Shown here piece after piece: positions 1-56,388 of a stretch of DNA of 56,388 nucleotides; position 1 is the first letter of the stretch, and the number at the start of each line of letters is the position of its first letter. The position numbers and the translations under genes were made by a program. The notes beneath the pieces were generated by a model, which saw only the letters and a list, made by a program, of their open reading frames with translations, was not told where the DNA came from and did not search any database. Source of the DNA: Candidatus Saccharimonadales bacterium (GTDB taxonomy: Bacteria > Patescibacteriota > Saccharimonadia > Saccharimonadales > UBA10212); contig JBBDKW010000018.1 in assembly GCA_040879175.1 (NCBI GenBank), positions 1-56,388 of the forward strand. The letters run 5' to 3'.

Positions 1-153
1 TGGATGGTCTTTTGATCTTTCTGTTCTGTAGTAGTAGTTGCCGAGTGTTACATCTAGGCTGGCGTGAGCCACGTGTTTTGCGATGAAAGGTTCGCACAAG
101 ATGTGTCCATCCTTGATCGCCTGCCGGATTTCGGTGTTACTATAAACCCCCAC
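1..153 (-). CDS. dcd: dCTP deaminase (dUTPase superfamily), N-terminal 51 codons; the gene runs off the window start
   Basis: My own minus-strand translation from GTG at 153 gives VGVYSNTEIRQAIKDGHILCEPFIAKHVAHASLDVTLGNYYY, the typical Dcd N-terminus. AAGGAG lies 11 nt upstream. An in-frame GTG at 165 is an alternative start. Confidence 0.6.
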   Translation of the reverse strand, partial: MGVYSNTEIRQAIKDGHILCEPFIAKHVAHASLDVTLGNYYYRTERSKDHP

Positions 154-169
154 GAGCGTTTTCACTCCT

Positions 170-196
170 TTTATAACATTTTAAAGCTGTTGTAAA
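170..196 (-). promoter_or_regulatory. Candidate promoter for dcd (extended -10)
   Basis: Minus strand reads TTTACA (196..191), a 15-nt spacer, then TGtTATAAA (178..170), just downstream of the rplA stop. Confidence 0.35.
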
Positions 197-207
197 CTTG
201 TCGCAAA

Positions 208-1167
208 TTAGATTTCGGTTTTGACACTCGGCCCCATTGTACTTGCGATGTACGCCGACTTGACATACGTACCCTTAACGCTTGCCGGCTTCGCCGAACG
301 TACGCTGGTGGCAATTGTTTGGGCGTTCTCAAGCAGTTTCTGCGGGCCAAAGCTCACTTTGCCGATTCCAAGATGAATTATCCCGCTCTGATCGACACGA
401 TATTCGACTCGGCCGGCCCTTGCTTCTTTTACAGCCTTGCCAGTATCGGTTGTGACTGTGCCGCTTTTAGGGTTGGGCATTAGCCCTTTTGGACCTAGTA
501 AACGGGCATATTTGCCAAGTTTAGACATAAGAGCGGGAGTAGAAATCAGAATATCGAAATCTACCCTTTCCTTATCGAGTGCTGTTAAGATTTCTTCGTT
601 GCCGGCAATATCGGCGCCGGCCTTTTTAGCCTTATCAATATCATCACCTTCAGCAAAAACGGCAATTCTAACTGCCTTGCCGGTGCCGTGCGGCATAACC
701 ACCGTATCTCGGACATTCTGATCAGATTGCTTTGGGTCTACCGCCAGGTTTATATGCATCTCCACTGTGGCGTCGAACTTGGAAGTAGAGGTCTTGGCCG
801 CCAGATCTACGGCTTCGGCTAAATTATAGACTTTGGACTTATCAATTTGTTTGATGGCTTCCCGATATTTCTTACCAGCGCGTTCGTCGTGGCTGCGCGG
901 TGATTTTTGCTCGATTTTCGGCTTCTCCGCTTTGGCGTCTTTTGCCGGTTGCTCTTTCTTTCGTTCTTGCTTAGCAACTTTCTCGTCAGCCACCTTCACG
1001 GCTTTGGCGCTGCGCTTCCCGGCTTTTGCGACCACAGCCTCTTCTTGCTGCGATTTTTTCCCAGTAGTGAGCTTTCGCGTGGCTTTGCCGGTATCCGCCT
1101 CAGCGGATAGTCGCGAAAGTCTACTACTGGGTTTCGCAATCTTATCTGTTTCTTTAGCGTCAGTCAT
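208..1167 (-). CDS. rplA: 50S ribosomal protein L1 with a ~95-aa Lys/Ala/Glu-rich N-terminal extension
   Basis: The 319-aa ORF has a core from GKKYREAIKQIDKSKVYNLAEAVDL onward that is canonical L1. The ATG lies 3 nt after the rplK stop, and there is no in-frame ATG/GTG/TTG near the core start. Confidence 0.95.
   Translation of the reverse strand: MTDAKETDKIAKPSSRLSRLSAEADTGKATRKLTTGKKSQQEEAVVAKAGKRSAKAVKVADEKVAKQERKKEQPAKDAKAEKPKIEQKSPRSHDERAGKKYREAIKQIDKSKVYNLAEAVDLAAKTSTSKFDATVEMHINLAVDPKQSDQNVRDTVVMPHGTGKAVRIAVFAEGDDIDKAKKAGADIAGNEEILTALDKERVDFDILISTPALMSKLGKYARLLGPKGLMPNPKSGTVTTDTGKAVKEARAGRVEYRVDQSGIIHLGIGKVSFGPQKLLENAQTIATSVRSAKPASVKGTYVKSAYIASTMGPSVKTEI
1060..1131. mobile_element. Nested-palindrome MITE-like element, copy 1, in frame inside the rplA 5' extension
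   Basis: The sequence cccagtagtgagctttcgcg...tatccgcctcagcggata...gtcgcgaaagtctactactggg shares both ~20-nt arms and the inner hairpin with 7192..7273. It is flanked by TTTC on both sides. Confidence 0.55.
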
Positions 1168-1170
1168 TTC

Positions 1171-1596
1171 TTACTCAACCTCCACACCCATGCTACGGGC
1201 AGTACCGGCTACCATTTTCTTGATTGATTCAACATCATCGGTATTCATATCTGCCGCTTTGGCTTCGGCAATCTCTTGAAGTTGCGATTTAGAAAGCTTT
1301 TTTTCCAGTTTAGCCTTATTGGGCTCTCCAGAGCCCTTATCGACCTTCAAAGCCGATAGAATCAATTCGTCAGTAGGTGTGCCGACTACTCGCCATATCA
1401 TTGTTCTATCATCGAAAATAGTTACGTGGACAGTCAGCATTTGGCCCATACGGTCTTTCGTCTGCTCGTTAAACGGATTTACAAAGTCCATCATATTTAC
1501 ACCGTATTGACCGAGTGTACTACCAACCGGCGGGCCGGCGCTGGCTTGGCCGCCACGTATCTTCAGCTTCAAATTAGCCTTAACTTCTTTAGCCAT
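1171..1596 (-). CDS. rplK: 50S ribosomal protein L11
   Basis: The 141-aa ORF contains LKLKIRGGQASAGPPVGSTLGQYGVNMMDF, typical of L11. It sits in the canonical nusG-rplK-rplA context. Confidence 0.97.
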   Translation of the reverse strand: MAKEVKANLKLKIRGGQASAGPPVGSTLGQYGVNMMDFVNPFNEQTKDRMGQMLTVHVTIFDDRTMIWRVVGTPTDELILSALKVDKGSGEPNKAKLEKKLSKSQLQEIAEAKAADMNTDDVESIKKMVAGTARSMGVEVE

Positions 1597-1600
1597 AATC

Positions 1601-1822
1601 TTATCCGTTGCTTTCCAAGGTTCTTGTGCTCATATCTATAGTTGCGTCGCTGCACGATATTGAAATTCTGTTTAGCTCTTGGATTCGAAGAGCTACTTCG
1701 TTACGAATCAGTCCCAGCAATTCCTTATCGTCTTTAGCCTTAGCATCGGCGACTAATCCGTAGAGTTCGCTTGTCGGTAACTTGCTTAATTGCGCGTCAA
1801 AATACTGTCTTTGCTGTTCCAT
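1601..1822 (-). CDS. Hypothetical 73-aa helical protein filling the nusG-rplK junction
   Basis: The ATG at 1822 is 1 nt after the nusG stop, and the stop is 4 nt before the rplK ATG. The sequence begins MEQQRQYFDAQLSKLPTSELYGLVADAKAKDDKELLGLIRNEVALRIQEL. I recognise no family. Confidence 0.45.
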   Translation of the reverse strand: MEQQRQYFDAQLSKLPTSELYGLVADAKAKDDKELLGLIRNEVALRIQELNRISISCSDATIDMSTRTLESNG

Positions 1823-1823
1823 T

Positions 1824-2366
1824 TTATACTCTCTTAACCTGCAGGCCGTCCAGCTCAACGGGCGTTTCGCGGCCGAACATATTGACCAAGACTTTTAACT
1901 TACCCTTTTGGGCATCAATCTCGTTAATTGCACCGTCAAACCCCTTAAACGGCCCGTCAATGATGTTAACCACCTCGCCTACCCTGTAATCAAACCTGTG
2001 CTTCGGTTCTTCACGGCCCATTCGCTTCATTATTTTGTTAATCTCGTCTTCGCTCAATGGAGTTGGCTCTGAGCCTGTCCCGACAAATCCGGTTACATTA
2101 GGCGTATTGCGCACGATATACCAGGCATCTTCACTCATTTTCATCTCCACCAACACATAGCCTTGGAAAATCCGCTTTTCGACAACCTTCCTTTTACCAT
2201 TTTTAATCTCTATCATCTTCTCCTTAGGCACCAGGACTTGGAAAATTTTGTCGGCCATATCAAGCGACTCCGCCCTTTGTCGGATACTTTCGGCTACCTT
2301 CTCTTCGTATCCGGAGTAGGTATGAATCGCGTACCAATGTTTGGTCGAATCGTATCTTTTCCTCAT
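1824..2366 (-). CDS. nusG: Transcription termination/antitermination factor NusG
   Basis: The 180-aa ORF has an NGN start (WYAIHTYSGYEEKV) and a KOW motif (GEVVNIIDGPFKGFDGAINEID). It follows secE. Confidence 0.95.
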   Translation of the reverse strand: MRKRYDSTKHWYAIHTYSGYEEKVAESIRQRAESLDMADKIFQVLVPKEKMIEIKNGKRKVVEKRIFQGYVLVEMKMSEDAWYIVRNTPNVTGFVGTGSEPTPLSEDEINKIMKRMGREEPKHRFDYRVGEVVNIIDGPFKGFDGAINEIDAQKGKLKVLVNMFGRETPVELDGLQVKRV

Positions 2367-2773
2367 CTTAGAACAAACCTCTTAAACAATTGATCAAGCC
2401 CAAGATCGACAACCGCCACAAGTGCGCCAAAGACGACGGCAAAAATGAAGACCGCCACTGTTAGCCGCCACGTTTCGCGCCTGCTCGGCCAGGTGACTAA
2501 CCTGAGCTCTCGCCAGGAGTTGACAAAATAACGCGGTACGAGCCAGCTCAGCACCTTGAGAAGCAATCGCCCCAAGGGCGTTAGAGGTCGAATAAGCGGC
2601 TTTAAGGCACGCCAAACTGCGGAAAGCGGCTTAGAGACTATGGCAGCCCGGAGGCGGAAGCGCCTTTTGGGTTTTGCCTCGACGCTACTGGCTCCGCTTT
2701 CCATTTTCTCGCGGACTGTTGGGGCAGCCTTCCGGATACGTGGTTTCCTTCTGCGTGGCGCACCGTTAACCAT
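2363..2773 (-). CDS. secE: Preprotein translocase subunit SecE with a basic N-terminal extension
   Basis: The 136-aa ORF has a single C-terminal TM helix (LTVAVFIFAVVFGALVAVVDLGL) and lies directly upstream of nusG, overlapping it by 4 nt. Confidence 0.8.
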   Translation of the reverse strand: MVNGAPRRRKPRIRKAAPTVREKMESGASSVEAKPKRRFRLRAAIVSKPLSAVWRALKPLIRPLTPLGRLLLKVLSWLVPRYFVNSWRELRLVTWPSRRETWRLTVAVFIFAVVFGALVAVVDLGLDQLFKRFVLR

Positions 2774-2794
2774 CTACAATTCGCCTCACTATCT

Positions 2795-2819
2795 AAAAGC
2801 CTACTCTTAAGAGTAGGCC
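2795..2819 (-). terminator. Intrinsic terminator after the YgjP-like gene
   Basis: A perfect 20-nt palindrome gcctactcttaagagtaggc (2799..2818) is followed on the minus strand by TTTT. Confidence 0.6.
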
Positions 2820-2862
2820 AACGCTGTCAAGTCTAGCAGACTCTCTTCTGTTTATCAAGGGT

Positions 2863-3570
2863 CTAATAAGGCTCAATTCGCGGTTTATGAGTTTTTATTT
2901 GCTTTTTTAAATCAACTAAATTCGGTAGCCTTTCCTCCATAAAAGACCAGAAGTTACGGCTGTGGTTATGAAAGACAGTGTGCGCCAGCTCGTGCAGAAC
3001 TACATAGTCGATTAACTGCCAAGGCAGCTGGATAAGAAAATAACTTAAGGTAATCTCTTTTTTTCTAGAACAACTACCCCACCTAGAGGTCAATTTGCGT
3101 ATTTTGAGGCCGCTGTACGGCAGGTTATATCTACGGCTAACAGCCTCAACTCTTCGTGGTAAGAGTAGCTCAGTCTGCTGCCTGAGCGCTTTTTCACAAG
3201 CTTGTACCACCTTCTTTTGAACCGCCGGATTCATAGGCTCCAGCGCTGTCTTAACCATAATCTTCGATGAGCTTAGTCTCGTTTCAACCAATCCGTTAGC
3301 AGGCGGTTCATTGATGTAGGTCAGTCGGTGTGACTTGCCTATACGACCGCCGTCAGTCAGCTGTTTAGGTGAATGGGCTAGGAGTTGTTTCTGTATCCAG
3401 TACTGATGCCGTTTAACAAAAAGCACGCCGGCTTCGTAGGGAGTCCAAGGCGGCATACCGACGCGTACTTGGCCGGCAGCATTGATGCTTAGTCTGATGT
3501 TTCGGCTACCTCGCCGCTTTATTAGAATAACTTCTCCGATTTGCGGAACGATAAGATATCGATGAGTCAC
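2863..3570 (-). CDS. YgjP-like (DUF45/M48-superfamily) metal-dependent hydrolase
   Basis: The 235-aa ORF has a C-terminal HExxH motif (LHELAHTVFHNHSRNFW). It starts at GTG, 1 nt after the upstream stop. Confidence 0.7.
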   Translation of the reverse strand: MTHRYLIVPQIGEVILIKRRGSRNIRLSINAAGQVRVGMPPWTPYEAGVLFVKRHQYWIQKQLLAHSPKQLTDGGRIGKSHRLTYINEPPANGLVETRLSSSKIMVKTALEPMNPAVQKKVVQACEKALRQQTELLLPRRVEAVSRRYNLPYSGLKIRKLTSRWGSCSRKKEITLSYFLIQLPWQLIDYVVLHELAHTVFHNHSRNFWSFMEERLPNLVDLKKQIKTHKPRIEPY

Positions 3571-3571
3571 T

Positions 3572-4234
3572 CTAATGGATACTTATATCGCGGCGGCTAT
3601 AATCTACCCGGCCGGCTTGCGGGTTGGGAACCAGATTAATAAGTTCGGGTTTGGCCACGTGGCTTTGAACGCTACCGGCGTTGACTAACCCCAGCTGATA
3701 CAGCCGGTTTAGAATTGCGTTCTTTTGGGTTACAAAAGTGTGCTTTCCGCTGATTACCAGGAAATCCTCATCGGGCTGCGGGTTTTGCATCAAACTGATC
3801 TGGTGGTCAAAAGAAGCTTTTGTCTGCTCTTCAGAATAACGATCATCTTGGGTTCGCCTATCGAGCCGCTGGGTTCGTGTAAAGGCGTTCTCAGCGTCAG
3901 TCTGCAGCCAAACAAGCAAGTATGCCGCGTGGTGCCGGCGAGCCATCTCGCGTAGTTTACGCCGCTGCCCGATACGCAAGGCGTTGGTATCGTAGGCTAC
4001 GCTGACGCCAGATCTTAGAAATTCTTCGGCCATGTAATTCATTAGGTGGGTCACAATGACATTTTCTTGGGCGTCGTAGCGCGGCCGCCTAAATAACTCA
4101 TGCCTGATTCGATCGGCGCTTACCCTAGCTATCCCGATTTCGCCTTCCAGATTGCGGGCTACATAGCTCTTACCTGAGCCAGGATAGCCATAAAAACAAA
4201 TAAGCGTCGGTTTACTAAGAGAAATTTTAGCCAT
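3572..4234 (-). CDS. P-loop ATPase / predicted kinase (AAA_33- or zeta-toxin-like fold)
   Basis: The 220-aa ORF has a Walker A motif, GYPGSGKS, near its N-terminus. No other family motif was recognised. Confidence 0.6.
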   Translation of the reverse strand: MAKISLSKPTLICFYGYPGSGKSYVARNLEGEIGIARVSADRIRHELFRRPRYDAQENVIVTHLMNYMAEEFLRSGVSVAYDTNALRIGQRRKLREMARRHHAAYLLVWLQTDAENAFTRTQRLDRRTQDDRYSEEQTKASFDHQISLMQNPQPDEDFLVISGKHTFVTQKNAILNRLYQLGLVNAGSVQSHVAKPELINLVPNPQAGRVDYSRRDISIH

Positions 4235-4296
4235 TGATTAAGATACTAACACCTCTGAGCCCTATCTTAAAGTGTCATAGTTTTTTTAAGGGGACG

Positions 4297-4371
4297 TGGA
4301 GCCGACGACGAGGATTGAACTCGTGACCCCCTCCTTACCATGGAGGTGCTCTACCACTGAGCTACGTCGGC
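4297..4371 (-). tRNA. tRNA-Thr (anticodon GGU), CCA encoded
   Basis: Manual cloverleaf: GCCGACG/CGTCGGC acceptor, anticodon arm CCTCC-ATGGTAA-GGAGG, T arm ACGAG-TTCAATC-CTCGT, discriminator T, then CCA. Confidence 0.9.
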
Positions 4372-4519
4372 CTGGATACTTATTTTACTGAACTGTTAAC
4401 TGGAAGCTCCTTATCTGTTACAATTATAGCAATGAAAAGGCTATATAGGTCTGAAAAAGACCGGCTGATTGCGGATATTATCCTGTCGTTCATAATGCCT
4501 ACAGAAAGCGAGGTTAGAG

Positions 4520-4723
4520 GTGGCCAAAAAAAACGACAAGCGTAAGATAGTCGGCTTGGTCTGCGAAGCCTGCAGACAGCGGCATTACTACTCGACTAAG
4601 AACACGATGAACACACCTGATAAGGTTGAGCTCAAAAAGTACTGCCCTGTCAAGCGAGTCTATGCCAAGCAGGTTGAGACTAAAAAGAACTTGGGACGTA
4701 ACGTCGTCATCCCTCGCCGCTAA
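4520..4723 (+). CDS. rpmG: 50S ribosomal protein L33
   Basis: The 67-aa ORF (GTG start) reads KIVGLVCEACRQRHYYSTKNTMNTPDKVELKKYCPVKRVYAKQVETK, the L33 pattern with CxxC. Confidence 0.85.
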   Translation: MAKKNDKRKIVGLVCEACRQRHYYSTKNTMNTPDKVELKKYCPVKRVYAKQVETKKNLGRNVVIPRR

Positions 4724-4775
4724 CTATCTCTACAAATCAGTTCTGAAGAGTGATACAATACCCCTGTTCTATAAC

Positions 4776-4809
4776 AAAAACGCAACATCTGCAGCGAGTT
4801 GCGTTTTTG
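4776..4809 (+). terminator. Bidirectional-looking intrinsic terminator after rpmG
   Basis: The sequence aaaaacgcaac-atctgcagcga-gttgcgttttt forms an 8-bp stem flanked by an A-run and a T-run. Confidence 0.65.
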
Positions 4810-4885
4810 AGAGGAAGAAGCGACCTGAGGCTGAAAGTAAGTTAATAGCATTAACTTACGGAAGCCGGCACGTCGACTCTGACGT

Positions 4886-4962
4886 AGGAGTGTAGCTCAG
4901 GTGGCTAGAGCGTCGGTCTCCAAAACCGAAGGTCGGGGGTTCAAGTCCCTCCACTCCTGCCA
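4886..4962 (+). tRNA. tRNA-Trp (anticodon CCA), CCA encoded
   Basis: Manual cloverleaf: AGGAGTG/CACTCCT acceptor, anticodon arm TCGGT-CTCCAAA-ACCGA, T arm GGGGG-TTCAAGT-CCCTC. Confidence 0.9.
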
Positions 4963-4970
4963 CGATCTAG

Positions 4971-6011
4971 TTATTTTCCGAAGATTTCTAAAGCTTTTTT
5001 GACCTTTTCTAGTGCCTGGCTGATGTTGTCGGCCTTGAATTTTGCGCCGGCAGCCGCCTTGTGCCCCCCGCCGCCGAGTTTATAAGCGATTTTTGATACA
5101 TCCTTAATCTTACTCGCCGATCTTAATGAAACTCCATAAACTCCCACGCCACTGGCTATGTCTGTATAGACAATAAATCCCCAAAAATTATCCTCAAAAT
5201 TTTTCAGGAACTGTTGTGTAAACAGCTCGCAGGCCAGTTTAAAAGAATCAGGCGATTTAGCCGTTGCTAACCAATCCTTAGCCAGTTCGTCATCTATGAA
5301 ACTATACGTATAACCCCGTCCGCTGTCTGTAACATTACTTATTAAATTATTCAGGACCTTTAGTTGAGCGGCGTCGTAACGTTCCATACTTGTCTCAAGC
5401 TCTTCAATGCTAGCCCCGGCATCGAGCAAATCGCTAACGATTCTGTAGGTTTCGCGGTGGACGGGATTATCGAATTTATGCCTATCGGTATCACTGATAA
5501 TTCCTAGTAGCGTGGTCTGGGCATATCCGGCTGGTTTTTTGAGGTTTAGTTTTTCAAATAAGAGTTCATAAACTTCTTGAGCCGTTGCTGGTCGCCGGCT
5601 ATTGATATATATGTCAGATTCGTCTTTACCATACTCTTCGTGGTGGTCAATTATCACAAATTTGGTTTTGGCGTTGTTAATAAGCCCTCGCAGTTCAACG
5701 CCGCTGTGTCTCGAACAGCGCTCAAGGTTTGGTGCGTCTAGTATTATAAACAATTCGGGCTTAAGCTTCTCGGCTGCCTCAAGAACCGGCTGGAACTCGA
5801 TTTCACTGAAACTCTCCAAAAATTCTATGTTTCGTGCCGGCTTTTCCTCTAAAACTAGGCTTATTTTTTTGTCTGGGAAATTCGATCTCAGGGTCGTTCC
5901 TAATAATAGAACCGAGCAAACAGCATCTGGGTCCGGTGAAATATGCGACGTAATTAAAATCTTCTGCGCTGAATTCAATAACTCGCTAAATCTCTTGGAC
6001 TTTCCATCCAT
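4971..6011 (-). CDS. DHH/DHHA1 phosphoesterase (NrnA-like oligoribonuclease/pAp phosphatase)
   Basis: The 346-aa ORF carries the motifs SHISPDPDAVCS, IIDHHE and GGGGHKAAAGA. Confidence 0.8.
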   Translation of the reverse strand: MDGKSKRFSELLNSAQKILITSHISPDPDAVCSVLLLGTTLRSNFPDKKISLVLEEKPARNIEFLESFSEIEFQPVLEAAEKLKPELFIILDAPNLERCSRHSGVELRGLINNAKTKFVIIDHHEEYGKDESDIYINSRRPATAQEVYELLFEKLNLKKPAGYAQTTLLGIISDTDRHKFDNPVHRETYRIVSDLLDAGASIEELETSMERYDAAQLKVLNNLISNVTDSGRGYTYSFIDDELAKDWLATAKSPDSFKLACELFTQQFLKNFEDNFWGFIVYTDIASGVGVYGVSLRSASKIKDVSKIAYKLGGGGHKAAAGAKFKADNISQALEKVKKALEIFGK

Positions 6012-6037
6012 TTGTGTTCACTATATCATACGGTCCA

Positions 6038-6066
6038 TTGAATCTTATCTGTTAATTTGATAAAAT
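6038..6066 (+). promoter_or_regulatory. Candidate sigma70-type promoter for the tRNA-Thr/tRNA-Tyr pair
   Basis: TTGAAT (6038..6043), a 17-nt spacer, then TAAAAT (6061..6066), 10 nt before the tRNA 5' end. Confidence 0.5.
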
Positions 6067-6076
6067 TACAGAGGTC

Positions 6077-6153
6077 GCCACCTTAGCTCAGCTGGCCAGA
6101 GCAACAGTTTTGTAAACTGTGGGTCGTCGGTTCGAATCCGACAGGTGGCTCCA
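6077..6153 (+). tRNA. tRNA-Thr (anticodon UGU), CCA encoded
   Basis: Manual cloverleaf: GCCACCT/AGGTGGC acceptor, anticodon arm ACAGT-TTTGTAA-ACTGT, T arm GTCGG-TTCGAAT-CCGAC. Confidence 0.9.
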
Positions 6154-6224
6154 GATTTTAGACACATTTGCGAGAATGTCTAAGTCGTGAGTTCGAGTTT
6201 AGTAGGTGTTAAAATTATATTTGA

Positions 6225-6311
6225 GCTAGGGTAGCGAAGTGGCCAAACGCATCTGACTGTAAATCAGACGGCCTTGCGCCTTCGGGGGTTCGAATCCCTC
6301 CCCTAGCACCA
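6225..6311 (+). tRNA. tRNA-Tyr (anticodon GUA), long variable arm, CCA encoded
   Basis: Manual cloverleaf: GCTAGGG/CCCTAGC acceptor, anticodon arm TCTGA-CTGTAAA-TCAGA, 15-nt variable arm, T arm GGGGG-TTCGAAT-CCCTC. Confidence 0.9.
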
Positions 6312-6480
6312 TCCTCCGTCGCAAAGCCCTTTATGGGCTTAGCTATGGAGGATTTTGTATGGTAGATTCGAACGCCCGAGGGAAGCCTTCGGGGTGAGAC
6401 ATGCCGGTGGCATGTCGCAAGGAAATCTTCCGATGGCAACTTGTTGCCAATCGCGAAGTTTCGGGGTCGCGGAACGTGAC

Positions 6481-6502
6481 TCGAATCCCTCCCCTAGCAC
6501 CA
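6481..6502 (+). repeat. Exact 22-nt duplicate of the tRNA-Tyr 3' end (T-loop 3' half, acceptor 3' strand and CCA)
   Basis: tcgaatccctcccctagcacca occurs at 6290..6311 and again at 6481..6502. Confidence 0.9.
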
Positions 6503-6519
6503 AGTTTAGTTAAGATTAT

Positions 6520-7170
6520 TTAGATGACTACTTTTCGAGGGCGAAGGACTTTTTTGGGGCGGTTGGGTAGCGCGCTTCGGTTAAGCTTGCGGCGGACTTT
6601 AACAGCTTCTTCGCCCATACCGCGCAATTCGTAGGCATTCATCAGCAGGTTATAGGTTTCGTTGTTCGGCTCTAACTCGGCGGCTTTTTCTAGTTCTTGC
6701 AGCATAAGTTTATCGTTGCCGAGTTTTTCCTGGACTTTGGCATAAGCTATATGGCGGGCAGCCAAGTCATCCTCAAGCTTTAGAGCCTGCTCGAATGCCG
6801 TTGCTGCTTTCTGGTAGTTCTCTGTCTCGTAATAGATTAACCCGAGGTTATGCAGGCTTGAAGCGCTGGGTTCGATACTACTGGCTATTTCGAAGCAGTC
6901 GATAGCATCTTTGTACTCTCGCTGCTTGGCGTATAAGATTCCTAGGCGGTTATAGGCTGCGGCATTTTTCTCATCAATTTTTAGGATAGTTAGGAGTGCT
7001 TTTTCAGCCCGTAAAAAGCGGTTTTCGCGCATACCGTGGTGGGCGATTTCCCAGAGCTTGGCTAACCGGTCGCCCAAACGACGCGTCACTAACGTAGTTT
7101 CGTCATCGATGTATCGGCTGTGGCGAAGTACAAAGTACGCAATCAGTACTAACAGTAATAGGGCATACAT
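6520..7170 (-). CDS. TPR-repeat protein with an N-terminal membrane anchor
   Basis: The 216-aa ORF starts with a TM helix (MYALLLLVLIAYFVL). Repeated A..YN.LG..Y....Y..A...FE.A TPR signatures follow. Confidence 0.7.
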   Translation of the reverse strand: MYALLLLVLIAYFVLRHSRYIDDETTLVTRRLGDRLAKLWEIAHHGMRENRFLRAEKALLTILKIDEKNAAAYNRLGILYAKQREYKDAIDCFEIASSIEPSASSLHNLGLIYYETENYQKAATAFEQALKLEDDLAARHIAYAKVQEKLGNDKLMLQELEKAAELEPNNETYNLLMNAYELRGMGEEAVKVRRKLNRSALPNRPKKVLRPRKVVI

Positions 7171-7191
7171 TGCTTAGGTAATTATAACAGA

Positions 7192-7273
7192 CCCAGTAGT
7201 GAGCTTTCGCGGTTATCCGCCTGCGCGGATACAGTATCGACAGAGTCGATAGTCGTGAAAGTCTACTACTGGG
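7192..7273. mobile_element. Nested-palindrome MITE-like element, copy 2 (intergenic, holB-TPR spacer)
   Basis: It has the same arms as 1060..1131 (left arm 20/20, right arm 21/22), an inner hairpin tatccgc/gcggata, and an extra palindrome tatcgac-aga-gtcgata. It is flanked by CAGAC on both sides. Confidence 0.6.
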
Positions 7274-7277
7274 CAGA

Positions 7278-8165
7278 CTAACTTTTTAGATTAAGAACCA
7301 AGCTTAGACAGATTAGCCGGGGGTTGGCGTTTTTATCAAGCGACTCAAGCGAACTCATCGTTAATTTTCTGTCGCCTGCCAGTTTTTGTGCCTGTTTTGG
7401 CCTTTTACCTAAGGCGCTGCGGTGCAGCGCCGCCAGAATCTTGGTAAGAGCTTCCAGAAGCAATCTAAGCTCTTCTTTATCCTGGCTTATTTGATCAAGA
7501 GACAACAGCCGCTCGTATTGGGTCTGTTTCAAAAAAGACTTGGCCTTTTCTATCGCCTGCTTAAGCGGATGCGAGCCTTCCTCAGCCAGAAGCGCATCTA
7601 ATAGGGCTGAACCTCCCTGGCTTAAACGCCAAGCCGATTCCATTTTCTGACGGCTAATCCGGCCGCCATAGAACCTATCCGCTTGCTGTAACGTCACCGG
7701 ATGCGCCCAGATGTGCTGGCAACGCGAAACGATTGTCGGCAGCAGGCTCAACTCGTAAGGCGCCGTCAGCAAGAACATCGTGTCTTCGTTGGGCTCTTCC
7801 AATATCTTAAGCAGGGCGTTCTGGGCTTCGGCGCTTAAATTCTGTGAATCCTCGATTAAAACAACCCGGCGGATAGCCGATTTCCCGGGAGTTCTTAAAC
7901 GTAAAAAGCGGTTAATTTCTCTTACAGTGTCGATTGATATATCCTGTTTGCCCTCGTTCTTCTTGGCGTAAAAGAAGTAGGGATGGGCTAAAAGCTGTTG
8001 CATTGACTTGAGACCCAAGGCCGAGCAGGCCAACGAGTAAACCAAGCCTCGCTTACCGCTGCCCCTCTCACCCAGAATAAGTAGCGGGCTATACGGTTTT
8101 TGCAAGAAATAATCGGCCTGTTCTTTAGTTTTAGGGTGAACTAGCAAATTGCTTAAGTCAGTCAT
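7278..8165 (-). CDS. holB: DNA polymerase III subunit delta-prime
   Basis: The 295-aa ORF has a degenerate P-loop (GERGSGKRG), NALLKILEEP and SRCQ motifs typical of clamp-loader delta-prime. Confidence 0.8.
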   Translation of the reverse strand: MTDLSNLLVHPKTKEQADYFLQKPYSPLLILGERGSGKRGLVYSLACSALGLKSMQQLLAHPYFFYAKKNEGKQDISIDTVREINRFLRLRTPGKSAIRRVVLIEDSQNLSAEAQNALLKILEEPNEDTMFLLTAPYELSLLPTIVSRCQHIWAHPVTLQQADRFYGGRISRQKMESAWRLSQGGSALLDALLAEEGSHPLKQAIEKAKSFLKQTQYERLLSLDQISQDKEELRLLLEALTKILAALHRSALGKRPKQAQKLAGDRKLTMSSLESLDKNANPRLICLSLVLNLKS

Positions 8166-9042
8166 TGCCTAAAAAATCCTTAAACGATCGAGGAGCGGGC
8201 GCAGTAAATGTCTTTTTCTGCCCATTGGGCATCGTTAGTTCGAGTTTTTGCGAATACAGCAACATCTTAGGGTCGCCGTGTCCGTATAGCCGGTCGCCGA
8301 CAACCGGATGGCCGATATAAGCCAAGTGAACGCGTATCTGGTGTGTACGGCCGCTAAGCGGCTTTAGTTCAAGTAGCGAAAAATCTTTCCCATCATTGGC
8401 GATTTTTTTGAGGATCTTGTACCTAGTCTGGGCCGGCCGGCCGCCGGACGAAACTTTGAAAGTTTGAGGCCTCTTGGGGTTACGGCCGATTGGAGCATCA
8501 ATAATTGCCTCTTTCGGCTCGGGAACACCTTCGATCACCGCCAAATAAATCTTTTTGGCCTTTCTGCCTGAGAACTGCTTTTGTAGCCACTCAAGTGCTT
8601 TCAAATTTCGGCCGCAAATGATAACCCCGCTGGTTGCCCGGTCCAACCGGTGCACAATACCGGCGCGATTACCTGTTAGCTGCTTGTCATTTATTTTTCC
8701 GCTGATGAAGGATGCTACCGTTGGCTCGAGGTTCAAAGCCCCATTACTGTGCGTTAGAATGCCTGCCGGTTTGTTGATTACGACGACGTCGTCATCTTCG
8801 TATATTACCGGTAGATTTATGGACTTGGGCTGGCTCACAAAGTATTGCTCATTAATTGAGACTTTGTCGCCGAATCTTAGCTTGTAGCCAGGCTTGGTTT
8901 CTTTACCGTTCACCTTAACACTGTGACGGTCAAAGAGTGATTTTAGTGACGAGCGGGCGAACTGCGGATATTTAGCCGCAATGAATACATCCGCCCGGGT
9001 GCCAACCGATGACCTATTAGTCTTAAATTGCTGAATAGACAT
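8158..9042 (-). CDS. RluA-family 23S rRNA pseudouridine synthase (RluD-like, with S4 domain)
   Basis: Motifs HRLDRATSGV and RTHQIRVHL are present. I chose the ATG at 9042; the track's longer ORF starts at a TTG at 9078 that overlaps trpS. Confidence 0.8.
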   Translation of the reverse strand: MSIQQFKTNRSSVGTRADVFIAAKYPQFARSSLKSLFDRHSVKVNGKETKPGYKLRFGDKVSINEQYFVSQPKSINLPVIYEDDDVVVINKPAGILTHSNGALNLEPTVASFISGKINDKQLTGNRAGIVHRLDRATSGVIICGRNLKALEWLQKQFSGRKAKKIYLAVIEGVPEPKEAIIDAPIGRNPKRPQTFKVSSGGRPAQTRYKILKKIANDGKDFSLLELKPLSGRTHQIRVHLAYIGHPVVGDRLYGHGDPKMLLYSQKLELTMPNGQKKTFTAPAPRSFKDFLGND

Positions 9043-9055
9043 AGTCAGTTCGGAT

Positions 9056-10087
9056 CTAGGTGGCAGGGCGTAGACCAACAGCTTTTTGGACCTTAAGAAG
9101 CGTCTCTTGAGCCACGTTACTTATCGCCGCTTCATCCTCTTCCAGCTTTATCATCAGCTGCTCGGTATTAACTTGGGACAGTTTTGACTGCAGGCCAGCT
9201 AAAAATTCTTTGACTAAAGCGGCGGTCTCCGATTTTAGCTGGCTGTAGCTTGATTGACCCTCCCAGCGTTGATTGACCTCTGTTTGAGGTTTATCGCTCA
9301 GCAAGGCAATTATTTGTAATAGATTAGTGACGCCCGGCTGGTTCTGCCAATCATACTTGATGCTAGCCAGCGAATCAGTTGTGGCAGAAATGACTTTTGA
9401 AGCTGCCTCATCGGGGTTATCGCTCAGCATAATCGTGCCGGCTGGATCTTCTATAGACTTACTCATTTTCTTGTCGGGGTTGCGCAAACTGCGGATTCTA
9501 ACCGGCTCAGTAGTACCGACAAATTCGGCCTGCTCTTTAATAGTTGCTGGAACATTAAACAAGTTGCCGAACTTGTTATTTAGGCGTATTGCCAAATCAC
9601 GGGTAAATTCCAGATGTTGGCGCTGGTCGTCACCAACCGGCACCCACTTAGCACCATAAAGAAGAATATCGGCGGCCATCAGGACCGGATAGTTGAAGAG
9701 TCCAACGCTAATGATGGACTGGTCGGCGCTCTTCTCCTTGAATTCGGCCATCCGCGACAGCTCGCCGAAATAGGAAAAACAGTCCAAAATCCAGGTCATT
9801 TCAGAATGGGGCGGGATGTAGCTCTGCCGATAGATAAAGGTGTCTGGTTGCTCAATATCCAGCCCGGCTGCAACGAATACTTTCAGGTTTTCGATGCTCT
9901 GCTCATAGAGTTTTCCGTGTTCAACAGGGGTTGTAAAGCTATGCAAGTCCGGAATAAACATATTGAGCTGGTACCGCCCGGCGTGCTTATTCTGGAGTTC
10001 AACCATCGGTAGAATGGCGCCCAGATAATTGCCGAAGTGGAACTCGGCGTTGGAGCGCAAACCGGTTAAAACAACCTCTTTAGCCAT
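9056..10087 (-). CDS. trpS: Tryptophan--tRNA ligase
   Basis: The 343-aa class I synthetase has a HIGH-like FHFGNYLGA and a KMSKS motif. Confidence 0.9.
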   Translation of the reverse strand: MAKEVVLTGLRSNAEFHFGNYLGAILPMVELQNKHAGRYQLNMFIPDLHSFTTPVEHGKLYEQSIENLKVFVAAGLDIEQPDTFIYRQSYIPPHSEMTWILDCFSYFGELSRMAEFKEKSADQSIISVGLFNYPVLMAADILLYGAKWVPVGDDQRQHLEFTRDLAIRLNNKFGNLFNVPATIKEQAEFVGTTEPVRIRSLRNPDKKMSKSIEDPAGTIMLSDNPDEAASKVISATTDSLASIKYDWQNQPGVTNLLQIIALLSDKPQTEVNQRWEGQSSYSQLKSETAALVKEFLAGLQSKLSQVNTEQLMIKLEEDEAAISNVAQETLLKVQKAVGLRPAT

Positions 10088-10237
10088 TTGAATCTATTTT
10101 ACATTTTTCGTTTAATATTTAACATTGATTTTTTCATTTTAATCATTGGTTTTTCCGCAGAAATGACTAAATGTCAGCTGTTAGATAAATGTGTAATGTA
10201 AAATGTAAAATGCCAAATACTTAACTTGTTAGGTATT
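10088..10237. repeat. AT-rich mirrored array of CATT/AATG heptamer units (array A), ending in the rpsI terminator hairpin
   Basis: The left half has CATT units and the right half AATG units, with AATG starting at 10188, 10195, 10202 and 10209. The hairpin aaatacttaac/gttaggtattt lies at 10215..10238. Confidence 0.7.
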
Positions 10238-10639
10238 TTATCGTTTGCTGTACTGTTGTTTTTTACGGGCGCCGCGCAGGCCGAATTTTTTGCGTTCTTT
10301 TTCGCGAGGATCACGCCCGAGTAAGCCTGTCCTTCTAAGAGTGCCTCGAAAGTCACCATTAAGCTCAATTAGTGCTTTAGATATTCCTAACCTGATGGCG
10401 TCAACCTGGCTGGCGTGCCCACCGCCGTTTACCTTGACGCTGATAGTATATTTCTCAGGATCAAGCTCGAGTGTATTAAAGGGTTTGAGCAGCTCGTGTT
10501 GGAGATATTTACTGCCAGCGAAATAGTCACTCAACGGCTTGTCGTTGATAGTAAAACTTCCCTTCCCGCCGCTTATGCGCACCCGGGCTGTGGAGCTCTT
10601 TCGCCTGCCCAATCCGTAAAAGTAACTGTTTGAGCTCAT
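10238..10639 (-). CDS. rpsI: 30S ribosomal protein S9
   Basis: The 133-aa ORF starts YGLGRRKSSTARVRI and ends with the KKQQYSKR tail typical of S9. Confidence 0.97.
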   Translation of the reverse strand: MSSNSYFYGLGRRKSSTARVRISGGKGSFTINDKPLSDYFAGSKYLQHELLKPFNTLELDPEKYTISVKVNGGGHASQVDAIRLGISKALIELNGDFRGTLRRTGLLGRDPREKERKKFGLRGARKKQQYSKR

Positions 10640-10642
10640 AGA

Positions 10643-11089
10643 CTACTTATTACCCCTTTCACTCATCGATACAGGCTCAGGGTTCTGGCCGGCGTGCGGG
10701 TGCTCGCTGCCGGGGTAGATTTTCAACCTGCCCAGCCGGCTTTTTCGCAGTTTATTATCGGGTAACATTCCTCTAACTGCCTGCCAGATAATTTTTGCTG
10801 AATTCTCGGCTGCCAAGTCTTTGAGTGATTTTTCTCGCAGGCCGCCAGGATAGCCACTGTGCCGGCGATAAAGCTTCCCCAGAGTCTTATTACCTGTAAT
10901 CACTAACTTATCACTGTTAATGACGATTACGAAGTCCCCGGAATCTAAATGCGCTGACTGAGTAACCTTGTGTTTGCCGATCAGTAAGCTCGCGGCTGTG
11001 GTGGCTACTCGCCCCATAGGCGCTTCTGAGGCATCGATCAAATGCCATTTTCGGGCAATTAGTTTGGGTATTAGGCTGAAAGTTCTCAT
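10643..11089 (-). CDS. rplM: 50S ribosomal protein L13
   Basis: The 148-aa ORF contains KWHLIDASEAPMGRVATTAASLLIGKHK. Its start overlaps the rplQ stop by 1 nt. Confidence 0.97.
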   Translation of the reverse strand: MRTFSLIPKLIARKWHLIDASEAPMGRVATTAASLLIGKHKVTQSAHLDSGDFVIVINSDKLVITGNKTLGKLYRRHSGYPGGLREKSLKDLAAENSAKIIWQAVRGMLPDNKLRKSRLGRLKIYPGSEHPHAGQNPEPVSMSERGNK

Positions 11090-11634
11090 TATCTGTTGCC
11101 TCTAACACCGGCGCGCTTCGGCGCCTGCGTCGTTATTTTCGGTTGAATCTTACTTTCGCCGTCCTTAATAGCCTGCGGTGTCGGTTTGGTTTGGGCTTTT
11201 GAAGCCTTATCCTCTTGTTTCTCGGTGGCCTGAGTTTCTTGATCTTTTTGCGACTTTTTCGCAGTCTTTAGATTATCAACGAAACTGATTTTGGCCATTT
11301 GGGCATTATCGCCGCGCCTGGCGGCCAGTCTCTCGACACGGAAATAGCCACTTGGCCGGGCTGCCAGCTTTGGTGCAATTTCATCAACCAGTTTGTGTGC
11401 CGCCGCAACAGTATTCAGCCCTGAGAGCACTATTCGCCTGCTATGTAAGCTATCCTTGCCTTTTTTGGCCTGGCTGATTAACTTTTCGGTGTGACGGGCT
11501 ACAGCTTTGGCCTTGGGCAATGTTGTTTCAATGGCCTCCTCCAGAATCAACGATTCTGAAAGCGATTGTAGCAATGCCCTTCGCTGCGAGCGTGGTCGTC
11601 CGAACTTGGCAACATTTGATTTACTTTTGTGCAT
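11089..11634 (-). CDS. rplQ: 50S ribosomal protein L17 with a ~60-aa Lys/Gln/Thr-rich C-terminal tail
   Basis: The 181-aa ORF has an L17 core (RSQRRALLQSLSESLILEEAIETTLPKAKA). It follows rpoA. Confidence 0.95.
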   Translation of the reverse strand: MHKSKSNVAKFGRPRSQRRALLQSLSESLILEEAIETTLPKAKAVARHTEKLISQAKKGKDSLHSRRIVLSGLNTVAAAHKLVDEIAPKLAARPSGYFRVERLAARRGDNAQMAKISFVDNLKTAKKSQKDQETQATEKQEDKASKAQTKPTPQAIKDGESKIQPKITTQAPKRAGVRGNR

Positions 11635-11643
11635 AACTATAGC

Positions 11644-12591
11644 CTAAAGCTCCAGTTCGGCCATTTTCTCCTTGACTTCCTCTAAGGCCTTATTACCGAA
11701 GCCCTTCAAATCACGAAGCTCTGCTTCGCTCAGAGACAACAAGTCCTTAATGGTATGGATGTCGTTGTTAATTAAAGCGTTAGTGGTTCGGGCGCTGAGA
11801 TTAAGATCCTCTATTGATGTCATCAGTTCCGCCGGCTCTTCCGAATCCTCGCTGACTTCGCCGGCATCGCCGCTATCTGTTAACGCACCGGCTGTCTCTA
11901 CTCGCGTCTGGCCGGCCAGTGCCGAGTATTGACTGACAAGTATGGCGGCGGCTTCTTCAAAGGCATCGCGCGGCGTGATTGATCCGTCGGTGGTAACTGT
12001 CAAGAGTAGCCTGTCCAAATCGGTGATTTGACCAACGCGCGTATTCTCAACCTTGTAGCGGACACGCAGGACAGGGGTGAACAAAGCGTCAAGCGCGATC
12101 ATATCGCTGATTTTTCGACCGGCTCCACGTTCATCAAGTGCGCGGTAGCCGCGCCCGGCTTCGACCATAATTTCTATATTCAATGATGCTTTAGGGTCGT
12201 CGATAGTGCAGATTAGTTGATCCGGGTTGACGAGCTCCACATCGGCATTCAATGCAAGGCCTTTAGCCCGGACCGCTCCCTTGCCTTTTTTGGATAGGCT
12301 TAAGGTCTGCGGCTCATCGGAATAAACCTTAAAACGAATCTGTTTAAGGTTGAGTATTATGGCCACTACATCTTCTTTAATGCCGGGTATGGCGGTGAAC
12401 TCGTGGCTAATGCCATCAATGCGAAAACCGGTTACCGACGCACCGCCGATACTGGATAGTAGTACGCGCCTTAGGCTGTTGCCAAGCGTCATTCCATAGC
12501 CGCTCTGTAGCGGCTCGACGACGAACGTCGCCGTCCGCTCATCGTGGTCTTTGACGGAAGATAGGGTTGGGGTGTGAATTGCTTTGCTCAT
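11644..12591 (-). CDS. rpoA: DNA-directed RNA polymerase subunit alpha
   Basis: The 315-aa ORF has an N-terminal domain (FVVEPLQSGYGMTLGNSLRRVLLSS) and a C-terminal HhH domain (LNLSARTTNALINNDIHTIKDL). Confidence 0.97.
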   Translation of the reverse strand: MSKAIHTPTLSSVKDHDERTATFVVEPLQSGYGMTLGNSLRRVLLSSIGGASVTGFRIDGISHEFTAIPGIKEDVVAIILNLKQIRFKVYSDEPQTLSLSKKGKGAVRAKGLALNADVELVNPDQLICTIDDPKASLNIEIMVEAGRGYRALDERGAGRKISDMIALDALFTPVLRVRYKVENTRVGQITDLDRLLLTVTTDGSITPRDAFEEAAAILVSQYSALAGQTRVETAGALTDSGDAGEVSEDSEEPAELMTSIEDLNLSARTTNALINNDIHTIKDLLSLSEAELRDLKGFGNKALEEVKEKMAELEL

Positions 12592-12611
12592 TATAGTTAA
12601 CTTATGCCTCC

Positions 12612-13229
12612 TTAACGTGAATAATATTCGACAATTAGTTGCTCTTTGATATCGGGTTCGGCATCCTCGCGTGTCGGAAATGCCGAAACCGCAATTTCCA
12701 ATTTCTTACGATTGACTTTCAACCAACCGGGAATCTCGGCCGGAGCCGGGCTCAAATCATCTAGATGCTTGAAGTACTCAGAGTTGCGGCTGCTGTCTTT
12801 AAGCAGAATTATGTCGCCAATGGCCGTGCGCATAGATGGAACATCGACTCGCCGGCCGTTTAGCATAAAATGCCCGTGCGTTGCCAGTTGGCGAGCGGCC
12901 CGGCGTGACGGCGCGAGACCAGCCCGGTAAATGACATTATCCAGCCTTCTTTCTAGAAACTCTAGAAGCCTCTCGCCTGATTGGCCCTTGGCTCGCAAAG
13001 CCTCGGTCATCAATCTGGTAAAAGGCCGCTCCAGCAAGCCATACAGCCTTTTAACCTTCTGTTTCTCCCTAAGCTGAAGGGCGTACTGGCTGGCCTTGGG
13101 TCGTCGCATAGCACGGCCATGCTGACCGGGTATAGTCGAGCGCTTTACTAATGCCTTATGAGCCTTAGGGTGTAGTGCGTAGCTTTCGCGGCGCGAGCGT
13201 TTAACTATCGGTTGTAGATCTCTGGCCAT
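12612..13229 (-). CDS. rpsD: 30S ribosomal protein S4
   Basis: The 205-aa ORF contains QLREKQKVKRLYGLLERPF and an S4 RNA-binding domain. Confidence 0.97.
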   Translation of the reverse strand: MARDLQPIVKRSRRESYALHPKAHKALVKRSTIPGQHGRAMRRPKASQYALQLREKQKVKRLYGLLERPFTRLMTEALRAKGQSGERLLEFLERRLDNVIYRAGLAPSRRAARQLATHGHFMLNGRRVDVPSMRTAIGDIILLKDSSRNSEYFKHLDDLSPAPAEIPGWLKVNRKKLEIAVSAFPTREDAEPDIKEQLIVEYYSR

Positions 13230-13238
13230 AATCTATCT

Positions 13239-13697
13239 TTAATTCCTCTTGGGGCGGCGCGGCCGTACCCCGCCGTGGGGAACGGTCGTTATATCCTTAA
13301 TACTATCGATGCTGACGTTCTGGCCAGCGAGTGTGCGGATGGCAGCTTCGCGCCCCATACCTACCCCCTTGACAATGACATCAACTTTATTAACTCCGTA
13401 AGACTGCTTGGCACTGGTGATGGCCTTCTCGGCCGCAATCTGGGCGGCGTAGGCGGTTCCCTTTTTTGATCCCCTAAACCCACTACTGCCGGCACTGGCG
13501 GTTGTTAAAACGTTGCCCTTGTTATCTGTTACGCTGATAATCGTATTATTGAAGGTAGCCAGCACGTGTATTTGGCCGTGGCTAACGTCGCGGCGGGCCT
13601 TTTTCTTTCGCGCCTTAGGCTTTTTGGCAACAACTTCCTCTTCGGCTGTCGGTGCAGTCGTTTCTTGTGGTACTTCTTTAGCTAAATCGTCTGCCAT
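13239..13697 (-). CDS. rpsK: 30S ribosomal protein S11 with an acidic/basic N-terminal extension
   Basis: The 152-aa ORF has the S11 core GQIHVLATFNNTIISVTDNKGNVLTTASAGSSGFRGSKKGT. Confidence 0.97.
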   Translation of the reverse strand: MADDLAKEVPQETTAPTAEEEVVAKKPKARKKKARRDVSHGQIHVLATFNNTIISVTDNKGNVLTTASAGSSGFRGSKKGTAYAAQIAAEKAITSAKQSYGVNKVDVIVKGVGMGREAAIRTLAGQNVSIDSIKDITTVPHGGVRPRRPKRN

Positions 13698-13706
13698 ATC
13701 GTCTTC

Positions 13707-14093
13707 CTATGTCTTAGTCGGAGCTTTCTTGGCTGTGCCGCCGACGGTTACCCGCTTGCCTCGCTTGGTGCGGGCATTAGTACGTGTACGCTGGCCTCTT
13801 ACGGGCAAGTTGGCCTTGTGGCGCAGCCCGCGATACGAATTAATATCGCGCAGTCGTTTGATATTGTCTGTGACGCCCCTTTGTAGATCGCCTTCGACCG
13901 AATATTGAGCGGTAATAACATCTTGAATTTTGGAAATTTCGCTGTCTGTCAGATCTTTGACTCGGACTGTCGGCTCTATTGAGGCCGCTCGTAGTATTTC
14001 GTAACTGGTCTTGGGCCCAATTCCGTAAATATAGGTCAGCGAAACCCATACCTGTTTGTTATCCGGAATATTAACTCCTGTTATCCGCGCCAT
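13707..14093 (-). CDS. rpsM: 30S ribosomal protein S13
   Basis: The 128-aa ORF starts [26 protein letters not shown]. Confidence 0.97.
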
Positions 14094-14096
14094 ATC

Positions 14097-14213
14097 CTAG
14101 CCTTGCCTCTGTTTGTGCTTCGGCTTTTGTTTATTGATAACGTATAACCGCCCCTTACGACGGACTATCTTGTCATCCGGGCTGATTTTCTTGACCGATG
14201 CCCGCACTTTCAT
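14097..14213 (-). CDS. rpmJ: 50S ribosomal protein L36 (38 aa; below the ORF-track length cutoff)
   Basis: My own translation gives [38 protein letters not shown]. It sits between infA and rpsM as in most bacteria. Confidence 0.9.
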
Positions 14214-14252
14214 TAAGGTTTCTCTCCTTATCCTCTGATTAACGAACTTGGT

Positions 14253-14474
14253 TTAACTTTCGCGGTAGGTTATCCGACCCTTCGTCAGATCGTAAGGCGT
14301 CAACTCAACCTTTACGCTGTCGCCTGGCACCAAGCGGATGTAGTTTTTACGCATCCGGCCGGCGACGTGAGCTATTATTATGTGGCCGTTCTCGAGCTCA
14401 ACCCTAAACTGTGTACCCGGAAGTGCTTCCACAATAGTACCAGTCAGTTCGATAACCTCTTTACTCTCGGCCAT
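14253..14474 (-). CDS. infA: Translation initiation factor IF-1
   Basis: The 73-aa ORF contains [41 protein letters not shown]. Confidence 0.97.
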
Positions 14475-14522
14475 AAATATAACCTGATCATATTAGCACA
14501 GCGCTATAGATGTTGTAAAGAG

Positions 14523-16052
14523 TTATTTCTGGCGGCGTCTAGTGGGAATAAAGCGCAGTACACGCTTGCTTCTGGCGGCTTCGGCCTTAGCCGATGGTGA
14601 AAGTTCATAAAAGTAGTCGGGCTGCTCATATTGGTCATAGGTAATCATCAGTGCCCGCGACTCAACTTGGCGCATCGTCTCCAGAGAGACTGACACCAAA
14701 ATCAGTATGCTCGTGCCGCCGATAGCGATATTGGGGTTAACATAAACTTGGCCGACTATCGGCATTACCGCCAAGAGGCCGAGGGCTGTCGCGCCAAAAA
14801 GGGTTAGCCGGTTAACCGTTTTACTTAGGTATTTCTGCGTCTGGAGGCCGGAGCGTACATTGGCAATGAAACCTCCTTGTTTTTGCAGGTTCTCGGCAAT
14901 GTCTTTAGAGTTGAACGTCACGCTGGTATAGAAATACGTAAATATGAATACCAAAAAGAAGTACGTTATCGGGTATATCCATGGCTTCCAGCCGCCGACG
15001 GCAAATGTAGCCGGCCCCGGATTCTGGAACAGTTCGCTTAGAGTAACACCAAATCTTTCCCAGCCTGTTTGGGCGATTGCCTGAACACCTTGGCCGTGGG
15101 TTAAAAGCTGGCCGGCAAAGCTAGGAACTGAAAGAAAGGCTAAGGCAAAGATAATTGGAATAACTCCGGCGGTAATTAATTTTACCGGCAGAGTGGTAGT
15201 CACGCCGCCGTAAGTGCGGTTGCCTTGCACGCGCTTGGCATAATTGACAGTTAGGCGGCGCGAGGCTTCGTTAAGCTTAACCACGGCCCAGATTACAAAA
15301 ACGGTTACTGCCGCTACGATACCGATGATTATTAATCCCCGCTTGCTGAAGTCATGGCCAAGCAGAGTTAGCTTATCTGCATTAGCGAAAGACGAGTTCC
15401 AGGTCGTACTGGAAGCCAATTGGGTGATAAGCGACGGCAGGCCGGCAACGATGCCGACAGTAATGAGAAGCGAAATACCATTGCCGATAGAACGCTCGGT
15501 AATCAATTCGCCCAGCCACATCAGGACCATGGCTCCGCCTGTAAGAGCGGCTATCATCAACATCCACTGAATAGGAGAGGTGTTAGCTGTAATATCGCCA
15601 ATACCCCCCAAACTCTGAGCTTGCTGCCGAATCAGATAGACCATGCCGATTGACTGGATAATAGCCAGAGGGAAGGTCAGCATTCTGGTGTATTGATTAA
15701 TCTTTTTACGACCGTATTCACCTTCATCCTTATGCATCTTTTCCAAACGCGGGATGGCTTTGGTCAGTAGCTGCATAATAATCGAGGCGTTAATGTATGG
15801 AATTAAACCTACAAGCACAATTGAAAAATTCGCCAGTGCCCCGCCCGAGAGAACGTTAAGAAATCCCAACAGGTTATTAGAGCCGGTTTGAGTGTAGAGA
15901 TTCTCTAGGACTTGTTTTAGGGTTTGCGGGTCAGCCAGCGGCACGGGTATGTGAGACAAAATACGGAAGACTAGCAACATACCGAGCACTGCCAAGATAC
16001 GGCCTCGCATCTCTTTATGGCCGAGCGACTTTAGAATTATTCCCCAGTTCAT
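14523..16052 (-). CDS. secY: Preprotein translocase subunit SecY (long form, 509 aa, with insertions and a basic C-terminal tail)
   Basis: This multi-TM protein follows rplO. It has an N-terminal RILAVLGMLLVFRILSHIPVP and ends near EQPDYFYEL...RRRQK. Confidence 0.95.
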   Translation of the reverse strand: MNWGIILKSLGHKEMRGRILAVLGMLLVFRILSHIPVPLADPQTLKQVLENLYTQTGSNNLLGFLNVLSGGALANFSIVLVGLIPYINASIIMQLLTKAIPRLEKMHKDEGEYGRKKINQYTRMLTFPLAIIQSIGMVYLIRQQAQSLGGIGDITANTSPIQWMLMIAALTGGAMVLMWLGELITERSIGNGISLLITVGIVAGLPSLITQLASSTTWNSSFANADKLTLLGHDFSKRGLIIIGIVAAVTVFVIWAVVKLNEASRRLTVNYAKRVQGNRTYGGVTTTLPVKLITAGVIPIIFALAFLSVPSFAGQLLTHGQGVQAIAQTGWERFGVTLSELFQNPGPATFAVGGWKPWIYPITYFFLVFIFTYFYTSVTFNSKDIAENLQKQGGFIANVRSGLQTQKYLSKTVNRLTLFGATALGLLAVMPIVGQVYVNPNIAIGGTSILILVSVSLETMRQVESRALMITYDQYEQPDYFYELSPSAKAEAARSKRVLRFIPTRRRQK

Positions 16053-16087
16053 GCGGTTAACGCCATATGTAACACCCCTTAGTGCAT

Positions 16088-16525
16088 TTACTTAATTTTA
16101 TCACTTACCTTGGAGGGTCGGGCGTGGCGGTCGATTTTGGTAAAGCTGCCGCCGGCTTTTTTGAGAGCCGCTTGAGCCGCGGAGCTGGCTGCCTGTAGCT
16201 TAACGTCTTTTTTGGATTTCAAATCACCCTTCAGGACAAGTTTGACGCTGTTGTAAGGGTTACTGATCAGCCCGGCCTCGAATAATGCCTGATTATCAAG
16301 GACGGTTTTGCGAATCACCTCGAGCTGGCCGGTGTAAACAACTTCGGCTTTCGGCTTGTGGCTTTTAAAGCCCCTCAGGTGCGGCAGTCTCATATAAAGC
16401 GGCATTTGGCCGCCCTCAAACCCGGGCCGTACACCGCCGCTCTTACGCGCTCCTTGACCTTTAGTGCCCCTTCCGGACCGCTTGGCCTTGCGCTGCTTCG
16501 ATAAAACAAGCTCGTTATACTTCAT
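16088..16525 (-). CDS. rplO: 50S ribosomal protein L15
   Basis: The 145-aa ORF contains RSGRGTKGQGARKSGGVRPGFEGGQMPLYMRLP. Confidence 0.97.
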   Translation of the reverse strand: MKYNELVLSKQRKAKRSGRGTKGQGARKSGGVRPGFEGGQMPLYMRLPHLRGFKSHKPKAEVVYTGQLEVIRKTVLDNQALFEAGLISNPYNSVKLVLKGDLKSKKDVKLQAASSAAQAALKKAGGSFTKIDRHARPSKVSDKIK

Positions 16526-16526
16526 C

Positions 16527-17036
16527 CTATTTCACCTCTTTGGCGACTTTTTTAGCCGCAGAACCAGCTTTCTGGGCAGTACGGCTTACCCATTTGTCGG
16601 CTGGAACCATTGCTTGCAACGCTTCTAGAGTGGCGTAGGCCACGTTGATTCGGTTGTTGGAGCCGATAGACTTCGATAAAGCGTTCTCTATGCCGGCAAC
16701 TTCCAAAATCGAGCGGACTACTCCGCCGGCGATTAATCCGGTACCAGGTGCAGCCGGGAGGATCAGGACTTTTGCACCACCACGCTTGGCCTCGACTTCG
16801 TGCGTCAAAGTGCCCTTATAAATCGGCAGCTTGATGAGGCTCTTCTTGGCCGTATTGGTAGCCTTATTGATGGCCGCCGTGACATCGGCCCCTTTGCTAA
16901 TTCCCATACCAACCGAACCCTGGTGGTCGCCGGCGACAACCAGTGCCTGGAAGCGGAAACGCCGGCCGCCTTGGACCACTCTGGCTACACGGTTTATAAA
17001 TATCACTCTTTCGTCAAATGTCTTTTCTTCTTCCAT
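16527..17036 (-). CDS. rpsE: 30S ribosomal protein S5
   Basis: It contains INRVARVVQGGRRFRFQALVVAGD. I chose the ATG at 17036 (GGAG 4 nt upstream); the track's GTG at 17039 is an alternative. The stop abuts rplO, so no L30 gene lies between them. Confidence 0.95.
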   Translation of the reverse strand: MEEEKTFDERVIFINRVARVVQGGRRFRFQALVVAGDHQGSVGMGISKGADVTAAINKATNTAKKSLIKLPIYKGTLTHEVEAKRGGAKVLILPAAPGTGLIAGGVVRSILEVAGIENALSKSIGSNNRINVAYATLEALQAMVPADKWVSRTAQKAGSAAKKVAKEVK

Positions 17037-17146
17037 CACACTCCGCCTCCGGCTACGAGTGATTTCGGCAATTTTGTATGCTCATAGCGCTTTAGCTTAT
17101 TTTCCTTCTGTGATAGAGGCTCGAAGCCTTGTGCGTAGTGCCTCAT
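17036..17146 (-). CDS. Speculative 36-codon basic mini-ORF exactly bridging rplR and rpsE
   Basis: My own translation gives MRHYAQGFEPLSQKENKLKRYEHTKLPKSLVAGGGV. The ATG directly follows the rplR TAG, and the stop overlaps the rpsE start as TGATG. Confidence 0.2.
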   Translation of the reverse strand: MRHYAQGFEPLSQKENKLKRYEHTKLPKSLVAGGGV

Positions 17147-17506
17147 CTAAAACTCCAATCCACCTTGGCGGGCCGCTTCGGCCAGCTTTTTTACCCTGCC
17201 ATGATATTGGCGTTCGCCGCGGTCGAATACCACCTTTTTAACCTTGGCCTTTAGGGCTTTTTTGGCAATTTCAGTACCGGCCCAGGTCGCCTTATCTGAT
17301 AGCGGCCCACCGGTCTTTTTCCCAACACTCGTCACATATGCCAGCGTTCGGCCACTGTCGTCATTGATAATCTGGACGCTCACTTGGCGATTACTGATAT
17401 GGACGCTCAACCTTGGCTTATCAGCCGTACCGTGCATCCTCCGGCGGGCTCTTTGGCGTCTTTGCTCCATTTTAAAACGCTTGTGGGCTAGGCTGTCCTG
17501 GCTCAT
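17147..17506 (-). CDS. rplR: 50S ribosomal protein L18
   Basis: The 119-aa ORF contains PRLSVHISNRQVSVQIINDDSGRTLA and YHGRVKKLAEAARQGGLEF. Confidence 0.97.
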   Translation of the reverse strand: MSQDSLAHKRFKMEQRRQRARRRMHGTADKPRLSVHISNRQVSVQIINDDSGRTLAYVTSVGKKTGGPLSDKATWAGTEIAKKALKAKVKKVVFDRGERQYHGRVKKLAEAARQGGLEF

Positions 17507-18048
17507 GCTGTAGCCTCCTTACCGCTTTTGCCGCTTTTGCGGATAATCTGCTCATCGACGTATTTGATACCCTTGCCTTTGTAGGGCTCAGGCTTCTTCA
17601 AAGCCCTGATTTCAGCCGCTACCTGGCCGACCTTCTGTTTATCTATGCCGCTGACGGTGATGATATTCTGGTCTACGCTAACTTGTACCTCCGCCGGCAG
17701 CTTATAAACAACGTCATGCGAAAATCCAAGACTAAACTTCAAATCCTGGCCTTGGGCCGACACCCTGTAGCCAACACCGCTGAGTTCAAGCTTTCTTTCA
17801 AAGCCTTGGCTAACCCCCGTGACCATATTTTGCAGCAAAGATCTCATCAAACCGTGTCGGGCCTTGATTTCCGGTTCATCGCTGCTACGCTTCAACATAA
17901 GCTGGCCTTGAGTGGTCTCCAACCTAACACCCGGCAAAACCTTCTGCGCGAGGCTACCCTTTGGCCCGGTGGCAACCACTTCACTCTTATCGACGGTGAG
18001 CGTAACTCCGCTCGGTAATGTGATGGGTTTTTGACCAATCCTGCTCAT
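17503..18048 (-). CDS. rplF: 50S ribosomal protein L6
   Basis: The 181-aa ORF starts MSRIGQKPITLPSGVTLTVD and contains PEPYKGKGIKYVDE. Confidence 0.97.
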   Translation of the reverse strand: MSRIGQKPITLPSGVTLTVDKSEVVATGPKGSLAQKVLPGVRLETTQGQLMLKRSSDEPEIKARHGLMRSLLQNMVTGVSQGFERKLELSGVGYRVSAQGQDLKFSLGFSHDVVYKLPAEVQVSVDQNIITVSGIDKQKVGQVAAEIRALKKPEPYKGKGIKYVDEQIIRKSGKSGKEATA

Positions 18049-18070
18049 CAGTCGCTCCTTCCAGTCGCTC

Positions 18071-18098
18071 GAGGAATTAGGAACGAGGAATTAGGAAC
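18071..18098. repeat. Tandem 14-nt repeat (gaggaattaggaac x2) in the rpsH-rplF spacer
   Basis: The two exact 14-nt units lie at 18071..18084 and 18085..18098. A 9-nt repeat cagtcgctc occurs at 18049 and 18062. The inverted segment ttaggaac/gttccctaa can form a hairpin. Confidence 0.8.
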
Positions 18099-18129
18099 TA
18101 GACTTCCCTGTTCCCTAATGCGTGGCATT

Positions 18130-18525
18130 TTAGTAAACCTCACAAATAAGCTCGCCGCCGAGCTTTTTACTGGCTGCTTCATTGCCGGTCATTACCCCTT
18201 TTGAAGTCGAGATAATCACAATCCCCCGGCCGCGTTTAACAGTTGGGATCTCTTTGGCCCCGACATAAACTCGCCTGCCCGGCCGGCTGAGACGCTTAAT
18301 CGACGTAATTTGGGACGGCCGATCCTCGTCAGCAATCTCCAAGCTTAACTGTAGGCGTCCACCGGCTTGGGTACGGTTTACCGACTTAAGATAGCCGCTA
18401 GTAAATAAGATCTTTGCCACGTCTTCTTTTATCTTAGAGTGCGGTAAAGACACTCCGTTCCTGTTAACGCGAGCAGCGTTTCGGATGCGGGCCAACATAT
18501 CGCTGATCGGGTCAGTGCTCACCAT
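18130..18525 (-). CDS. rpsH: 30S ribosomal protein S8
   Basis: The 131-aa ORF starts DPISDMLARIRNA and ends GGELICEVY. Confidence 0.97.
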   Translation of the reverse strand: MVSTDPISDMLARIRNAARVNRNGVSLPHSKIKEDVAKILFTSGYLKSVNRTQAGGRLQLSLEIADEDRPSQITSIKRLSRPGRRVYVGAKEIPTVKRGRGIVIISTSKGVMTGNEAASKKLGGELICEVY

Positions 18526-18529
18526 CTTC

Positions 18530-18799
18530 TTACCAACTACTCTTAGTTACACCCGGTATCTCGCCGCGAGATGCGTGTTCTCTAAAGGCGATTCGACTTA
18601 AGCCGAACTGGCGCATATAACTTCTGGAGCGTCCGGTTTCAAAGCAACGGCTTTTGCGTCTGGTCGGGCTGGAGTTGCGCGGTAACTTGGCCAAAGCCTC
18701 ATAATCACCGGCGGCTTTAAGCTCCGCCCGCTTGGCAGCGTATTTCTCATACATCTTTTGGCGTTTGGCATCACGCGCTAGAATCGATTTTTTAGCCAT
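18530..18799 (-). CDS. rpsN: 30S ribosomal protein S14 (long, non-zinc form)
   Basis: The 89-aa ORF starts [15 protein letters not shown] and ends [21 protein letters not shown]. Confidence 0.96.
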
Positions 18800-19384
18800 C
18801 TATTTAGACTCCTTCTCAAAAGGCAGGCCCAATTTCTCTAATAAGGCCTTTGAATGTTCTTTTCCCTGGCTGCTAATTACGAAAACAACCTGCAGGCCGT
18901 GCGGCGTCGTGGTATCTTCGAACGTCAACTCCGGGAAGACTGACTGGTCGCTAAGACCAAGGCCGTAATTGCCTTGAGAATCAAACGACTTAGGGCTTAC
19001 CCCGTGGAAGTCCCTCAATCTTGGCAGTACCAAGGTAATCAGCCGGTCGGCAAACTCGTACATTCTATCACCCCTTAGAGTGACCTTCAAGCCTACCTGG
19101 CTACCGGCGCGCAACTTAAAACCGGCAATCGATGCTCTAGCCGTAGTTCTTACAGGCTGCTGGCCGCTTATCTTGCGCAGTGTATTGGTTGCTACTTCCA
19201 GCAGCCGTTTATCGTCTTTTGCGCGTCCCAATCCGGCATTGATAATTATTTTTTCCAGCCTCGGCGCTTGGTTAATATTCCTCAGATTAAGCTCGTCTTT
19301 AAGGGCGCTAGCGTATTTCTCCCGGTACAAAGCCTTAAGTCGTGGAGTGGGACTAATAGGTTTTGAGGTAACTTCGGTGGCCAT
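18800..19384 (-). CDS. rplE: 50S ribosomal protein L5
   Basis: The 194-aa ORF sits in the canonical L24-L5-S14 context. It contains GLGLSDQSVFPEL. Confidence 0.97.
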   Translation of the reverse strand: MATEVTSKPISPTPRLKALYREKYASALKDELNLRNINQAPRLEKIIINAGLGRAKDDKRLLEVATNTLRKISGQQPVRTTARASIAGFKLRAGSQVGLKVTLRGDRMYEFADRLITLVLPRLRDFHGVSPKSFDSQGNYGLGLSDQSVFPELTFEDTTTPHGLQVVFVISSQGKEHSKALLEKLGLPFEKESK

Positions 19385-19704
19385 TATTTTATCTCCTTGC
19401 CCGACGATTTCATCAGCCTAGTCTTTTTATCGGTTTTATCAGCCTTGTAGCCGATGCGGGACGGTTTTTTCCGCGTACTGTCATATATCCCGACTTTACT
19501 GGTCCAGATCGGCTGATTTATTTCCACAATCCCACCTTTGGGGTTGGTTCGGGTCGGCTTGAGATGCCTCTTTACGATGTTAATACCCTCAACGGTCACT
19601 TTGTTAAGCTTTGGATGAACAATCAGGACCTTGCCCGTACGACCTTTATACTTGCCCGAGCGTACCATTACCGTATCGCCTTTTTTTAACCTAATCTTTG
19701 TCAT
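19384..19704 (-). CDS. rplX: 50S ribosomal protein L24
   Basis: The 106-aa ORF has the KOW region [20 protein letters not shown]. Confidence 0.97.
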
Positions 19705-20072
19705 AGTACCTCCGGGGCTAATGACACGATGCGGCCAAAGCCTTTTTCGCGCAGTTCCCGCGGCACTGGACCGAAAATACGCGTGCCACGCGGCGTCTTA
19801 TTATCCTCTGCCAAAACAACGGCGGCGTTATCATCAAACTTGACCAAGGAGCCGTCTTTGCGCTTAATCGGGCTTTTTGACCGTACAACCACAGCCTTAA
19901 CGACGCTTTTGCGCTTGACGCCGCCAGTCGGGCTGGCGGTTTTAACGCTAGCGACGATTATGTCGCCGACACGGGCATAGCGCCGACGCGTGCCACCAAG
20001 CACACGGATGCACTGGAGCGTACGGGCACCGCTGTTGTCGGTGGCTATTAAGCGTGTTTCCTGCTGTATCAT
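19701..20072 (-). CDS. rplN: 50S ribosomal protein L14
   Basis: The 123-aa ORF starts [27 protein letters not shown]. Confidence 0.98.
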
Positions 20073-20422
20073 CCTTCTTCCTTCTCGGTCTTAGGCTTCT
20101 TCTTGGCTGCTTTGGGCTGTTCTTTCTTCTCTATCTCTTCCATCGGAACGTCTGCCGCCGCATCAGATACTTCAAAACCAACTCCGGCCCGCTCAACTAT
20201 CTTATCGAGCACAAATCGCTTACTGGCGCTTATCGGCCGCGATTCACGGATTGTCACTAAATCACCCACCTTGGCTTCGTTTTTCTCATCGTGTGCCATA
20301 AATTTGCGATGGCGGGTATATTGCTTCTTATAGACCGGGTGTGTCTGGCGCATAACTACTCTGACAACAATCGTTTTGTCGCTTTTGTCGCTGTAAACCC
20401 TGCCTCTGATTATCCGCTTCAC
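20069..20422 (-). CDS. rpsQ: 30S ribosomal protein S17 with an acidic/Lys-rich C-terminal tail
   Basis: The 117-aa ORF (GTG start) contains [16 protein letters not shown] and [27 protein letters not shown]. Confidence 0.96.
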
Positions 20423-20625
20423 TGTATCTCCTCCTTGGCAAGTTGTTCGCCGAGTATTGTTAGGACTCGTGCCAAATCTTTGCGCTTGGCGCGTAAGATT
20501 CTGACATTCTGTACCTCGCCGCTGTAGAGCCGGCGGCGCAGTTCAGCGATCTCCTCGCGCAACTTCGTTTGCTCCTTCGTGAGCTCAGCAGTAGTCAGTT
20601 TGCGGATATCGGCCACTTTCATCAT
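20419..20625 (-). CDS. rpmC: 50S ribosomal protein L29
   Basis: The 68-aa helical protein lies between rplP and rpsQ. Confidence 0.93.
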   Translation of the reverse strand: MMKVADIRKLTTAELTKEQTKLREEIAELRRRLYSGEVQNVRILRAKRKDLARVLTILGEQLAKEEIQ

Positions 20626-21041
20626 TACTGCTCCTTTTTGACAATAAAAGTCGTCTTAAGTGGCAGTTTATGGGCAGCCAAACGCATAGCTTCGCGGGCG
20701 ACTTCTTCCGAGACACCGTCCATTTCGAACATCACGCTGCCGGGTTTGACCTTAGCTACAAAATACTCCGGATTCCCTTTGCCGCTGCCCATTTTGACAT
20801 CAAGAGGCTTCTTTGTAACGGGGGTATGCGGGAAAATCCGAATCCATATCTGGCCACCGCGTTTGACGTATCTTGTCATAGCTTGCCGGGCCGCCTCTAT
20901 CTGGCGGCTACTGACCCGCTCGGCACTTTGGCTGACCAGCCCGTATGAGCCGTAAGCCAGCTCGTTCAGCGATGTTGCTACGCCGCCGTGTATCCGGCCT
21001 TTTCTGACCTTTCGGTATTTTGTCCTGCTGGGCATCAACAT
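20625..21041 (-). CDS. rplP: 50S ribosomal protein L16
   Basis: The 138-aa ORF starts [16 protein letters not shown]. Confidence 0.98.
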
Positions 21042-21042
21042 C

Positions 21043-21672
21043 TTACATTTCTCCCTTGTAAACCCAGACTTTCACGCCAATAATACCGGCACCTGGGTAT
21101 AGCGCTTTGGAGCTGGCATAATCGATGTCGGCCCGCAAGGTTGTTAGCGGCACGCTGCCCTGGACTTCTTTTTCTCGGCGGCTCATTTCGTTACCGCCTA
21201 GGCGACCGGCAATCTCAATCCGAACCCCTTTGGCACCGGCGCGCATAGCCGATGATGCCGCTTGTTTCATCGCCCGTCTGAAAGCGATCCGCTTCTCAAG
21301 CTGATGGGCAATGTTCTCGGCGACCAACTTGGCCTGCAGTTCGGCCCGTTTAATTTCCTCGATATTAACTCGCACCGGAACGCCGTATATTTTTTCGATT
21401 TCATCCTTAAGCTCGGTTGCACCGGTACCACCGCGGCCAATAACTACACCAGCTTTTGCCGTCTGGATGGTTATGGTGACTAAGTTCGGCGAGCGTTCGA
21501 TATCAACCTTATTGATTGCGGCCCGCGAGCCAAGCTTCTCGTCAATCAATTTTCGGGCGGCTAGGTCTTGTCTAAGGTAGTTGGCATAATCTTTCTTACC
21601 AGCGAACCATTTACTGCGCCAGTCCTTGCTCACCTGCAGCCTCATGCTAATTGGATTAACTTTTTGTCCCAT
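21043..21672 (-). CDS. rpsC: 30S ribosomal protein S3
   Basis: The 209-aa ORF starts [23 protein letters not shown] and has a KH domain. Confidence 0.98.
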
Positions 21673-22059
21673 TTATTTTTTCTCCTGCTTATCAGCGGGC
21701 TTAGCAGCCTTTTTCTTAACCTCTCGCTTCTCGCCATCGACCACAACTTTGATGTGGCTAGTCTTGCGCGCGTATCGTAATGCCCGGCCGCGCGCCGCCG
21801 CACGATAACGCCGAAAGCGTGGGCCGGCGGCAACCGCAATCTCTGTTATATAAAGACTGTCAGGTTTGTAGCTATGATTATGCTCGGCATTGGCTTTGGC
21901 ACTCAGTAGAGCTTTTCTTAAAGCCCCGGCCGACCTTCGTGGTGTGTGTTCCAGAATAGTCAAGGCGTCGGCAACACTTCGGCCGCGCACCAAAGACGCT
22001 ACCACGCTGACTTTGCGCGGGCTCATCCTAACTCCTTTACTGAATGCTGTGGCCGCCAT
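21673..22059 (-). CDS. rplV: 50S ribosomal protein L22 with a Lys-rich C-terminal tail
   Basis: The 128-aa ORF contains VRMSPRKVSVVASLVRGRSVADALTILEHTP. Confidence 0.97.
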   Translation of the reverse strand: MAATAFSKGVRMSPRKVSVVASLVRGRSVADALTILEHTPRRSAGALRKALLSAKANAEHNHSYKPDSLYITEIAVAAGPRFRRYRAAARGRALRYARKTSHIKVVVDGEKREVKKKAAKPADKQEKK

Positions 22060-22062
22060 AGA

Positions 22063-22371
22063 TTATCCTTCTGCCCTTGGCTTAGCTGACACGGCAGTTT
22101 CTTGGGCTTTAGCCAGTTTGCCGCCGTGGCCGCGGAACTTACGAGTTGGAGCAAACTCTCCCAGCTTATGGCCAACCATATCTTCGGTAATGAAAACTGG
22201 TACGTGAACCTTGCCGTTATGGACAGCTATGGTCCGGCCAACGAACTCCGGCGCAATCGTTGAAGCTCGAGCCCATGTTTTGATGATACTGCGGTCTTCC
22301 GAACCCAAAACCGCCACTTTCTTAGCTAACTTCGGGTCCACAAACGGTCCTTTTTTAAGCGATCTACCCAT
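22063..22371 (-). CDS. rpsS: 30S ribosomal protein S19
   Basis: It starts [15 protein letters not shown] from the ATG at 22371, with AGGAGG 5 nt upstream. The track's GTG at 22377 adds two residues. Confidence 0.97.
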
Positions 22372-22377
22372 AACCAC

Positions 22378-22496
22378 CTCCTATCGTCGGTGTAATTTTC
22401 AATTTACAATTTACGTTTTTCATTAAATTTACATTTAGCCATTTTCCATTTGCAGCTACATTGATAAATGATAATTGGAGTGACGCAGTCACGACT
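22378..22496. repeat. AT-rich heptamer array B splitting rplB from rpsS
   Basis: The 119-nt spacer reads aatttac aatttac ... catttag ccatttt ccatttg ... cattgat aaatgat. The small hairpin gtgac-tgc-gtcac follows the rplB stop. Confidence 0.65.
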
Positions 22497-23330
22497 TTAT
22501 CTCCTCGTTCCTTGCCGACGCTTGCGGACGATGAATTTGTCGGTTGTCTTACGTCTGCGAGTCTTGTAGCCCAAAGTGCGCTGACCCCAAGGAGTGCGGG
22601 GGTCGGAACCGCCCTTGCCCTTGCCTTCGCCGCCACCATGCGGGTGGCTAGCGGCATTCATCACGACGCCTCTGACAGTTGGTCGAATGCCCATGCGGCG
22701 CCGGCGGCCGGCCTTTCCAAGTTTGACGTTCTGGTGCTGTTCATTACCGACGGCGCCAATAGAAGCCAGCGAATTGATGCTTACCATTCGTACTTCGCCG
22801 CTAGGCAGTCGAATCTGGGCGTATTTTTCGTCTTTGGCTACCAACTGGGCGCTGGTACCGGCCGTACGGGCCAGCTGCGCCCCGCGGCCAGGTTGAAGTT
22901 CGACGGCGTGGACCGCTGTTCCGACAGGGATGTTTTTAAGAGGTGAGCGGTTACCGGCCTCGATTGCTGCTTCTTCCTGTACAGCCAGCTTGTCGCCTGG
23001 CTTCATACCCTTGGCGGCTAGGATATAACGATAATTACCGTTTTGGTCTTTAATTCGGGCAATTCTAGCACTACGGTTAGGGTCGTATTCAACTGCCTCG
23101 ACCTCGAATTCGGCCTCCGGCGCCAGCCTAAAGTCAACAACTCGGTAAAACTTTCGAGCACCGCCGCCGCGGTGCCGCGTGGTAATTCTACCAGCCGCAC
23201 TTCGACCGACTCGGCCTCTTTTGACCTTGAGAAGGCTCTTTAGAGGCTTCTTGGTAGTGATTTCAGCAAAATCCTGACTGGTCATAACGCGTCGGGCGGC
23301 CGTTGTCGGATTCTGGGTCTTGATGGCCAT
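22497..23330 (-). CDS. rplB: 50S ribosomal protein L2
   Basis: The 277-aa ORF contains GRSAAGRITTRHRGGGARKFYRVVDF and VMNAASHPHGGGEGK. Confidence 0.98.
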   Translation of the reverse strand: MAIKTQNPTTAARRVMTSQDFAEITTKKPLKSLLKVKRGRVGRSAAGRITTRHRGGGARKFYRVVDFRLAPEAEFEVEAVEYDPNRSARIARIKDQNGNYRYILAAKGMKPGDKLAVQEEAAIEAGNRSPLKNIPVGTAVHAVELQPGRGAQLARTAGTSAQLVAKDEKYAQIRLPSGEVRMVSINSLASIGAVGNEQHQNVKLGKAGRRRRMGIRPTVRGVVMNAASHPHGGGEGKGKGGSDPRTPWGQRTLGYKTRRRKTTDKFIVRKRRQGTRR

Positions 23331-23668
23331 TACTTAGCCTCCTTCTTGGTTTTTTTCTTATCTTCATCAACGGCTGAGAAAATCGGTAATTTGTCGCCTT
23401 GCTTAAGCCGCACGTATGCCTTGCGAACGGGCGATGTTCGGCCGCGGTGCACGATCCGACCGCCACGCCTGTAAATCCGCTTAGTTTTACCTGGCTGGGT
23501 AGCAATTCTAACGGATTCGACGGTAACGCCATATTGCACAGCTACTGCCTTAGCGATTCTCAGCCGGCTTAGGCTTGTTGGCACGGCAAAAACGTAGGTA
23601 TTACGCTCTTCGCTCAGAGCGTACGCCTTCTCGCTCAGCCGCGGTTTGAGGACTATGGTCTTATCCAT
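23330..23668 (-). CDS. rplW: 50S ribosomal protein L23 with a Lys-rich tail
   Basis: The 112-aa ORF lies between rplD and rplB and contains the L23-like YVFAVPTSLSRLRIAKAV. Confidence 0.93.
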   Translation of the reverse strand: MDKTIVLKPRLSEKAYALSEERNTYVFAVPTSLSRLRIAKAVAVQYGVTVESVRIATQPGKTKRIYRRGGRIVHRGRTSPVRKAYVRLKQGDKLPIFSAVDEDKKKTKKEAK

Positions 23669-24345
23669 CAGGCGCTCCCCTCAGTCGCTTTAGCTGAGAG
23701 CTTTGAGCTGTTAGCCGACAGCCAGTTATTAATAATTTCTAGTGATTTTCGACTTATCACCACAGTGTCAGCGTTTAAAACATCGTAGGTTGTCAGATAA
23801 TTGGCTTGGATTGCCTTGATATTGGACAAATTGCGCGTTGCTCTTTCTACAAGCTCGTCTTTTTCAGACACGATTAGCAAAACAGATCCCTCGGCTTTAA
23901 TCTTATTTAACAGGTTAATTGTCGGTTTCACTTTACCATCGGGACAAGTAAATGTCTCGATTACTTTAATCCGGCTATCTTCGGCGGCTAGCGATAGAGC
24001 TTGCCGCAGGGCCAACCTTTTAGCTTTCACGTTCATTTTACGGCTGTAATTTTCTACCCCCGTAGGTCCAAAAATTACACCCCCGCCTGTCCAAATCGGG
24101 CTGCGGATAGAGCCGGCACGGGCACGGCCTGTACCCTTTTGTCGCCATGGTTTCGCTCCACCGCCGCGCACCTCGCCCCGCCTCCTGGCCTTAGCTAAAT
24201 TCGGCCGCTTGCTAGCCAGGTTGGCAAGATATGCCTCTTTCAGAAGTTGATGGTTCTCAACTTTCAGACCAAAGACTGACTTATCCAGCTTGGCCGGTGT
24301 GGAGGCTTTGCTCCCCGATTTCGTAAACGTCTCGACAGTAGACAT
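23668..24345 (-). CDS. rplD: 50S ribosomal protein L4
   Basis: The 225-aa ORF contains RRGEVRGGGAKPWRQKGTGRARAGSIRSPIW. Confidence 0.97.
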   Translation of the reverse strand: MSTVETFTKSGSKASTPAKLDKSVFGLKVENHQLLKEAYLANLASKRPNLAKARRRGEVRGGGAKPWRQKGTGRARAGSIRSPIWTGGGVIFGPTGVENYSRKMNVKAKRLALRQALSLAAEDSRIKVIETFTCPDGKVKPTINLLNKIKAEGSVLLIVSEKDELVERATRNLSNIKAIQANYLTTYDVLNADTVVISRKSLEIINNWLSANSSKLSAKATEGSA

Positions 24346-24959
24346 TACTTAGCCCCCCGCAATAAAACCAAGCCCTTTTTGGGGCCTGGTACGGCGCCTT
24401 CGACTCCTATTACGCTACTGTCCTTATCAATCAGGGCAATGCGCAAGTTCTTGGTTGTAACTTGGCTATGCCCCATATGGCCGGCCATCTTCTTGCCCGG
24501 AAAAATCCGCTGCGGATACATCGAACCAATGGAGCCCGGTCGCCTATAGCTTTGCCCGCCGTGAGTTTTTGGCCCGCGGTGAAAACCGTGCCGTTTGATA
24601 GTTCCGGCAAAGCCCTTGCCCTTACTGATTCCGGTCACATCAACCTTATCGCCGACTTCAAAAATGTCGGCGTCAATTTGGCCGCCGACATTCAGCTCGC
24701 TTAACTCTTCATCAATAATGCGGAACTCACGAGCGATCCTTGGTGTTACCTTGGCTGTCTTATAGTGGCCGGCTTGAGCCTTGCCAATCTTTTTTTGGCT
24801 TTCAGCACCAATCTGAATGGCGTTATAACCGTCTTTTTCAGTGGTTTTTATTTGGGTAACAGTGTTAGGCGAGGCGGAAAGCAAAGTCACAGCAATAGCC
24901 GCACCATCCTCTTTGAGGATGTTGGTCATACCGATTTTGCGGGTGATAAGGGCTTTCAC
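24345..24959 (-). CDS. rplC: 50S ribosomal protein L3
   Basis: The 204-aa ORF (GTG start) contains KIGMTNI and GISKGKGFAGTIKRHGFHRGPKTHG. Confidence 0.97.
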   Translation of the reverse strand: MKALITRKIGMTNILKEDGAAIAVTLLSASPNTVTQIKTTEKDGYNAIQIGAESQKKIGKAQAGHYKTAKVTPRIAREFRIIDEELSELNVGGQIDADIFEVGDKVDVTGISKGKGFAGTIKRHGFHRGPKTHGGQSYRRPGSIGSMYPQRIFPGKKMAGHMGHSQVTTKNLRIALIDKDSSVIGVEGAVPGPKKGLVLLRGAK

Positions 24960-25084
24960 CTATAATTCCTTCTGTGCTAATGCCGGTTAGTATTTTTGCC
25001 ATATTAATAGCTAGATACACCTCTATCGCTGTATCCGTAACAGATTAACACAAAGCCTTCATAAGTGTCAATTTGTTGCTAAAA

Positions 25085-25438
25085 TTACATTTTTATCTCG
25101 GCGTCGCATCCCGCGGGCAGAGACAAATTCATAAGAGCGTCGATTGTTTTTGGTGTTGGTTCAGTTATATCGATCAAGCGTTTGTGGACGCGCATTTCAA
25201 ACTGCTCGCGCCCCTTTTTATAGACATGAGGGCTTTTAATGACCGTATAGACGCTCTTTTTTATAGGCAGTGGGATTGGACCCGAAATATTAGCGCCTGT
25301 ACGCAGCGCTGTCTCAACGATCTGCTTAGCTGACTGGTCAATAACTTTATGGTCGTAAGCCTTCAAACGAATTCGAATGCGCGGCTTACCCTCTGCCTCT
25401 GTCGACTTCGATTTAGTTGTCTTTTTAGCTTCTGCCAT
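25085..25438 (-). CDS. rpsJ: 30S ribosomal protein S10 with a short Lys/Thr-rich N-terminal extension
   Basis: The 117-aa ORF contains [24 protein letters not shown]. Confidence 0.97.
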
Positions 25439-25736
25439 CTGCTCTGTTTTTTGCTAGTGCATGACGAACCGAAGCAGTTATTTCACTGCAGACTCTTTCA
25501 ATTACGATGTCGTCGGCTGACATTTTCTCGTGCAGATCTACTGCTCCCTCGACATTAGGAGGTAGTCCGTCTACGTCTGTAAGTGTGGCTACGACCTCAT
25601 CAGTTCTTACAACAATATCGCCGCCCAAGTCAATTCCTGAAGAACCATAAAATTCCATCTCTACGCCACCTCTAATGTGGATATCGAACGCTCGATTTGA
25701 TCGCGGGATGAAGGGTGGGTCTTCATTTGTTGCCAT
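25425..25736 (-). CDS. Hypothetical acidic 103-aa protein wedged between tuf and rpsJ; possible paralog of 32304..32564
   Basis: The ATG is 4 nt after the tuf stop, and the 3' end overlaps the rpsJ start by 14 nt. It shares FDIHxR...FYG...DLGG with the ORF upstream of fusA. Confidence 0.5.
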
Positions 25737-25740
25737 AGGG

Positions 25741-26922
25741 TTACTTCTCTATCTTGGTAACCACGCCGGCGCCGACGGTTTTACCGCCCTCGCGGATAGC
25801 AAATCGCAAACCCTGTTCCATTGCAATTGGCTGAAGTAAGTGAACCTTAAACGTAATAGTGTCGCCCGGCATTACCATCTCCTTGTCAGCCGGCAATTCA
25901 ACCTCACCGGTTACGTCGGTAGTTCGGAAGTAAAACTGCGGCTTGTAGCCCTTGAAGAATGGCGTGTGTCGTCCGCCTTCCTCTTTAGTCAGGATGTAAA
26001 CTTCACTCTCGAAATCGGTGTGAGGAGTAATGGAGCCCGGCTTGGCCAATACCTGACCGCGCTCGATGTCATCACGCTCTACACCTCGGAGCAATACACC
26101 GACGTTATCGCCGGCTTGACCCTGGTCAAGATTTTTTTTGAACATCTCAACTCCGGTTACGACGGTTTTCTTCGTAGGACGTAAGCCAACAATTTCAATC
26201 TCTTCATTGACTTTAACGACACCGGTCTCGATGCGGCCGGTAGCAACCGTCCCGCGCCCCTTAATGGAGAAGACGTCTTCAACGGCCAACAGAAACGGCT
26301 TGTCAAGGTCGCGCTTCGGCTCTGGAATAGACTCGTCCATCACCTTGAGCAACTCCATAACGGCTTCTTCGGCTTCTTTATCGCCTTCCAAAGCTTTGGT
26401 GGCAGAACCTTTGACAATCGGCGCGTTCTCGTCAAATTCGTATTTCTTCAAAAGTTCGCGAACGTCAGCTTCAACCAACTCTACAAGCTCGGGGTCAGCC
26501 AAATCCATCTTATTCAAAAAGACGATGATGTAAGGCACGCCAACCTGGCGGGCCAGCAGAACGTGTTCGCGCGTCTGCGGCATCGGGCCGTCAGCGGCCG
26601 AAACTACCAAGATGGCGCCATCAACCTGGGCAGCGCCGGTAATCATATTCTTTACATAGTCGGCGTGGCCGGGCATATCGATGTGGGCATAGTGACGCTT
26701 CTCGGTCTCGTATTCTTGATGCGAAACGGCAATCGTGATACCACGCTCTTTCTCTTCGGGCGCCTTGTCGATTTCTTCGAATTTAACCGGTTTGTTAATA
26801 TCGCTCGGCGATTTCTTTGACAATACGTGCGTAATCGCCGAAGTTAAGGTTGTTTTTCCGTGGTCAACGTGTCCCATAGTACCGACGTTAAGATGCGGTT
26901 TGGTTCGCTGAAATTCTGCCAT
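25741..26922 (-). CDS. tuf: Elongation factor Tu
   Basis: It starts [27 protein letters not shown] and contains DMPGHADY and NKMD. I chose the ATG at 26922 (AAGGAG 5 nt upstream); the track starts 2 codons earlier at a GTG. Confidence 0.98.
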
Positions 26923-26996
26923 TTTCACTCCTTGTTATTAAGTTTTACTGATAAATAAGCATAGGTAATAGATACCACCCACGCGAGCTAGCGCCC

Positions 26997-27026
26997 ATTA
27001 TAGAGTAATGATCAGCGCTTTGTAAA
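26997..27026 (-). promoter_or_regulatory. Candidate strong sigma70-type promoter for tuf
   Basis: Minus strand reads TTTACA (27026..27021), an 18-nt spacer, then TATAAT (27002..26997). Confidence 0.55.
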
Positions 27027-27030
27027 GAGG

Positions 27031-27363
27031 TTAGTCAGAAGTAATCTCAGACTCGGTAATGTTAACTGCTTCTTCAAGTTCATCTATTTGTGTCTTGGAA
27101 TAGCTATGGGACTCCTCCAAATCCACCTCAACAATCTCACCAGAGGCATCACGACTAATCGTAGCTGCAACCCTAGTAGCTTTCTCCTTTGCCCCATATA
27201 TAAGATCAACCAGCGTACTTTGGGATGCTTCCCAAAATGACGCATGAAATATTTTTTCGCCAATTACTTTATTGTACTTTAATCCTACGCTCCCCAGGGC
27301 AAGCGCCGTGCCAAGTAACACTACTCTTTTGAGCCTCCGCTCCTCCTCGGGACTGAATTCCAT
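27031..27363 (-). CDS. Hypothetical 110-aa protein (N-terminal hydrophobic segment, acidic C-terminus)
   Basis: The ATG abuts the GT4 stop (TAGATG). It contains VVLLGTALALGSVGL. I recognise no family. Confidence 0.5.
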   Translation of the reverse strand: MEFSPEEERRLKRVVLLGTALALGSVGLKYNKVIGEKIFHASFWEASQSTLVDLIYGAKEKATRVAATISRDASGEIVEVDLEESHSYSKTQIDELEEAVNITESEITSD

Positions 27364-28536
27364 CTAGACGCGCCCCTTTTTGGCGATTTTTATGCGCTGC
27401 TGAATTTCCCGTCGTCTAACATCTCTGGCCCAAACCGATTCCAGCTCCTTCTTGCTCTTAAGGGTTATCCGTCGGATTTTTTCTTCTTCCCTCTCCCGGA
27501 TCCGGAATATCCGTAGAACCTTTTTATAGGCCCGCCCATACTGTTTGCTCATAATCTGGTAGTTAAAGAGCCGCCTAGCCCTTCTGGCGATATATTCGCG
27601 GTCCATCGCAAAGAGTTTGTCCATCTGGTGGTAGCCCTCGACCAAATCTTCTACCAGCAGCCCGGTCCTGCCTTCGTCAATCAACTCGGGCATCGAGCCT
27701 CGGGCTATAGCCATCGTCGGCGTGCCACAATAAGCCGCCTCGAGCACCGTTAGCCCAAAAGGCTCACGGAAACCAGTGGGGTGCAAGTTTAACCTGGCCT
27801 TACTCAAAAGCTTAATAGTCTGTCTTTTGTCAATTTCTCCTAAATACTCGACCAGCGGATGGCGGAAATATTTTTTGACCTCGCCCTTAAAGTAGTCGTC
27901 TCCCAGATAGTCGATTTTGCCGGCCAGCTTTATCTTGATTCCGTAGCTTAGGGCAAGTTCGATGGCCAGATGGGGGTTCTTTTCGCGGTCGAATCGGCCA
28001 ATGAAGCAAACATAATCCTCCGGACTTTTAGTCACCGGAAATTCCTTTGGATCTTCGCCGTTATAAACCGCTCCAACCCATTGCAGATCAGGGTATGCCT
28101 CCTGCTGGTTCTTAGATATCGACACGAAGTAGAGGCCCTGCCTCTTGGCGTAATAATCAAGCTGTTGGAAAATAATCGGCCCGTGTATGGTGGTTAGGTT
28201 CGGAAAATGTTCGAATTTCCGCAAATCAAAACCGTGTGAATGGATTATGTCGATGCTCGGCAGGATTTCTTTGAGCCTTTGCGTTGTATATCTCTCTATC
28301 TGTTTCAGCTCTTTCTCAAAAGCTGGCAAACCGGCCTTAGTTCGTGGAAAAAAAATAGCCTTTTTGACGATTGGAATAAGCTCGCAGTCAACTTTCGAAT
28401 CGCCGGGGGCGAACAGCACCGGCTCGTGCCCTCTTTCTTTTAGGCCTTTTATAAGATAGGCGATCACCCTTTCGGTGCCACCGTATTTTGGCGGCGGCAC
28501 AGGAATATATGGCGCGGCGACAATGGCAACTCTCAT
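27364..28536 (-). CDS. Glycosyltransferase family 4 (GT-B fold) with a basic C-terminal tail
   Basis: The 390-aa ORF has an N-terminal PYIPVPPPKYGGTERV and the retaining-GT signature REPFGLTVLEAAYCGTP. Confidence 0.8.
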   Translation of the reverse strand: MRVAIVAAPYIPVPPPKYGGTERVIAYLIKGLKERGHEPVLFAPGDSKVDCELIPIVKKAIFFPRTKAGLPAFEKELKQIERYTTQRLKEILPSIDIIHSHGFDLRKFEHFPNLTTIHGPIIFQQLDYYAKRQGLYFVSISKNQQEAYPDLQWVGAVYNGEDPKEFPVTKSPEDYVCFIGRFDREKNPHLAIELALSYGIKIKLAGKIDYLGDDYFKGEVKKYFRHPLVEYLGEIDKRQTIKLLSKARLNLHPTGFREPFGLTVLEAAYCGTPTMAIARGSMPELIDEGRTGLLVEDLVEGYHQMDKLFAMDREYIARRARRLFNYQIMSKQYGRAYKKVLRIFRIREREEEKIRRITLKSKKELESVWARDVRRREIQQRIKIAKKGRV

Positions 28537-28539
28537 AGA

Positions 28540-30072
28540 TTAAAAATGCTCTTTCTTCAATTCATACGGGTAATCGGGGTAGCGGGCGTTTAGCGAGCGG
28601 CTGGTTTTGAAGCGCGCAACTTTGGGAATATGTATCATTACTTCTCTCTCCAGCTCTTTCTGCCAAGGCTTCTGATGGAACCTACCTAAACGAAGTCCCG
28701 GACGTCTATCGGCCGAAATAGCAAATATAGCCGATACCGTCCAAGCTTGAATGCTTTCCGGCACGTTAGTGCTTTTTACTTCAAGGGCATGTGTGTGGCG
28801 ATGAGCCCGAGAAGACGAGCCCAGTACCCGCCCCCGGGGGTCGACATACAAATACTCAGGGTACCCCCGGCTTTTACGGACAACATTAAGCAGCCGGTTC
28901 TCGAGCTGTTTGGCAAGTTCCGGAAACCCCTGCCGCCGTAACCCCTTAGCAATATCATAAGTTTCTTTTGGCCAGCTGACATATGAGCCATGGTAATCCC
29001 AAAAAGGAATCAGGTTTGCCTCTGATAGAGCCCGGCTGCGGATACCGGCATCTGTCAAAAAGTCAGTCCCCATAATGTTACGCACAACGTTGCTGACGTA
29101 CTTTTCTTTATCCGTCTGAGCCAGATCATCAAAAAACCCGCTATTGAGAAGCGATGCCGGGTTGGCGGTTGTGGTCTTTATCATTCTAAGATTACCGTTC
29201 TGATCATAGTCGCTACCTAGTGCAAAATATTTCTTATCTTTTTGCCATAAAAGCATAATGGTCTGGTCGCGCAGCTTGTGAGCTTTATGCTTCAGCTCGT
29301 TTGCCCGCTGTGGTAAATATTCCGCAGCGCCGACTAAAGCATCGTAGGCCAACCCTTGTACTTCAATCGAAGCAACCGGCCTTGAGTGGTTTACCAACCG
29401 ACCGTTTTCGTGAACGTAAAACTCATTGGAATCTTTCCACGCCTGATTTTTAATTCCCTCATCATTGTGCGCGTGGTATTCAAGTAAGCCGCTTTTGGAA
29501 CAGTCAATCTTAGCCTCCACCCAAGCCAGTGCCTCGACCATTGCGTCTAACATTGTTACAGTCTGCCCGTCGCGCCGCACAATGTCTTTCCAGAGAATTC
29601 TGGGACTGTAAAAATCGCAGTATTCGCATAGCGTACGGATAAAATGGGGCGTAGCATCGACTGAGCCGTAATAAATTAAATTCTCTTCGTCCCCACCCCA
29701 ACGCCGACTCAAATTCTCAAAGATTTCGAGAGGCCGGCCACTTAGAGCTTTATCGTCAACGACCCTGGTGCGGTACTCGTGGATGATTCTGCCGGGCTCC
29801 TCCTCATTGGCGCTGTGATGAGCCAACCCCTGCAGTCTTGCAAGAGCAAGTAATATTCGCTTAGAAAGTTGCGACCGCAGAGTCATCAAATCTTCAGCTA
29901 CCACTAGCGAATCGCGGCCAAAAACCGCCCCCCTAAATAAGGTGTCCGAGCTGGCATAAACCCCCAGGCCGCTTTTAGAGATTACGTTTCTTAGCGCTAA
30001 TATTGGCGGAATTAGCAACTTGGGCTTCCTGATGAGCTGCCCAATTGCTTTATTGATAATAACTTTCACCAT
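28540..30072 (-). CDS. Amylo-alpha-1,6-glucosidase / glycogen-debranching-enzyme C-terminal-domain-like six-hairpin glycosidase
   Basis: The 510-aa ORF carries the motifs FGRDSLV, PGRIIHE, YGSVDATPHF, NQAWKDS, EVQGLAYDA, DAGIRSRA and YHGSYVSWP. Confidence 0.75.
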   Translation of the reverse strand: MVKVIINKAIGQLIRKPKLLIPPILALRNVISKSGLGVYASSDTLFRGAVFGRDSLVVAEDLMTLRSQLSKRILLALARLQGLAHHSANEEEPGRIIHEYRTRVVDDKALSGRPLEIFENLSRRWGGDEENLIYYGSVDATPHFIRTLCEYCDFYSPRILWKDIVRRDGQTVTMLDAMVEALAWVEAKIDCSKSGLLEYHAHNDEGIKNQAWKDSNEFYVHENGRLVNHSRPVASIEVQGLAYDALVGAAEYLPQRANELKHKAHKLRDQTIMLLWQKDKKYFALGSDYDQNGNLRMIKTTTANPASLLNSGFFDDLAQTDKEKYVSNVVRNIMGTDFLTDAGIRSRALSEANLIPFWDYHGSYVSWPKETYDIAKGLRRQGFPELAKQLENRLLNVVRKSRGYPEYLYVDPRGRVLGSSSRAHRHTHALEVKSTNVPESIQAWTVSAIFAISADRRPGLRLGRFHQKPWQKELEREVMIHIPKVARFKTSRSLNARYPDYPYELKKEHF

Positions 30073-30080
30073 CCGAAACC

Positions 30081-30196
30081 TAATTTACCATTTTATATTT
30101 ACCATTTTACATTTAATTAGCATTTAATCATTTAAACATTTGGCAAATGGCAAAATGATAAATAATTGGTAAATGTTAATTGATAAATGGTAAATA
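30081..30196. repeat. AT-rich mirrored CATT/AATG heptamer array C
   Basis: CATT starts at 30089, 30103, 30110, 30121, 30129 and 30137. After the centre ggcaaatggc, AATG units follow at 30146, 30154, 30172 and 30186. Confidence 0.7.
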
Positions 30197-30226
30197 TAAT
30201 ATTACTTGACTAGTCAAGTAATATTA
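30197..30226 (-). terminator. Perfect 30-bp palindrome overlapping the fusA stop; probable terminator hairpin or operator
   Basis: The palindrome taatattacttgactagtcaagtaatatta has perfect 15-bp arms. On the minus strand it is followed by TATATTTACCATTTATC. Confidence 0.5.
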
Positions 30227-32311
30227 CTCCCCTGATTTGGCGATGATGTTTTCGGCAACATTCGGCGGCACATCGGCGTAATGGTCAAGCTCCATTGTGC
30301 TCGAAGCCCGCCCCTGGGTCATACTGCGTAGATTTGTTGTGTAACCAAACATCTCGCCCAAAGGTACGAAAGCAGTTATCTGCTTTATGCCGGGGTTTAA
30401 GTCTTCCATACTTTCAATCCGGCCGCGCTTGGAATTCAAATCGCCAATTACGTCACCCATAAAATCTTCCGGCGTGATAGCCACCAGCTTCATAATCGGT
30501 TCCAGCAACACCGGATTAGCTCTTTTAACAGCGTCTTGCAATGCGGCGCTGCCGGCGATCTTGAAGGCTACTTCTGATGAGTCGACCTCATGGTAACTGC
30601 CATCATACAACTCGACCTTAACATCAACCACCGGATATCCGGCAATCACGCCGTTAGCCATCGCCTCCTCAATTCCGGCTCTGACAGCCGGAATAAACTC
30701 AGCCGGTATGACGCCGCCTCTGATGCTGTTGATAAATTCAAAGCCTTCGCCGGCTTCGTTTTGTGAAATCCGCAGCCAGCAATGGCCATACTGGCCGCGG
30801 CCGCCGGTCTGGCGGATGTACTTTCCTTCGGCTTCGACGCCGTCTTTGCGGATGGTTTCGCGGTAAGCCACCTGTGGCTGGCCAACGTTGGCATCAACCG
30901 TGAACTCGCGCTTCATCCTATCGACGATAATCTCAAGATGCAACTCCCCCATTCCGGAAATAATCGTTTGCCCGGTCTCGTGGTCGACTTTGATTCTGAA
31001 TGTTGGATCCTCCTCAGCCAGCCTGGTGAGCGCTTGGCTCATCTTTTCCTGGTCGGCCTTAGTCTTCGGCTCGATGGCAATACTGACCGGCGGTTCGGGA
31101 AAGTGAATGCTCTCAAGCAAAATCGGTTTGTTGGCATCCGAAAGCGTGTTTCCGGTTGTCGTGCCTTTAAGGCCCACGATGGCGGCGATATCGCCGGCCT
31201 CAATTTCCGTCACATCCTCACGCTTATCGGCGTGCAGGCGAACGATGCGACCAACTCGTTCTCTTTCACCTGTCGAGCTGTTATAGACGTAACTGCCGGC
31301 AGTGATTTTGCCGGAATAAGTCCTGAAGAACACCAGTTTGCCGACAAATGGGTCGGTGGCAACCTTAAAGGCCAGTGCTGCAAACGGCTCAGACACATCC
31401 GGCTTACGCTCAACCTCTTCGCCGTTTTTCGGGTTTGCACCCCAAGTACTGCCGCGGTCTAGCGGGCTGGGCAAAAAGTCATTGATGGCATCGAGTAGCT
31501 TTTCGACGATAACGCCACGGCCATCGCCGCCGCTTACGGCAAAGAACTGACCCGATAAAACAGCTTTGCGGATAGCCAGGCGGATTTCGTCTTCGCTCAA
31601 GCTTTCTTCTCCCTCTTCGAGGTACTTCTCCAGCAAAGCATCGTCCGATTCGACAGCCGCTTCAATAAGTAGATGCCGGTAGCGTTCGGCTTTTTCTTTC
31701 ATATCATCAGGAATCTCACCCTCGACCAGCTCTTTGTCGTGATACTCGTTGTAGGTGTAGGACTTCATATTTATCAGGTTTACTACGCCTTTCACTGATT
31801 GCTCAAAGCCGATGGGCAGATGGATGGGGTGCGCTCGCCGGTTTAGACGCTGGTGGATGCTCTCGAGGCTTTTATAAAAATCGCCGCCGGTCTGATTGAT
31901 TTTGTTGATAAAACAGATGCGCGGCACATTGTATTTGTCAGCTTGGCGCCAGACGGTTTCTGACTGGCTTTCAACGCCCATCTTGCCGTCAAAAACCACT
32001 ACCGTGCCATCGAGCACCCGTAGCGACCGTTCCACCTCGACCGTAAAATCAATATGCCCGGGTGTATCGATGATGTTGATTTTATGGTCTTTCCAAAAAC
32101 AGGTTACGGCGGCGGCCGTAATGGTGATGCCGCGCTCTTTTTCCTGGGCCATCCAGTCGGTAGTAGTCTCGCCCTTATGAACTTCGCCGATTTTGTGCTT
32201 TAAGCCAGTGCGATACAAAATACCTTCGGTAGTGGTAGTTTTTCCAGCGTCAATATGAGCAATAATTCCGATGTTCCTAACCTGTTCTAATGCGTATTTC
32301 TTGTCAGCCAT
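30224..32311 (-). CDS. fusA: Elongation factor G
   Basis: The 695-aa ORF contains [25 protein letters not shown] and NKINQ. Confidence 0.98.
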
Positions 32312-32564
32312 AGCTATAAAAACTCTCTTCAGATTCTTCGAGATATGCTTCCACGGCCGCTACTACTGCCTTAGTGGGTAAGTGGTTGGGAATATAGAAC
32401 TTTCTTTCCTCGACTTGCACCCAATAGGCATGACCGCCTAGGTCCTCTAGTCCTTTATGCTCGCTTACTCTCCCCCCAAGTCCCCTATATAAAAAATCTT
32501 TATCCCTCCAATGTATGTCAAATATAAGAGGTTCTTCTTGGCCAGATGTTTCGTGGTTCCCCAT
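32304..32564 (-). CDS. Hypothetical acidic 86-aa protein wedged between rpsG and fusA; possible paralog of 25425..25736
   Basis: The ATG at 32564 is 7 nt after the rpsG stop, and the stop overlaps the fusA start (ATGGCTGA). It shares FDIHWR...LYRG...DLGG with the ORF downstream of tuf. Confidence 0.5.
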
Positions 32565-32571
32565 TACTAAA

Positions 32572-33051
32572 TTAGCTCCGGGCGAAGTGGGCGAAGGCAC
32601 GGTTAGCCTCGGCCATACGGTGGGTGTCTTCTTTTTTCTTCACTGCCGCACCACCACTGTTATAAGCGTCAACCAGCTCTGCGGCAATACGATCTTCCAT
32701 ACTCATACCTTTACGCTCGCGGGCGGCAGCCACAAACCACATTATTGCTAAGTGTTGCTGCCTCTGGCCTTTTACTTCGAAAGGAATCTGGTAATTAGCA
32801 CCGCCGACGCGCCGTGAGCGTGTCTCTAAGTGTGGTGAGATATTTTTCATCGCCTGTTCAAAGACTTCTAAAGGGTTTTGTACCTTGAGCCGGCCGGCAG
32901 CTTTTTGCATACCGTTATAAACCAACCGCTCGGCCAGTTGTTTTTTACCTTCCTGCATCACGCGGTTAATAAGCTTAGCCACGGCCGTGCTGTTATAAAT
33001 TCGGTCTGGTTCGGCCGGTCGAATAAGCGACTTGGTTACCTTTCGAGGCAT
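32572..33051 (-). CDS. rpsG: 30S ribosomal protein S7
   Basis: The 159-aa ORF contains NRVMQEGKKQLAERLVY and RRVGGANYQIPFEV. Confidence 0.98.
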   Translation of the reverse strand: MPRKVTKSLIRPAEPDRIYNSTAVAKLINRVMQEGKKQLAERLVYNGMQKAAGRLKVQNPLEVFEQAMKNISPHLETRSRRVGGANYQIPFEVKGQRQQHLAIMWFVAAARERKGMSMEDRIAAELVDAYNSGGAAVKKKEDTHRMAEANRAFAHFARS

Positions 33052-33056
33052 TGAGT

Positions 33057-33467
33057 TTATCTGCCCCTCTTGGTGCCGTATTTGCTGCGGCCCTTTTTAC
33101 GGTCTTGGACACCCTGCAAATCTAAATTACCCCTAACGATGTGGTAACGGACACCAGGAAGGTCTTTTACTCGGCCGCCGCGAACCAAAACAACAGCGTG
33201 CTCCTGCAAGTTGTGGCCTTCGCCGCCAATATAGGCCCAAACCTCCTGGCCGGTAGTTAGACGGACGCGAGCGACTTTACGCAGCGCCGAGTTTGGCTTC
33301 TTGGGAGTTTTTGTGGTAACTCGAATACAAACTCCGCGCTTAAACGGCGCGGACTTCTCGTAGCTGACAGTTTTTAGGTTATTGACCACGCGGTTCAAGG
33401 CCGGCGACGCCGACCTTTTGGCGGCCTTCTTGCGTGATTTACGGATTAACTGATTGACAGTAGGCAT
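33057..33467 (-). CDS. rpsL: 30S ribosomal protein S12
   Basis: The 136-aa ORF starts [10 protein letters not shown] and contains [17 protein letters not shown]. Confidence 0.98.
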
Positions 33468-33521
33468 ACAAAAGCTCTCCTAAGAAATTAGGCTATCGAT
33501 TTACCTCTAACCTTAACGAAT

Positions 33522-33530
33522 ATTTTAGCA
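33522..33530 (-). promoter_or_regulatory. Candidate extended -10 promoter for the rpsL-rpsG-fusA operon
   Basis: Minus strand reads TGcTAAAAT, 10 nt after the rpoC stop. A ~55-nt leader with AGGAGAG precedes the rpsL ATG. Confidence 0.4.
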
Positions 33531-33539
33531 TCTTAACTC

Positions 33540-36500
33540 CTAAGAGGCAACTTCTTGGTCTTCTTGTAGGCCCGAACGGGCTCCGGTGCCGACAGGTATC
33601 AATCGACCCAGGATAACGTTCTCTTTAAGGCCATATAGATGATCAACCCGTCCACTGGTAGCCGCCGAGATTAGAACCCTTGTTGTGTCCTGGAATGACG
33701 CCGCCGACAAGAAGGATTCGGTGCTCAGAGAAGCTTTGGTAATTCCAAGCAACAGCTGGGTGTATTTAGCCGGACTTTTTTTAGTCTTTATCAACTCGCC
33801 ATTGACCTCGTCCACCGACCATTTGCTTACAACGTCACCGGTGATGAATTTGCTGTCGCCGGAATCTTCGATCTGGACGCGGCTAAACATCTGGCGGATG
33901 ATAACTTCCAGGTGCTTATCGGCAATTGTCTGACCTTGACTGGCAAAGATGTAGAGCACTTCGTTCATTATGTAACGCTGAGTCTCCTCGATGCCTCGCA
34001 GGCGCATTAAATCGTGCAGGTTTATCGAACCATTGGTTAGGCGGGCGCCAGCCTCAACATAATCGCCATCAGCCACCACCAACTGCCTGAAGCTCGGTAT
34101 TTCGTAGCGCATAATGCTTTTGGCCGTCGGGGCGACCGTAATAGAAGTCTTGTCAACGCTCACTTTACCGGTAAACGGAGCGGTAATCGGCTGAGAGCCG
34201 TCATCGTTGGCAGCTATCATATCGCCAAGCTCAACTTCATCGCCATCAGCCACTTTGGCCAGCCTTTCGCCGAGCTCGAACGAAACTTTCTTCTGTTTCT
34301 TGGCGGTAACTTGGACTATGTACTGTTCGTCTTCTTCCCAGACATTGGTTATACCACTGATATCGGATAGGTAGGCCTGGCCTTTCGGGGTCCTGACCTC
34401 CAAAAGTTCTTCAACACGCGTTAAACCTTGTGTCACGTCGTCACCGGCAGTTACGGCCCCTGCGCGGTGCTTGGAATCCAGCGATAGCTGGGTACCCGGC
34501 TCGCCGATACTTTGGGCAGCAATAACGCCCACCGGATGGTCGCTGGCTACCAGCTCACCGGTGGCTAAATCAACGCCATACGATTTTCGGGTGATACCAC
34601 GAGAAGTGGTACAGCTTAACACGCTCATTACTTTGATGCTTTCGATGGACTCGTCGGCCGAGATGGCCTTAGCCGCGCTGTGAGACATTAATTCGCCGCG
34701 CTTAATGTACCTCTTAGCACTTTCAGCGGCGTATCGTCCTTCCAGCCTTTGGCCAAAATCTGTGCCTACAAATTCGGAATCGGCGCGGTACAGCGGAAAG
34801 CCGGGGTCGTCATCGTCTTCATCAACCGTGAATACATCCTGTGCAACATCCACCAGGCGGCGGGTGAGGTAGCCTGAGTCGGCGGTTCTAAGAGCAATAT
34901 CAACCAGCGACTTACGAGTTCCGCGGGTAGCCGTAAAGTACTCCAGCGGGTCGAGGCCGTATTTGTAGTTACTGCGCACTGGTAGCTCCATGGCGCGACC
35001 GGTAGCATCTGCCCGGATACCAATCATACCGACCGAGTCTTTCATCTGGCTTAAATTACCCCGGGCGCCCGATGCAATTGCTATAGACATAGTATTTTCT
35101 TCGGTAGCAAACTGCTGCGCCAACGCCTTTTCTACTGCAGCATCAACATCTGTCCAAGCCTCAATTGTCAAACGGTAGCGCTCATCATCGGTGATAAAGC
35201 CATCGTTAAACTGCCGGCTTATTTCAGACGCCTTCTTTTCGCCGACATCAACAATTTGGTCCAGATCTTTAAGATCCTGCAAGTCCTCCATGCCGATAGA
35301 TAAGCCCGAGAAGGTGGCATACTTAAAGCCGAGATCCTTTAGATCGTCGGCTATGCGGGCCGTTTCCTCCTGCCCATACCGTTGATAGGTTAAGCCCATC
35401 ACCTGGTCTAATTTCTTACTGGTCATCGGCTCGTTTTGGAATGGGAAATCTTCAGGAAAAATTTCATTAAATAGCAGGCGGCCGAGAGTCGTTTCGCGCT
35501 GCTCGTCCCGGAACGGTACCTTTACCGGTGTTTGTAGCATGATTTTGCCGGCGTCAAAAGCCATCAGGGCTTCATCAAGGCCCAAAAATGATCTTGGTGC
35601 TTGAGAGACCATTGCTTTTCGCTGATAAGTTAAGTAGTAACAGCCAAGTACGATATCCAGTCCGACATACAAAATGGGCGAACCATCAGCCGGTTTAAGC
35701 AGGTTTTTATTAGAAGCCATTATTCGGTGGGCCTCGGCTTGGGCTTCCTCAGATAGCGGCAGGTGGACAGCCATCTGGTCGCCGTCAAAGTCGGCGTTAA
35801 AGCCCTTACACACCAGTGGATGCAGCTGGATGGCCTTGCCTTCAATCAGCACCGGCTGGAAAGCCTGGATACTCAGCCGGTGCAGGCTTGGCGCACGGTT
35901 CAAAAGCACGAATTTATCTTTAATCACTTCATCGAGCGCATCCCAGACTACGCTGTCGCCGGATTCTATCATTCGGGTGGCGCTGCGGATATTGTGCGCC
36001 AGCTCTTGGTCAATCAGGCGGCCGATAACAAAGGGTTTGAACAGCTCAAGGGCCATAGTTTTAGGCAGGCCGCATTGGTACATCTTAAGTTCGGGGCCGG
36101 AGACGATGACGCTACGGCCAGAATAATCGACTCTTTTGCCGAGCAGATTCTGGCGAAAACGGCCTTGCTTGCCTCTGAGCATATCGCTTAGGCTCTTTAA
36201 GCGCCGTCTTTGGCCGGTGGCCGCTACCGCTCTACCAGAACGGGCGCTACTGTTATCAACCAGGGCATCAACTGCCTCTTGTAGCATTCGCTGCTCGTTG
36301 CGGCGAATAACCTCGGGCGCGTTAAGCTCAATCAGCTTCTTTAGCCGATTATTGCGGTTGATGACACGCCGGTATAGGTCATTGAGGTCTGATGTGGCGA
36401 ACCGCCCTCCCGTTAGCTGGACCATTGGCCGCAGGTCCGGCGGAATAACCGGTAGGACGCTCAAACACATGCTACTAGGCTTAATCCCGGCGCGGTGCAT

Positions 36501-37355
36501 GCTCTCGAGCAGCCGCAGCCGCTTCATAATTTTTTTCTTGCGTTGGCCCTTAGCCTCTTCGGCTTCTTTAGTCAAGGATTTTATAAGCTTGGGCAGGTCA
36601 ACGTCATCAAGCAGTTCCTTCAATGCACCGCCGCCCATACCAACGCTAATCGCCGACTGCAACTCAGAAGGCAAGTTGCGATAATCGGTTTCAGACAGCA
36701 AGTTTAGTTTTTCCAGAGCGCTTAGTTGGTTGCGGAATTCCTCGGCCGCGGCCGCCAAGCCTTCGAGTTCTTTTGTTTGGCCTTCAGCCAAAGCTCGTAC
36801 ATCGGCATTCTTTTTGGCGGCATCTTTCTCGTAACGCTGCTTAATTTTGGCTTCCTTGGCCTTGAAATCGGCCTCGCGGTCGGCGGCTACTTTATCTTTC
36901 TTATCTTTATCAACACTTTTGATAATGTAGCTGGCAAAGTAGGCTACCCGCTCCAAATTTTTAACCGTCATACCAAGCAGCAGGCCGATCGCTGAAGGCG
37001 TGCCGCGTAAAAACCAGATGTGGGCTACCGGTGATGCCAGATTGATATGCCCCATTCGTTCACGCCGGACGATGCTGCGGGTAACTATCTCGCCGCGCTT
37101 ATCAACAGCCATATCGCGGCTGCGGATACCCTTGTAGCGGGCATCGTGCGGGTTGATATCTTTGACCGGCCCGAAAATCCGCTCATCAAACAGGCCGTCG
37201 CGCTCCGGTTTTTGCGTCCGGTAGTTGATGGTTTCAGGTTTGGTGACTTCGCCGTAGCTCCATTCTAAAATGTCTTCCGGGCTGGCAATGGCCAGTCTTA
37301 CGGCGTCAAAGTCGCTGATGTTGGTACCTCTGCCCCTGGTGCTGTAATTGCGCAT
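33540..37355 (-). CDS. rpoC: DNA-directed RNA polymerase subunit beta-prime
   Basis: The 1271-aa ORF has the catalytic NADFDGDQMAVH motif. It lies directly downstream of rpoB. Confidence 0.98.
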   Translation of the reverse strand: MRNYSTRGRGTNISDFDAVRLAIASPEDILEWSYGEVTKPETINYRTQKPERDGLFDERIFGPVKDINPHDARYKGIRSRDMAVDKRGEIVTRSIVRRERMGHINLASPVAHIWFLRGTPSAIGLLLGMTVKNLERVAYFASYIIKSVDKDKKDKVAADREADFKAKEAKIKQRYEKDAAKKNADVRALAEGQTKELEGLAAAAEEFRNQLSALEKLNLLSETDYRNLPSELQSAISVGMGGGALKELLDDVDLPKLIKSLTKEAEEAKGQRKKKIMKRLRLLESMHRAGIKPSSMCLSVLPVIPPDLRPMVQLTGGRFATSDLNDLYRRVINRNNRLKKLIELNAPEVIRRNEQRMLQEAVDALVDNSSARSGRAVAATGQRRRLKSLSDMLRGKQGRFRQNLLGKRVDYSGRSVIVSGPELKMYQCGLPKTMALELFKPFVIGRLIDQELAHNIRSATRMIESGDSVVWDALDEVIKDKFVLLNRAPSLHRLSIQAFQPVLIEGKAIQLHPLVCKGFNADFDGDQMAVHLPLSEEAQAEAHRIMASNKNLLKPADGSPILYVGLDIVLGCYYLTYQRKAMVSQAPRSFLGLDEALMAFDAGKIMLQTPVKVPFRDEQRETTLGRLLFNEIFPEDFPFQNEPMTSKKLDQVMGLTYQRYGQEETARIADDLKDLGFKYATFSGLSIGMEDLQDLKDLDQIVDVGEKKASEISRQFNDGFITDDERYRLTIEAWTDVDAAVEKALAQQFATEENTMSIAIASGARGNLSQMKDSVGMIGIRADATGRAMELPVRSNYKYGLDPLEYFTATRGTRKSLVDIALRTADSGYLTRRLVDVAQDVFTVDEDDDDPGFPLYRADSEFVGTDFGQRLEGRYAAESAKRYIKRGELMSHSAAKAISADESIESIKVMSVLSCTTSRGITRKSYGVDLATGELVASDHPVGVIAAQSIGEPGTQLSLDSKHRAGAVTAGDDVTQGLTRVEELLEVRTPKGQAYLSDISGITNVWEEDEQYIVQVTAKKQKKVSFELGERLAKVADGDEVELGDMIAANDDGSQPITAPFTGKVSVDKTSITVAPTAKSIMRYEIPSFRQLVVADGDYVEAGARLTNGSINLHDLMRLRGIEETQRYIMNEVLYIFASQGQTIADKHLEVIIRQMFSRVQIEDSGDSKFITGDVVSKWSVDEVNGELIKTKKSPAKYTQLLLGITKASLSTESFLSAASFQDTTRVLISAATSGRVDHLYGLKENVILGRLIPVGTGARSGLQEDQEVAS

Positions 37356-37356
37356 T

Positions 37357-40300
37357 TTAGGCTTTCTCCCCAGTCAAATCGTCTTCGGTCGGAAGGCCTG
37401 CCTGTCCGGTGGGCAGGCTTATGGTGGCGTCTCCAGCCCCCACTGATGCATCAGCCAATGAAATATCATTAACGATTGACCCAGCGGCTATTTCAGATTG
37501 GTTAGCGACATCTTGAGGGGCGGCGACGGTCGGGGTGTGCTTGGCCTCGTATTTGATGTTTTCCGCCAAAATCTCTTCGGCATCGATAACCTTGCCCTTT
37601 TCCATCAGGTCGACCTTCAGACCAAGGCCCTGCAACTCTTTGACTAAAACATTGAAGCTTTCCGGCACTTTCGGCCCCTGAATCTCCGTGCCTTTGATAA
37701 TGCTCTCATAAGCCTTGGCACGGCCATAGACATCGTCAGATTTGATAGTTAGCATTTCCTGCAGCGTGTGAGCGGCGCCGTAGGCCTCAAGCGCCCAAAC
37801 TTCCATCTCGCCGAAGCGCTGGCCGCCGTTTTGGGCTTTACCACCTAGCGGTTGCTGGGTCACCATCGTGTAGGGTCCGGTGCTGCGGGCGTGGATTTTG
37901 TCGGTCACCATATGGTTGAGCTTGATAATGTACATATAGCCAACGGTTGTACGCTCGCGGAAGGGCTCGCCGGTGCGGCCATCGTAAAGCTGTTGTTTAC
38001 CATCTTCGGGCAGGGCGGCGTCTTTCAGTAGTTGTTTGATCTTAGCTATCGGCACGCCATTGAATGCCGGGCTGGCGACCCTGATGCCCAGGGCGTAAGC
38101 CGCCATTCCAAGATGGGTTTCAAACAGTTGGCCGATATTCATACGCGATGGCACGCCGAGAGGGTTAAGGATAATATCAACCGGCTTACCATCATCTGTA
38201 AATGGCATATCCTCGGCCGGCAGGATGCGGGCAATTACGCCCTTGTTTCCGTGGCGGCCACCGAGTTTGTCGCCGACCGAGATCTTCCTCATCTGGGCCA
38301 CGAATACTTGGATTTGCATTATTACTCCGGCTTTAAGTTCGTGTCCGGAAGCTCTTGAAAACACCTTTACACCGACAACCTTGCCGTGGCGGCCTGGGCT
38401 CATACGCTGCGATGTATCCCGTACTTCTTTAGCTTTTTCGCCGAATATCGCCCTTAACAATCTCTCTTCGCTAGAGAGTTCCTGCTCACCCTTGGGTGTG
38501 ATTTTGCCGACTAAAATGTCGCCTGGATGCACCTCGGCGCCAATGCGCACAATGCCGTCCTCATCCAGGTGCCGCAGGGCGTCCTCTGAGACATTGGGTA
38601 TATCGCGTGTGACTATCTCCGGGCCGAGCTTGGTTTCACGCACCTCGGTCATAAAGTCGACGATATGGATGGATGTCAGCGAGTCATCTTCCACTAATCG
38701 GCGAGAGATGATGATGGCATCCTCGAAGTTATAGCCCGACCACGGCATAAATGCCACCAGCAGATCCTTGCCAAGCGCTAGCTCCCCTCCGGCGATGCTC
38801 ATTCCTTCGATTATCGGCTGGCTGGCTTTAACCTTATCGCCGGAATCAACCGTTACGATTTGATTGATAGAGCTACCTTCATTACTGCGAACGAAATGCA
38901 CGGGATTATAGGTGACTCTCTTGCCAGTTTTATACCTGATAACGACTTCGTCAGAGGCTGCTTTGAGCACTTGGCCGTCGTCCTCGGCCAAGATCATCTG
39001 GCCGGTATTACGGGCCACTACCGATTCGAAACCCGTGCCGACGATCGGTGCTTCTGATTTAATCAGCGGCACTGCCTGGCGCTGCTGGTTGGAGCCCATC
39101 AATGAACGCAAGACGTAGTTTTTCTCAATGAAGGGAATTAATCCGGCGCTGCTACCGATGGTCTGGGAGCGGCTGGCATCCATATGGGTGACTTCGTTGG
39201 CGTCAACTTCACCGGGGTTTAGCCGTACACGGACACTAGTACGGGCCTCTGTGAAATAGCCGTTGGCATCTACCTCATTGCCGGCACCGGCAATGATGGC
39301 TTGTTCTTCTTCTGCAGCATCCAAAAAGACAATTTCATTTGTCAATTTGGCTTTGACCGGCCAGCTTTTTCGCTCTTTGACCGCCGCCAACTTTTTGGCA
39401 GCGGCAGGGGTTATGACCGCGCCGCGTTTGACAATTATGGTGCCCCGGGCGTTCTTCAAATCAGCGGCAGCGATGTGACCGGCGGCCTGCTTGGCAGTAA
39501 CGGCGTTGATGACTCTTCGGTAAGGAGTCTCGATAAAGCCGTATTCGTTAATCCGGGCGTAGCTGGCAAGGTTGAGCACCAGGCCGATGTTGGCGCCTTC
39601 GGGTGTTTCTACCGGACAGATCCGGCCGTAGTGCGTAGCGTGGGCATCGCGCACCTCAAAACCGGCTCGCTCGCGCGAAAGCCCGCCGGGACCCATCGAG
39701 CTTAGGCGACGCTTATGCGCCAGCTCTGAAAGCGGGTTGATCTGATCCATAAATTGGCTCAACTGGGATGATGCAAAGAATTCACGCACTGCCGCCACCA
39801 CCGGCCGGGCGTTAATCAGTTGTGCCGGTGTGACGGTCTCGATTTCGCTCATGCTCATCCGATCTTTGGCGTTGCGCTCCATCCGCAGCAATCCGATGCG
39901 GAATTGCCGTTGTACCAGCTCACCGACCAGCTTAACGCGGCGGTTGGCCAGCGAATCAATTTCATCAGCCGGCTCATGGGTGTTATTAAGCCTGATAATT
40001 TCGGCGATTATAGCTTTAAGGTCCTCAATTCTGACCACCCGATTTTTGGTAGTGTTAGGTACATCAAGATCTAACCGCTTATTGATTTTGTAACGGCCAA
40101 CGCGTCCGAAATCAAAGCGCTTAAAGTTATAAAGCATATTCTCAATTAGGGAACGGGCGTTGTCGACGGTTGCCAGATCGCCTGGACGCAGGCGGCGATA
40201 AACCTCAATCAAAGCTTCGTTGGAGCTGCCGGCCGGGTCTTTTTCAAATGTGGCATCAATGTAGTTAATCTCACCTTGGTCAACGTGGGTGAAGGTTTGC

Positions 40301-40923
40301 TTTATTTGCTCTCTGTTCAAACCGAGAGCCTGTAGCAGGGTGGTGACGGCAATCTTACGTTTGCGGTCAATTTTTACATAGAGGGCGCCGCCAGCTGCCG
40401 TTTCAAACTCCAGCCAAGCGCCTCGTACAGGTATTACTTTAGCGCCGTATAAATTGGTGGTGCCGTATGGATCGGCGGTAAAGAAGACGCCGGATGAGCG
40501 GATCAGCTGGCTAACAACCACCCTCTCGGCACCATTGATAACAAAGGTACCGCGGCTGGTCATCCACGGATAATCGCCAAGGTAAATTTCCTGTTCTTTA
40601 ACCTCACCAGTGACCTTGTTCGTCAGTTCAACCACAGCTTTCAGAGGCGCTTCATAACTGACGTTATTCTCTCGAGCTTCAGATTCGGTCATCTTTGGCT
40701 CTTCGAAATGATACTTCTTAAAGCTTAAACTCAGTTTTGTGCCGGTGTAGTCTTCAATCGGGCTGACTTCTTCAAGCAGTTCGCCGAGGCCTTCCTTAAT
40801 AAACCACTGGAATGAACTGCTTTGGTGCGATACCAGGTCCGGCGCATCCAAAACTTCATCAATCTTTGTAAAGTACTGCCGTGGTGATAAAACTTGACCC
40901 TTTGCTTTGGCCGTCAAAAGCAA
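37357..40923 (-). CDS. rpoB: DNA-directed RNA polymerase subunit beta
   Basis: The 1188-aa ORF contains GPGGLSRERAGFEVRD, RHGNKGV and GGQRFGEMEVWALEAYGAAHTLQE. The start is uncertain: TTG at 40923, or TTG two codons downstream with better spacing to GGGGAG. Confidence 0.97.
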   Translation of the reverse strand: MLLTAKAKGQVLSPRQYFTKIDEVLDAPDLVSHQSSSFQWFIKEGLGELLEEVSPIEDYTGTKLSLSFKKYHFEEPKMTESEARENNVSYEAPLKAVVELTNKVTGEVKEQEIYLGDYPWMTSRGTFVINGAERVVVSQLIRSSGVFFTADPYGTTNLYGAKVIPVRGAWLEFETAAGGALYVKIDRKRKIAVTTLLQALGLNREQIKQTFTHVDQGEINYIDATFEKDPAGSSNEALIEVYRRLRPGDLATVDNARSLIENMLYNFKRFDFGRVGRYKINKRLDLDVPNTTKNRVVRIEDLKAIIAEIIRLNNTHEPADEIDSLANRRVKLVGELVQRQFRIGLLRMERNAKDRMSMSEIETVTPAQLINARPVVAAVREFFASSQLSQFMDQINPLSELAHKRRLSSMGPGGLSRERAGFEVRDAHATHYGRICPVETPEGANIGLVLNLASYARINEYGFIETPYRRVINAVTAKQAAGHIAAADLKNARGTIIVKRGAVITPAAAKKLAAVKERKSWPVKAKLTNEIVFLDAAEEEQAIIAGAGNEVDANGYFTEARTSVRVRLNPGEVDANEVTHMDASRSQTIGSSAGLIPFIEKNYVLRSLMGSNQQRQAVPLIKSEAPIVGTGFESVVARNTGQMILAEDDGQVLKAASDEVVIRYKTGKRVTYNPVHFVRSNEGSSINQIVTVDSGDKVKASQPIIEGMSIAGGELALGKDLLVAFMPWSGYNFEDAIIISRRLVEDDSLTSIHIVDFMTEVRETKLGPEIVTRDIPNVSEDALRHLDEDGIVRIGAEVHPGDILVGKITPKGEQELSSEERLLRAIFGEKAKEVRDTSQRMSPGRHGKVVGVKVFSRASGHELKAGVIMQIQVFVAQMRKISVGDKLGGRHGNKGVIARILPAEDMPFTDDGKPVDIILNPLGVPSRMNIGQLFETHLGMAAYALGIRVASPAFNGVPIAKIKQLLKDAALPEDGKQQLYDGRTGEPFRERTTVGYMYIIKLNHMVTDKIHARSTGPYTMVTQQPLGGKAQNGGQRFGEMEVWALEAYGAAHTLQEMLTIKSDDVYGRAKAYESIIKGTEIQGPKVPESFNVLVKELQGLGLKVDLMEKGKVIDAEEILAENIKYEAKHTPTVAAPQDVANQSEIAAGSIVNDISLADASVGAGDATISLPTGQAGLPTEDDLTGEKA

Positions 40924-41070
40924 TGCTCCCCTTAATCTAGATAGTTATAACTTTAGTACTTATAGTTTGAGCGAAGCCCACTACGTTCAATGCCTTTTTG
41001 CGGAGTCCTGAATTATGCCACCAAAATAGCACTAAAGTACTCTACTTCTTACACATTAGGGTATAGGATT

Positions 41071-41091
41071 AAGGGTCAAGGGTCAAGGGGT
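41071..41091. repeat. Tandem heptamer aagggtc x3 (third unit degenerate) in the rpoB upstream region
   Basis: The plus strand reads aagggtc aagggtc aaggggt. The minus strand reads CCCTTGA repeats, which create two TTGACC -35-like boxes. Confidence 0.7.
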
Positions 41092-41120
41092 TGGGCAAAA
41101 AAATGTTGTAGAATTGTCTA

Positions 41121-41172
41121 CCTCGCTGCAGGCGAGGAGGTCCGACGTTGTTCTTTTTACAAGGTCGGACCT
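41121..41172 (-). terminator. Two adjacent hairpins after clpP (possible terminator)
   Basis: On the minus strand, AGGTCCGAC-17 nt-GTCGGACCT is followed by CCTCGC-CTGCA-GCGAGG. A T7 run lies about 17 nt further on, which is not classical spacing. Confidence 0.3.
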
Positions 41173-41775
41173 CTATCGATGTGCGATTACCTTATCGACA
41201 AGCCCGTATTTTTGGGCCTCATCGGCAGACATCCAGTAATCACGGTCAACGTCTTTCTCGATCCTAGCAACCGGTTGGCCGGTGTTCTTGGCCATGATTT
41301 CATTTAGCAGTCTCTTGATGCGAATACCCTCCCGAAGATCAATCTCCAAGTCGGTTATTTTAGCTCGTTCGGCCGCAGCGCTTGGCTGGTGAATCATAAC
41401 TGTGGCATGTGGTAATAGTAAGCGTTTGCCCTTTGTGCCCGAGCTCAGCAGAAAAGCGGCGGCGCTGGCGTTTACACCGATTCCTACGGTCTGGATATCG
41501 CATTTAACATATTTCATTGTGTCGTAAACCGCAAAGGCATTGTAAACGCTACCGCCGGGGCTGTTTATATAAAAAATGATGTCTTTGTTGGAGTTTTCGT
41601 TCTCCAAAAACAACATTTGGGCCACAACCAAGTTAGCGGTGTGCTCGCTAATATCGTCGCCTAAGAAAACAACCCGATCTTTAAGTAACCTGCTATAGAT
41701 GTCATACGCTCGCTCGTAACGCCCTTCTTGTTCAATAACCGTCGGGACTAAAATCTGGTTAGATGGTTGACTCAT
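41173..41775 (-). CDS. clpP: ATP-dependent Clp protease proteolytic subunit
   Basis: It starts [34 protein letters not shown] and has the MIHQP His motif. I chose the ATG at 41775; the track's GTG at 41802 lies inside the CIRCE element. Confidence 0.95.
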
Positions 41776-41783
41776 GTAAATTA

Positions 41784-41813
41784 ATTGTAAATTAATTAGC
41801 ACTCACGAGTCAA
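41784..41813 (-). promoter_or_regulatory. Candidate clpP promoter
   Basis: Minus strand reads TTGACT (41813..41808), an 18-nt spacer, then TACAAT (41789..41784), with 8 nt to the ATG and no Shine-Dalgarno. The -10 box spans the junction of an 11-nt tandem repeat (aattaatttac x2). Confidence 0.5.
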
Positions 41814-41822
41814 GAGTGCTAA
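41796..41822. promoter_or_regulatory. CIRCE operator (HrcA binding site), perfect consensus
   Basis: TTAGCACTC (41796..41804), then acgagtcaa (9 nt), then GAGTGCTAA (41814..41822). It overlaps the tig stop and the clpP -35 box. Confidence 0.8.
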
Positions 41823-43099
41823 CGCGACGAGCGCCCTACGAGCCGCACGATGGTTTTTTCGGTTAGGAGGCGGGCTTCGATGTCGCGGCGAGCCTCTGGT
41901 TTATCAAGCTCGGCGCGCATCGCCTCGTCCTGATATTGGCCTTTCAGTAGTCTTATTCTTTCTTCAACCTCTTTAGGCGTAACCGATATATTCTCTTTCT
42001 CGGCAATCTCGCCTAAAACGATTCCGGCCTTAATACGCTCCTCTGCCCTTGGCCGCTGCCTGTCGCGGTGCTGCTGCTCGGTTATACCCTCCTCTTTTAA
42101 GTGCTCCTGCCATGTTTGCCCGCGGTAAGTTAGGTTGCGTTTTTCCTCGTCTTCCATCCGCAGGATGTCTTCTTCAACCATACCCTCGGGAATTCCAACC
42201 TTCGACTGAGCAACGATTTCGGCAATCAACCGGCTTTCATAGTCCCTGTCGAGTTGCTGCTGTCGCTCAATTTTCAGCTGTTTTTTGACGTCGGCTTTAA
42301 GCTCAGCCAGTGTTTTGAACGGCCCGACTTTAGCGGCAAAATCGTCGTCGGCCTCAGGAATTACCAGCTCATTGACTTTTTTAACCTCAACCTCGAATAC
42401 CGCATCCTTATTCTGCATAGCCGCCACCCCGTAATCAGCCGGGAATTTGGCAGTGAATTCCTTTTTCTCACCCGCCTTTGCGCCGATCAGATGCTCCTCG
42501 AACCCAGGGATAAAGCTGCCGCTTCCCAAAATCAGCGGGTAGTCTTTGGCATCCGTGCCGCTCACCGGCTTTCCGTCCCTATCTTTGCCCTTAAAATCGA
42601 CTACGGTTTCATCGCCTTTTTTAGCCGGCCGCTCAACCTCCTTGCGCTCAGCGGTACGCTGTTGCAGTGATTTAATAACCTCGCTTACATCTTTGGCGAC
42701 TATAGTGGCTGTTCTTTTACCCGACTTAATCTTTTTATAATCCGCTAGCACGACCTGTCCGACGGTTTCTGTTTCGACTTCAAACGACAAGTCGCTAAAC
42801 GGTACGAACTTCTTAAGCTGAGCCTGCGGCTGGCCGACCGGCCTTAAATTGTGATGGCGAATTGCCTGGCCGTAAAACTGGTTGAGCGCGTGCTCTATAA
42901 ACTCATCGAGCAGTAGCTTCTGGTCAACATTTTTTTCAACCATTGCCAGCGGCGCGCTGCCCGCTCTAAAGCCTGGGACTTGCACCCGGTGCCTAAAATG
43001 CGCCAGCACGTGCCGCTTGATTGGCTCCATATCAGCAGAATCGGCCGAAACGACCAATTTGATCTTGGTCGGGCTTATGTCGTTCCTCTCAACTCTCAT
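41819..43099 (-). CDS. tig: Trigger factor
   Basis: The 426-aa ORF has an N-terminal ribosome-binding region, a central FKBP-like segment (GDETVVDFKGKDRDGKPVSG...FIPGFEEHLIGAKAGE), and sits in a tig-clpP context. Confidence 0.93.
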   Translation of the reverse strand: MRVERNDISPTKIKLVVSADSADMEPIKRHVLAHFRHRVQVPGFRAGSAPLAMVEKNVDQKLLLDEFIEHALNQFYGQAIRHHNLRPVGQPQAQLKKFVPFSDLSFEVETETVGQVVLADYKKIKSGKRTATIVAKDVSEVIKSLQQRTAERKEVERPAKKGDETVVDFKGKDRDGKPVSGTDAKDYPLILGSGSFIPGFEEHLIGAKAGEKKEFTAKFPADYGVAAMQNKDAVFEVEVKKVNELVIPEADDDFAAKVGPFKTLAELKADVKKQLKIERQQQLDRDYESRLIAEIVAQSKVGIPEGMVEEDILRMEDEEKRNLTYRGQTWQEHLKEEGITEQQHRDRQRPRAEERIKAGIVLGEIAEKENISVTPKEVEERIRLLKGQYQDEAMRAELDKPEARRDIEARLLTEKTIVRLVGRSSR

Positions 43100-43229
43100 C
43101 CAAGCGATTATACACCTAGGAGCGAACTCGGTGGCGAAGAAGAATCAAGCAAGTGCAGCTCGAGTCGCTGTAGCCGACCCGGCGCGAAACGTTCTTCTGA
43201 GCTAACGGGTGAGCGATTAGCCGAGGAGT

Positions 43230-44555
43230 CTAATTATTTAGGTCGTCTTTTGGTCGGTGACGGGCAGCAAGAGTACTGACCAAGCGTTCAAGCGACAACT
43301 CCTTTTCTTCGCCGCTTCGCAAATCTTTCAGCTTGAATCGGCGTGTGGCGAGCTCGTGCTCGCCCAAGAATATAACATATGGTATACCGGACTTGACCGC
43401 ACTCTTGAGCTGGGCATCGAGTTTGCGCCCGGACGTATCAACCGCCAATCTCAATCCCTCTTCTCGCAAATCTGCTAAAGTTTGTTGCGCAGATTCGTAA
43501 ACATCACCAATCAGTACGATTGTGACATCAGTCTCTGGTTCAAATTTCGGCATCAGTTTGTGGCCTTCCAAGAACATTTGCAGCGTCACATCGCCCATTC
43601 CAAAGCCGACTGTCGGCACCGGCTCGACGCCGAAGGCGCCAACCAGCGCGTCATAGCGCCCGCCGCCGAACATCGAACGGCTGTTTTCCGGGTTGTTATC
43701 ATACACCTCAAAGACAATGTCGGTGTAGTAATCAAATCCTCTCATCAAAGATGGATTAAACACAGCACTCTGCACTCCGCTGGCAATCAACAAACTCATC
43801 AAATGTTGTAGTTGCTTGGCTGCTGGATGCTGCTGTACAACCAGCGGCAGTTCACCCAGTGTTTTGACTTTCAAAAGCCCGAGTAGCTGCGATATAACGT
43901 CTGCTTGGACTTGTGCCGGGCTGAGAAACATACTGGCAGACGCCTTGAACTCTTTCTCGGAAACTTTGTCCAGTTTATCTATCAGCCTCGCCAACGGTTG
44001 TATCTGTGATTGGTCGAAATGGAAGTTTTCCAGCAGGAACCAGTTAAGAAGCTGGCGGCTGTTAAGCCTGATGGTATAGCTATCCGGTTTAGCCCCGAAT
44101 GCTTTCAGTATTTTATCGGCCAGCAAAATAATCTCGTGGTCGGCTTCAATACCGGCCACGCCAAAGATATCAACATTGAGTTGCCAGTGTTCGCGCAATC
44201 GCCCGGCCTGTGGCCGCTCATAACGCCAGAGGTTGGGTATGCTGTACCAACGGACTGGATACGCCAGTTCTTGCCTTTTGCCGGCAACCATTCGGCTCAC
44301 CGAAGGTGTCATTTCCGGGCGCAAGGTTATGGTGCGACCACCGCGGTCGGTAAATACAAATGTCTGCTCAATCACGATTTCTTCGCTGGTCTTGCTCATA
44401 TAAATCTCGATTGGTTCGACAATCGGCGCGTCGTATTCCTGATAGCCAAAGCTCTCAGACACTTGTCTCAGTACGCCAAACATATATTTCTGGACGCGCT
44501 TATCCTCAGGGTAAAAATCGCGCGCGCCCTTATACGGTTGAGTAGAAAGAGCCAT
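43230..44555 (-). CDS. hisS: Histidine--tRNA ligase
   Basis: It starts MALSTQPYKGARDFYPEDK and contains LRPEMT, YYTDIVFE and GGGRYD. I chose the ATG at 44555 (GGGAGG upstream); the track start at 44591 adds 12 unlikely residues. Confidence 0.93.
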   Translation of the reverse strand: MALSTQPYKGARDFYPEDKRVQKYMFGVLRQVSESFGYQEYDAPIVEPIEIYMSKTSEEIVIEQTFVFTDRGGRTITLRPEMTPSVSRMVAGKRQELAYPVRWYSIPNLWRYERPQAGRLREHWQLNVDIFGVAGIEADHEIILLADKILKAFGAKPDSYTIRLNSRQLLNWFLLENFHFDQSQIQPLARLIDKLDKVSEKEFKASASMFLSPAQVQADVISQLLGLLKVKTLGELPLVVQQHPAAKQLQHLMSLLIASGVQSAVFNPSLMRGFDYYTDIVFEVYDNNPENSRSMFGGGRYDALVGAFGVEPVPTVGFGMGDVTLQMFLEGHKLMPKFEPETDVTIVLIGDVYESAQQTLADLREEGLRLAVDTSGRKLDAQLKSAVKSGIPYVIFLGEHELATRRFKLKDLRSGEEKELSLERLVSTLAARHRPKDDLNN

Positions 44556-44574
44556 TAGATGCCTCCCTCGGAGG

Positions 44575-44700
44575 CAATGAGCAATGAACAATGAGCAATT
44601 GACAATGAATTATCAATGTAACAATGATTCAATGCATTATTTGAGCATTGGCTATTTGTCCATTCATTGAACATTGAAAATTTGTCCATTGAGCATTTAT
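44575..44700. repeat. Heptamer array D with opposite polarity (CAATG units first, CATTG units second) in a divergent promoter region
   Basis: CAATG/CAATT starts at 44575, 44582, 44589, 44596, 44603, 44614, 44622 and 44630. CATT(G) starts at 44635, 44646, 44661, 44665, 44672, 44687 and 44694. Confidence 0.75.
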
Positions 44701-44753
44701 CTTACGAGTAATTATACCCCGCAGGGGATAACAATGGTAAGATAACTTTTAGT

Positions 44754-45476
44754 ATGGCGAAAAATAGACCGAGGCGCGGCTCCCCCTTGCACTTAGCCGG
44801 TGCTTTTGAGCTATTTGGCCAGAGTTACCAGATTATAAAACGCAACTCCGAGGTCTTTATTGTGCTGTTTTCGGTCGGCGTGTTGCTCGCTATGTGGGAA
44901 ACGCTCGGACGGTATGTAGAAGATGAGCCGGCGCGAGATTGGAAGGCATTCTTAATCAACCGCGGCTTCGGCAGTAATGTGGATACCGGCGTATTTGCCG
45001 CCGGCGGTTTTATGTTCTTTATCAGCATCTTGTATGCCTTGGCCTATTTGTTGCTTACCATCGCCGTCTTAAGGGCTTCTCAAGGCCAGAAAATTACGCT
45101 CAGCGGGCTTTGGCGAGAGCTGGTGGATAGATGGTTGTGGCTGAAGCTGATAGGAGCATTCATCTTGGTCGCTCTGGCGCTTATAGCCGGCTTCATTGCA
45201 CTCATTATCCCGGGGGTAATCCTGATTTGGCGTCTATTTTTTGTACCGTTCGTACTGATTGACCAAAAAACCACAATAGAAGGAGCCTTTAGGCGCAGCT
45301 GGCGGATGACGAGGGGTTTTGCTTGGCCCATCTACAGCGTTATTTTTGTTGCTGTGCTTTTATCTATAACTAACGTCTTACCGATTTTCGGCCCGTTAAT
45401 TGCTTTCGTCTTAGGCGCGATTTATACAGTCGCCCCAGCCCTCCGCTACCAAGAACTCAAAAAAATATCTGCGTAA
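44754..45476 (+). CDS. Hypothetical integral membrane protein (about 5-6 TM helices)
   Basis: The 240-aa ORF has long hydrophobic segments (FIVLFSVGVLLAMW, FMFFISILYALAYLLLTIAVL, LIGAFILVALALIAGFIALIIPGVILIW). I recognise no family. Confidence 0.65.
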   Translation: MAKNRPRRGSPLHLAGAFELFGQSYQIIKRNSEVFIVLFSVGVLLAMWETLGRYVEDEPARDWKAFLINRGFGSNVDTGVFAAGGFMFFISILYALAYLLLTIAVLRASQGQKITLSGLWRELVDRWLWLKLIGAFILVALALIAGFIALIIPGVILIWRLFFVPFVLIDQKTTIEGAFRRSWRMTRGFAWPIYSVIFVAVLLSITNVLPIFGPLIAFVLGAIYTVAPALRYQELKKISA

Positions 45477-45482
45477 TATTGC

Positions 45483-45567
45483 TGGTGGGTGAGAGAGGAC
45501 TCGAACCTCCACGCCTTGCGGCACTAGGTCCTAAACCTAGCGTGTATACCAATTTCACCACTCACCC
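45483..45567 (-). tRNA. tRNA-Leu (anticodon UAG), long variable arm, CCA encoded
   Basis: Manual cloverleaf: GGGTGAG/CTCACCC acceptor, anticodon arm CTAGG-TTTAGGA-CCTAG, T arm GGAGG-TTCGAGT-CCTCT. Confidence 0.88.
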
Positions 45568-45582
45568 GCTACCACTGTTATT

Positions 45583-46116
45583 TTAGCTTATTTTGCGGTA
45601 AAAGACCAGTTGTGAGTCGCCGTAGAGTTTGGCTGTTATGAGTTCTAGCCCGCCAAAAGTCGGTGGTTGTCTATTGCCAGGATATGAAAGAGCTATAAGT
45701 CCTTGCGGTTTGGAATGCTTAGTCAGTTTAGCTAAAAGCTCGTGCGACAAGTCATTGTACGGTGGGTCTAATAAAACCAAATCAAATTTAGAAGCAGGAT
45801 TTTTGTCACTCCAGCTTCCGGCGTTGGCACGGATAGCTTTAACTCCGTCTTCTACCTGTAGATCTTTTATATTTCTTTGAATTTGAGCGTGCGCACCCTT
45901 ATCGATTTCTATGGCGGCTGCCTTTGCCGCCCCGCGGCTAACGGCCTCAAAACTCAGCGCTCCGCTGCCGGCAAAAGCATCAAGTATGGATAATGCTTGA
46001 ACGTCGCCTAAAATATTAAACAGCGCCCCACGCATTTTATCGCTCATTGGATGGACTTTATGAGCGTGAGGTGACTGGAACTGCCTACCGCCTAATTTGC
46101 CCGCAATAATTCTCAT
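45583..46116 (-). CDS. rsmD: 16S rRNA (guanine966-N2)-methyltransferase
   Basis: It starts MRIIAGKLGGRQF and contains DAFAGSGALSFEAVSRGA and LDPPY. I chose the ATG at 46116 over the track's 46152. Confidence 0.85.
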   Translation of the reverse strand: MRIIAGKLGGRQFQSPHAHKVHPMSDKMRGALFNILGDVQALSILDAFAGSGALSFEAVSRGAAKAAAIEIDKGAHAQIQRNIKDLQVEDGVKAIRANAGSWSDKNPASKFDLVLLDPPYNDLSHELLAKLTKHSKPQGLIALSYPGNRQPPTFGGLELITAKLYGDSQLVFYRKIS

Positions 46117-46156
46117 ACAAACAGCGTACAGTGTAAGGCCTGCAGAGTACAATACA

Positions 46157-46186
46157 CCGAAAACTCACCGGTCGGTGAGTTTTCGG
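46157..46186 (-). terminator. Strong hairpin after recG (candidate terminator)
   Basis: ccgaaaactcacc-ggtc-ggtgagttttcgg forms a perfect 13-bp stem. On the minus strand it is followed by TGTATTGT. Confidence 0.5.
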
Positions 46187-46198
46187 GGGGGTAAATCT

Positions 46199-48235
46199 TC
46201 AGTTAAGATTGGTGATGGCCCTGAGATTAGCGACACGCCGGGCAAGATGCGGGTACTTTTTGATATTCTCGCTTTTTTCGATGAATTTCTGGGCGGCATT
46301 ACGAGCGGCAGCAATCAACTTTATGTCTGTAAGGTTAGCTACTCTCAAATCGAGCGCGCCGTGCTGCATAGTGCCGTAAATCGCTCCCGGGCCACGCAGC
46401 CTAAGGTCGAGTTCGGCCAACTTAAAACCATTATTCAAAGTTTCTAAGGCCTTCAAACGCTGGCCTGGGTCTTGGCTGTCACTCGGAATCAGATAACAAT
46501 AGCTCTGGTGCTCGGCTCGCCCAACACGGCCTCGAAGTTGATGGATCTGCGCCAGTCCGAATCGCTCTGCACCCTCTACAACCATGATCGTCGCATTAGC
46601 TATATCTACACCAACCTCAATGACTGTGGTACTGACCAAAATATCGTACTTATTATTTAGGAATTTCTGCATCACTCCGTCTTTTTCGGCCGATTTCAGG
46701 CGGCCATGCAGTAAGCCCACGCGGCGATGCTTGAAATCTCTTTTGCTAATACGCTCAAATACTTCCTCAACCGACAGGCCGCGACTGGTTTCAGAGTCGG
46801 CAATTAGTGGACAAACGATAAACACCTGCCGGCCGGCTTGGAGTTCTTTATCTATTTGCTCATAAAGCTGCTTGCGTGAATTCGGTGACCAGATTTTAGT
46901 AATAATCGGCTGGCGCCCTTGAGGCATCTCATCAAGAATGCAAATATCGAGTTCGCCATATAGGGTGAGAGCCAGGCTGCGCGGTATCGGCGTGGCCGTC
47001 ATATGAAGTACGTGCGGCATATGGCCGGCCTTGGCCTGAAGCTTCTTGCGTTGATCGACGCCGAATCGATGTTGCTCATCTACGATGACGAGCCCCAGTT
47101 TGCGCATATCAACCTGTTCGGCAATCAACGCGTGTGTACCGACCATCAAGCCGATATCTCCACCGGCTATCCGCTTTCTGGTCTCTGTTTTTTGCTTCGG
47201 TTTTAGCCCGCCGATTAATAACCCGACATGTGTCTCGTAATTAACGTTGGCAAGTAGCTTATACAAATTATCAGCGTGCTGACGGGCTAAGATCTCAGTC
47301 GGTGCCATCATTGCTACTTGGAAATCTTGCTCCAGCGCCATTAGAGCCGCCATGGCAGCAACGACTGTTTTACCCGAGCCGACATCGCCTTCCAGCAACC
47401 GGTTCATCGGCTGGCTCTTAGCCATATCCTGGTAAATTTGCCACGTTGCTTTGCGCTGGGCATCTGTCAGCCTAAAGGGTAGTTTTGCGACAAAATCGCG
47501 CGCTAACACTTCGCTGAACTGTATGGCTAGGGCTTTGTTGCGGTATAACTCGTACTTATTGAGCAGTGCCGCCAGCGCAAGTTCGAACACTTCTTCAAAA
47601 CCCAGGCGCCTTTTTGCTTTCTCGAGCTCTTTACTCGAGCTTGGAAAATGCATTTCCATCACAGCAGTCGAGTACGGCATAAGCTTCTGCTCATTGATTA
47701 GCCATTGCGGTAGGTGATCCGGCAGTTCACCGGTGTCTGTTAGGGCCTGCCGAATCAATTTGCGGATGGTAAATGACTTTAAGCCTTTTGTTTCACGGTA
47801 AATCGGAATAATACGGGCGGTGTTGATGGGGAAATCGCTTACTAGCTCAACAGATGGATTAGTGATGCTGAATCGGCCGCGCCTTAAGCTATATTCACCG
47901 CCGATATAGTAAGGCTGGTTTCGCCTAATACCACCGGCGCGGTACGGTTGATTAAACCATATCAGACGTACCGCGCTTGTTTCGTCGCTAGCAATCGCCT
48001 CTGTTATGTGCAACCCGCGCCGCACGTAACGGCCGGTAACTTGGCCGATTTGAGCCTCCAGTGTTACTTGGCCGGGTTTAAGATCTTTTATCGAGATGAC
48101 CTCCGAATAATCTTCGTACCGGCGCGGGTAGTTGGTAATTAAATCGTTGACATTTCTAATGCTAAGGACAGCCAACTTCTTGGCTACCTCGTCTTCTACG
48201 CCTTTGAGTTCGGTGATTTTCGTAGAAAGCGTCAC
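46199..48235 (-). CDS. recG: ATP-dependent DNA helicase RecG
   Basis: The 678-aa ORF (GTG start) has a wedge domain, Walker A GDVGSGKT, DEQHRFG, and helicase C motifs (QLRGRVGR). Confidence 0.93.
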   Translation of the reverse strand: MTLSTKITELKGVEDEVAKKLAVLSIRNVNDLITNYPRRYEDYSEVISIKDLKPGQVTLEAQIGQVTGRYVRRGLHITEAIASDETSAVRLIWFNQPYRAGGIRRNQPYYIGGEYSLRRGRFSITNPSVELVSDFPINTARIIPIYRETKGLKSFTIRKLIRQALTDTGELPDHLPQWLINEQKLMPYSTAVMEMHFPSSSKELEKAKRRLGFEEVFELALAALLNKYELYRNKALAIQFSEVLARDFVAKLPFRLTDAQRKATWQIYQDMAKSQPMNRLLEGDVGSGKTVVAAMAALMALEQDFQVAMMAPTEILARQHADNLYKLLANVNYETHVGLLIGGLKPKQKTETRKRIAGGDIGLMVGTHALIAEQVDMRKLGLVIVDEQHRFGVDQRKKLQAKAGHMPHVLHMTATPIPRSLALTLYGELDICILDEMPQGRQPIITKIWSPNSRKQLYEQIDKELQAGRQVFIVCPLIADSETSRGLSVEEVFERISKRDFKHRRVGLLHGRLKSAEKDGVMQKFLNNKYDILVSTTVIEVGVDIANATIMVVEGAERFGLAQIHQLRGRVGRAEHQSYCYLIPSDSQDPGQRLKALETLNNGFKLAELDLRLRGPGAIYGTMQHGALDLRVANLTDIKLIAAARNAAQKFIEKSENIKKYPHLARRVANLRAITNLN

Positions 48236-48254
48236 TGCTACAAGTGTAGCAACA

Positions 48255-49025
48255 TTATCTTCTTTTGAGTTTTAGCCAGACGCTGGGGCCGAAGTATATT
48301 GGCGCTAGTAGCGGTTGAAGGATTTTTTCTAGTGCCAGAAGCGGCTTTTTGCCCAAAACTTTTTTAACTCGGGGGGAGCGCAGGTTGGAGCCGCTTAAAA
48401 TAGTTTCAACTTCGAAACCGGCTTTTTGCAACATTTTAATAATGGTTTTGGGGTGGTGGTTCACAAAGGGCAGCTCGCCCGCCTTAACTTTGGCTTCATC
48501 TTGGATACTGATTGGAGTGTGAGGCACGCGCTTGCCGCGGATACCATACCTAACCCGATTCAGGAAGTGCGCGTCATTGGCGAACTCCAAAATAAAGGTT
48601 CCACCGGGTTTTAGAGCTCGGGTTATTTCTTTGAATTCGGTCATCGGGTCAGGCAGATGATGCATTACCCGCACAACCAGAACTAAATCAACCGATCCTT
48701 TAGGCACTTTTAAGTCAGCCGCTTGTAGTAGCTTGAGCTCGACTTTGGGCGTATCTTTCAGATAAATTTTGGCTATATCGAGTTGCTGCTGGCTCGGTTC
48801 TGCCAAAGTAACTTTATCAGCATATTTGGTTAGCAGCTTACTAAGGCGTCCGTAGCCGCCGCCGACATCAACAGCATGTTCAAAACTCTGGCCTTTAAGC
48901 AGGCGGTTAATAGCCATCTCTTCAGCCGCGTGTTCGTACTCCCGCCCCGCCCAGTAGTCCTGATAGTTGTACTTAGGGTCGTCGTATTGATCGGCCTTAC
49001 GAACGCTTTTTTTAGCTTGAACCAT
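48255..49025 (-). CDS. Class I SAM-dependent methyltransferase
   Basis: The 256-aa ORF has motif I, VDVGGGYGRLS, and a downstream LKPGGTFILEF. Confidence 0.75.
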   Translation of the reverse strand: MVQAKKSVRKADQYDDPKYNYQDYWAGREYEHAAEEMAINRLLKGQSFEHAVDVGGGYGRLSKLLTKYADKVTLAEPSQQQLDIAKIYLKDTPKVELKLLQAADLKVPKGSVDLVLVVRVMHHLPDPMTEFKEITRALKPGGTFILEFANDAHFLNRVRYGIRGKRVPHTPISIQDEAKVKAGELPFVNHHPKTIIKMLQKAGFEVETILSGSNLRSPRVKKVLGKKPLLALEKILQPLLAPIYFGPSVWLKLKRR

Positions 49026-50267
49026 CTATTCTAATTCTACCAGGGCAGAGTCCTTGTAGGCTTTGCCGCGGCGCAGAAGTAACCGGCCGTTCTGGAAGTC
49101 GCGCGGCTCGAATGTATCACGTGTTACCTGTTGACCGTTAATATATACACCGCCATTTGCAAGTATTGTTCTCGCAATTGAGTTAGAGGCGACAAGTCCT
49201 GTTTTTACTAAAGCATCTATGATGCTTCCGACATCTCTTGCTCTGGTAGAAGGTACCTCATTTCTGATTTGTGCTAACTCTTCCTGTGTAGCCCCAGAAA
49301 TAGATACTTGACTAGTCAAGTATTTCGTAACTCCGGTGGCGGCGCTACTTTCCGAGCCATGCACCAGCTTTGTGACCTCTTCGGCTAATTTTTTCTGGGC
49401 CTTTCTCTGTGATGGGTCTACCTTATGCTCGCTCACCGCCTGCTCTATCTGTTCTTTGGGTAACAGAGTGAAGATTTTCAAGTAGTTTTCGACGTCCGCA
49501 TCGTCGCTGTTAATCCAAAACTGGTAAAACTGCGTCGGGCTGGTTTTTTGGGTGTCCAGCCACACTGTTCCGGCCTCAGTTTTGCCGAATTTCCGGCCTG
49601 TCGCTTTATCAACTACCAGCGGCATGCTTAGGGCGTGGACTTCTTTGCCTTCTTTCTTACGAATAAGCGCCACCCCCGAAAGCATATTACCCCATTGGTC
49701 CGAGCCGCCAATCTGCAACTCCACAGCGTGATTTTTAAACAGCTGCCAATAATCATACCCCTGGATTAGAGAGTAACTGAACTCGGCGTAACTGACGCCG
49801 CTGCCGCCCTCACCCATCCGCTCCCTTACAAACTCGCGCTGCATCAGCTCGGTCATAGAAAAACTCTTGCCAACCTCTCGTAGAAAATCGAGGTATTTGA
49901 CGTCCGCCAGCCATTTATAGTTGTCTGCCGGCGTAAAGTGTTGGCCGGCAAATAGGCCGGAAACTTGCTCTTTAATAGCCTCGGTGTTACGCAGGATTTC
50001 CTCGCGCGGCTGCAGCTCGCGCTCCTCAGTCTTACCACCTGGGTCGCCAATCAAACTGGTAGCACCGCCTACCAGCAAAACGGCCTTCCAGCCGCCGTCA
50101 ATCAGTCTTCTGGCGAGCAATAGCGCTGCCAAATTGCCGATAGTCAAACTATCTGAAGAGGCATCTACGCCGTGGTAGAAAGTCTTGGGTTCATCGAGCC
50201 AACCCAAATCGGTAAAGGTTTTGTCTTTTACCAGCCCGCGCCAGGCCAAATCTTCACTCAAGCTCAT
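49026..50267 (-). CDS. tyrS: Tyrosine--tRNA ligase
   Basis: It starts MSLSEDLAWRGLV and contains GGATSLIGDPGGK, KFGKT and a C-terminal S4 domain. I chose the ATG at 50267; the track's 504-aa version adds 91 non-homologous residues. Confidence 0.92.
   Translation of the reverse strand: MSLSEDLAWRGLVKDKTFTDLGWLDEPKTFYHGVDASSDSLTIGNLAALLLARRLIDGGWKAVLLVGGATSLIGDPGGKTEERELQPREEILRNTEAIKEQVSGLFAGQHFTPADNYKWLADVKYLDFLREVGKSFSMTELMQREFVRERMGEGGSGVSYAEFSYSLIQGYDYWQLFKNHAVELQIGGSDQWGNMLSGVALIRKKEGKEVHALSMPLVVDKATGRKFGKTEAGTVWLDTQKTSPTQFYQFWINSDDADVENYLKIFTLLPKEQIEQAVSEHKVDPSQRKAQKKLAEEVTKLVHGSESSAATGVTKYLTSQVSISGATQEELAQIRNEVPSTRARDVGSIIDALVKTGLVASNSIARTILANGGVYINGQQVTRDTFEPRDFQNGRLLLRRGKAYKDSALVELE
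49304..49323. repeat. Perfect 20-bp palindrome inside tyrS sharing an 18-bp core with the fusA terminator palindrome
   Basis: The palindrome is atacttgactagtcaagtat. The core tacttgactagtcaagta is identical to that at 30203..30220. Confidence 0.85.
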
Positions 50268-50613
50268 AAGGTATTTCTCAGTAAATTTGTCATTAATATA
50301 TTTTGTGGATATCCTCCGGAAGAGCAGCCCGAGTGAAATGTATTCCATTTCCCTGGCGCGATGAGAAACCGCGAAGGGGTTTCTCATAAGGCCGAAGGCC
50401 GCAATAATAGTATGCCACATCTGGATTATTCTTGTTATCTCAGACAACAGCACCTGAGCAAAGTGCAAGGAAGCCAGGAGAAGCGAGCGAGGCGTATAGC
50501 TAATACGTTGAGCAAGCTTCGAGCGCAGCTGACACCGCAATTTGCCAAGAACAACAGCGGAGTTCCAGCTCCGCTGGAAGCAGGCTGTTATGCTGCTGTT
50601 ATCTGAAGCGTTT

Positions 50614-50622
50614 TGCTATAAT
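50614..50622 (+). promoter_or_regulatory. Candidate extended -10 promoter for the PBP1A gene
   Basis: TGcTATAAT lies at 50614..50622. AGGAG at 50634..50638 precedes the ATG at 50653. Confidence 0.5.
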
Positions 50623-50652
50623 ACGTTGTTAGCAGGAGATGAGATCTAAACA

Positions 50653-53600
50653 ATGAAAATCAAGGGTTTTGGTAAGCCCCGGCGGCCGAAACGGGGTGGC
50701 AAGCCTATAGCGACCCGTAGCGGGCGAGTACTTAAAGTCAACCGTTCGCTTAGCCAGCGTTGGTCAACTATGCGAGAGGCAAAGACATTGCGTAAATTGA
50801 ACAGGCTCAAAGGCTTGCCTAAGTCCAGGCTCAAGCGGCTGCTCTGGCGCTTACACCCTCAGCACGTAGCCAAGTATTGGTTTAGCCGCGACGGTGGCAT
50901 CATGGCCCTGAAGATCACCGGTATAGCAATCTTGGTCTTATTTGTTTTAACGCTGGGCGTTTTTGCTTATTTCCGCAAAGACTTACCGGACATTAAGGAC
51001 ATATCAGGTAGTTCATTAGGCGGCAGCATCAGCTATTATGACCGGACGGGTAAGGTTCTGCTCTGGCAGGACTACAACGCCGTTAAGCGTGTGCCGGTGC
51101 GCACCGAAGACATATCTAAATTTATGAAGGATGCCACCGTCGCGGTTGAGGACAAAGATTTTTATAACCACAGAGGGTTCGATATCAGGGGCATTACCCG
51201 AGCCGCCATTAATGACATCCTTCACCGCGACGTCCGGCAAGGCGGTTCAACAATTACTCAGCAGCTAGTCAAGCTGACTCAGGATTGGGCCCAGCAGCGG
51301 ACATTCACCCGTAAAGTCAAAGAGTTGATATTGGCCGTTGAACTTGAAAGAACTTACACTAAGGAGGAGATCCTAACCGGTTATCTTAACGCTGCCCCTT
51401 ACGGTGGCATCGATTACGGCGTCCAAGTGGCGGCTTCCGATTACTTCCATAAGAGCGCCAAGGATTTAACTCTTGCCGAGGCAGCGATGCTGGCAGCCAT
51501 CCCTAAATCACCCACCTTGTACTCGCCCTACAGCGGTGAATACTTCAATAAAGATGAGTTCCTAGGCCGCTACGGCTATGTGCTCGACCAGATGGTTAAC
51601 CTGGGAATGATTGACCAAAAACAAGCCGACGAGGCTAAAAAGTTCGATATCTTGGCTACCATCCATCCGCAGCAGACCAAATACGCCGGTATCCGGGCGC
51701 CATACTTCGTGCTGGCGGCTCGCAACGAAATAATTACTAAAAGAGCTCCTCAGGGACCCGGATCGAATAAGCCGGGCGGCTGGAAAGTAATTACCACACT
51801 TGATATGAAGCTCCAAAAACTAGCTGAAGAGACCGTTCAGAAAAACCGTTCTAACGCCCTGCGTTTTGGCGCCGACGCCCAAGCCTTGGTAGCCGAAGAC
51901 GTCAAAACTGGCCAAGTAGTGGCACTGGTTGGCGGCAACGACTTTGACAACAATGAGTACGGCAAAATTAACTATGCCCAGTGGAACATCTCCCCCGGCT
52001 CCAGTTTCAAGCCGTACGACTACGTGGCTTTGATAGAAAACAATAACGCCGGCGCCGGCTCGGTATTGTATGATGTTCAGCAACCCATACCAGGTTACCC
52101 TTGTACCAATAAGGCTAAGCCGTCCTTCGGCCGGGGCCCAGCCAGCGGCGGCAACTGTCTTTATAACTATGACTTCCGTTACCCGGGCGCCGAAAGCCTA
52201 CGTTATGCTTTAGGAGGTTCGCGTAACGTGCCGGCGGTCAAGGCTATGCTGGCGGTAGTTCCCGGCAATGAAACCGCCTCTATAAACAAAACCATCAGCA
52301 CCGCCAATGATTTGATGGCGGCTCCCGGAGCCTACAAGTGTTACAACCCGGGCGTAGACGTCAACACAGCTACGAAATCGGACGAAACCCAGTGTTACGG
52401 GGCTTCAGCCATCGGTGACGGCGCTTACTTGCACCTTGACCAGCACACCCACGGCGTGGCTTCGATTAGCCGGATGGGCTTGGCCATTCCACAAACCTAC
52501 ATCCTAAAAATTTATGATTCCAAGAGCGAAACCAAGCCGCTTTATGAATGGAAACAGCCAAAGGAGGGCGATGACGGTGTCAAGCAGGCCGTCCGGCCGG
52601 AGACCGCTTACATAGTCAGCAACATCGCTTCGGACCCCAACGCCAGCTATCTGTCTTTCCCCAGAAAATGGCATAACTACAACGGCTGGCGCACGGCCAT
52701 TAAAACCGGTACTACAAACAACGGTTTCGATGGGTTGATGATGGGTTGGAATAGCAAGTACGCCGTTGGTAGCTGGGTAGGCCACCACACCCGTAACAAG
52801 CGACTGACGACATTTATGGAGAACTTGACACAACCTTTGACTCGCGACTTTATGAGGGCTGCTCTTGATGCATCGGGTGCCAAGGCCGAAAACTGGACCG
52901 AGCCCTCGGGTATTCAACGCCTGCCGGCTTACGTAGTACGAACGCACGTCGGCAATGGTTCGGTGGAGCCCAGTCCGGGGACCGATCTTTACCCGTCCTG
53001 GTACAAGCCGAAGGGTGCCAGCACCCAGAGCATCACCCTCGATAAAGTCTCCGGGAAATTGGCGACCAATTGCACGCCTTCCTTGGCCCAACAAAAACTC
53101 GGCGGTAGCTCGGCGCCCACAACTTTCTCGGTTGACCCGTTCTATCCGCCCGGTGGGGCCGCCGGTTCTACATCAACAAGCACAACTGGTGCCTCAGATG
53201 ATGTGCACAGTTGTAGCGATACCAAACCCAGCATAACTTTGACTGTCGCCGACACCAACTGCAGTAGCTGTACGTTTACGGCATTCGTGCAGGCCGGGAC
53301 CCATCTATTCAACGATTCGCAATACTCACAGTACCCCGGAACCGTTAACTTTTACGTCAACGGCCAGTTGGTCGGCTCAAAGCCGGTATCTGACCCGGCC
53401 GACACTGTGTCTATAACATATAACGCCTCGTCAGGAGGTAGCGGAAAAGTGACGGCGCAAGTCATAGACAGCGTGCTTTATGACGCTACGAGTAATGCAG
53501 TAAGTGTCAACTTCTCGGGCGGGGGAGGCTCTTTGAGCTTTGATTCGGCCAATAAACAAGGTCCAAATATACACTTTAACTGGTCAGGCGGAATTGGTTC

Positions 53601-53676
53601 TTATGATGTTTACAATACTTTAACCTCATTTGTTTATTGCGATGGCGAACCTGGCACAAGCTGTACATACCCATAG
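50653..53676 (+). CDS. Class A penicillin-binding protein (PBP1A-type transglycosylase/transpeptidase) with a Ser/Thr/Gly-rich Ig-like C-terminal region
   Basis: It has an N-terminal TM helix, the GT51 motifs EDKDFYNHRGFD and RQGGSTITQQL, and the transpeptidase motifs SPGSSFKP and KTGTT. The reading frame continues in coding-like fashion past the TAG at 53674. Confidence 0.92.
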   Translation: MKIKGFGKPRRPKRGGKPIATRSGRVLKVNRSLSQRWSTMREAKTLRKLNRLKGLPKSRLKRLLWRLHPQHVAKYWFSRDGGIMALKITGIAILVLFVLTLGVFAYFRKDLPDIKDISGSSLGGSISYYDRTGKVLLWQDYNAVKRVPVRTEDISKFMKDATVAVEDKDFYNHRGFDIRGITRAAINDILHRDVRQGGSTITQQLVKLTQDWAQQRTFTRKVKELILAVELERTYTKEEILTGYLNAAPYGGIDYGVQVAASDYFHKSAKDLTLAEAAMLAAIPKSPTLYSPYSGEYFNKDEFLGRYGYVLDQMVNLGMIDQKQADEAKKFDILATIHPQQTKYAGIRAPYFVLAARNEIITKRAPQGPGSNKPGGWKVITTLDMKLQKLAEETVQKNRSNALRFGADAQALVAEDVKTGQVVALVGGNDFDNNEYGKINYAQWNISPGSSFKPYDYVALIENNNAGAGSVLYDVQQPIPGYPCTNKAKPSFGRGPASGGNCLYNYDFRYPGAESLRYALGGSRNVPAVKAMLAVVPGNETASINKTISTANDLMAAPGAYKCYNPGVDVNTATKSDETQCYGASAIGDGAYLHLDQHTHGVASISRMGLAIPQTYILKIYDSKSETKPLYEWKQPKEGDDGVKQAVRPETAYIVSNIASDPNASYLSFPRKWHNYNGWRTAIKTGTTNNGFDGLMMGWNSKYAVGSWVGHHTRNKRLTTFMENLTQPLTRDFMRAALDASGAKAENWTEPSGIQRLPAYVVRTHVGNGSVEPSPGTDLYPSWYKPKGASTQSITLDKVSGKLATNCTPSLAQQKLGGSSAPTTFSVDPFYPPGGAAGSTSTSTTGASDDVHSCSDTKPSITLTVADTNCSSCTFTAFVQAGTHLFNDSQYSQYPGTVNFYVNGQLVGSKPVSDPADTVSITYNASSGGSGKVTAQVIDSVLYDATSNAVSVNFSGGGGSLSFDSANKQGPNIHFNWSGGIGSYDVYNTLTSFVYCDGEPGTSCTYP

Positions 53677-53763
53677 GCGACGATACCCGATGAGACGTCG
53701 GTCACGGTCAGAGATAGTAACGGCACAACTGATACAACTACCGTAGATTATTAGCTTTTCTGT

Positions 53764-55110
53764 TTAGTCTTTTTCCAGAAACGTATTGAGTGCCCTACGC
53801 ACGTCAGTAACCGACAGCAAAAACGCCGGCTTCCTACCTGATCTTACAACCGGGCCGATTGCCGCCTCAAAACCGAGTTTTTTGGCTTCGGCCAGGCGTT
53901 TTTCTAAAAAAGGCACGTGGCGCACTTCACCGGAGAGCCCTGCTTCACCAAACACCACGGCGTTTTTCTTCAGTTGCATTCCTTTGGCGGCGCTAGCGAT
54001 AGCCATACACACAGCCAAATCAGCCGCCGGCTCGGTTAATCGGATGCCGCCGACGATGTTGACGTAAATATCGCGGTCAGCCAGCTTTAGTTTGGTGCGT
54101 CTTTCCAGCATGGCAATCAGCAGATTCACGCGGTTCAAATCAATGCCGCTGGCCGTCCGTTTGGGATAACCGTAACTCGTAGGATTGACCAAGGCTTGCA
54201 CTTCAACGAGTAGCGGCCGGCTGCCCTCCATGGTCGCGTGGACTACCGAGCCGTCGCTGGCCTGGCGCTCAGCCAGCAATGCCGCCGAGGGGTTACTAAC
54301 CGCCTGCATACCCTTATCTGTCATTTCAAAGATTCCGGCCTCTGTTGTGGCGCCGTAGCGGTTTTTTACCGCCCGCAGTATTTTGAAACCACCATAACGG
54401 TCGCCTTCCAGCTGCAGCACCACGTCTACGATATGTTCTAAGACCTTTGGCCCGGCAATCGAGCCTTCTTTGGTAACGTGACCGACCAAAACCAATGCCG
54501 TATTGGTCGATTTTGCCGCCGCGCTCAAAAGCTGGGTACTGTTGGTAACTTGGCTGATGTTGCCGGCAGCCGAAGTGATCTCGTTGACGGCAATCGACTG
54601 CACCGAGTCCATAATCACGACGTCGAAATCGCCGGAGGCGATCGTTGTCGCGATATCGTTCGTAACCGTAGAAACGGCCAGTTGAAGCGATTTGGCCTTA
54701 GTCCCTAGCCTTTCTGCCCGCAACGCTATCTGTTGGCCGGATTCTTCGCCGCTGACATATAAGACTCTTTGTTCGCCGGCGATATTGTTGGCAATTTGTA
54801 GTAGCAAAGTGCTTTTACCCATACCCGGCTGTCCGGCCAGCAGGTTGACGCTGCCGGCTACCAGTCCACCGCCCAAAACCTCATCAACATCAGATATTTT
54901 AGTAGAAACCCGTTTCGTCTTGGCGGTTGCCGCGTTGGCCACCGATTCAATATTTAAGCGCTTACCGCTGGCGCCGGCGGTCGAAGTGCTGACCTCAACT
55001 TGCTCCTGTAAAGTGTTCCACTCACCGCAAACCCGGCAACGACCGGTCCACGAGGTGCTTACAGCCCCGCAATTACCACAGACGTATTTGACTCCCAAAC
55101 GTTTCGCCAT
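53764..55110 (-). CDS. radA: DNA repair protein RadA/Sms
   Basis: The 448-aa ORF has a zinc ribbon (CGNCGAVSTSWTGRCRVCGEW), Walker A GQPGMGKST, a KNRYG motif, and a Lon-like C-terminal domain. Confidence 0.95.
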   Translation of the reverse strand: MAKRLGVKYVCGNCGAVSTSWTGRCRVCGEWNTLQEQVEVSTSTAGASGKRLNIESVANAATAKTKRVSTKISDVDEVLGGGLVAGSVNLLAGQPGMGKSTLLLQIANNIAGEQRVLYVSGEESGQQIALRAERLGTKAKSLQLAVSTVTNDIATTIASGDFDVVIMDSVQSIAVNEITSAAGNISQVTNSTQLLSAAAKSTNTALVLVGHVTKEGSIAGPKVLEHIVDVVLQLEGDRYGGFKILRAVKNRYGATTEAGIFEMTDKGMQAVSNPSAALLAERQASDGSVVHATMEGSRPLLVEVQALVNPTSYGYPKRTASGIDLNRVNLLIAMLERRTKLKLADRDIYVNIVGGIRLTEPAADLAVCMAIASAAKGMQLKKNAVVFGEAGLSGEVRHVPFLEKRLAEAKKLGFEAAIGPVVRSGRKPAFLLSVTDVRRALNTFLEKD

Positions 55111-55214
55111 AAATACATTCTACATTTACCATTTAACATTTGACATTTATTTTTTATTTACCAATGAGTCAATGCTTAATGTTAAATAAATGCAAAGTGG
55201 GCAATGCTAAATGC
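55111..55214. repeat. AT-rich mirrored CATT/AATG heptamer array E
   Basis: CATT starts at 55116, 55123, 55130, 55137 and 55144, in exact 7-nt steps. After the centre tttattttttattta, AATG starts at 55163, 55171, 55178, 55189, 55203 and 55210. Confidence 0.8.
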
Positions 55215-56198
55215 TCAATTCGCCGTTTGCGGGGCAAGGCTGGTGTCGAGCGAATCGTATAAACTACTCAGTTCGGCCGCTAAGGCATTGTGGGCGGCTA
55301 CCAACCGGTTGTATTCAGCGATATCGGCCCGCAATTCGACAACTCCATCGTTGTAGTCATTAACCGCGGCGTTAAAAGCCGGCACAGCGGCGTTGTACTC
55401 GTCAACCTGACCAGAGGCGCGCAGGCTATCCAGTCGCCTTCTATCAGCCTCAAGCTGTTCCAGCTGGCTGCTCAACGCCGCTTCCTCTTTGTCGATTCTC
55501 TGCTTCAAATCCACCAGCCGCCGCTCGAAATCTTTAATCTTGGCTATGCGGCTGGCGAACTCATCGGCGTATTGATTGGCAAAGGCGACAACAGCCGAAC
55601 GGTTACTAAAATAACGCTGATAGTAGGACTCGAGCTCAGGTGTCAGGCTGCCAACCTCGGTAGCAAAAATCGAGTGCATCTCATTCAGCAGTTCGTCAGG
55701 CTCGGTCTGTTTATAGGTGTCGATTGTCTCAAGCACTCTTCTATCGCGCAGATCGTCGCTGTAAAAATCATTGAGCAGCCCATTAATGCGGTTTTTATCA
55801 TCTTGACTTAAGCGGTCATAGGCGGCGTGCAGCACTTCGTGGGCCGCCGTAACCTCGACCACACCGTTAAGCCGTGCGTCTTGGACGTTGTAGATGTAGA
55901 TGGCGCTGCTAAAACCGGTGTGGTAGCAGCCAAGCACGATTGTCTGCTCAAAACTCGGGCAGGCCTGGCGGAAAGCATCAGCCTCGTTTATTAAGTCCGG
56001 GTGTGTGACATAAAAGATGTGTTTAGCATCATCAGTCATCGTGTCGGCTCGGGCGATGGCGGCAATGGCTGCCGGCGGTGTGTAATTTCTAAGCCTCAGC
56101 CAGTCTTCTATGGCTTGGAGGTTAAATAGGCCAAATACCAGCAACGCCAAAATGGTCAGCGTCGCAGTCCCAGCAAAAACCCTCCAAAACCTATTCAT
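55215..56198 (-). CDS. Hypothetical membrane-anchored protein with an HExxH motif and a C-terminal coiled coil
   Basis: The 327-aa ORF has an N-terminal TM helix (TATLTILALLVFGLF), the motif VTAAHEVLHAAYD, and a heptad-rich tail (RRLVDLKQRIDKEEAALSSQLEQLEADRRRLDSL). Confidence 0.6.
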   Translation of the reverse strand: MNRFWRVFAGTATLTILALLVFGLFNLQAIEDWLRLRNYTPPAAIAAIARADTMTDDAKHIFYVTHPDLINEADAFRQACPSFEQTIVLGCYHTGFSSAIYIYNVQDARLNGVVEVTAAHEVLHAAYDRLSQDDKNRINGLLNDFYSDDLRDRRVLETIDTYKQTEPDELLNEMHSIFATEVGSLTPELESYYQRYFSNRSAVVAFANQYADEFASRIAKIKDFERRLVDLKQRIDKEEAALSSQLEQLEADRRRLDSLRASGQVDEYNAAVPAFNAAVNDYNDGVVELRADIAEYNRLVAAHNALAAELSSLYDSLDTSLAPQTAN

Positions 56199-56312
56199 TC
56201 ATTTAAGTATATCAATGACTGAGCGAGCCCCTCCTTTGAACAAACATAAGGAGCTAACCCGAGTAGATGTTGTTAAAAAGAGGCGTGCTTGGCCGCGAGG
56301 ACTGTTTGACGA

Positions 56313-56338
56313 AGAAATATGCCTAGTGGCATATTTCT
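56313..56338. other. Perfect 11-bp hairpin near the window end
   Basis: The hairpin is agaaatatgcc-tagt-ggcatatttct. It may terminate a minus-strand gene lying beyond the window. Confidence 0.3.
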
Positions 56339-56388
56339 GAGGAGTTCCGCAGCGAGCCTGTTTTTAAGCAACAGATACATCGAGTGGG

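Follow-up and report, generated by a model that had tools for sequence, protein, structure and literature searches.

Short palindromic repeats spread over a reduced bacterial genome are best known from Rickettsia. Rickettsia palindromic elements (RPEs) measure ~100-150 nt and lie within genes in nearly half of the cases in some RPE families (Ogata et al. 2000 via PMC10969869). Their insertions are repeatedly found in frame and without stops in housekeeping genes, adding a peptide that the host protein tolerates, and no transposase is known for them. Miniature elements of the MITE type such as Correia/NEMIS, ERIC, RUP and Nezha are small and non-coding, carry inverted repeats, are bordered by duplications and occur in many dispersed copies, with hairpin-forming transcripts and occasional intragenic fusions. 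The REP unit is a self-palindrome of 20-40 nt tagged by a 5' GTAG or CGTC (PMC3733652). Many REP/REPIN palindromes accompany a low-copy nuclease gene, RAYT (TnpA-REP), flanked by inverted copies of the REP itself, and their structure is conserved beyond their sequence. Many of these traits have counterparts in the element family described here, which also shows a GTAG near the element end.

Two groups of GIY-YIG proteins are of relevance as well. Slx1 cuts branched and stem-loop DNA, and Slx1/UPF0213 (YhbQ-like) enzymes share their fold with an open reading frame found in relatives of the element. In a phylogenomic survey, the Slx1/UPF0213 clade is described as one of vertically inherited repair enzymes, and selfish GIY-YIG genes are derived from the other, UvrC-like lineage (PMC1564403). 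The free-standing and intron-encoded GIY-YIG homing endonucleases (I-TevI, Seg proteins) are products of selfish genes located between or within host genes.

The locus of interest lies in a window of 56,388 nt, the whole stretch of DNA that was analysed, from a metagenome-assembled Saccharibacteria genome. The original prediction placed a 72-nt nested palindrome with ~20-nt imperfect inverted arms inside the gene for ribosomal protein L1, and it is present as described (Table). The right arm pairs with the left one except for a conserved GAG/TCT asymmetry. An inner hairpin had been noted too; its arms are found, its loop however comprises 4 nt and not 5. In the predicted fold the two interior hairpins (1081..1109) and the outer stem form a three-way junction with a folding energy of -41.7 kcal/mol (z = -7.4). 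Whereas shuffled sequences lead one to expect 0.00-0.01 occurrences of the 20-mer arm, the window contains 3-4. On the minus strand, inside the ORF at 208-1167, the element reads KPSSRLSRLSAEADTGKATRKLTTGK.

Table. Features of the two element copies and of their surroundings in the window.
Feature	Position	Strand	Details
Element copy 1, palindromic MITE	1060..1131	+	72 nt; inside rplA codons 13-36; GAG-type end first
Copy 1, left terminal inverted repeat, GAG-type end	1060..1079	+	cccagtagtgagctttcgcg (feature table: CCCAGTAGTGAGCTTTCGCG)
Copy 1, right terminal inverted repeat, AGA-type end read inward	1112..1131	+	cgcgaaagtctactactggg (feature table: CGCGAAAGTCTACTACTGGG)
Copy 1, interior hairpin ggc-ttt-gcc	1081-1089	+	small second hairpin
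Copy 1, interior hairpin tatccgc-ctca-gcggata	1092-1109	+	arms 1092-1098 / 1103-1109, loop ctca
Copy 1, target-site duplication, left	1057..1059	.	TTT; TTTC counting base 1060
Copy 1, target-site duplication, right	1132..1134 (5)	.	TTT; from comparison with the L117 empty site
rplA (ribosomal protein L1), long form	208..1167	-	319 aa
ATC (Ile85) codon, start of the NCBI 235-aa rplA call	913..915	-	alternative start, element outside the CDS
Element copy 2	7192..7273	+	82 nt, intergenic; site empty in L117
Copy 2, target-site duplication CAGA, left	7188..7191	.	4 bp
Copy 2, target-site duplication CAGA, right	7274..7277	.	4 bp
Copy 2, neighbouring holB-like gene	7278-8165	-	
Copy 2, neighbouring TPR gene	6520-7170	-	
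Family terminal ends			written CCCAGTAGT...

The closest L1 orthologue (P0001, 91% identical) belongs to a syntenic relative, L117, in which both element sites of the window are unoccupied. Its rplA is shorter by exactly 75 nt, i.e. 25 codons; without these codons the rplA of the window is colinear with it (885 nt each). Read on the minus strand, the empty site is GC-G-AAAAAA-TCG and the filled site GC-GAAA-[element]-AAAAAA-TCG. Element and target-site duplication together thus make up a 75-nt insertion, and both the size of the insert and the TTT(C) duplication were correctly foreseen in the original prediction. The duplication measures 3 nt (TTT) unless the shared terminal base is counted as a fourth, and it is off the YWWR consensus of the family. 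As the closest orthologue lacks exactly 25 codons and is otherwise colinear, the segment is a discrete indel at the nucleotide level and not a conserved protein segment. At the second site L117 lacks 86 nt, the 4-bp duplication included. This intergenic copy, announced as near-identical, is real and matches at its ends (39/40 terminal bases identical), whereas the interiors differ (72 vs 82 nt for the elements).

Pattern scans of public contigs revealed at least 117 unique copies with paired ends, all of them on Saccharibacteria/Patescibacteria contigs and mostly with target-site duplications. These and the following counts are lower bounds based on the matches listed in the scans. Given so many copies elsewhere, the match at 7192-7273 is not a local gene-conversion artefact, as had been considered. 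Both conditions named in the original prediction as refuting it are thus contradicted, and its interpretation is supported. Matches in other taxa are single arms only, among those listed. Scanned viral contigs gave nothing but chance single-arm matches, hence there is no sign of phage carriage. A length of 71-93 nt is seen in 93/117 listed copies, and 106/117 combine one GAG end with one AGA end, asymmetric at the same three positions. In an alignment of 93 copies, the first 17 nt of the GAG-type end hardly vary. GTAG takes positions 5-8 of each arm, the single arm not being palindromic in itself. An exact duplication of 4 bp borders 65 of the 117 listed copies, one of 5 bp borders 10 and one of 3 bp borders 14, with the weakly palindromic consensus YWWR. 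The collected loci contain no 24-nt excision footprints, which would consist of 12 + 12 nt from the arms.

The structure is well conserved within the family. Apart from column 19:76, the 17 predicted pairs of the 20-bp outer stem are each kept in 83-93 of 93 copies, and column 19:76 itself shows compensatory changes (AU 42, CG 39, UA 7). Two hairpins constitute the interior in 83/93 copies (mean z = -4.1), the fold being conserved and the sequence freely variable. The family agrees with MITEs in that its members are short, have no transposase gene of their own, possess terminal inverted repeats and duplications, are dispersed and polymorphic in presence and absence. It differs from the bacterial MITEs mentioned above by its asymmetric ends and by an interior in which the fold is conserved with variable sequence, in place of a conserved sequence. 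No palindromic MITE of Saccharibacteria/Patescibacteria and no GIY-YIG gene bounded by terminal inverted repeats and target-site duplications was found described in the literature. The element family is apparently undescribed in Saccharibacteria so far.

Taking the insertion together with its family, we conclude with good confidence that the segment at 1060-1131 is a mobile element of the MITE type whose insertion into rplA kept the reading frame. Insertion, empty sites, family, duplications and preserved frame are observed directly, and translation through the insert is inferred. The best explanation includes that the family is a non-autonomous MITE specific to Saccharibacteria.

The only coding members among the matches listed are elements of 312-313 nt taken up entirely by a single ORF, which encodes a GIY-YIG nuclease resembling Slx1/YhbQ and not a DDE transposase. 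In all six unique listed elements of >212 nt this ORF fills the element end to end. Each of the 312-313-nt elements is placed precisely at the start codon of a host gene, where TATG is duplicated; at least five different loci, from different genomes, are occupied in this way. PF01541 is detected in the ORFs of the 312-nt relatives (E = 1e-14 to 1e-16). The ORF is present in hundreds of variants, and 83 of the best 120 homologues begin with MPSSELS, a peptide that results from translation of the inverted repeat. Where 20-30 contigs share an identical GIY protein, copies at several loci could be rejected, as each such protein represents a single locus sampled repeatedly. A second homologue in L063 has no convincing inverted repeats of its own. 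When the 56-kb window, though not the rest of the genome, was searched with the GIY-YIG ORFs by tblastn, no such gene was found. The protein is a bare domain of 104-107 aa that retains the catalytic residues Y, Y, R, H and E. Its predicted fold comes nearest to UPF0213 and Slx1 (Foldseek to Slx1: probability 1.0, rmsd 2.1-3.7 A) and matches I-TevI poorly (E = 1.5).

Since no transposase-sized partner exists among the matches listed, the GIY-YIG nuclease is the leading candidate for the mobiliser, albeit unproven. The identity of the enzyme is an inference from these associations which we put forward tentatively and with clear reservations. Even more tentatively, the 312-313-nt relatives may constitute a new type of autonomous transposon: a single ORF for an Slx1-like GIY-YIG nuclease, with repeats encoding the N- and C-terminal tails and the start codon borrowed at a host TATG, which would mobilise itself and hundreds of short derivatives, including the copy in rplA, via the three-way-junction hairpin or cruciform. 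In the best explanation of the family as a whole, mobilisation takes place in trans, with the nuclease of the 312-313-nt members as the most likely agent, presumably recognising a hairpin or cruciform structure. As an autonomous transposon, the 312-313-nt element would lack its own start codon as well as a promoter and a ribosome-binding site and would insert at the TATG of a host start codon, whereby the duplication may regenerate the host ATG.

Instead, the short elements as well as the GIY-YIG cassette could be passengers of an unsampled conventional DDE transposase, with the GIY-YIG gene carried along like the cargo of a mobile insertion cassette. IS1380 and IS5, with duplications of 4-5 bp, are candidate families. 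Inverted repeats, a 4-bp duplication and a YWWR target form the classical signature of DDE transposition. GIY-YIG nucleases, to our knowledge, only cut or hydrolyse DNA, and we know of no strand-transfer or ligation step for this fold; given a fold that only cuts, the origin of the target duplications remains unexplained if the GIY-YIG nuclease is the mobiliser. Moreover, many bacterial MITE families have no known partner (PMC10969869), which is compatible with an unsampled transposase. However, among the ~130 copies listed no pair of ends lies >313 nt apart, i.e. no DDE transposase ORF was seen between ends. Lone ends are not listed in Saccharibacteria-like contigs either, contig-edge truncations and two degenerate copies aside. 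The sole cargo seen among the matches listed is the GIY-YIG ORF that fills its element, and the conserved folded interior would be unneeded by a DDE enzyme binding duplex ends. We regard passengers of a DDE transposase as less likely than not, though by no means ruled out, as a rare partner carrying a transposase may be absent from the matches listed.

Other mobilising systems fit less well. REPs insert without duplicating their target and depend on an HUH/Y1 enzyme for movement, whereas here duplications are usual, the only gene seen between the ends is of the GIY-YIG type and the unit bearing it occupies different loci from one genome to the next; a REP/RAYT system was rejected due to the target duplications in most listed copies. 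In contrast to Slx1/UPF0213 genes, the GIY-YIG gene lies between inverted repeats with a target duplication and is placed on host start codons. Homing endonucleases carry a long DNA-binding domain, and their genes are copied by recombination into one long cognate site without inverted repeats or duplications. A homing endonuclease was rejected in view of the bare domain, the at least five loci, the inverted repeats with TATG duplication and a fold nearer to Slx1 than to I-TevI.

Regarding the host gene, L1 carries an N-terminal extension of ~90 aa, of which the insert forms residues 13-37, and residues 1-81 are predicted to be disordered. The extension is a conserved ORF with motifs common to ~20 aligned orthologues. 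A mobile yet untranslated element is conceivable if L1 starts downstream, at the NCBI start or another internal one, so that the element would lie in the rplK-rplA spacer or leader as one more intergenic copy. NCBI indeed calls L1 proteins of 235 aa here and in two relatives (P0003, P0009, P0010), and an in-frame GTG internal to rplA downstream of the insert cannot be excluded as start. Most family copies are intergenic. With a dN/dS of just 0.50 compared to 0.17 for the L1 core, the extension gives only weak, sequence-based evidence of constraint. The exact 319-aa L1 has no record in other assemblies. Against a downstream start, the NCBI call begins at an ATC codon, whereas the ATG of the long form follows the rplK stop after 3 nt and is preceded by GGAGG ~10 nt upstream. 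The extension is free of stops over ~95 codons, the other two frames having 2 and 8 stops, and its motifs TAKKSQK, AKAGKRSAKA and EEKxAKEERKK are kept in orthologues down to ~60% identity. Furthermore, the insert amounts to exactly 25 codons and is stop-free in the frame used (CCC AGT AGT ... ACT GGG = PSS...TTG), as expected if the frame matters. An untranslated element is hence improbable, and the shorter NCBI rplA calls in the clade probably miss the conserved N-terminal extension.

The in-frame position of the insertion in rplA has parallels within the family, in which ~5% of the copies are in-frame, stop-free gene insertions. These were found in rplA, gyrA, khpB, an NAD-binding oxidoreductase gene and a bPH_2 (membrane-protein) gene; in the latter four, the sum of length and duplication is divisible by 3. 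Restoring the empty sites computationally gave no convincing case of a frame-breaking insertion in mid-gene; all that emerged was an antisense ORF judged spurious and, in ruvA, an insertion at the 3' end of the gene. The comparison to RPEs drawn in the original prediction fits in terms of behaviour. The present elements differ from RPEs by a length of 71-93 nt, 20-nt inverted repeats, a 4-bp duplication, the low intragenic share, GIY-YIG-coding relatives and an unrelated host lineage. Membership in an RPE family is implausible in a Saccharibacteria genome; the likeness is an analogy, in that the element appears to work like an RPE without being one.

Instead of being selfish DNA, the palindrome could also serve the rplK-rplA operon as a structured RNA or a regulatory site, such as an L1-binding or attenuator hairpin. 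The structure is very stable on both strands, and the L11-L1 operon of E. coli is autoregulated by binding of L1 to the mRNA. Yet the operon of the closest relative does without the element, the family occurs with target duplications and in both orientations at >100 unrelated loci, and Rfam gave no match to either copy of the window, neither at gathering thresholds nor at E <= 1, which makes a regulatory function very improbable. That the 25 residues are ancestral in L1 and were lost in relatives, or are an assembly artefact, can practically be dismissed: orthologues do differ in length in the same linker region that holds the insert, but the segment ends in inverted repeats, is bordered by a target duplication, matches nucleotide sequences in unrelated loci and genomes (e.g. 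L158), is flanked on both sides by synteny with L117, and its peptide is found in no L1-context protein of a 5.8-billion-sequence collection (single match: an R3H-domain fragment).

With an in-frame mobile element as the preferred reading, the following course is proposed. One copy would have landed 12 codons into rplA after the split from the nearest sampled relative, in what appears to be a length-variable, disordered linker of a lineage-specific L1 extension. Based on the total of 75 nt and the stop-free frame, the ribosome is proposed to read through the insert, whereby L1 would gain 25 residues in a tolerant region. Selection would eliminate gene-disrupting copies, and this would account for the fact that the surviving intragenic copies seen here are in frame or at gene ends.

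As our data show, selfish palindromic DNA of an active family is present in the tiny genomes of Saccharibacteria (CPR/Patescibacteria), and it appears able to alter essential proteins, L1 and GyrA among them, with the cell surviving, a parallel to RPEs in an unrelated lineage with reduced genomes. Palindromic insertions are a source of length variation in the extensions of ribosomal proteins, and such repeats will confuse gene calling and assembly. If the link to the GIY-YIG protein holds true, a structure-specific nuclease from a clade regarded as vertically inherited repair enzymes would drive a transposon that borrows its start codon. Such a transposon would add a new type to the known mobile elements and might serve as a compact tool for manipulating DNA.

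The NCBI contig (56,388 nt, from a metagenome-assembled Candidatus Saccharimonadales genome, L1 call P0003) carries the palindrome within the minus-strand ORF of ribosomal protein L1 (208-1167), where it would be translated as PSSRLSRLSAEADTGKATRKLTTG. Its 20-nt arms pair throughout except at a GAG/TCT triplet and enclose two small hairpins. Folding energies are -41.7 kcal/mol (z = -7.4) for the plus strand and -39.1 kcal/mol for the mRNA strand. The original prediction described this region correctly overall, save for the inner hairpin loop, which has 4 nt and not 5. The window holds 3-4 occurrences of the arm sequence, with 0.00-0.01 expected by chance. The second copy had been called near-identical; this is true of its ends (39 of 40 terminal bases) but not of its interior, which differs and is 10 nt longer.

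Both insertion sites are empty in a relative. Within the protein collection the nearest L1 is P0001 (294 aa, 91% identical), which aligns as MPDTKETGKTAK-KSQKEE with MTDAKETDKIAK-(25 aa)-KSQQEE of the window, and its contig L117 is syntenic over TPR, DHH, L33, SecE, NusG, L11 and L1. On the DNA level L117 reads ...GC GAAAAAA TCG... compared to ...GC GAAA(CCCAGTAG...CTACTGGG)AAAAAA TCG... in the window. The window gene is longer by 75 bases, which can be read as 72 nt of element with a 3-nt duplication or as 71 nt with GAAA. Without these 25 codons both genes are colinear over 885 nt. This confirms the predicted frame-preserving insert of 75 nt, and the alignment of relatives identifies the 25 codons as a discrete indel absent from the closest orthologue. 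At the second site L117 shows TAATCTG-TTATAAT and the window TAGTCTG-(82 nt)-TCTGTTATAAT, an insertion of 86 nt with a 4-bp duplication. Hence both window copies were gained after the lineages split.

An N-terminal extension of ~90 aa with the conserved motifs TAKKSQK, AKAGKRSAKA, EEKxAKEERKK and EKPKxEQKPPRS is shared by about 20 L1 orthologues from Saccharimonadales that were aligned, with identities as low as ~60%. The element lies inside a linker between the motifs that varies from ~6 to 45 residues. The long ORF starts with an ATG 3 nt past the rplK stop, preceded by GGAGG ~10 nt upstream, and its frame is free of stops in the extension, with 2 and 8 stops in the other two frames. Between window and L117, dN/dS is 0.50 in the extension and 0.17 in the core. 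AlphaFold predicts residues 1-81 without secondary structure (pLDDT <50). The NCBI calls of 235 aa in three related genomes (P0003, P0009, P0010) have an in-frame ATC as first codon. They drop the ~84-aa extension kept by orthologues (window 913-1167) and are regarded as homology-guided truncations, probably a systematic start-site error across the clade. Given the conserved motifs, the stop-free frame and the ATC start, the ribosome likely reads through the insert, which is inferred and not shown. The element-encoded peptide is almost absent from a collection of 5.8 billion proteins, and the rplA allele is hence not a common one.

Other features of the window are included in the table. The tRNA-Tyr gene is followed by 169 nt that end in an exact copy of its last 22 nt. 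L117 lacks this extra segment, and compared with the window its tRNA-Thr/tRNA-Tyr pair is inverted with respect to the neighbouring genes. The segment has no match in Rfam and might be what is left, in the manner of an att site, of an integration or inversion. AT-rich arrays are built from TTTACCATTT and TTTACATTT words. A perfect 18-nt palindrome, TACTTGACTAGTCAAGTA, occurs identically at two positions and looks like an operator site. A conserved ORF of 85-86 aa without a Pfam match lies between nusG and rplK in both the window and L117.

The family was surveyed by searching one genome per GTDB species and JGI metagenome contigs with a degenerate arm pattern and pairing the arms by script. 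The further copies that had been anticipated exist: at least 117 unique paired-end elements were found, all in Saccharibacteria/Patescibacteria contigs among the matches listed. Listed arm matches in other taxa are single and without partner, as chance predicts. No copies were found in the viral contigs scanned, no Rfam family matches the rplA element or the second copy, and no published description was found in the literature searched. The rplA element appears to belong to a large, seemingly undescribed family. Lengths are 71-93 nt in 93 of the at least 117 copies, 124-130 nt in 4, 154-160 nt in 11 and 312-313 nt in 6. The remaining three span 98, 106 and 212 nt, whereby the 98- and 212-nt spans result from one element nested in another. 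Elements inserted into or beside one another were seen at the loci tabulated, among them a 74-nt copy nested in a 160-nt-class copy. Two further loci each have a pair of copies separated by 4-8 nt, one of them abutting a GIY-YIG element.

Coordinates of family copies and of other window features (L numbers denote contigs)
Feature	Position	Remark
rplA element	window 1060-1131	CCCAGTAGTGAGCTTTCGCG-tggctttgccggtatccgcctcagcggatagt-CGCGAAAGTCTACTACTGGG (left arm-interior-right arm); in-frame copy
Second copy	window 7192-7273	
In-frame copy	L207:1106-1183	78 nt; gyrA (DNA gyrase subunit A), C-terminal beta-propeller domain; essential gene
In-frame copy	L151	khpB/jag, downstream of R3H domain
In-frame copy	L110	NAD-binding oxidoreductase gene
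In-frame copy	L229	bPH_2 membrane-protein gene
In-frame copy	L063	last codons of long ORF
312-313-nt element	L055:2908-3219	host gene ftsA
312-313-nt element	L032:7334-7645	host gene ftsA
312-313-nt element	L099:5065-5377	host gene fur-like
312-313-nt element	L118:3004-3316	host gene after ruvB
312-313-nt element	L128:1169-1481	HAD hydrolase host gene
312-313-nt element	L174:1040-1352	right-hand flank GATG, not TATG
Nested or adjacent elements	L085:1249-1484, L243:4038-4273, L255:1559-1738, L032:7244-7645	
Half-arm copies	L160:1397-1509, L205:3321-3431, L223:153-261	CCCNGTAGTGAG, full element, TCTACTACNGGG
Segment past tRNA-Tyr	window 6312-6502	terminal repeat 6290-6311 = 6481-6502
AT-rich arrays	window 10089-10218, 22394-22441, 30083-30202, 44576-44686, 55110-55171	51-nt inverted arms at 30083-30195
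18-nt palindrome	window 30203-30220, 49305-49322	first adjoins AT-rich array
nusG-rplK ORF	window 1601-1858 (minus strand); L117:5318-5578	

Among the matches listed, 106 of 117 copies combine one GAG and one AGA end at positions 10-12; the two ends are therefore consistently distinguishable. Exact flanking direct repeats measure 4 bp in 65, 5 bp in 10 and 3 bp in 14 of the at least 117 copies, with the consensus Y-W-W-R. Those 3-bp cases that were inspected, the rplA copy among them, fall within A/T runs. Insertions, empty sites, duplications and a weak YWWR target preference are documented. When the 93 short copies are aligned, the outermost 17 nt at either end are nearly invariant and the inner stem end covaries (column 19:76 is AU in 42, CG in 39, UA in 7). 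With the arms removed, 83 of 93 keep a two-hairpin interior (mean z-score -4.1) while the hairpin sequences differ. Therefore structure and not sequence is conserved inside the element, and fold and asymmetric ends alike are demonstrably maintained. This points to recognition as folded single-stranded or cruciform DNA, or as RNA. In three copies either flank bears an additional 12-nt half-arm that stops right at the GAG/AGA triplet, and the 4-bp duplication lies beyond the half-arms. These unexplained copies suggest a second cleavage position at the GAG/TCT mismatch. Solo 24-nt footprints were not found in the loci examined.

Family copies are mostly intergenic, yet six of those listed are read through in frame, showing that such intragenic copies survive. 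Length plus duplication is divisible by three in all five computed (all but L063). With empty sites restored computationally, no convincing case of a frame-breaking mid-gene insertion was seen. One copy at the 3' end of ruvA provides the ruvA stop codon. Since each end of the element leaves two of the three frames open, in-frame survival is plausibly due to chance followed by selection. Rickettsia palindromic elements (RPEs) show the same in-frame intragenic behaviour (PMC10969869).

The only coding members among the copies listed are the 312-313-nt elements, and the ends are thus exclusively associated with one kind of ORF within this set. Their layout is T-ATG : CC(C/T)AGTAGTGAGCTTTCTGT...ACAGAAAGTCTACTAC(T/C)(A/G)GG : T-ATG. 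A single ORF takes its ATG from the left duplication, continues across the left repeat (M-PSSELS) and codes for a GIY-YIG domain (PF01541, E = 1e-14 to 1e-16); its stop lies in or just past the right repeat (after QKVYY or RKSTTGYA). Where the downstream gene was examined, the right TATG copy is the start codon of the host gene. At the fur locus, the orthologous contigs L169 and L170 have an empty site. A protein search returned 527 homologues; MPSSELS starts 83 of the best 120, and most end with QKVYY or RKSTT(G/R)YA. Copies per genome seem to be few, because identical proteins on 20-30 contigs are always at a single locus. The protein model has a core pLDDT of ~90 and disordered repeat-encoded tails. 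Structure comparison places it nearest to bacterial UPF0213 and to the Slx1 nuclease domain, with UvrC and I-TevI being far poorer matches. Slx1 is a structure-specific endonuclease. A superfamily survey from 2006 regards the Slx1-like clade as repair enzymes passed on vertically and traces the selfish GIY-YIG genes to the other lineage (PMC1564403).

We infer, tentatively, that the GIY-YIG protein may be the mobilising nuclease and would recognise the folded ends. Chemistry is where this inference is weakest, as there is no account of how cutting alone would give a 4-bp duplication. To our knowledge, DNA cutting is the only known activity of GIY-YIG enzymes. A serious rival, which we consider only slightly less likely than the GIY-YIG protein, is a conventional DDE transposase supplied in trans by an insertion sequence that was not sampled. 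However, the ~130 copies listed include neither a transposase-sized partner nor end pairs more than 313 nt apart. Among the matches listed, arms without a partner in Saccharibacteria-like contigs are contig-edge cut-offs or two degenerate copies. The remaining probability goes to something other than the GIY-YIG protein or a DDE transposase.

Taken together, the original prediction of an RPE-like palindromic element in frame in rplA is borne out. Our data support a miniature inverted-repeat transposable element (MITE) with RPE-like behaviour in rplA of a CPR bacterium. The insertion itself already fits within the concepts of MITE and RPE. What exceeds known families is the structured interior, together with the constant asymmetry of the ends and the GIY-YIG relatives that consist of a single ORF. 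If the GIY-YIG nuclease is the engine, the family would represent a new type of transposon.

Follow-up and report, generated by a model that had tools for sequence, protein, structure and literature searches.

The window analysed here, a stretch of 56,388 nucleotides, is contig C18 of G000, a 549-kb assembly of 18 contigs that is 81% complete. The names given to homologous proteins are in line with a Saccharibacteria genome. At 7192-7273 it contains an 82-bp non-coding element, situated between two genes of the minus strand: holB (7278-8165), which encodes a DNA polymerase III delta-prime-like protein (Pfam PF13177, DNA_pol3_delta2, 8.1e-23), and, downstream of the element, the gene of a TPR-repeat protein (6520-7170; Pfam TPR families). 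On the plus strand the element runs from a GAGC end to a GTCT end, and its whole layout is CCCAGTAGT-GAGC-TTTCGCG-GT-[TATCCGC CTGC GCGGATA]-CAG-[TATCGAC AGA GTCGATA]-GT-CGTGAAA-GTCT-ACTACTGGG. From the outside inwards, outer arms (CCCAGTAGT, 7192-7200, and ACTACTGGG, 7265-7273) are followed by a fixed mismatched block, GAGC (7201-7204) opposite GTCT (7261-7264), and by a second helix of TTTCGCG (7205-7211) and CGTGAAA (7254-7260). These parts make up a left terminal repeat at 7192-7211 (CCCAGTAGT, GAGC, TTTCGCG) and a right terminal repeat at 7254-7273 (CGTGAAA, GTCT, ACTACTGGG), both given for the plus strand, and the right repeat stands three fixed transitions apart from the inverted left end. 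The core consists of two hairpins, one at 7214-7231 (TATCCGC, 7214-7220; CTGC; GCGGATA, 7225-7231) and one at 7235-7251 (TATCGAC, 7235-7241; AGA; GTCGATA, 7245-7251), the latter a palindrome that had already been picked out in an earlier, sequence-only reading of this DNA and is indeed present.

The element is predicted to fold into a three-way structure, and the folding check suggested by that reading returned a stable fold for both strands: -39.4 kcal/mol for the RNA of the minus strand (z = -7.36) and -25.2 kcal/mol for the DNA of the plus strand (z = -7.45), with 0/200 shuffles as good in either case.

Both ends are flanked by the tetranucleotide CAGA (7188-7191 and 7274-7277), and the right copy adjoins the holB stop codon (CTA on the plus strand, 7278-7280). 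Read along the minus strand, the order is the holB stop TAG (7280-7278), TCTG, the element, TCTG and TTATAAT. The second of these junctions contains an extended -10-like box ahead of the TPR gene, TGTTATAAT (minus strand, 7189 down to 7181), which takes its TG from the left CAGA copy and lies ~10 nt from the ATG at 7170. This box, noticed beside the left end in the sequence-only reading, is real: its TATAAT is kept in 4/4 congeners compared, and TG-N-TATAAT in the three of them that have an empty site. A consensus promoter scan found no full -35/-10 promoter; judged by its letters, TGTTATAAT may act as a promoter.

A second copy in the window, 72 bp long (1060-1131), lies in frame within an N-terminal extension of rplA (ORF 208-1167, minus strand), in whose product Pfam Ribosomal_L1 covers residues 125-313 of 319. 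The claim that the two copies have their arms in common is borne out, because the left 20-mer of the 7192 copy recurs exactly at 1060-1079 (0.01 matches expected from shuffling) and the right 20-mer with one mismatch at 1112-1131 (0.00 expected); the inner hairpin TATCCGC/GCGGATA is likewise found in both. The rplA copy had also been described as bracketed by TTTC, which is correct for its right flank only: the left flank is TTTT, and 3/4 positions are equal.

The empty site in congeners

In three congeners (G001, G003 and G004) the orthologous site reads AATTATA-N-CAGA-(C/T)TAA, with a single CAGA and no element, and the filled site of G000 reads AATTATAACAGA[82 nt]CAGACTAA. Since the empty sites have one CAGA, the insertion in G000 duplicated these 4 bp, and the mobility of the element is thereby shown. 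The target-site duplication suspected in the sequence-only reading is thus real, but not in the form CAGAC, as the empty sites show 4 bp and not 5: the fifth C belongs on the left to the element, as its first base, and on the right to the holB stop codon, again as its first base. For the same reason the right-hand repeat does not overlap the stop codon, as had been thought, and only adjoins it at 7278-7280. What separates holB from the TPR gene is thus a hairpin that inserted recently and not a conserved regulator, a point of modest practical weight for this locus. The element entered the 4-bp spacer CAGA that lay between the holB stop and the extended -10 box of the following gene, and by the duplication of this spacer the TG of the box was retained or regenerated.

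A different insert of ~37 nt, TAGCTTCGCACCAGGAAAGACTATGTTTCCTTCCTCG, is present at the same promoter/stop junction in G005 (C7, 1975-2035, orthologous to window 7175-7290), between two copies of AATTATA. Its presence at the same place suggests that small inserts enter this junction repeatedly, as at a hot spot.

A dispersed family in three size classes

A genome-wide search of G000 with the arms, which in its first round admitted ends with up to 5 mismatches in 20, recovered 14 copies, many more than the two of the window. Five are short forms of 72-84 nt (C18:1060, C18:7192, C3:17966, C5:22616 and C14:16936), eight are long forms of 155-162 nt (on contigs C1, C3, C5, C7, C8 and C15), and one is a coding member of 313 nt (C15:1317-1629). 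A fifteenth 11-mer match proved to be a chance match within a coding region and was discarded. Ends of ~20 bp, CCCRGTAGT-GAGC-TTTCG and CGAAA-GTCT-ACTAYYGGG, are common to all classes, which family-wide comprise 313-bp coding, ~157-bp long non-coding and 72-90-bp short non-coding elements. The same three classes occur among the 17 motif matches of G016, a genome of another genus assembled into one 776-kb contig, and in one case a short element is nested within a long one. Class-wide, an exact 13-mer search gave single matches about as often as a reversed control, so that lone matches outside the family are unreliable.

The 4-bp flanks are identical in 17/36 copies from six genomes (G000, G016 and four further loci) and agree at 3/4 positions in 10 more, versus 3.4% perfect pairs in a control in which the left flank of one copy was combined with the right flank of another. 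The targets give a loose, palindromic logo, (G/T)-[Y-W-W-R]-(C), with YWWR as the consensus. According to the sequence-only reading this would be a mobile, MITE-like repeat whose flanks resemble a target-site duplication, and the 14 copies, the family-wide duplications and the polymorphic locus all support it.

Copies are found in either orientation, in frame within coding regions (the C3:17966 copy sits inside a 527-aa ORF) and at unrelated loci. In G000 two non-coding copies, C5:22613-22696 and C1:8561-8725, lie on host start codons and have the ATG duplicated; the C5 copy (77 nt) and its 4-bp duplication add up to 81 nt in frame, a possible 27-residue N-terminal extension of the 360-aa protein encoded downstream. 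All eight long forms of G000 have the orientation of the gene beside or downstream of them, and in G016 at least L017 and L026 are oppositely oriented at start codons. The bias in G000 may be due to chance or may be tied to the direction of replication.

The holB copy is small and non-coding (82 bp), has 20-bp terminal inverted repeats that are complementary save for a fixed 3-base block, possesses a target-site duplication that was checked against an empty site, and belongs to a dispersed multi-copy family (14 copies in G000, 17 in G016). Its interpretation as a non-autonomous, gene-less MITE of a foldback transposable-element family in Saccharibacteria is supported by these characters. The family is active in Saccharibacteria, whose reduced genomes have few insertion sequences otherwise, and lands at start codons, at stop codons, at promoters and, in frame, in the essential rplA; with such landing sites gene annotation is affected, and possibly gene expression too.

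Folded ends and long forms

The two ends of the elements covary: across 36 elements, 559/576 stem cells are Watson-Crick pairs. Variants of the second helix include CGAG/CTCG, CGCG/CGCG, CTGG/CCAG, CTGT/ACAG, CCAG/CTGG and CGAT/ATCG, several of them in one genome. Each copy thus has ends that fit one another rather than a single consensus for protein binding, an argument for the recognition, at some stage, of a cruciform or of a single strand in folded form. GAGC is present in 35/36 copies and GTCT, which stands opposite it, in 36/36, an invariance that was partly made by the search because the search motif contained GAGC/GTCT. The block pairs as G.U, A.C, G.U on the left-to-right strand and as A.C, G.U, A.C on the other, and at the variable positions of the end stems a strand bias is absent (G.T 7 vs A.C 10).

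The C14 copy of G000 (C14:16936-17019) has the same two inner hairpins as 7192-7273, nearly identical and inverted relative to the ends, and the core is thus without fixed polarity. Compared with each other, the two copies show a flip-flop-like arrangement relative to the asymmetric GAGC/GTCT ends.

For the long forms, an alignment of fourteen copies (G000 and G016) was checked for four helices: the two terminal ones, helix A (TTATTCGAC with GTCGAATAA) and helix B (CAGCTCGTC with GACGAGCTG). Pairing is found in 97.9% of the helix cells, 10 pairs have changed on both sides, and the covariation score was reached by 0/500 shuffles; when the 3' partners were slid by 1-3 columns, pairing dropped to 24-47%. 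Interleaved helix pairs with compensatory changes are seen in individual long forms of G000 (e.g. L001:1001-1158 and L006:1001-1160) as ATTATTCGAC/GTCGAATAAT and CAGCTCGTC/GACGAGCTG. The order of the helices, A, B, A', B', is a pseudoknot topology, and such an order is unusual for a DNA repeat. Mismatches in the long forms have no strand bias (G.T 8 vs A.C 10). The long forms are non-coding, with stop codons in most frames, each frame stopped in several copies and none open throughout. A second repeat family based on CAGCTCGTC was considered and rejected, its occurrences outside the elements being near chance (8 vs ~4 expected).

A nuclease gene that fills its element

The coding member of G000 (C15:1317-1629) is filled end to end by the ORF of a 104-aa GIY-YIG nuclease (Pfam GIY-YIG, 6e-18). 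The nuclease ATG lies directly outside the left end and the TAG inside the right end, and one base past the TAG follows the ATG of a Mg-chelatase/ComM-like host gene. Nuclease elements of 312-313 bp with the same ends are present in G000, G010, G016, G017, G041 and G044, at no fewer than four different, unrelated host loci, and the full-length orthologues of the latter five genomes have 62-72% identity. In 6/6 genomes the nuclease ORF takes its ATG from outside the left end, at the start codon of a host gene. This ATG stands immediately 5' of the left end in 5/6 of the elements. The exception is G017 (L044, C2, 1411-1812), in which an 86-bp short element lies in frame between the captured ATG and the nuclease element; the ORF would thereby gain a 30-residue N-terminal extension.

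The nuclease is intact and conserved. In a large protein collection we found 63 distinct 104-aa orthologues that align without gaps; five of their positions do not vary at all (Y14, Y25, G27, H39, E71), and R35 hardly varies. The residues encoded by the terminal repeats, MPSSELS and QKVYY, are invariant or nearly invariant as well, and in 63/63 the terminal repeats supply the codons of both protein termini. Database names of these proteins are limited to 'GIY-YIG nuclease family protein', 'putative endonuclease' and 'hypothetical protein'. The closest solved structures, with weak E-values, are UPF0213 proteins (1ZG2, 1YWL) and SLX1, a proximity that points to the structure-specific nuclease branch of the GIY-YIG superfamily. 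Pfam and structure searches of the 104-aa protein revealed no DNA-binding domain and no NUMOD, and the NCBIfam model for group I intron endonucleases gave 24.7 bits vs a cut-off of 56. A GIY-YIG homing endonuclease gene of the I-TevI/Seg type was rejected as an explanation, given the bare catalytic domain of 104 aa and its presence at four or more unrelated loci.

Two more small GIY-YIG genes of G000, C3:16269-16469 (minus strand) and C7:2349-2549 (plus strand), are without the family ends and lie beside tRNA genes; the one on C7 has on one side what seems to be part of the 5' portion of a tRNA and on the other a complete tRNA-Leu-like gene. The 124-nt L020 of G016 was considered as a deletion derivative of a nuclease element, but the similarity beyond the ends is modest, which is suggestive and not proof.

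What moves the copies

From the features described above, the 313-bp C15 member is likely the trans-acting partner of the 82-bp element; we infer both that its GIY-YIG nuclease mobilises the copies and by what chemistry this happens. That the element at 7192-7273 is a MITE of a GIY-YIG-nuclease foldback family, with the nuclease probably acting in trans, has in our estimate a probability of about 70%. The nuclease, nearest to UPF0213/SLX1 and without a DNA-binding domain, would have as its substrate element ends whose mutual pairing into a foldback is required. It would make or use a 4-nt staggered break at the loose YWWR target, and gap filling of this break would produce the duplication. The ATG of the nuclease in the 313-bp elements is the duplicated start codon of a host gene. 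A more far-reaching proposal takes the 104-aa protein as the sole transposase of an unrecognised class of bacterial insertion sequences (~313 bp, among the smallest autonomous ones), with recognition of folded ends, expression via host start codons and two kinds of gene-less derivatives, including the pseudoknot-like ~157-nt long form; for this proposal we see even odds. The GIY-YIG domain catalyses hydrolysis, and we know of no strand-transfer activity in GIY-YIG enzymes, so that integration would need extra steps or host repair.

The distribution of the nuclease gives a measure of support. Within the genus only G000 has the nuclease element and only G000 has a burst of copies (14), and six congeners have 0-1 motif matches and no full-length nuclease orthologue. 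In a comparison of 49 genomes of the family, from which the nuclease element's own match was subtracted, at least 5 motif matches occur in 4/6 nuclease carriers vs 4/43 non-carriers, an association that is supportive and not decisive, since related genomes do not count as independent samples and the partner that mobilises a MITE is often lost before the MITE itself. Pointing the other way, MITEs of different genera resemble each other in their ends more than they resemble the nuclease element resident with them, which has CTGG in its second helix, vs CGAG or CGCG in the MITEs.

It is also conceivable, if rather unlikely, that the element is a genuine MITE with another mover, be it a transposase that was missed or has been lost, a Y1/HUH enzyme or recombination by the host, and that the GIY-YIG gene is a passenger or a second parasite with acquired ends. 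Three genomes rich in copies, G046 (13), G064 (10) and G060 (7), are without a close nuclease orthologue, and Y1_Tnp (PF01797) as well as reverse transcriptase genes are present in G016 and G017: the Y1_Tnp-like ORFs (206-234 aa) at G016:C1:765171-765398, G017:C14:4423-4653 and G017:C27:5875-6105, the reverse-transcriptase-like ORFs (309-327 aa) at G016:C1:295094-295576 and G017:C5:43380-44000. The incompleteness of G000 (81%) leaves room for another enzyme, as does the fact that GIY-YIG enzymes are not known to join DNA. On the other hand, neither Y1_Tnp nor reverse transcriptase genes were found in G000 and G010, no motif match lies near the Y1 gene of G016 at 765 kb, and Y1/HUH elements make no target duplication and are without terminal inverted repeats. 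TnpB was represented by one sub-threshold match only, in G016. The sequence-only reading was right that the window holds no transposase, and the whole assembly is likewise without a detected DDE transposase: PF01609, PF00665, PF13546, PF13586 and PF13358 had no match in four carriers (G000, at 81% completeness, G016, G010 and G017). A derivative of an IS5/IS701/IS3-type element, families that make 3-4-bp duplications, was rejected on this result from the four genomes. Against a passenger speaks that the nuclease ORF fills its element exactly, its terminal codons being the repeats in 63/63 orthologues; cargo genes in transposons do not fill an element in this way, with the repeats as terminal codons.

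It is far less probable still that the hairpin is a host-selected structured RNA, acting on holB from its 3' side as a stabiliser or attenuator, or else regulating the TPR gene. The very stable fold on the transcribed minus strand, the precise placement with a stop codon on one side and a promoter-like box on the other, and the mild strand asymmetry of the fixed block (G.U, A.C, G.U on the left-to-right strand) would fit a functional RNA. However, the site is empty in three congeners, copies lie in either orientation, in frame in coding regions and at unrelated loci, the inner hairpins of the C14 copy are inverted relative to its ends, and variable stem positions show no strand bias (8 vs 10 in the long forms, 7 vs 10 in the ends). 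In addition, no T-tract follows the stem, Rfam gave no match at the gathering threshold in the window, and for seven long-form loci its sole match at E<=1 was a chance sraL.

A palindromic unit of the REP/BIME type with a RAYT (Y1) transposase as its mover, which the GTAG tetranucleotide near the 5' end of each arm and the Y1_Tnp genes of two related genomes might recall, was rejected as barely credible, because a 4-bp duplication of the target, verified here by the empty site, is foreign to REP units, G000 and G010 gave no match to PF01797, and the ends are common to a GIY-YIG ORF and not to a RAYT.

Comparison with known systems

The MITE of the holB-TPR junction, probably mobilised by a GIY-YIG nuclease, resembles bacterial MITEs with long stem-forming repeats (Correia/NEMIS of Neisseria, ERIC and RUP; PMC10969869), which are small and non-coding, with terminal inverted repeats and a duplication. 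The likeness to Correia, ERIC and RUP extends to multiple copies at gene junctions, co-transcription with genes and presence/absence polymorphism between relatives. However, the duplication of the Correia elements is TA, whereas it is 4 bp at YWWR in the present family. Unlike in Correia, ERIC and RUP, the ends are common to a 313-bp element with a GIY-YIG gene only, and not to an insertion sequence with a DDE transposase, and they covary like a helix and have a fixed asymmetry of three transitions.

Rickettsia palindromic elements (RPEs) are palindromic and occur in frame in genes, as do the copies in rplA (1060-1131), at C3:17966 and at the N-terminus at C5:22616. There is no sequence relationship between the two groups, and in contrast to RPEs, for which no coding partner is known to us, the family described here includes a member with a nuclease gene and shows clear duplications of 4 bp. 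Structurally the element is a MITE in every respect, and it is not a member of the Correia/ERIC or RPE families.

As a selfish nuclease gene that inserts between or at host genes, the coding member is reminiscent of free-standing GIY-YIG homing endonuclease genes (seg of phage T4) and of the ORFs in CPR rRNA insertions (PMC11270868). The GIY-YIG ORFs of these CPR insertions occur in non-intron sequences and apparently were not spread by homing (PMC11270868). Unlike homing endonuclease genes, the nuclease described here consists of a 104-aa catalytic domain alone, without NUMOD or any other DNA-binding module, and its element has terminal inverted repeats, duplications at many unrelated sites and gene-less derivatives. 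To our knowledge, none of these three features (inverted terminal repeats, target duplication at multiple sites, gene-less derivatives) occurs in homing endonuclease genes.

With IS200/IS605 and their PATE/REP derivatives the family has in common its tiny size, hairpin-folded ends and miniature non-coding derivatives, but those elements are without inverted terminal repeats or target duplication and use a Y1 HUH transposase, which is absent from G000 and G010. A full-text search of the literature found no published description of GIY-YIG elements that are bounded by inverted repeats and make duplications. The bacterial transposons known to us rely on DDE, HUH, serine or tyrosine enzymes. If our interpretation is correct, a bare GIY-YIG catalytic domain as the only gene would represent a new enzymatic route of transposition beside these, and the family would define an exceptionally small autonomous element.

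What the first reader, a model, noticed from the sequence alone, without database searches (positions are those of the whole stretch)
10088..10237. Family of AT-rich intergenic arrays: 7-nt-phased CATT/AATG units in mirrored halves (five loci)
Five spacers (10088..10237, 22378..22496, 30081..30196, 44575..44700, 55111..55214) are built from short units containing CATT on one half and AATG on the other, so each array is a large imperfect palindrome. Phasing is often exactly 7 nt: CATT at 55116/55123/55130/55137/55144, AATG at 10188/10195/10202/10209, and CAATG at 44575/44582/44589/44596/44603. The units read TnAAATG or TAnAATG, which is -10-hexamer-like plus G. In arrays A, B, C and E the sense units point toward the adjacent downstream gene start (trpS, rpsS, the glycosidase gene, radA). 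Such arrays are not standard promoters, terminators, REP elements or CRISPRs. Possible roles include stacked promoter or UP elements, nucleoid-protein or sigma-factor landing pads, cruciform-forming boundary elements between transcription units, or insulators.
Basis: seen in the sequence. Interest (0 to 1): 0.62.

Follow-up and report, generated by a model that had tools for sequence, protein, structure and literature searches.

The report
Heptamer-armed palindromic repeats at gene junctions
The five AT-rich spacers are real, lineage-specific insertions of small palindromic repeats built from 7-base units. They are gene-less relatives of the "intervening sequence" cassettes known from ribosomal RNA genes, and in this tiny Saccharibacteria genome they sit exactly where the next gene's promoter should be.

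Summary
All five spacers are strongly enriched in CATT/AATG, phased at 7 nt. Four are mirrored; B is essentially one-armed and D has the halves in reverse order.

- **Broader class.** Period 7 dominates the low-GC spacers of this 0.55-Mb Saccharibacteria genome: 75 arrays, against 2-7 for other periods. Many unit types occur, and arrays are also inserted in the 16S and 23S rRNA genes.
- **Three families.** The five loci split into type I (A, C, E), type II (D) and a B-type (B).
- **Recent insertions.** Same-genus relatives have spacers of 2-78 nt at the same junctions.
- **Link to S23p.** All 24 PF05635 (S23p/Avd-like "23S rRNA IVS protein") genes examined have arrays on both sides, clearly 7-nt-periodic in 22. 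One protein clade carries exactly the CATT/AATG arm types, so the window arrays read as ORF-less derivatives of IVS-type cassettes.
- **Promoter position.** The genome mostly uses leaderless promoters, with a -10 box 6-9 nt before the start codon. Type I ends read AAATGTA(A/G)AAT at that distance from the start codons of trpS and radA, which have no Shine-Dalgarno (SD) sequence.

Promoter activity, RNase III processing and the way the elements spread are inferred, not shown. No RNA data exist. The kind is known; this variant is apparently undescribed.

The parts
10089..10217 (.). Array A: type I palindromic heptamer element between rpsI (stop 10238-10240) and trpS (ATG 10085-10087), both on the - strand
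   Evidence: Sequence. nhmmer family. Model R1 hit at 10093-10217, E 6.7e-15. Folds with z -2 to -3 on both strands.
10096..10101 (-). TAAAAT -10-like hexamer at the element's end, 8 nt before the SD-less trpS start codon
   Evidence: Congeners without the array have TATAAT-N8-ATG at the same place.
10216..10237 (.). Degenerate copy of the dispersed palindrome aaTACTTGACTAGTCAAGTAtt, 2 nt after the rpsI stop
   Evidence: 10218-10235, 4 substitutions. The same palindrome accompanies the arrays at this junction in G003 and G004, and is absent from the array-free congeners.
22383..22496 (-). Array B: B-type, essentially one-armed heptamer array (AAATGNN / TAAATTG units in the sense direction), plus a GTGACTGCGTCAC hairpin (22480-22492). 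It is inserted in the normally tight rplB|rpsS junction. A new AGGAGG SD lies at 22374-22382 and the rpsS ATG at 22369-22371.
   Evidence: (relatives at C1 22133 and C1 25418). All five congeners have 2-6 nt between rplB and rpsS.
30079..30196 (.). Array C: type I element between fusA (stop 30224-30226) and a glycoside-hydrolase-like gene (ATG 30070-30072). TAAATT (30082-30087, - strand) lies 9 nt before the start codon.
   Evidence: z -5.5 and -6.4; E 1.8e-18.
30197..30226 (.). Perfect 15+15 palindrome TAATATTACTTGACT/AGTCAAGTAATATTA whose last three bases (30224-30226) are the fusA stop codon, adjoining array C
   Evidence: (100% complementary). G003 has the same palindrome at this junction without an array.
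44575..44700 (.). Array D: type II element (CAATGNN arm 44575-44634, NNCATTG arm 44635-44700) between divergent hisS (ATG 44553-44555, - strand) and a 240-aa gene (44754, + strand)
   Evidence: (z -5.6). Homologous to C9 9492, C12 220, C13 16616, the 23S insert C6 3832-4010 and the arms of the S23p cassette at C5 31160-31660.
44561..44575 (-). GCCTCCGAGGGAGGC hairpin holding the hisS Shine-Dalgarno sequence, at the gene-proximal end of the inserted block
   Evidence: Congeners have a 20-nt leaderless spacer with TAAAAT-N6-ATG instead. Similar CCTCC..GGAGG hairpins flank elements in G016.
44711..44740 (-). Promoter-like site TTACCA-18-TATAAT, next to a CCCCGCAGGGG hairpin (44717-44727). It would transcribe the whole type II hairpin as the hisS 5' UTR.
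   Evidence: (10 of 12 matches).
55111..55214 (.). Array E: type I element filling the whole spacer from the stop of the 327-aa gene (55215-55217) to the radA ATG (55108-55110)
   Evidence: (E 8.3e-17). The closest congeners have 17-20 nt here.
55117..55122 (-). TAGAAT -10 hexamer 6 nt before the SD-less radA start codon (promoter-like ATGTCA-18-TAGAAT)

Best explanation
The five spacers are ORF-less copies of small palindromic insertion cassettes whose two arms are inverted arrays of 7-nt units. This is the same design as the S23p-encoding 'intervening sequences' (IVS) of 23S rRNA genes.

**Shown**
- They belong to three families: type I = A, C, E; type II = D; B-type = B. These families recur, with very uneven copy number, across Saccharimonadales genomes.
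- They are insertions of about 85-180 nt into junctions that are 2-78 nt long in same-genus relatives.
- Homologous arms flank PF05635 (S23p/Avd-like) genes and form an insert in this genome's own 23S rRNA gene.
- They lie almost only between co-directional genes.
- The genome mostly uses leaderless promoters, and type I ends place TA(A/G)AAT 6-9 nt before SD-less start codons. D lies between a TATAAT box and an SD hairpin.

**Inferred**
- After insertion the element end supplies, or sits flush against, the -10 box of the downstream gene. The arrays then act as portable promoter or 5'-UTR modules.
- In read-through transcripts the 35-45-bp imperfect hairpin is a likely substrate of the encoded RNase III, as shown for rRNA IVSs in other bacteria.
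- The 7-nt period reflects slippage growth of the arms.
- How new copies arise is unknown. No transposase or reverse transcriptase was found, and S23p is the only associated protein.
For: 1. **Period 7 is specific.** Lag-7 autocorrelation is 0.363 against about 0.275 in low-GC spacers. There are 75 arrays for period 7 against 2-7 for periods 5, 6 and 8-11, and 56 of the 75 are intergenic.
2. **Families.** nhmmer groups A, C, E with about 10 other loci, D with 6, and B with 2.
3. **Patchy distribution.** Model R1 hits 25 of 61 related genomes. Within the genus the counts are 41, 5, 0, 52, 18, 2 and 0 matches, counted on both strands.
4. **Filled against empty sites in congeners**.
   - rpsI|trpS is 30-45 nt with TATAAT-N8-ATG in four genomes.
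   - The radA junction is 17-20 nt.
   - rplB|rpsS is 2-6 nt.
   - hisS has a 20-nt leaderless spacer.
   - More distant relatives (EF-G about 80% identical) have almost no arrays in 22 kb.
5. **S23p link.**
   - The genome has four PF05635 genes, each between inverted heptamer arms.
   - Twenty more in seven genomes have arrays on both sides; of all 24, 22 score at least 11 of 21 lag-7 matches on both sides and 18 at least 13, while L155 and L158 score 6-13.
   - A 100/100-supported protein clade of six carries only CATT/AATG-type arms, split into type II against type I/B sub-clades.
   - PF05635 is present in 7 of 8 element-rich genomes and in 0-1 of 5 element-free genomes.
   - A type II copy sits in the 23S gene in the helix-25 region.
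6. **Context.** Arrays occur in 47 of 220 co-directional, 4 of 73 divergent and 0 of 42 convergent spacers.
7. **Leaderless geometry.** Only 125 of 509 genes have an SD. TANNNT counts ending 6, 7, 8 and 9 nt before start codons are 54, 35, 29 and 32, against about 12 background. The element-linked distances are:

| Genome | Locus | Distance from -10 to start (nt) |
|---|---|---|
| G000 | trpS (A) | 8 |
| G000 | radA (E) | 6 |
| G000 | C13a | 6 |
| G000 | C12 | 6 |
| G000 | C (TAAATT) | 9 |
| G016 | L129 | 6 |
| G016 | L137 | 6 |
| G016 | L144 | 6 |

8. **RNase III.** The gene is present.
9. **Literature.**
   - The Coxiella IVS is cut by RNase III and carries a variable number of heptamer repeats (PMC4990558).
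   - Inverted heptamer pairs lie between aligned ORFs in Xanthomonas (PMC4692102).
   - Correia elements create promoters at their ends and bind RNase III (PMC2649163).
Against: - **No transcript data.** Searches found no RNA runs, so promoter use and RNase III cutting are untested.
- **Copies are not near-identical.** Median pairwise identity is 0.66 in this genome and 0.71 in G016. Controls give 0.57 for shuffled and 0.61 for heptad-permuted sequences. Much of the 'family' signal is therefore shared heptad vocabulary, and a recent transposition burst is not shown.
- **No classical mobility features.** No target-site duplication was seen, and no Y1 transposase or reverse transcriptase was found (the genome is 81% complete).
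- **S23p is not always present.** G037 has 43 matches but no PF05635 gene.
- **The -10 at trpS may be ancestral.** Its 8-nt distance is the same as in array-free congeners.
- **In-situ growth also occurs.** At the radA junction G003 has a one-armed TTGTTNA x5 array that looks grown from the local TGTTGCT sequence.
- **No evidence for a selected RNA fold.** Sense and antisense RNA folds are equally stable (12 of 24, p = 0.9), and RNAalifold finds no conserved register.
- **Exceptions to the context rule.** G000 element C17a (between two small ORFs of 70 and 81 aa) and G016 element L130 lie between convergent ORFs.
Confidence: 0.55

Rival explanations
1. Pure in-situ microsatellite growth. The arrays are STRR-like heptamer simple-sequence repeats produced locally by polymerase slippage in AT-rich spacers. 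Mirror symmetry arises by template switching, and there is no mobility and no function.
For: - Many different unit sequences occur genome-wide.
- Two pairing registers 7 columns apart fit equally well.
- Copy-to-copy identity is only slightly above a heptad-permuted control.
- The G003 radA junction holds a one-armed array resembling the local seed TGTTGCT.
- Over-representation of heptamers among bacterial SSRs has been attributed to slippage (PMC4692102).
Against: - Non-repetitive colinear blocks are shared between loci and between genera, for example TATTTAACAGGTAACATTT and AAATAAATG.
- nhmmer E-values between loci reach 1e-11 to 1e-19.
- Whole 85-180-nt blocks, including flanking hairpins, are present or absent between congeners.
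- The same arm families flank a specific S23p protein clade.
- 36 of 61 related genomes have no match despite similar composition.
Confidence: 0.15
2. The selected function is at the RNA level. The arrays are operon-internal hairpins whose main role is RNase III processing, 3'-end protection or termination of polycistronic transcripts. They would be mRNA 'intervening sequences', and any promoter-like ends are incidental.
For: - Hairpins of -16 to -41 kcal/mol form on either strand.
- Arrays are confined to co-directional junctions.
- Homologous inserts lie in 16S and 23S rRNA genes.
- RNase III is encoded and is itself preceded by a mirrored array.
- IVS stems are cut by RNase III in other bacteria (PMC4990558).
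- D lies inside a predicted 5' UTR.
Against: - There is no sense-strand bias in stability or G-U use.
- There is no conserved pairing register or covariation.
- B does not fold better than shuffles.
- There are no U-tracts or terminator-like sites.
- Close relatives do without the arrays at the same junctions.
Confidence: 0.15
3. Dedicated DNA-level regulatory arrays. The heptads are binding sites for a trans-acting protein, such as a nucleoid protein, a sigma or UP-type contact, or S23p itself, one protomer per 7 nt. The arrays would then act as landing pads or insulators.
For: - The period is a strict 7 nt and each family has a conserved vocabulary.
- The arrays lie directly upstream of -10 boxes, where UP elements act.
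- The palindromy behaves as a DNA-level property, with no strand bias.
- They co-occur with the nucleic-acid-binding S23p/Avd-like family (PMC10053308).
Against: - No binding protein has been identified.
- Unit sequences differ widely between arrays in one genome.
- The arrays are absent from orthologous junctions of congeners.
- No conserved -35 or UP signal appears in the genome's promoters.
Confidence: 0.1

Closest known systems
23S rRNA intervening sequences (IVS) with an S23p ORF (Coxiella, Leptospira; PF05635; PMC4990558)
   Same: - An inverted-repeat stem encloses an optional S23p gene.
- The stem contains tandem heptamers of variable number.
- A homologous ORF-less copy lies in this genome's own 23S gene (helix-25 region).
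- The genome encodes RNase III.
   Different: - The five window copies lie between protein-coding genes, not in rRNA.
- They have no ORF.
- Their arms are long arrays of 5-8 heptads.
- The family reaches tens of copies per 0.6-0.8-Mb genome.
- Excision has not been tested.
Correia repeat enclosed elements (CREE/NEMIS) of Neisseria (PMC2649163)
   Same: - Palindromic intergenic elements of about 100-150 bp.
- Present or absent between close relatives.
- Co-transcribed with neighbouring genes.
- Their ends create promoters.
- Their hairpins are RNase III substrates.
   Different: - No TA target-site duplication was seen.
- The arms are heptamer arrays, not unique terminal inverted repeats.
- Copies are far more diverged from one another.
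- The promoters here would be leaderless (-10 only).
- The associated protein is S23p, not a transposase.
Heptanucleotide repeats: STRR of heterocystous cyanobacteria and GGGAATC inverted pairs of Xanthomonas (PMC4692102)
   Same: - Tandem 7-nt units.
- Frequent convergent (inverted) pairs.
- A preference for spacers between aligned ORFs.
- Length variation between relatives.
   Different: - AT-rich units with no quadruplex potential.
- A conserved non-repeat core and dispersed families shared across genera.
- A documented link to S23p cassettes and to leaderless promoter positions.
REP/BIME and other MITE-like palindromes (RPE, ERIC, BOX, RUP)
   Same: Dispersed extragenic palindromes at gene ends, with possible effects on mRNA stability or expression.
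   Different: - No RAYT/Y1 transposase was found.
- There is no conserved REP head sequence.
- The internal 7-nt periodicity is not a feature of those families.

Membership tests
S23p-type intervening-sequence (IVS) cassette | Terminal inverted repeats able to form a long stem | tested here: met
   A, C, D and E have arms 71-75% complementary over 35-51 nt and fold with z -2 to -6. B does not fold better than shuffles.
S23p-type intervening-sequence (IVS) cassette | Encloses a PF05635 (S23p) ORF | tested here: not met
   None of the five window arrays has an ORF, and A, C, D and E have stops in all frames. Homologous arms do enclose PF05635 genes at C5 31254-31541 and in G016, G013, G027, G033 and G036.
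S23p-type intervening-sequence (IVS) cassette | Located in a 23S rRNA helix (9, 25 or 45) | tested here: not met
   The window copies are at mRNA junctions. A type II homologue lies in the 23S gene after the GTGAAATAGAGCCTGAAAT... segment (C6 3832-4010).
S23p-type intervening-sequence (IVS) cassette | Excised from the transcript by RNase III | not testable with these tools
   The rnc gene is present, but no RNA runs hold these sequences.
MITE (e.g. Correia element) | Multi-copy, with presence/absence polymorphism between close relatives | tested here: met
   Matches per congener range from 0 to 52. Filled and empty sites are seen at all five junctions.
MITE (e.g. Correia element) | Target-site duplication and a cognate transposase-encoding parent | tested here: not met
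   Filled-against-empty comparisons show no direct repeat at the borders. No Y1 transposase or reverse transcriptase was found. The only ORF-bearing relatives encode S23p.
MITE (e.g. Correia element) | Near-identical copies from recent transposition | tested here: not met
   Median identity is 0.66-0.71 and the maximum 0.79-0.87, against 0.61 for a heptad-permuted control.
Heptamer SSR / STRR-like arrays | Head-to-tail 7-nt units over-represented relative to other periods | tested here: met
Heptamer SSR / STRR-like arrays | Unit-number variation between strains | tested here: inconclusive
   Contigs from two samples of the same study are identical across C and D. Copies and congeners differ in the number of heptads.
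Intrinsic (Rho-independent) terminator | G+C-rich stem followed by a U-tract | tested here: not met
   No terminator-like site in the four spacers scanned (A, C, D, E). No strict array in 42 convergent spacers.
Sigma-70-type (leaderless) promoter | TANNNT hexamer 6-9 nt before the start codon of an SD-less gene, the genome's own geometry | tested here: met
   A has d = 8, E has d = 6 and C has d = 9. D and B instead carry an SD downstream of the array.
Sigma-70-type (leaderless) promoter | Transcription actually starts there | not testable with these tools
   No RNA-seq runs are available.
REP/REPIN | Associated RAYT (Y1 transposase) and a conserved REP head | tested here: not met
   PF01797 is absent, and the alignments show no conserved head motif.

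The most novel reading that the evidence does not exclude
S23p (Avd-like four-helix-bundle) cassettes with heptad-repeat stems may be a distinct class of propagating 'intervening-sequence' elements that needs neither a transposase nor a reverse transcriptase. On this reading they can lodge in any heavily transcribed DNA, such as rRNA genes and ribosomal-protein or tRNA-synthetase operons. The 7-nt period would be the footprint of the factor that reads or copies the arms, possibly the S23p oligomer, which would explain why arm family tracks protein clade. In ultra-small CPR genomes their ORF-less derivatives would have been co-opted as portable leaderless promoters or insulators.
Probability: 0.2. 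Interest if true: 0.8.

Novelty: new variant of a known kind. Interest (0 to 1): 0.55.

Why it matters
Heptamer repeats and rRNA intervening sequences have each been known for decades without an accepted function or mode of spread. Here they appear as one system: the same heptad-armed stems enclose S23p genes, interrupt rRNA genes and, without an ORF, fill operon junctions.

In a 0.55-Mb genome under strong streamlining, dozens of 100-180-bp insertions in core translation operons are unexpected. Examples are the rplB|rpsS, fusA, rpsI|trpS, hisS and radA junctions.

The insertions sit flush with leaderless -10 boxes. That suggests they rewire expression of essential genes.

If S23p, a homologue of the DGR accessory protein Avd, is involved in their spread, its function would become testable. 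No paper in the searchable library links Saccharibacteria or Patescibacteria with such repeats.

Tried and rejected
- **Consensus RNA structure.** RNAalifold on 12 type I copies gave no consensus structure. A register scan gave two equally good registers 7 columns apart. I therefore built a sequence-only model, not a structured one.
- **Selection on the sense RNA hairpin.** No bias was found.
- **Transcript evidence.** No RNA runs exist for the window or for a G016 locus.
- **Population variation.** Contigs from two samples are identical over C and D, so this was uninformative.
Rejected for A, C, D and E, which have stops in all three sense frames. B has an open frame, but it is in phase with neither rplB nor rpsS.
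- **DGR involvement of the Avd-like S23p.** No reverse transcriptase was found.
- **REP/RAYT.** No Y1 transposase was found.
- **Canonical terminators.** None were found.
- **Known RNA families.** Rfam reports only tRNAs in the window.
- **TACTTGACTAGTCAAGTA palindrome as a -35 box.** Its spacing to the nearest -10-like hexamers is 13-15 nt, which is not convincing.
Full report
**Observation.**
- A position scan confirms the quoted 7-nt series, with one exception: 44596 is CAATT, not CAATG.
- CATT+AATG reach 83 per kb in the five spacers, against about 7 per kb in the whole window.
- Each spacer holds 6-14 motifs against 1.4-2.0 in shuffles of the same composition. Exact 7-nt spacings number 1-6 against 0.01 expected.
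- The other spacers in the window have 43-60% GC and none of this.
- A, C, D and E are imperfect palindromes, with arms 71-75% complementary over 35-51 nt. They fold with z -2 to -6 on both strands.
- B is essentially one-armed (5 CATT, 1 AATG; z about 0).
- D has the halves in the opposite order, AATG then CATT.

**Gene context.** Searches give the flanking genes. All are on the - strand except the 240-aa gene.

| Array | Upstream gene | Downstream gene |
|---|---|---|
| A | rpsI | trpS |
| B | rplB | rpsS (inside the S10 operon) |
| C | fusA | glycoside-hydrolase-like gene |
| D | divergent pair: hisS and a 240-aa gene | |
| E | 327-aa coiled-coil-like gene | radA |

**The organism and the wider class.** The window is contig 18 of a 0.55-Mb, 18-contig genome. 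Its relatives are named Saccharibacteria or Saccharimonadales.
- In its low-GC spacers the base-identity autocorrelation peaks at lags 7, 14 and 21 (0.363, 0.334 and 0.310, against about 0.275). Coding DNA shows only the 3-nt period.
- A simple detector finds 75 arrays of period 7, against 2-7 for periods 5, 6 and 8-11. Of the 75, 56 are intergenic.
- The units are very diverse: CATTTAN/NTAAATG, CAATGAN/NTCATTG, CAAAAAC/GTTTGAA, GAATTAG/CTAATTC, GTAGTTA/TATCTAC and others. They are usually arranged as mirrored halves.
- Such hairpins also interrupt the 16S gene (C15 14698-14770) and the 23S gene (C6 3832-4010 and 5155-5224).

**Three sequence families.** nhmmer with each array as query groups them as follows (alignments):
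- Type I: A, C and E with about ten other loci of 103-128 nt.
- Type II: D with C9 9492, C12 220, C13 16616, a half copy on C8, the 23S insert and an S23p cassette on C5.
- B-type: B with two loci on C1 that share its GTGACTGCGTCAC hairpin.

Type I copies share non-repeat features, such as CATTTATTTAACAGGTAACATTT mirrored by AAATAAATG, and a terminal AAATGTAAAAT at both ends.

Pairwise identity is modest, however.
- The median is 0.66 in this genome, 0.71 in G016 and 0.68 between the two.
- Controls give 0.57 for shuffled and 0.61 for heptad-permuted sequences.
- Much of the resemblance is therefore shared heptads in a shared layout. Only some pairs are clearly colinear (E 1e-11 to 1e-19).

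**Distribution and recency.** A sequence-only model of 12 type I copies (R1) matches 25 of 61 related genomes.
- Counts are extremely uneven. Within the genus they are 41, 5, 0, 52, 18, 2 and 0 matches, with both strands counted.
- Several other genera have 50 or more matches, and many genomes have none.

The orthologous junctions of the six congeners show the following.

| Junction | Array-free congeners | This genome (G000) |
|---|---|---|
| rpsI, trpS | 30-45 nt with TATAAT-N8-ATG in four genomes | palindrome plus arrays (also in G003 and G004) |
| 327-aa gene, radA | 17-20 nt | 104 nt |
| rplB, rpsS | 2-6 nt in all five, with the SD inside rplB | 119 nt with a new AGGAGG |
| hisS | 20-nt divergent leaderless spacer | 198 nt |
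| fusA, hydrolase | 45-78 nt in the closest relatives | 151 nt |

- More distant relatives (EF-G about 80% identical) have almost no arrays in 22 kb.
- Unrelated Patescibacteria carry their own mirrored heptamer arrays with other units, even at rplB|rpsS.
- The arrays are thus lineage-specific gains of whole blocks at sites that recurrently accept them.
- I saw no target-site duplication.
- One congener (G003) has a one-armed TTGTTNA x5 array at the radA junction. It looks grown from the local sequence, so in-situ slippage also operates.

**Link to S23p/IVS cassettes.**
- The genome has four PF05635 genes ('23S rRNA intervening sequence protein', S23p). Each lies in the loop between inverted heptamer arms. 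The C5 cassette has type II arms.
- In seven related genomes, 20 further PF05635 genes were fetched and all have arrays on both sides. Of the 24 in total, 22 score at least 11 of 21 lag-7 matches on both sides and 18 score at least 13.
- A protein tree splits them into two deep clades (100/100 support). The clade of six carries only CATT/AATG-type arms.
  - Type II arms: L165 and G000 C5, which are sisters.
  - Type I arms: L162, L166 and L164.
  - B-type arms: L163.
- Other arm families, such as GTAGATA/CGAACTA, also track protein sub-clades across genera.
- PF05635 occurs in 7 of 8 element-rich genomes and in 0-1 of 5 element-free genomes tested. G037 has many matches and no PF05635 gene.
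- PF05635 is homologous to the DGR accessory protein Avd (PMC10053308). No reverse transcriptase and no Y1 transposase were found here (the genome is 81% complete).

The window arrays are thus best read as ORF-less derivatives of IVS-type cassettes sitting in mRNA junctions.

**Position relative to expression signals.**
- Arrays occupy 47 of 220 co-directional spacers, 4 of 73 divergent and 0 of 42 convergent. These rest on crude ORF calls. Model R1 does find element C17a in G000 and element L130 in G016 between convergent ORFs.
- None of the four spacers scanned (A, C, D, E) has a terminator-like site.
- Only 125 of 509 genes have an SD. TANNNT hexamers peak sharply 6-9 nt before start codons (54, 35, 29 and 32, against about 12 background). 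No -35 signal is conserved. Leaderless, -10-driven expression is therefore the norm.
- Type I elements that abut a start codon place TA(A/G)AAT at that distance from an SD-less start.
  - In G000: trpS 8 nt, radA 6 nt, two further genes 6 nt, and the hydrolase gene 9 nt (TAAATT).
  - In G016: three genes at 6 nt.
- Six of eight strict cases fall at exactly 6 nt, the genome's modal distance. This is unlikely for a random heptad phase (about 2e-4 by a binomial estimate of my own). The cases may not be independent.
- Other copies are followed by a CCTCC..GGAGG hairpin that holds the SD (D here; L138-L143 in G016).
- D lies between TTACCA-18-TATAAT and the hisS SD hairpin. It would therefore be transcribed as a 5' UTR.
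- It cannot be decided whether the terminal hexamer is brought by the element or is the ancestral -10 kept at the border.
  - At radA the end matches the element consensus better (9 of 12) than the empty site (7 of 12).
  - At trpS the 8-nt distance equals that of array-free congeners.

**RNA-level tests.**
- Hairpins are stable on either strand, but sense and antisense do not differ (12 of 24; mean difference -0.1 kcal/mol; p = 0.9).
- No conserved register or covariation exists.
- Nothing therefore shows selection for the sense RNA fold.
- RNase III is encoded, and a mirrored array sits just upstream of it.
- No RNA runs exist. DNA contigs from two samples are identical across C and D.

**Comparison with known systems.**
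- The closest match by descent and design is the S23p-type rRNA IVS.
- The closest by behaviour are the Correia elements of Neisseria. They are palindromic, polymorphic in presence, create promoters at their ends and bind RNase III (PMC2649163).
- The closest by repeat type are STRR and Xanthomonas heptamer arrays, including inverted pairs between aligned ORFs (PMC4692102).

Membership fails on defining points for each:
- IVS: the window copies are not in rRNA and have no ORF.
- MITEs: there is no target-site duplication, no transposase and no near-identical copies.
- The Xanthomonas repeats: the units are not G-rich.

A full-text search found no paper linking Saccharibacteria or Patescibacteria with such repeats. 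Earlier notes of this scan describe the same phenomenon in other Saccharibacteria genomes. I treated them as leads and re-tested the S23p link, the promoter idea and the 'translated bridge' idea here. The last fails in this window.

**Verdict.** This is a real feature: a new variant of known kinds (IVS, palindromic repeat and heptamer SSR).
- About 0.85 confidence that the arrays are ORF-less relatives of S23p-type heptad-armed cassettes inserted in this lineage.
- About 0.55 for the composite explanation that includes promoter provision.
- RNase III processing and the mode of spread remain inference.

Noticed in passing
window 30197-30226, 10216-10237, 49305-49322; about 25 copies genome-wide (e.g. 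C3 22429, C4 424, C7 21118, C12 16761): A dispersed 18-22-bp palindrome, aaTACTT(G/A)AC(T/A)(A/T)GT(C/T)AAGTAtt, is often flanked by an A-run and a T-run. It often lies 2-3 nt after a stop codon and sometimes inside ORFs. At the rpsI|trpS and fusA junctions it travels with the heptamer arrays. It could be a weak bidirectional terminator, an operator or an uptake-type sequence.
   Followed up: partly
G000 C15 14698-14770 (16S); C6 3832-4010 and 5155-5224 (23S): Mirrored heptamer hairpins interrupt the rRNA genes. GTAGTTA/TATCTAC units occur in the 16S and in one 23S site, and a type II CAATG/CATTG array lies in the 23S helix-25 region. These look like ORF-less intervening sequences.
   Followed up: partly
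G000 C7 18789-18861, upstream of rnc (C7 18926-19561): A mirrored heptamer array (GAATTAT../..CTAATTCC) lies in the presumed 5' leader of the RNase III gene. This recalls rnc autoregulation through a leader hairpin in E. coli.
   Followed up: no
whole genome G000: Only about a quarter of genes have a Shine-Dalgarno motif. A sharp TANNNT peak 6-9 nt before start codons, with no conserved -35, indicates widespread leaderless mRNAs in this Saccharibacterium.
   Followed up: partly
window 18070-18119 and 41057-41092: Two further heptamer arrays lie in the window and were not part of the finding. GAGGAATTAGGAAC x2, with a partial inverted arm, sits between two ribosomal-protein genes. (T/A)AGGGT(C/A) x5 sits upstream of the 209-aa gene.
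   Followed up: no
window 27031-30072: Three genes are wedged between fusA and tuf: an MGH1/trehalase-like glycoside hydrolase, a GT4 glycosyltransferase and a 110-aa ORF. At least the hydrolase is conserved in the genus at this position but absent from more distant relatives.
   Followed up: partly
G000 C3 about 22500-22540 and C17 about 17285-17325: A second dispersed long palindrome, GTACGTTATAACTTTGTTATAACAAAGTTATAACGTAC, occurs in two spacers.
   Followed up: no
G000 C1 6006-6042, C1 17415-17458, C10 210-245, C16 11182-11219, C3 1935-2014, C5 32366-32445: Heptamer arrays, mostly GGTAGTT-type and some mirrored, lie inside long open frames by my crude ORF calls. They may be in-frame insertions in genes or miscalled ORFs.
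   Followed up: no
window 22364-22657 (- strand): A 97-codon open frame runs from inside rplB across the whole of array B, out of phase with both rplB and rpsS. It is probably spurious.
   Followed up: partly

Follow-up and report, generated by a model that had tools for sequence, protein, structure and literature searches.

The stretch of DNA analysed here (the window; 56,388 nucleotides of a Candidatus Saccharimonadales bacterium) carries on its minus strand, at positions taken from the ORF listing, the genes rpsL (33057-33467), rpsG (32572-33051), ORF86 (86 codons, encoding a small acidic protein; 32304-32564), fusA (30224-32311), a glycoside hydrolase gene (28540-30072), a GT4 glycosyltransferase gene (27364-28536), ORF110 (27031-27363), tuf, which encodes EF-Tu (25741-26922), ORF103 (25425-25736) and rpsJ, which encodes S10 (25085-25438), followed by rplC onward. 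The subject of this study is ORF103, the 103-codon middle cistron between tuf and rpsJ. Its coordinates and junction geometry, as described in an earlier note on this DNA, were confirmed: the ATG lies 4 nt past the tuf TAA (25741-25743), the gap being CCCT (25737-25740), and the TAA lies 14 nt into rpsJ, which starts with ATG at 25438, giving a 14-nt overlap (25425-25438). The reading frame differs from that of tuf, which rules out ORF103 as a read-through extension of EF-Tu. At the downstream junction the end of ORF103, GAT GGC AGA AGC TAA, overlaps the start of rpsJ, ATG GCA GAA GCT AAA, so that the stop codon is supplied by the conserved rpsJ codons 4-5 (GCT AAA) when these are read in the +2 frame. 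An identical overlap and a -DGR- ending likewise recur in a metagenomic homologue of ORF103, discussed below, and in unrelated ORFs of two relatives (G005 and G008). For tuf itself the true start is likely the ATG at 26922, which has AAGGAG upstream, the GTG at 26928 being an artefact of the ORF listing. ORF86 is placed in a comparable manner, starting 7 nt past the rpsG stop and overlapping the fusA start by 8 nt.

The assembly of the host genome comprises 18 contigs totalling 549 kb, at 81% completeness. A uL30 gene (PF00327) was not found in it, and rpsE (16527-17039) abuts rplO (16088-16525). The lack of uL30 together with rpsE directly followed by rplO is a trait of the CPR (PMC9297842), and with the very small genome these features mark the host as being of CPR / Saccharibacteria type.

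The product of ORF103 is an acidic protein of 103 aa (pI 4.6) for which no signal peptide, transmembrane or hydrophobic segment is predicted; an NCBI record already includes it among its called proteins. It has no Pfam, PHROG or PADLOC match. Two candidate assignments were rejected: NCBIfam DhaM scored 17 bits against a cut-off of 98, and poly-ubiquitin in the PDB was significant only for tetra-/tri-ubiquitin chains, with di-ubiquitin at E ~0.5 and no single stretch passing. When 1.84 billion representative proteins were searched exhaustively with phmmer, one full-length homologue emerged, P0002 (106 aa, E 1.3e-21), which by BLASTP is 49% identical to ORF103 over the full length (E 3e-33); the three other matches (P0003-P0005) are long tandem-repeat proteins with scores summed from many weak stretches, and were set aside. 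Eleven metagenome contigs code for P0002 and its GTG-start twin P0006. In ten of them tuf is followed by a spacer of 131 nt, the homologue ORF and rpsJ, the last two overlapping by 14 nt; in the remaining one (L057) the 3' end of rpsG lies upstream of the homologue in place of tuf. On another contig (L069) fusA and tuf are adjacent. The 106 residues are the same on all 11 contigs, and the nine ENA copies show no nucleotide difference within the ORF.

Other searches enlarged the family no further. A word-indexed search of 5.8 billion proteins gave nothing beyond ORF103, missing the 49% homologue too; a whole-genome search with ORF103 at E <= 1 recovered ORF103 alone; no relative of it was found in 40 related genomes; and a profile built from ORF103 and P0002 gave one chance-level match (E 0.004) among 400 genomes of the same order. 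Pattern scans of the genome and of metagenome contigs returned nothing, or the known contig again. The other copies of ORF103, on a contig of GCA_040881225.1 and on two Logan contigs, are 99.98-100% identical to the window, and therefore no strain-level comparison is possible.

The comparison of ORF103 with its homologue bears the marks of a translated sequence. Nucleotide identity at the three codon positions is 0.61, 0.71 and 0.45, third positions being least conserved, and pN is 0.33 and pS 0.69, giving a dN/dS of ~0.22, an estimate that comes from a single pair with one independent homologue and a dS near saturation. The alternative frames of the pair contain 7-16 stops, and the two alternative sense frames of the window's ORF103 interval contain 8 stops each. 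Identity is concentrated in the blocks RAFDI, VEM and ATLxDVxGxPPNVE and in a C-terminal helix, RVCxxITASxRHxLxxNR. For the same pair of genomes dN is 0.07 for tuf and 0.09 for rpsJ, so that ORF103, though clearly constrained, changes five to six times faster than these two genes. The earlier note had argued for protein-level selection on ORF103, and the syntenic homologue with its intact frame, low dN/dS and poorly conserved third positions upholds that view. We also compared the interval with RNA models: there was no Rfam match at the gathering threshold or at E <= 1, and its folding z-score of +0.52 is no better than that of shuffled sequence. Judged by this coding-type conservation, ORF103 is a real, fast-evolving protein-coding gene under purifying selection, and such selection in turn implies that it is more than filler and encodes a protein with a function of its own. 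Its codon-usage score is best in its own frame, yet only at the 2nd percentile when ranked among chunks of equal length cut from long genes. Its GC3 is 0.37 as against 0.49-0.58 in neighbouring genes; these atypical values would suit a gene that is young or imported. Searches of the genome with blastn and tblastx revealed no source sequence from which it could have arisen by duplication or overprinting.

The most striking proposal of the earlier note was that ORF103 and ORF86 are paralogues, each an accessory of the translational GTPase encoded beside it. The four codons of the FDIH block common to the two do differ only at third positions, as described (TTC/TTT, GAT/GAC, ATC/ATA, CAC/CAT). 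However, any chance match of a four-residue peptide would look the same, and the pattern does not serve as a sign of common ancestry. One or more 4-mers of ORF103 are found in 48 of the window's 302 stop-to-stop ORFs that are 60 aa or longer. Nor does the alignment rise above chance. BLASTP gave 13 identities in 32 positions with 11 gap positions and an E of 0.37 as a single comparison, and the Smith-Waterman score of 29, against 24.1-24.6 +/- 4.4 for shuffled controls, was reached by 14-17% of 2000 shuffles. With hhalign the two family profiles aligned over 15 columns at a probability of 0.9% (E = 0.064), and tblastx at E <= 1 gave no cross-match between the two ORFs. The homologue P0002 has FDIN in place of FDIH and PPQD in place of DLGG, and the ORF86 homologues P0011-P0013 have EVGG or ELGG in place of DLGG; the motifs common to ORF103 and ORF86 are thus kept within neither family. 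With no similarity test significant and the shared motifs unconserved in each family, the proposed paralogy fails, and by every comparison made here the two ORFs are unrelated. ORF86 has its own history of conservation: its three syntenic homologues lie between rpsG and fusA at 69-75% identity, with a dN/dS of ~0.1, which identifies it as a separate, real and conserved small acidic gene.

A different picture emerged from the junctions themselves. The tuf-rpsJ junction was extracted from 20 relatives, comprising six congeners and 14 further relatives, and the gap between the two genes was found to range from about 0 to 1300 nt. In eight of the 11 gaps of 150-360 nt, a set that includes the gap of the window, 94% or more of the length is taken up by one sense ORF, which starts 0-9 nt past the tuf stop and ends at or inside the rpsJ start. 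Each of these eight cases is matched by at most 0.7% of shuffled spacers, the figure for the window's spacer being 0.3%, and antisense ORFs cover at most 48% of the ORF103 spacer. The occupants are largely different genes, since all-against-all BLASTP found only three related pairs among the 20 ORFs at tuf-rpsJ, and two at rpsG-fusA. In five of the six congeners, whose EF-Tu is 88-98% identical, the tuf-rpsJ junction holds an unrelated ORF or none. G005 (EF-Tu 97.7% identical) has a 106-aa ORF, G004 a 54-aa ORF, G003 two ORFs and G001 a 79-aa ORF, all unrelated to ORF103. There is no gap at all in G006, in G002 (the sixth congener) or in the further relative G014. The rpsG-fusA junction is likewise variable among relatives, its small ORFs being for the most part unrelated, acidic and as long as the gap, with no ORF there in G005 and G006. 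The tuf-rpsJ junction is therefore a variable slot flanked by core genes, in which relatives hold different small genes or none. Within the window it contains no integrase, transposase, repeats or partner gene; the slot is 302 nt and ORF103 fills the whole interval.

The distribution of occupants conflicts with the phylogeny of the flanks. In a tree of tuf plus the fusA C-terminus, built from two proteins with only 695 aligned residues and leaving out G002, the organism bearing the ORF103 homologue groups with other genera of the family and not within the genus (UFBoot 87, 96); the sole homologue thus comes from beyond the genus, whereas the nearest congeners are without it. Either the ORF103 family is ancestral and has been replaced repeatedly, or it has moved between lineages. 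Four-fold degenerate tuf sites are saturated even between congeners (0.41 identity), and nucleotide alignments of the spacers therefore cannot tell divergence from replacement. If the ORF of G005 were an orthologue of ORF103, the rate ratio observed would predict it to be ~90% identical, and no such identity is seen, from which we firmly infer that replacement has occurred at the slot. A property common to many occupants is their acidity, 35 of the 45 junction ORFs having a pI below 5.5; among the proteins of a crude gene set for the host genome, by comparison, the median is 8.7-9.3 and only 17-21% are that acidic.

How such a slot might be expressed is suggested by its signals. A consensus scan of the coding strand over 24900-27500 found a sole promoter-like site, TTTACA-18-TATAAT, upstream of tuf (26997-27026, minus strand; 11/12 matches). 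Pattern scans found no promoter-like or terminator-like site on the coding strand inside ORF103, and no terminator-like site between tuf and rpsJ. The predicted Shine-Dalgarno duplex energy is -7.8 kcal/mol for tuf, -2.9 for ORF103 and -2.1 for rpsJ, and lies between -6.2 and -9.4 kcal/mol for rplC, rplD and rplW; rpsJ is also without a Shine-Dalgarno sequence in the relatives where tuf directly abuts it (G006, G014). The 4-nt gap, the 14-nt overlap and the weak Shine-Dalgarno sequences at ORF103 and rpsJ constitute the geometry of termination-reinitiation cistrons. According to the model that we propose, the promoter-like site would drive a single tuf-ORF103-rpsJ transcript. The strong AAGGAG would load ribosomes at tuf, and these would re-initiate at ORF103, 4 nt past the tuf stop, and then be passed to rpsJ by termination-reinitiation at the 14-nt overlap. 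An insert in the slot would be tolerated only if it were translated through to the rpsJ start, and this requirement for an open frame from the tuf stop to the rpsJ start would account for unrelated ORFs spanning the gap completely. The most economical interpretation would have rpsJ of this clade translated by ribosomes arriving from the cistron before it. It should be noted that the metagenomic homologue has a promoter-like site of its own, TTGTAC-17-TATAAT, and a GGAG before its GTG start, 131 nt after tuf; coupling to tuf is therefore not conserved in the family, and it is only the 3' coupling to rpsJ that is.

Taking these observations together, we think it probable that ORF103 is a genuine gene for a small, acidic, soluble protein of narrow taxonomic range, occupying a variable tuf-rpsJ slot with a putative tuf-ORF103-rpsJ relay, and that it is most likely a dispensable, lineage-specific passenger. 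It would most likely gain constitutive high expression from its position and would not be a general partner of EF-Tu. A dedicated role as an EF-Tu accessory is unlikely because close relatives with near-identical EF-Tu are without ORF103.

Several other explanations could be offered for an open frame at this position. In E. coli the junction upstream of rpsJ holds the S10 leader, a structured untranslated RNA that functions in L4-mediated attenuation, and together with the weak codon usage of ORF103 this might suggest an untranslated leader, or a spacer that is open by chance. Such an account is scarcely credible given that a sense ORF covers as much of the spacer in so few shuffled sequences, that antisense ORFs and the alternative sense frames are so much less open, and that the interval has coding-type conservation with neither an Rfam match nor excess folding energy; the idea of an untranslated S10 leader, which the earlier note had itself named, can be put aside. 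A subtler alternative is that the frame is translated and its peptide functionless, being open only to let ribosomes travel from tuf to rpsJ. This would accommodate the unrelated ORFs by which relatives bridge this gap over its full length, the lack of a Shine-Dalgarno sequence of its own at rpsJ, the poor codon usage of ORF103 and its low-confidence predicted structure. However, avoidance of stop codons alone would not preserve residues, and ORF103 and its homologue have remained 49% identical, with conserved blocks and a dN/dS of ~0.22, despite saturated synonymous sites. Moreover, no such frame is needed where tuf abuts rpsJ, as in G006 and G014, so that the requirement explains the upkeep of the frame and not its presence. 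We consider it unlikely that ORF103 is nothing but a conduit of this kind.

The proposal that ORF103 and ORF86 are paralogous and that each is dedicated to its neighbouring GTPase, EF-Tu or EF-G, draws on real resemblances. Both proteins are small and acidic and both genes appear to be coupled at each end to core translation genes; FDIH and DLGG occur in the same order in both; and the AlphaFold2 models of both show the same order of four strands and then a helix. The models are unusable, with pLDDT values of 46.5 for ORF103 and 40.5 for ORF86, both below 50, and the sequence comparisons described above (BLASTP, shuffled controls, hhalign and the genome-wide searches) give the pairing nothing beyond chance. 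The role as an elongation-factor accessory fares no better, as congeners whose EF-Tu is 88-98% identical carry beside tuf an unrelated ORF or none, and in two of them, G005 and G006, there is no ORF between rpsG and fusA; such easy replacement would not be expected of a protein devoted to an invariant GTPase. We therefore regard this proposal as very improbable. Recent import of mobile-element or phage cargo into a permissive site, for example an anti-defence or toxin-antitoxin-type protein, would fit the atypical GC3 and codon usage and the patchy phyletic distribution that conflicts with the tuf plus fusA tree. Small acidic proteins are, in addition, typical of anti-defence genes. Against this, there is no PHROG or PADLOC match, neither an integrase nor repeats nor a partner gene lies in the slot, the genome yielded no further copy and no source sequence, and the homologue sits at the same chromosomal junction and not on a mobile element; dS between the copies is saturated, so that any transfer must be ancient. 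Recent cargo is accordingly a distinctly improbable origin. We give similarly little credence to the idea that the acidity of the unrelated occupants is functional, such that they would act as interchangeable, charge-matched escorts or buffers for new ribosomal proteins, with ORF103 and ORF86 perhaps extremely diverged members of one four-strand-plus-helix fold class. These mini-proteins would then be made in step with the very basic ribosomal proteins and elongation factors.

The reading that we prefer, of a passenger gene in a variable slot, has partial precedents. Hotspots of gene turnover that are flanked by core genes and carry no mobile-element genes have been described (Oliveira, Touchon, Cury & Rocha 2017, PMC5635113), and the tuf-rpsJ slot resembles them in its core flanks, in content that varies among close relatives, in the lack of an integrase or transposase, and in boundaries of non-homology that fall at the edges of the flanking genes. 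Unlike those hotspots, it lies inside a tightly coupled string of translation genes, it holds single mini-genes of 50-140 codons in place of multi-gene islands, and its occupants extend across the whole distance between the stop of one core gene and the start of its neighbour. Published insertions at the junction of the str and S10 operons concern known metabolic genes fixed over large clades (PMC6735719, PMC8046335). These share with the present case the same tuf-rpsJ junction and the invasion of an inter-operon gap by foreign genes, whereas the occupants described here are orphan small ORFs that differ between congeners and appear to be coupled on both sides, and a second slot, rpsG-fusA, lies within the str operon.

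As regards the genes themselves, taxonomically restricted orphans in operon-like contexts have been reported from gut species, one family having a dN/dS of 0.25 (Vakirlis & Kupczok 2024, PMC11293555). ORF103 is like these orphans in being short and without a family, in its atypical codons and poor predicted fold, and in being under purifying selection, and differs from the species-specific ones in having a homologue in another genus-level lineage; slots in ribosomal operons are not described in that study. Termination-reinitiation coupling at overlapping or close stop and start codons is also well documented (reviewed in PMC12548453), with ATGA and TGATG overlaps having been analysed (Huber et al. 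2019, PMC6728339). The +4 nt spacing at tuf/ORF103, the 14-nt overlap at ORF103/rpsJ and the weak downstream Shine-Dalgarno sequences conform to this type of arrangement, although the 14-nt overlap is longer than ATGA or TGATG and the coupling here is a prediction from sequence. Finally, ORF103 occupies the position immediately upstream of rpsJ that the S10 leader has in E. coli, and unlike that leader the interval appears to be translated, and it neither matches an Rfam family nor shows excess structure. In this context it is relevant that most E. coli ribosomal protein regulatory RNAs of this kind are, according to the title of PMC3616713, narrowly distributed to Gammaproteobacteria.

A literature search found no paper describing such slots. 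What sets the present case apart from the precedents is the combination of single acidic mini-genes, apparent coupling from stop to start on both sides, and slots located both inside and between operons. The notion of paralogous accessories beside the genes for EF-Tu and EF-G has to be given up, leaving an example of a variable slot. The string rpsG-fusA-tuf-rpsJ is the most conserved gene string of bacteria, and in these ultra-small episymbionts its junctions swap small, acidic, fast-evolving genes that nevertheless stay joined to their essential neighbours, stop codon to start codon. For annotation, the lesson is that the junction ORFs are real genes, not spurious calls to be removed. For the regulation of the S10 operon, it bears on how translation is driven without an S10 leader. 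For the origin of genes, it shows the sites at which, and the way in which, new genes establish themselves in reduced genomes.

The tuf-rpsJ junction, which in the window holds the acidic 103-codon ORF103 (25425-25736, minus strand), is a slot in which two small families recur across genera. A coiled-coil-looking protein beginning MSLTAEDL is found there in G009 and G003 (loci L016 and L007; 41% identity, E 4e-24), and a protein beginning MAxSPNQFQ occupies the same position in G013 and G015 (L025 and L017; 71% identity, E 7e-53). At the rpsG-fusA junction the occupants frequently carry four to five cysteines arranged in CxxC-like pairs (junctions of G010, G008, G007, G003, G014, G033, G025, G002 and G012; loci L035, L039, L041, L044, L046, L047, L049, L055 and L040). 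Because of these cysteine pairs, the sequences suggest small zinc-ribbon-like proteins; BLASTP among these occupants gave no link. A second rpsG-fusA group, with a start of the form MPPLK…GEF, is present in G004, G015 and G012 (E 7e-9 and 3e-5). The rpsJ-rplC junction is likewise filled in some relatives: in a metagenome relative it holds an acidic ORF of 87 aa (L057:900-1163) with no Pfam match, and in G004 a Cys-rich 56-aa ORF directly follows rpsJ and overlaps its stop by 4 nt (L078).

Comparison of L057:1-235 with L058:270-502 showed that on a single metagenome scaffold the 3' end of rpsG, rather than of tuf, is joined to the ORF103 homologue. The spacer of approximately 100 nt between rpsG and the ORF is 73-83% identical to the post-tuf spacer of the other contigs, and from 30 nt upstream of the start of the ORF103 homologue onward, L057 and L058 are 97-100% identical. 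Either this organism has copies of a promoter-bearing element downstream of both rpsG and tuf, or a repeat of that kind led to a chimeric join in the scaffold.

In the window fusA is separated from tuf by a module of a glycoside hydrolase, a GT4 glycosyltransferase and a small ORF (27031-30072, minus strand; compared across loci L076-L086). This module is common to all six genus members examined, the window genome included, and to G012, G010 and G015, with 54-85% identity in the glycoside hydrolase among the genomes that carry it. In the metagenome relative L069, as in G008 and G014, the module is missing and fusA adjoins tuf. The small ORF (ORF110, 27031-27363, minus strand) is fast-evolving, with homologues at 27-47% identity in G003, G004, G005, G006 and G009.

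In the mechanically generated ORF list, tuf begins with a GTG at 26928 (start region 26920-26928, minus strand). The ATG at 26922 is likely to be the true start, since it is preceded by a correctly spaced AAGGAG (-7.8 versus +0.7 kcal/mol). Between the promoter-like site of tuf and its start lies a terminator-like hairpin of 11 pairs (26959-26984, minus strand), which would be located in the presumed tuf 5' UTR and might act as a leader or attenuator.

Among 45 junction ORFs, which are mostly unrelated to one another, 35 have a pI below 5.5, compared with a mostly basic proteome in the window's own genome (median pI 8.7-9.3). This acidity may stem from composition, given that G is frequent at first codon positions (in ORF103, G1 = 0.47), from tolerance, or from function.
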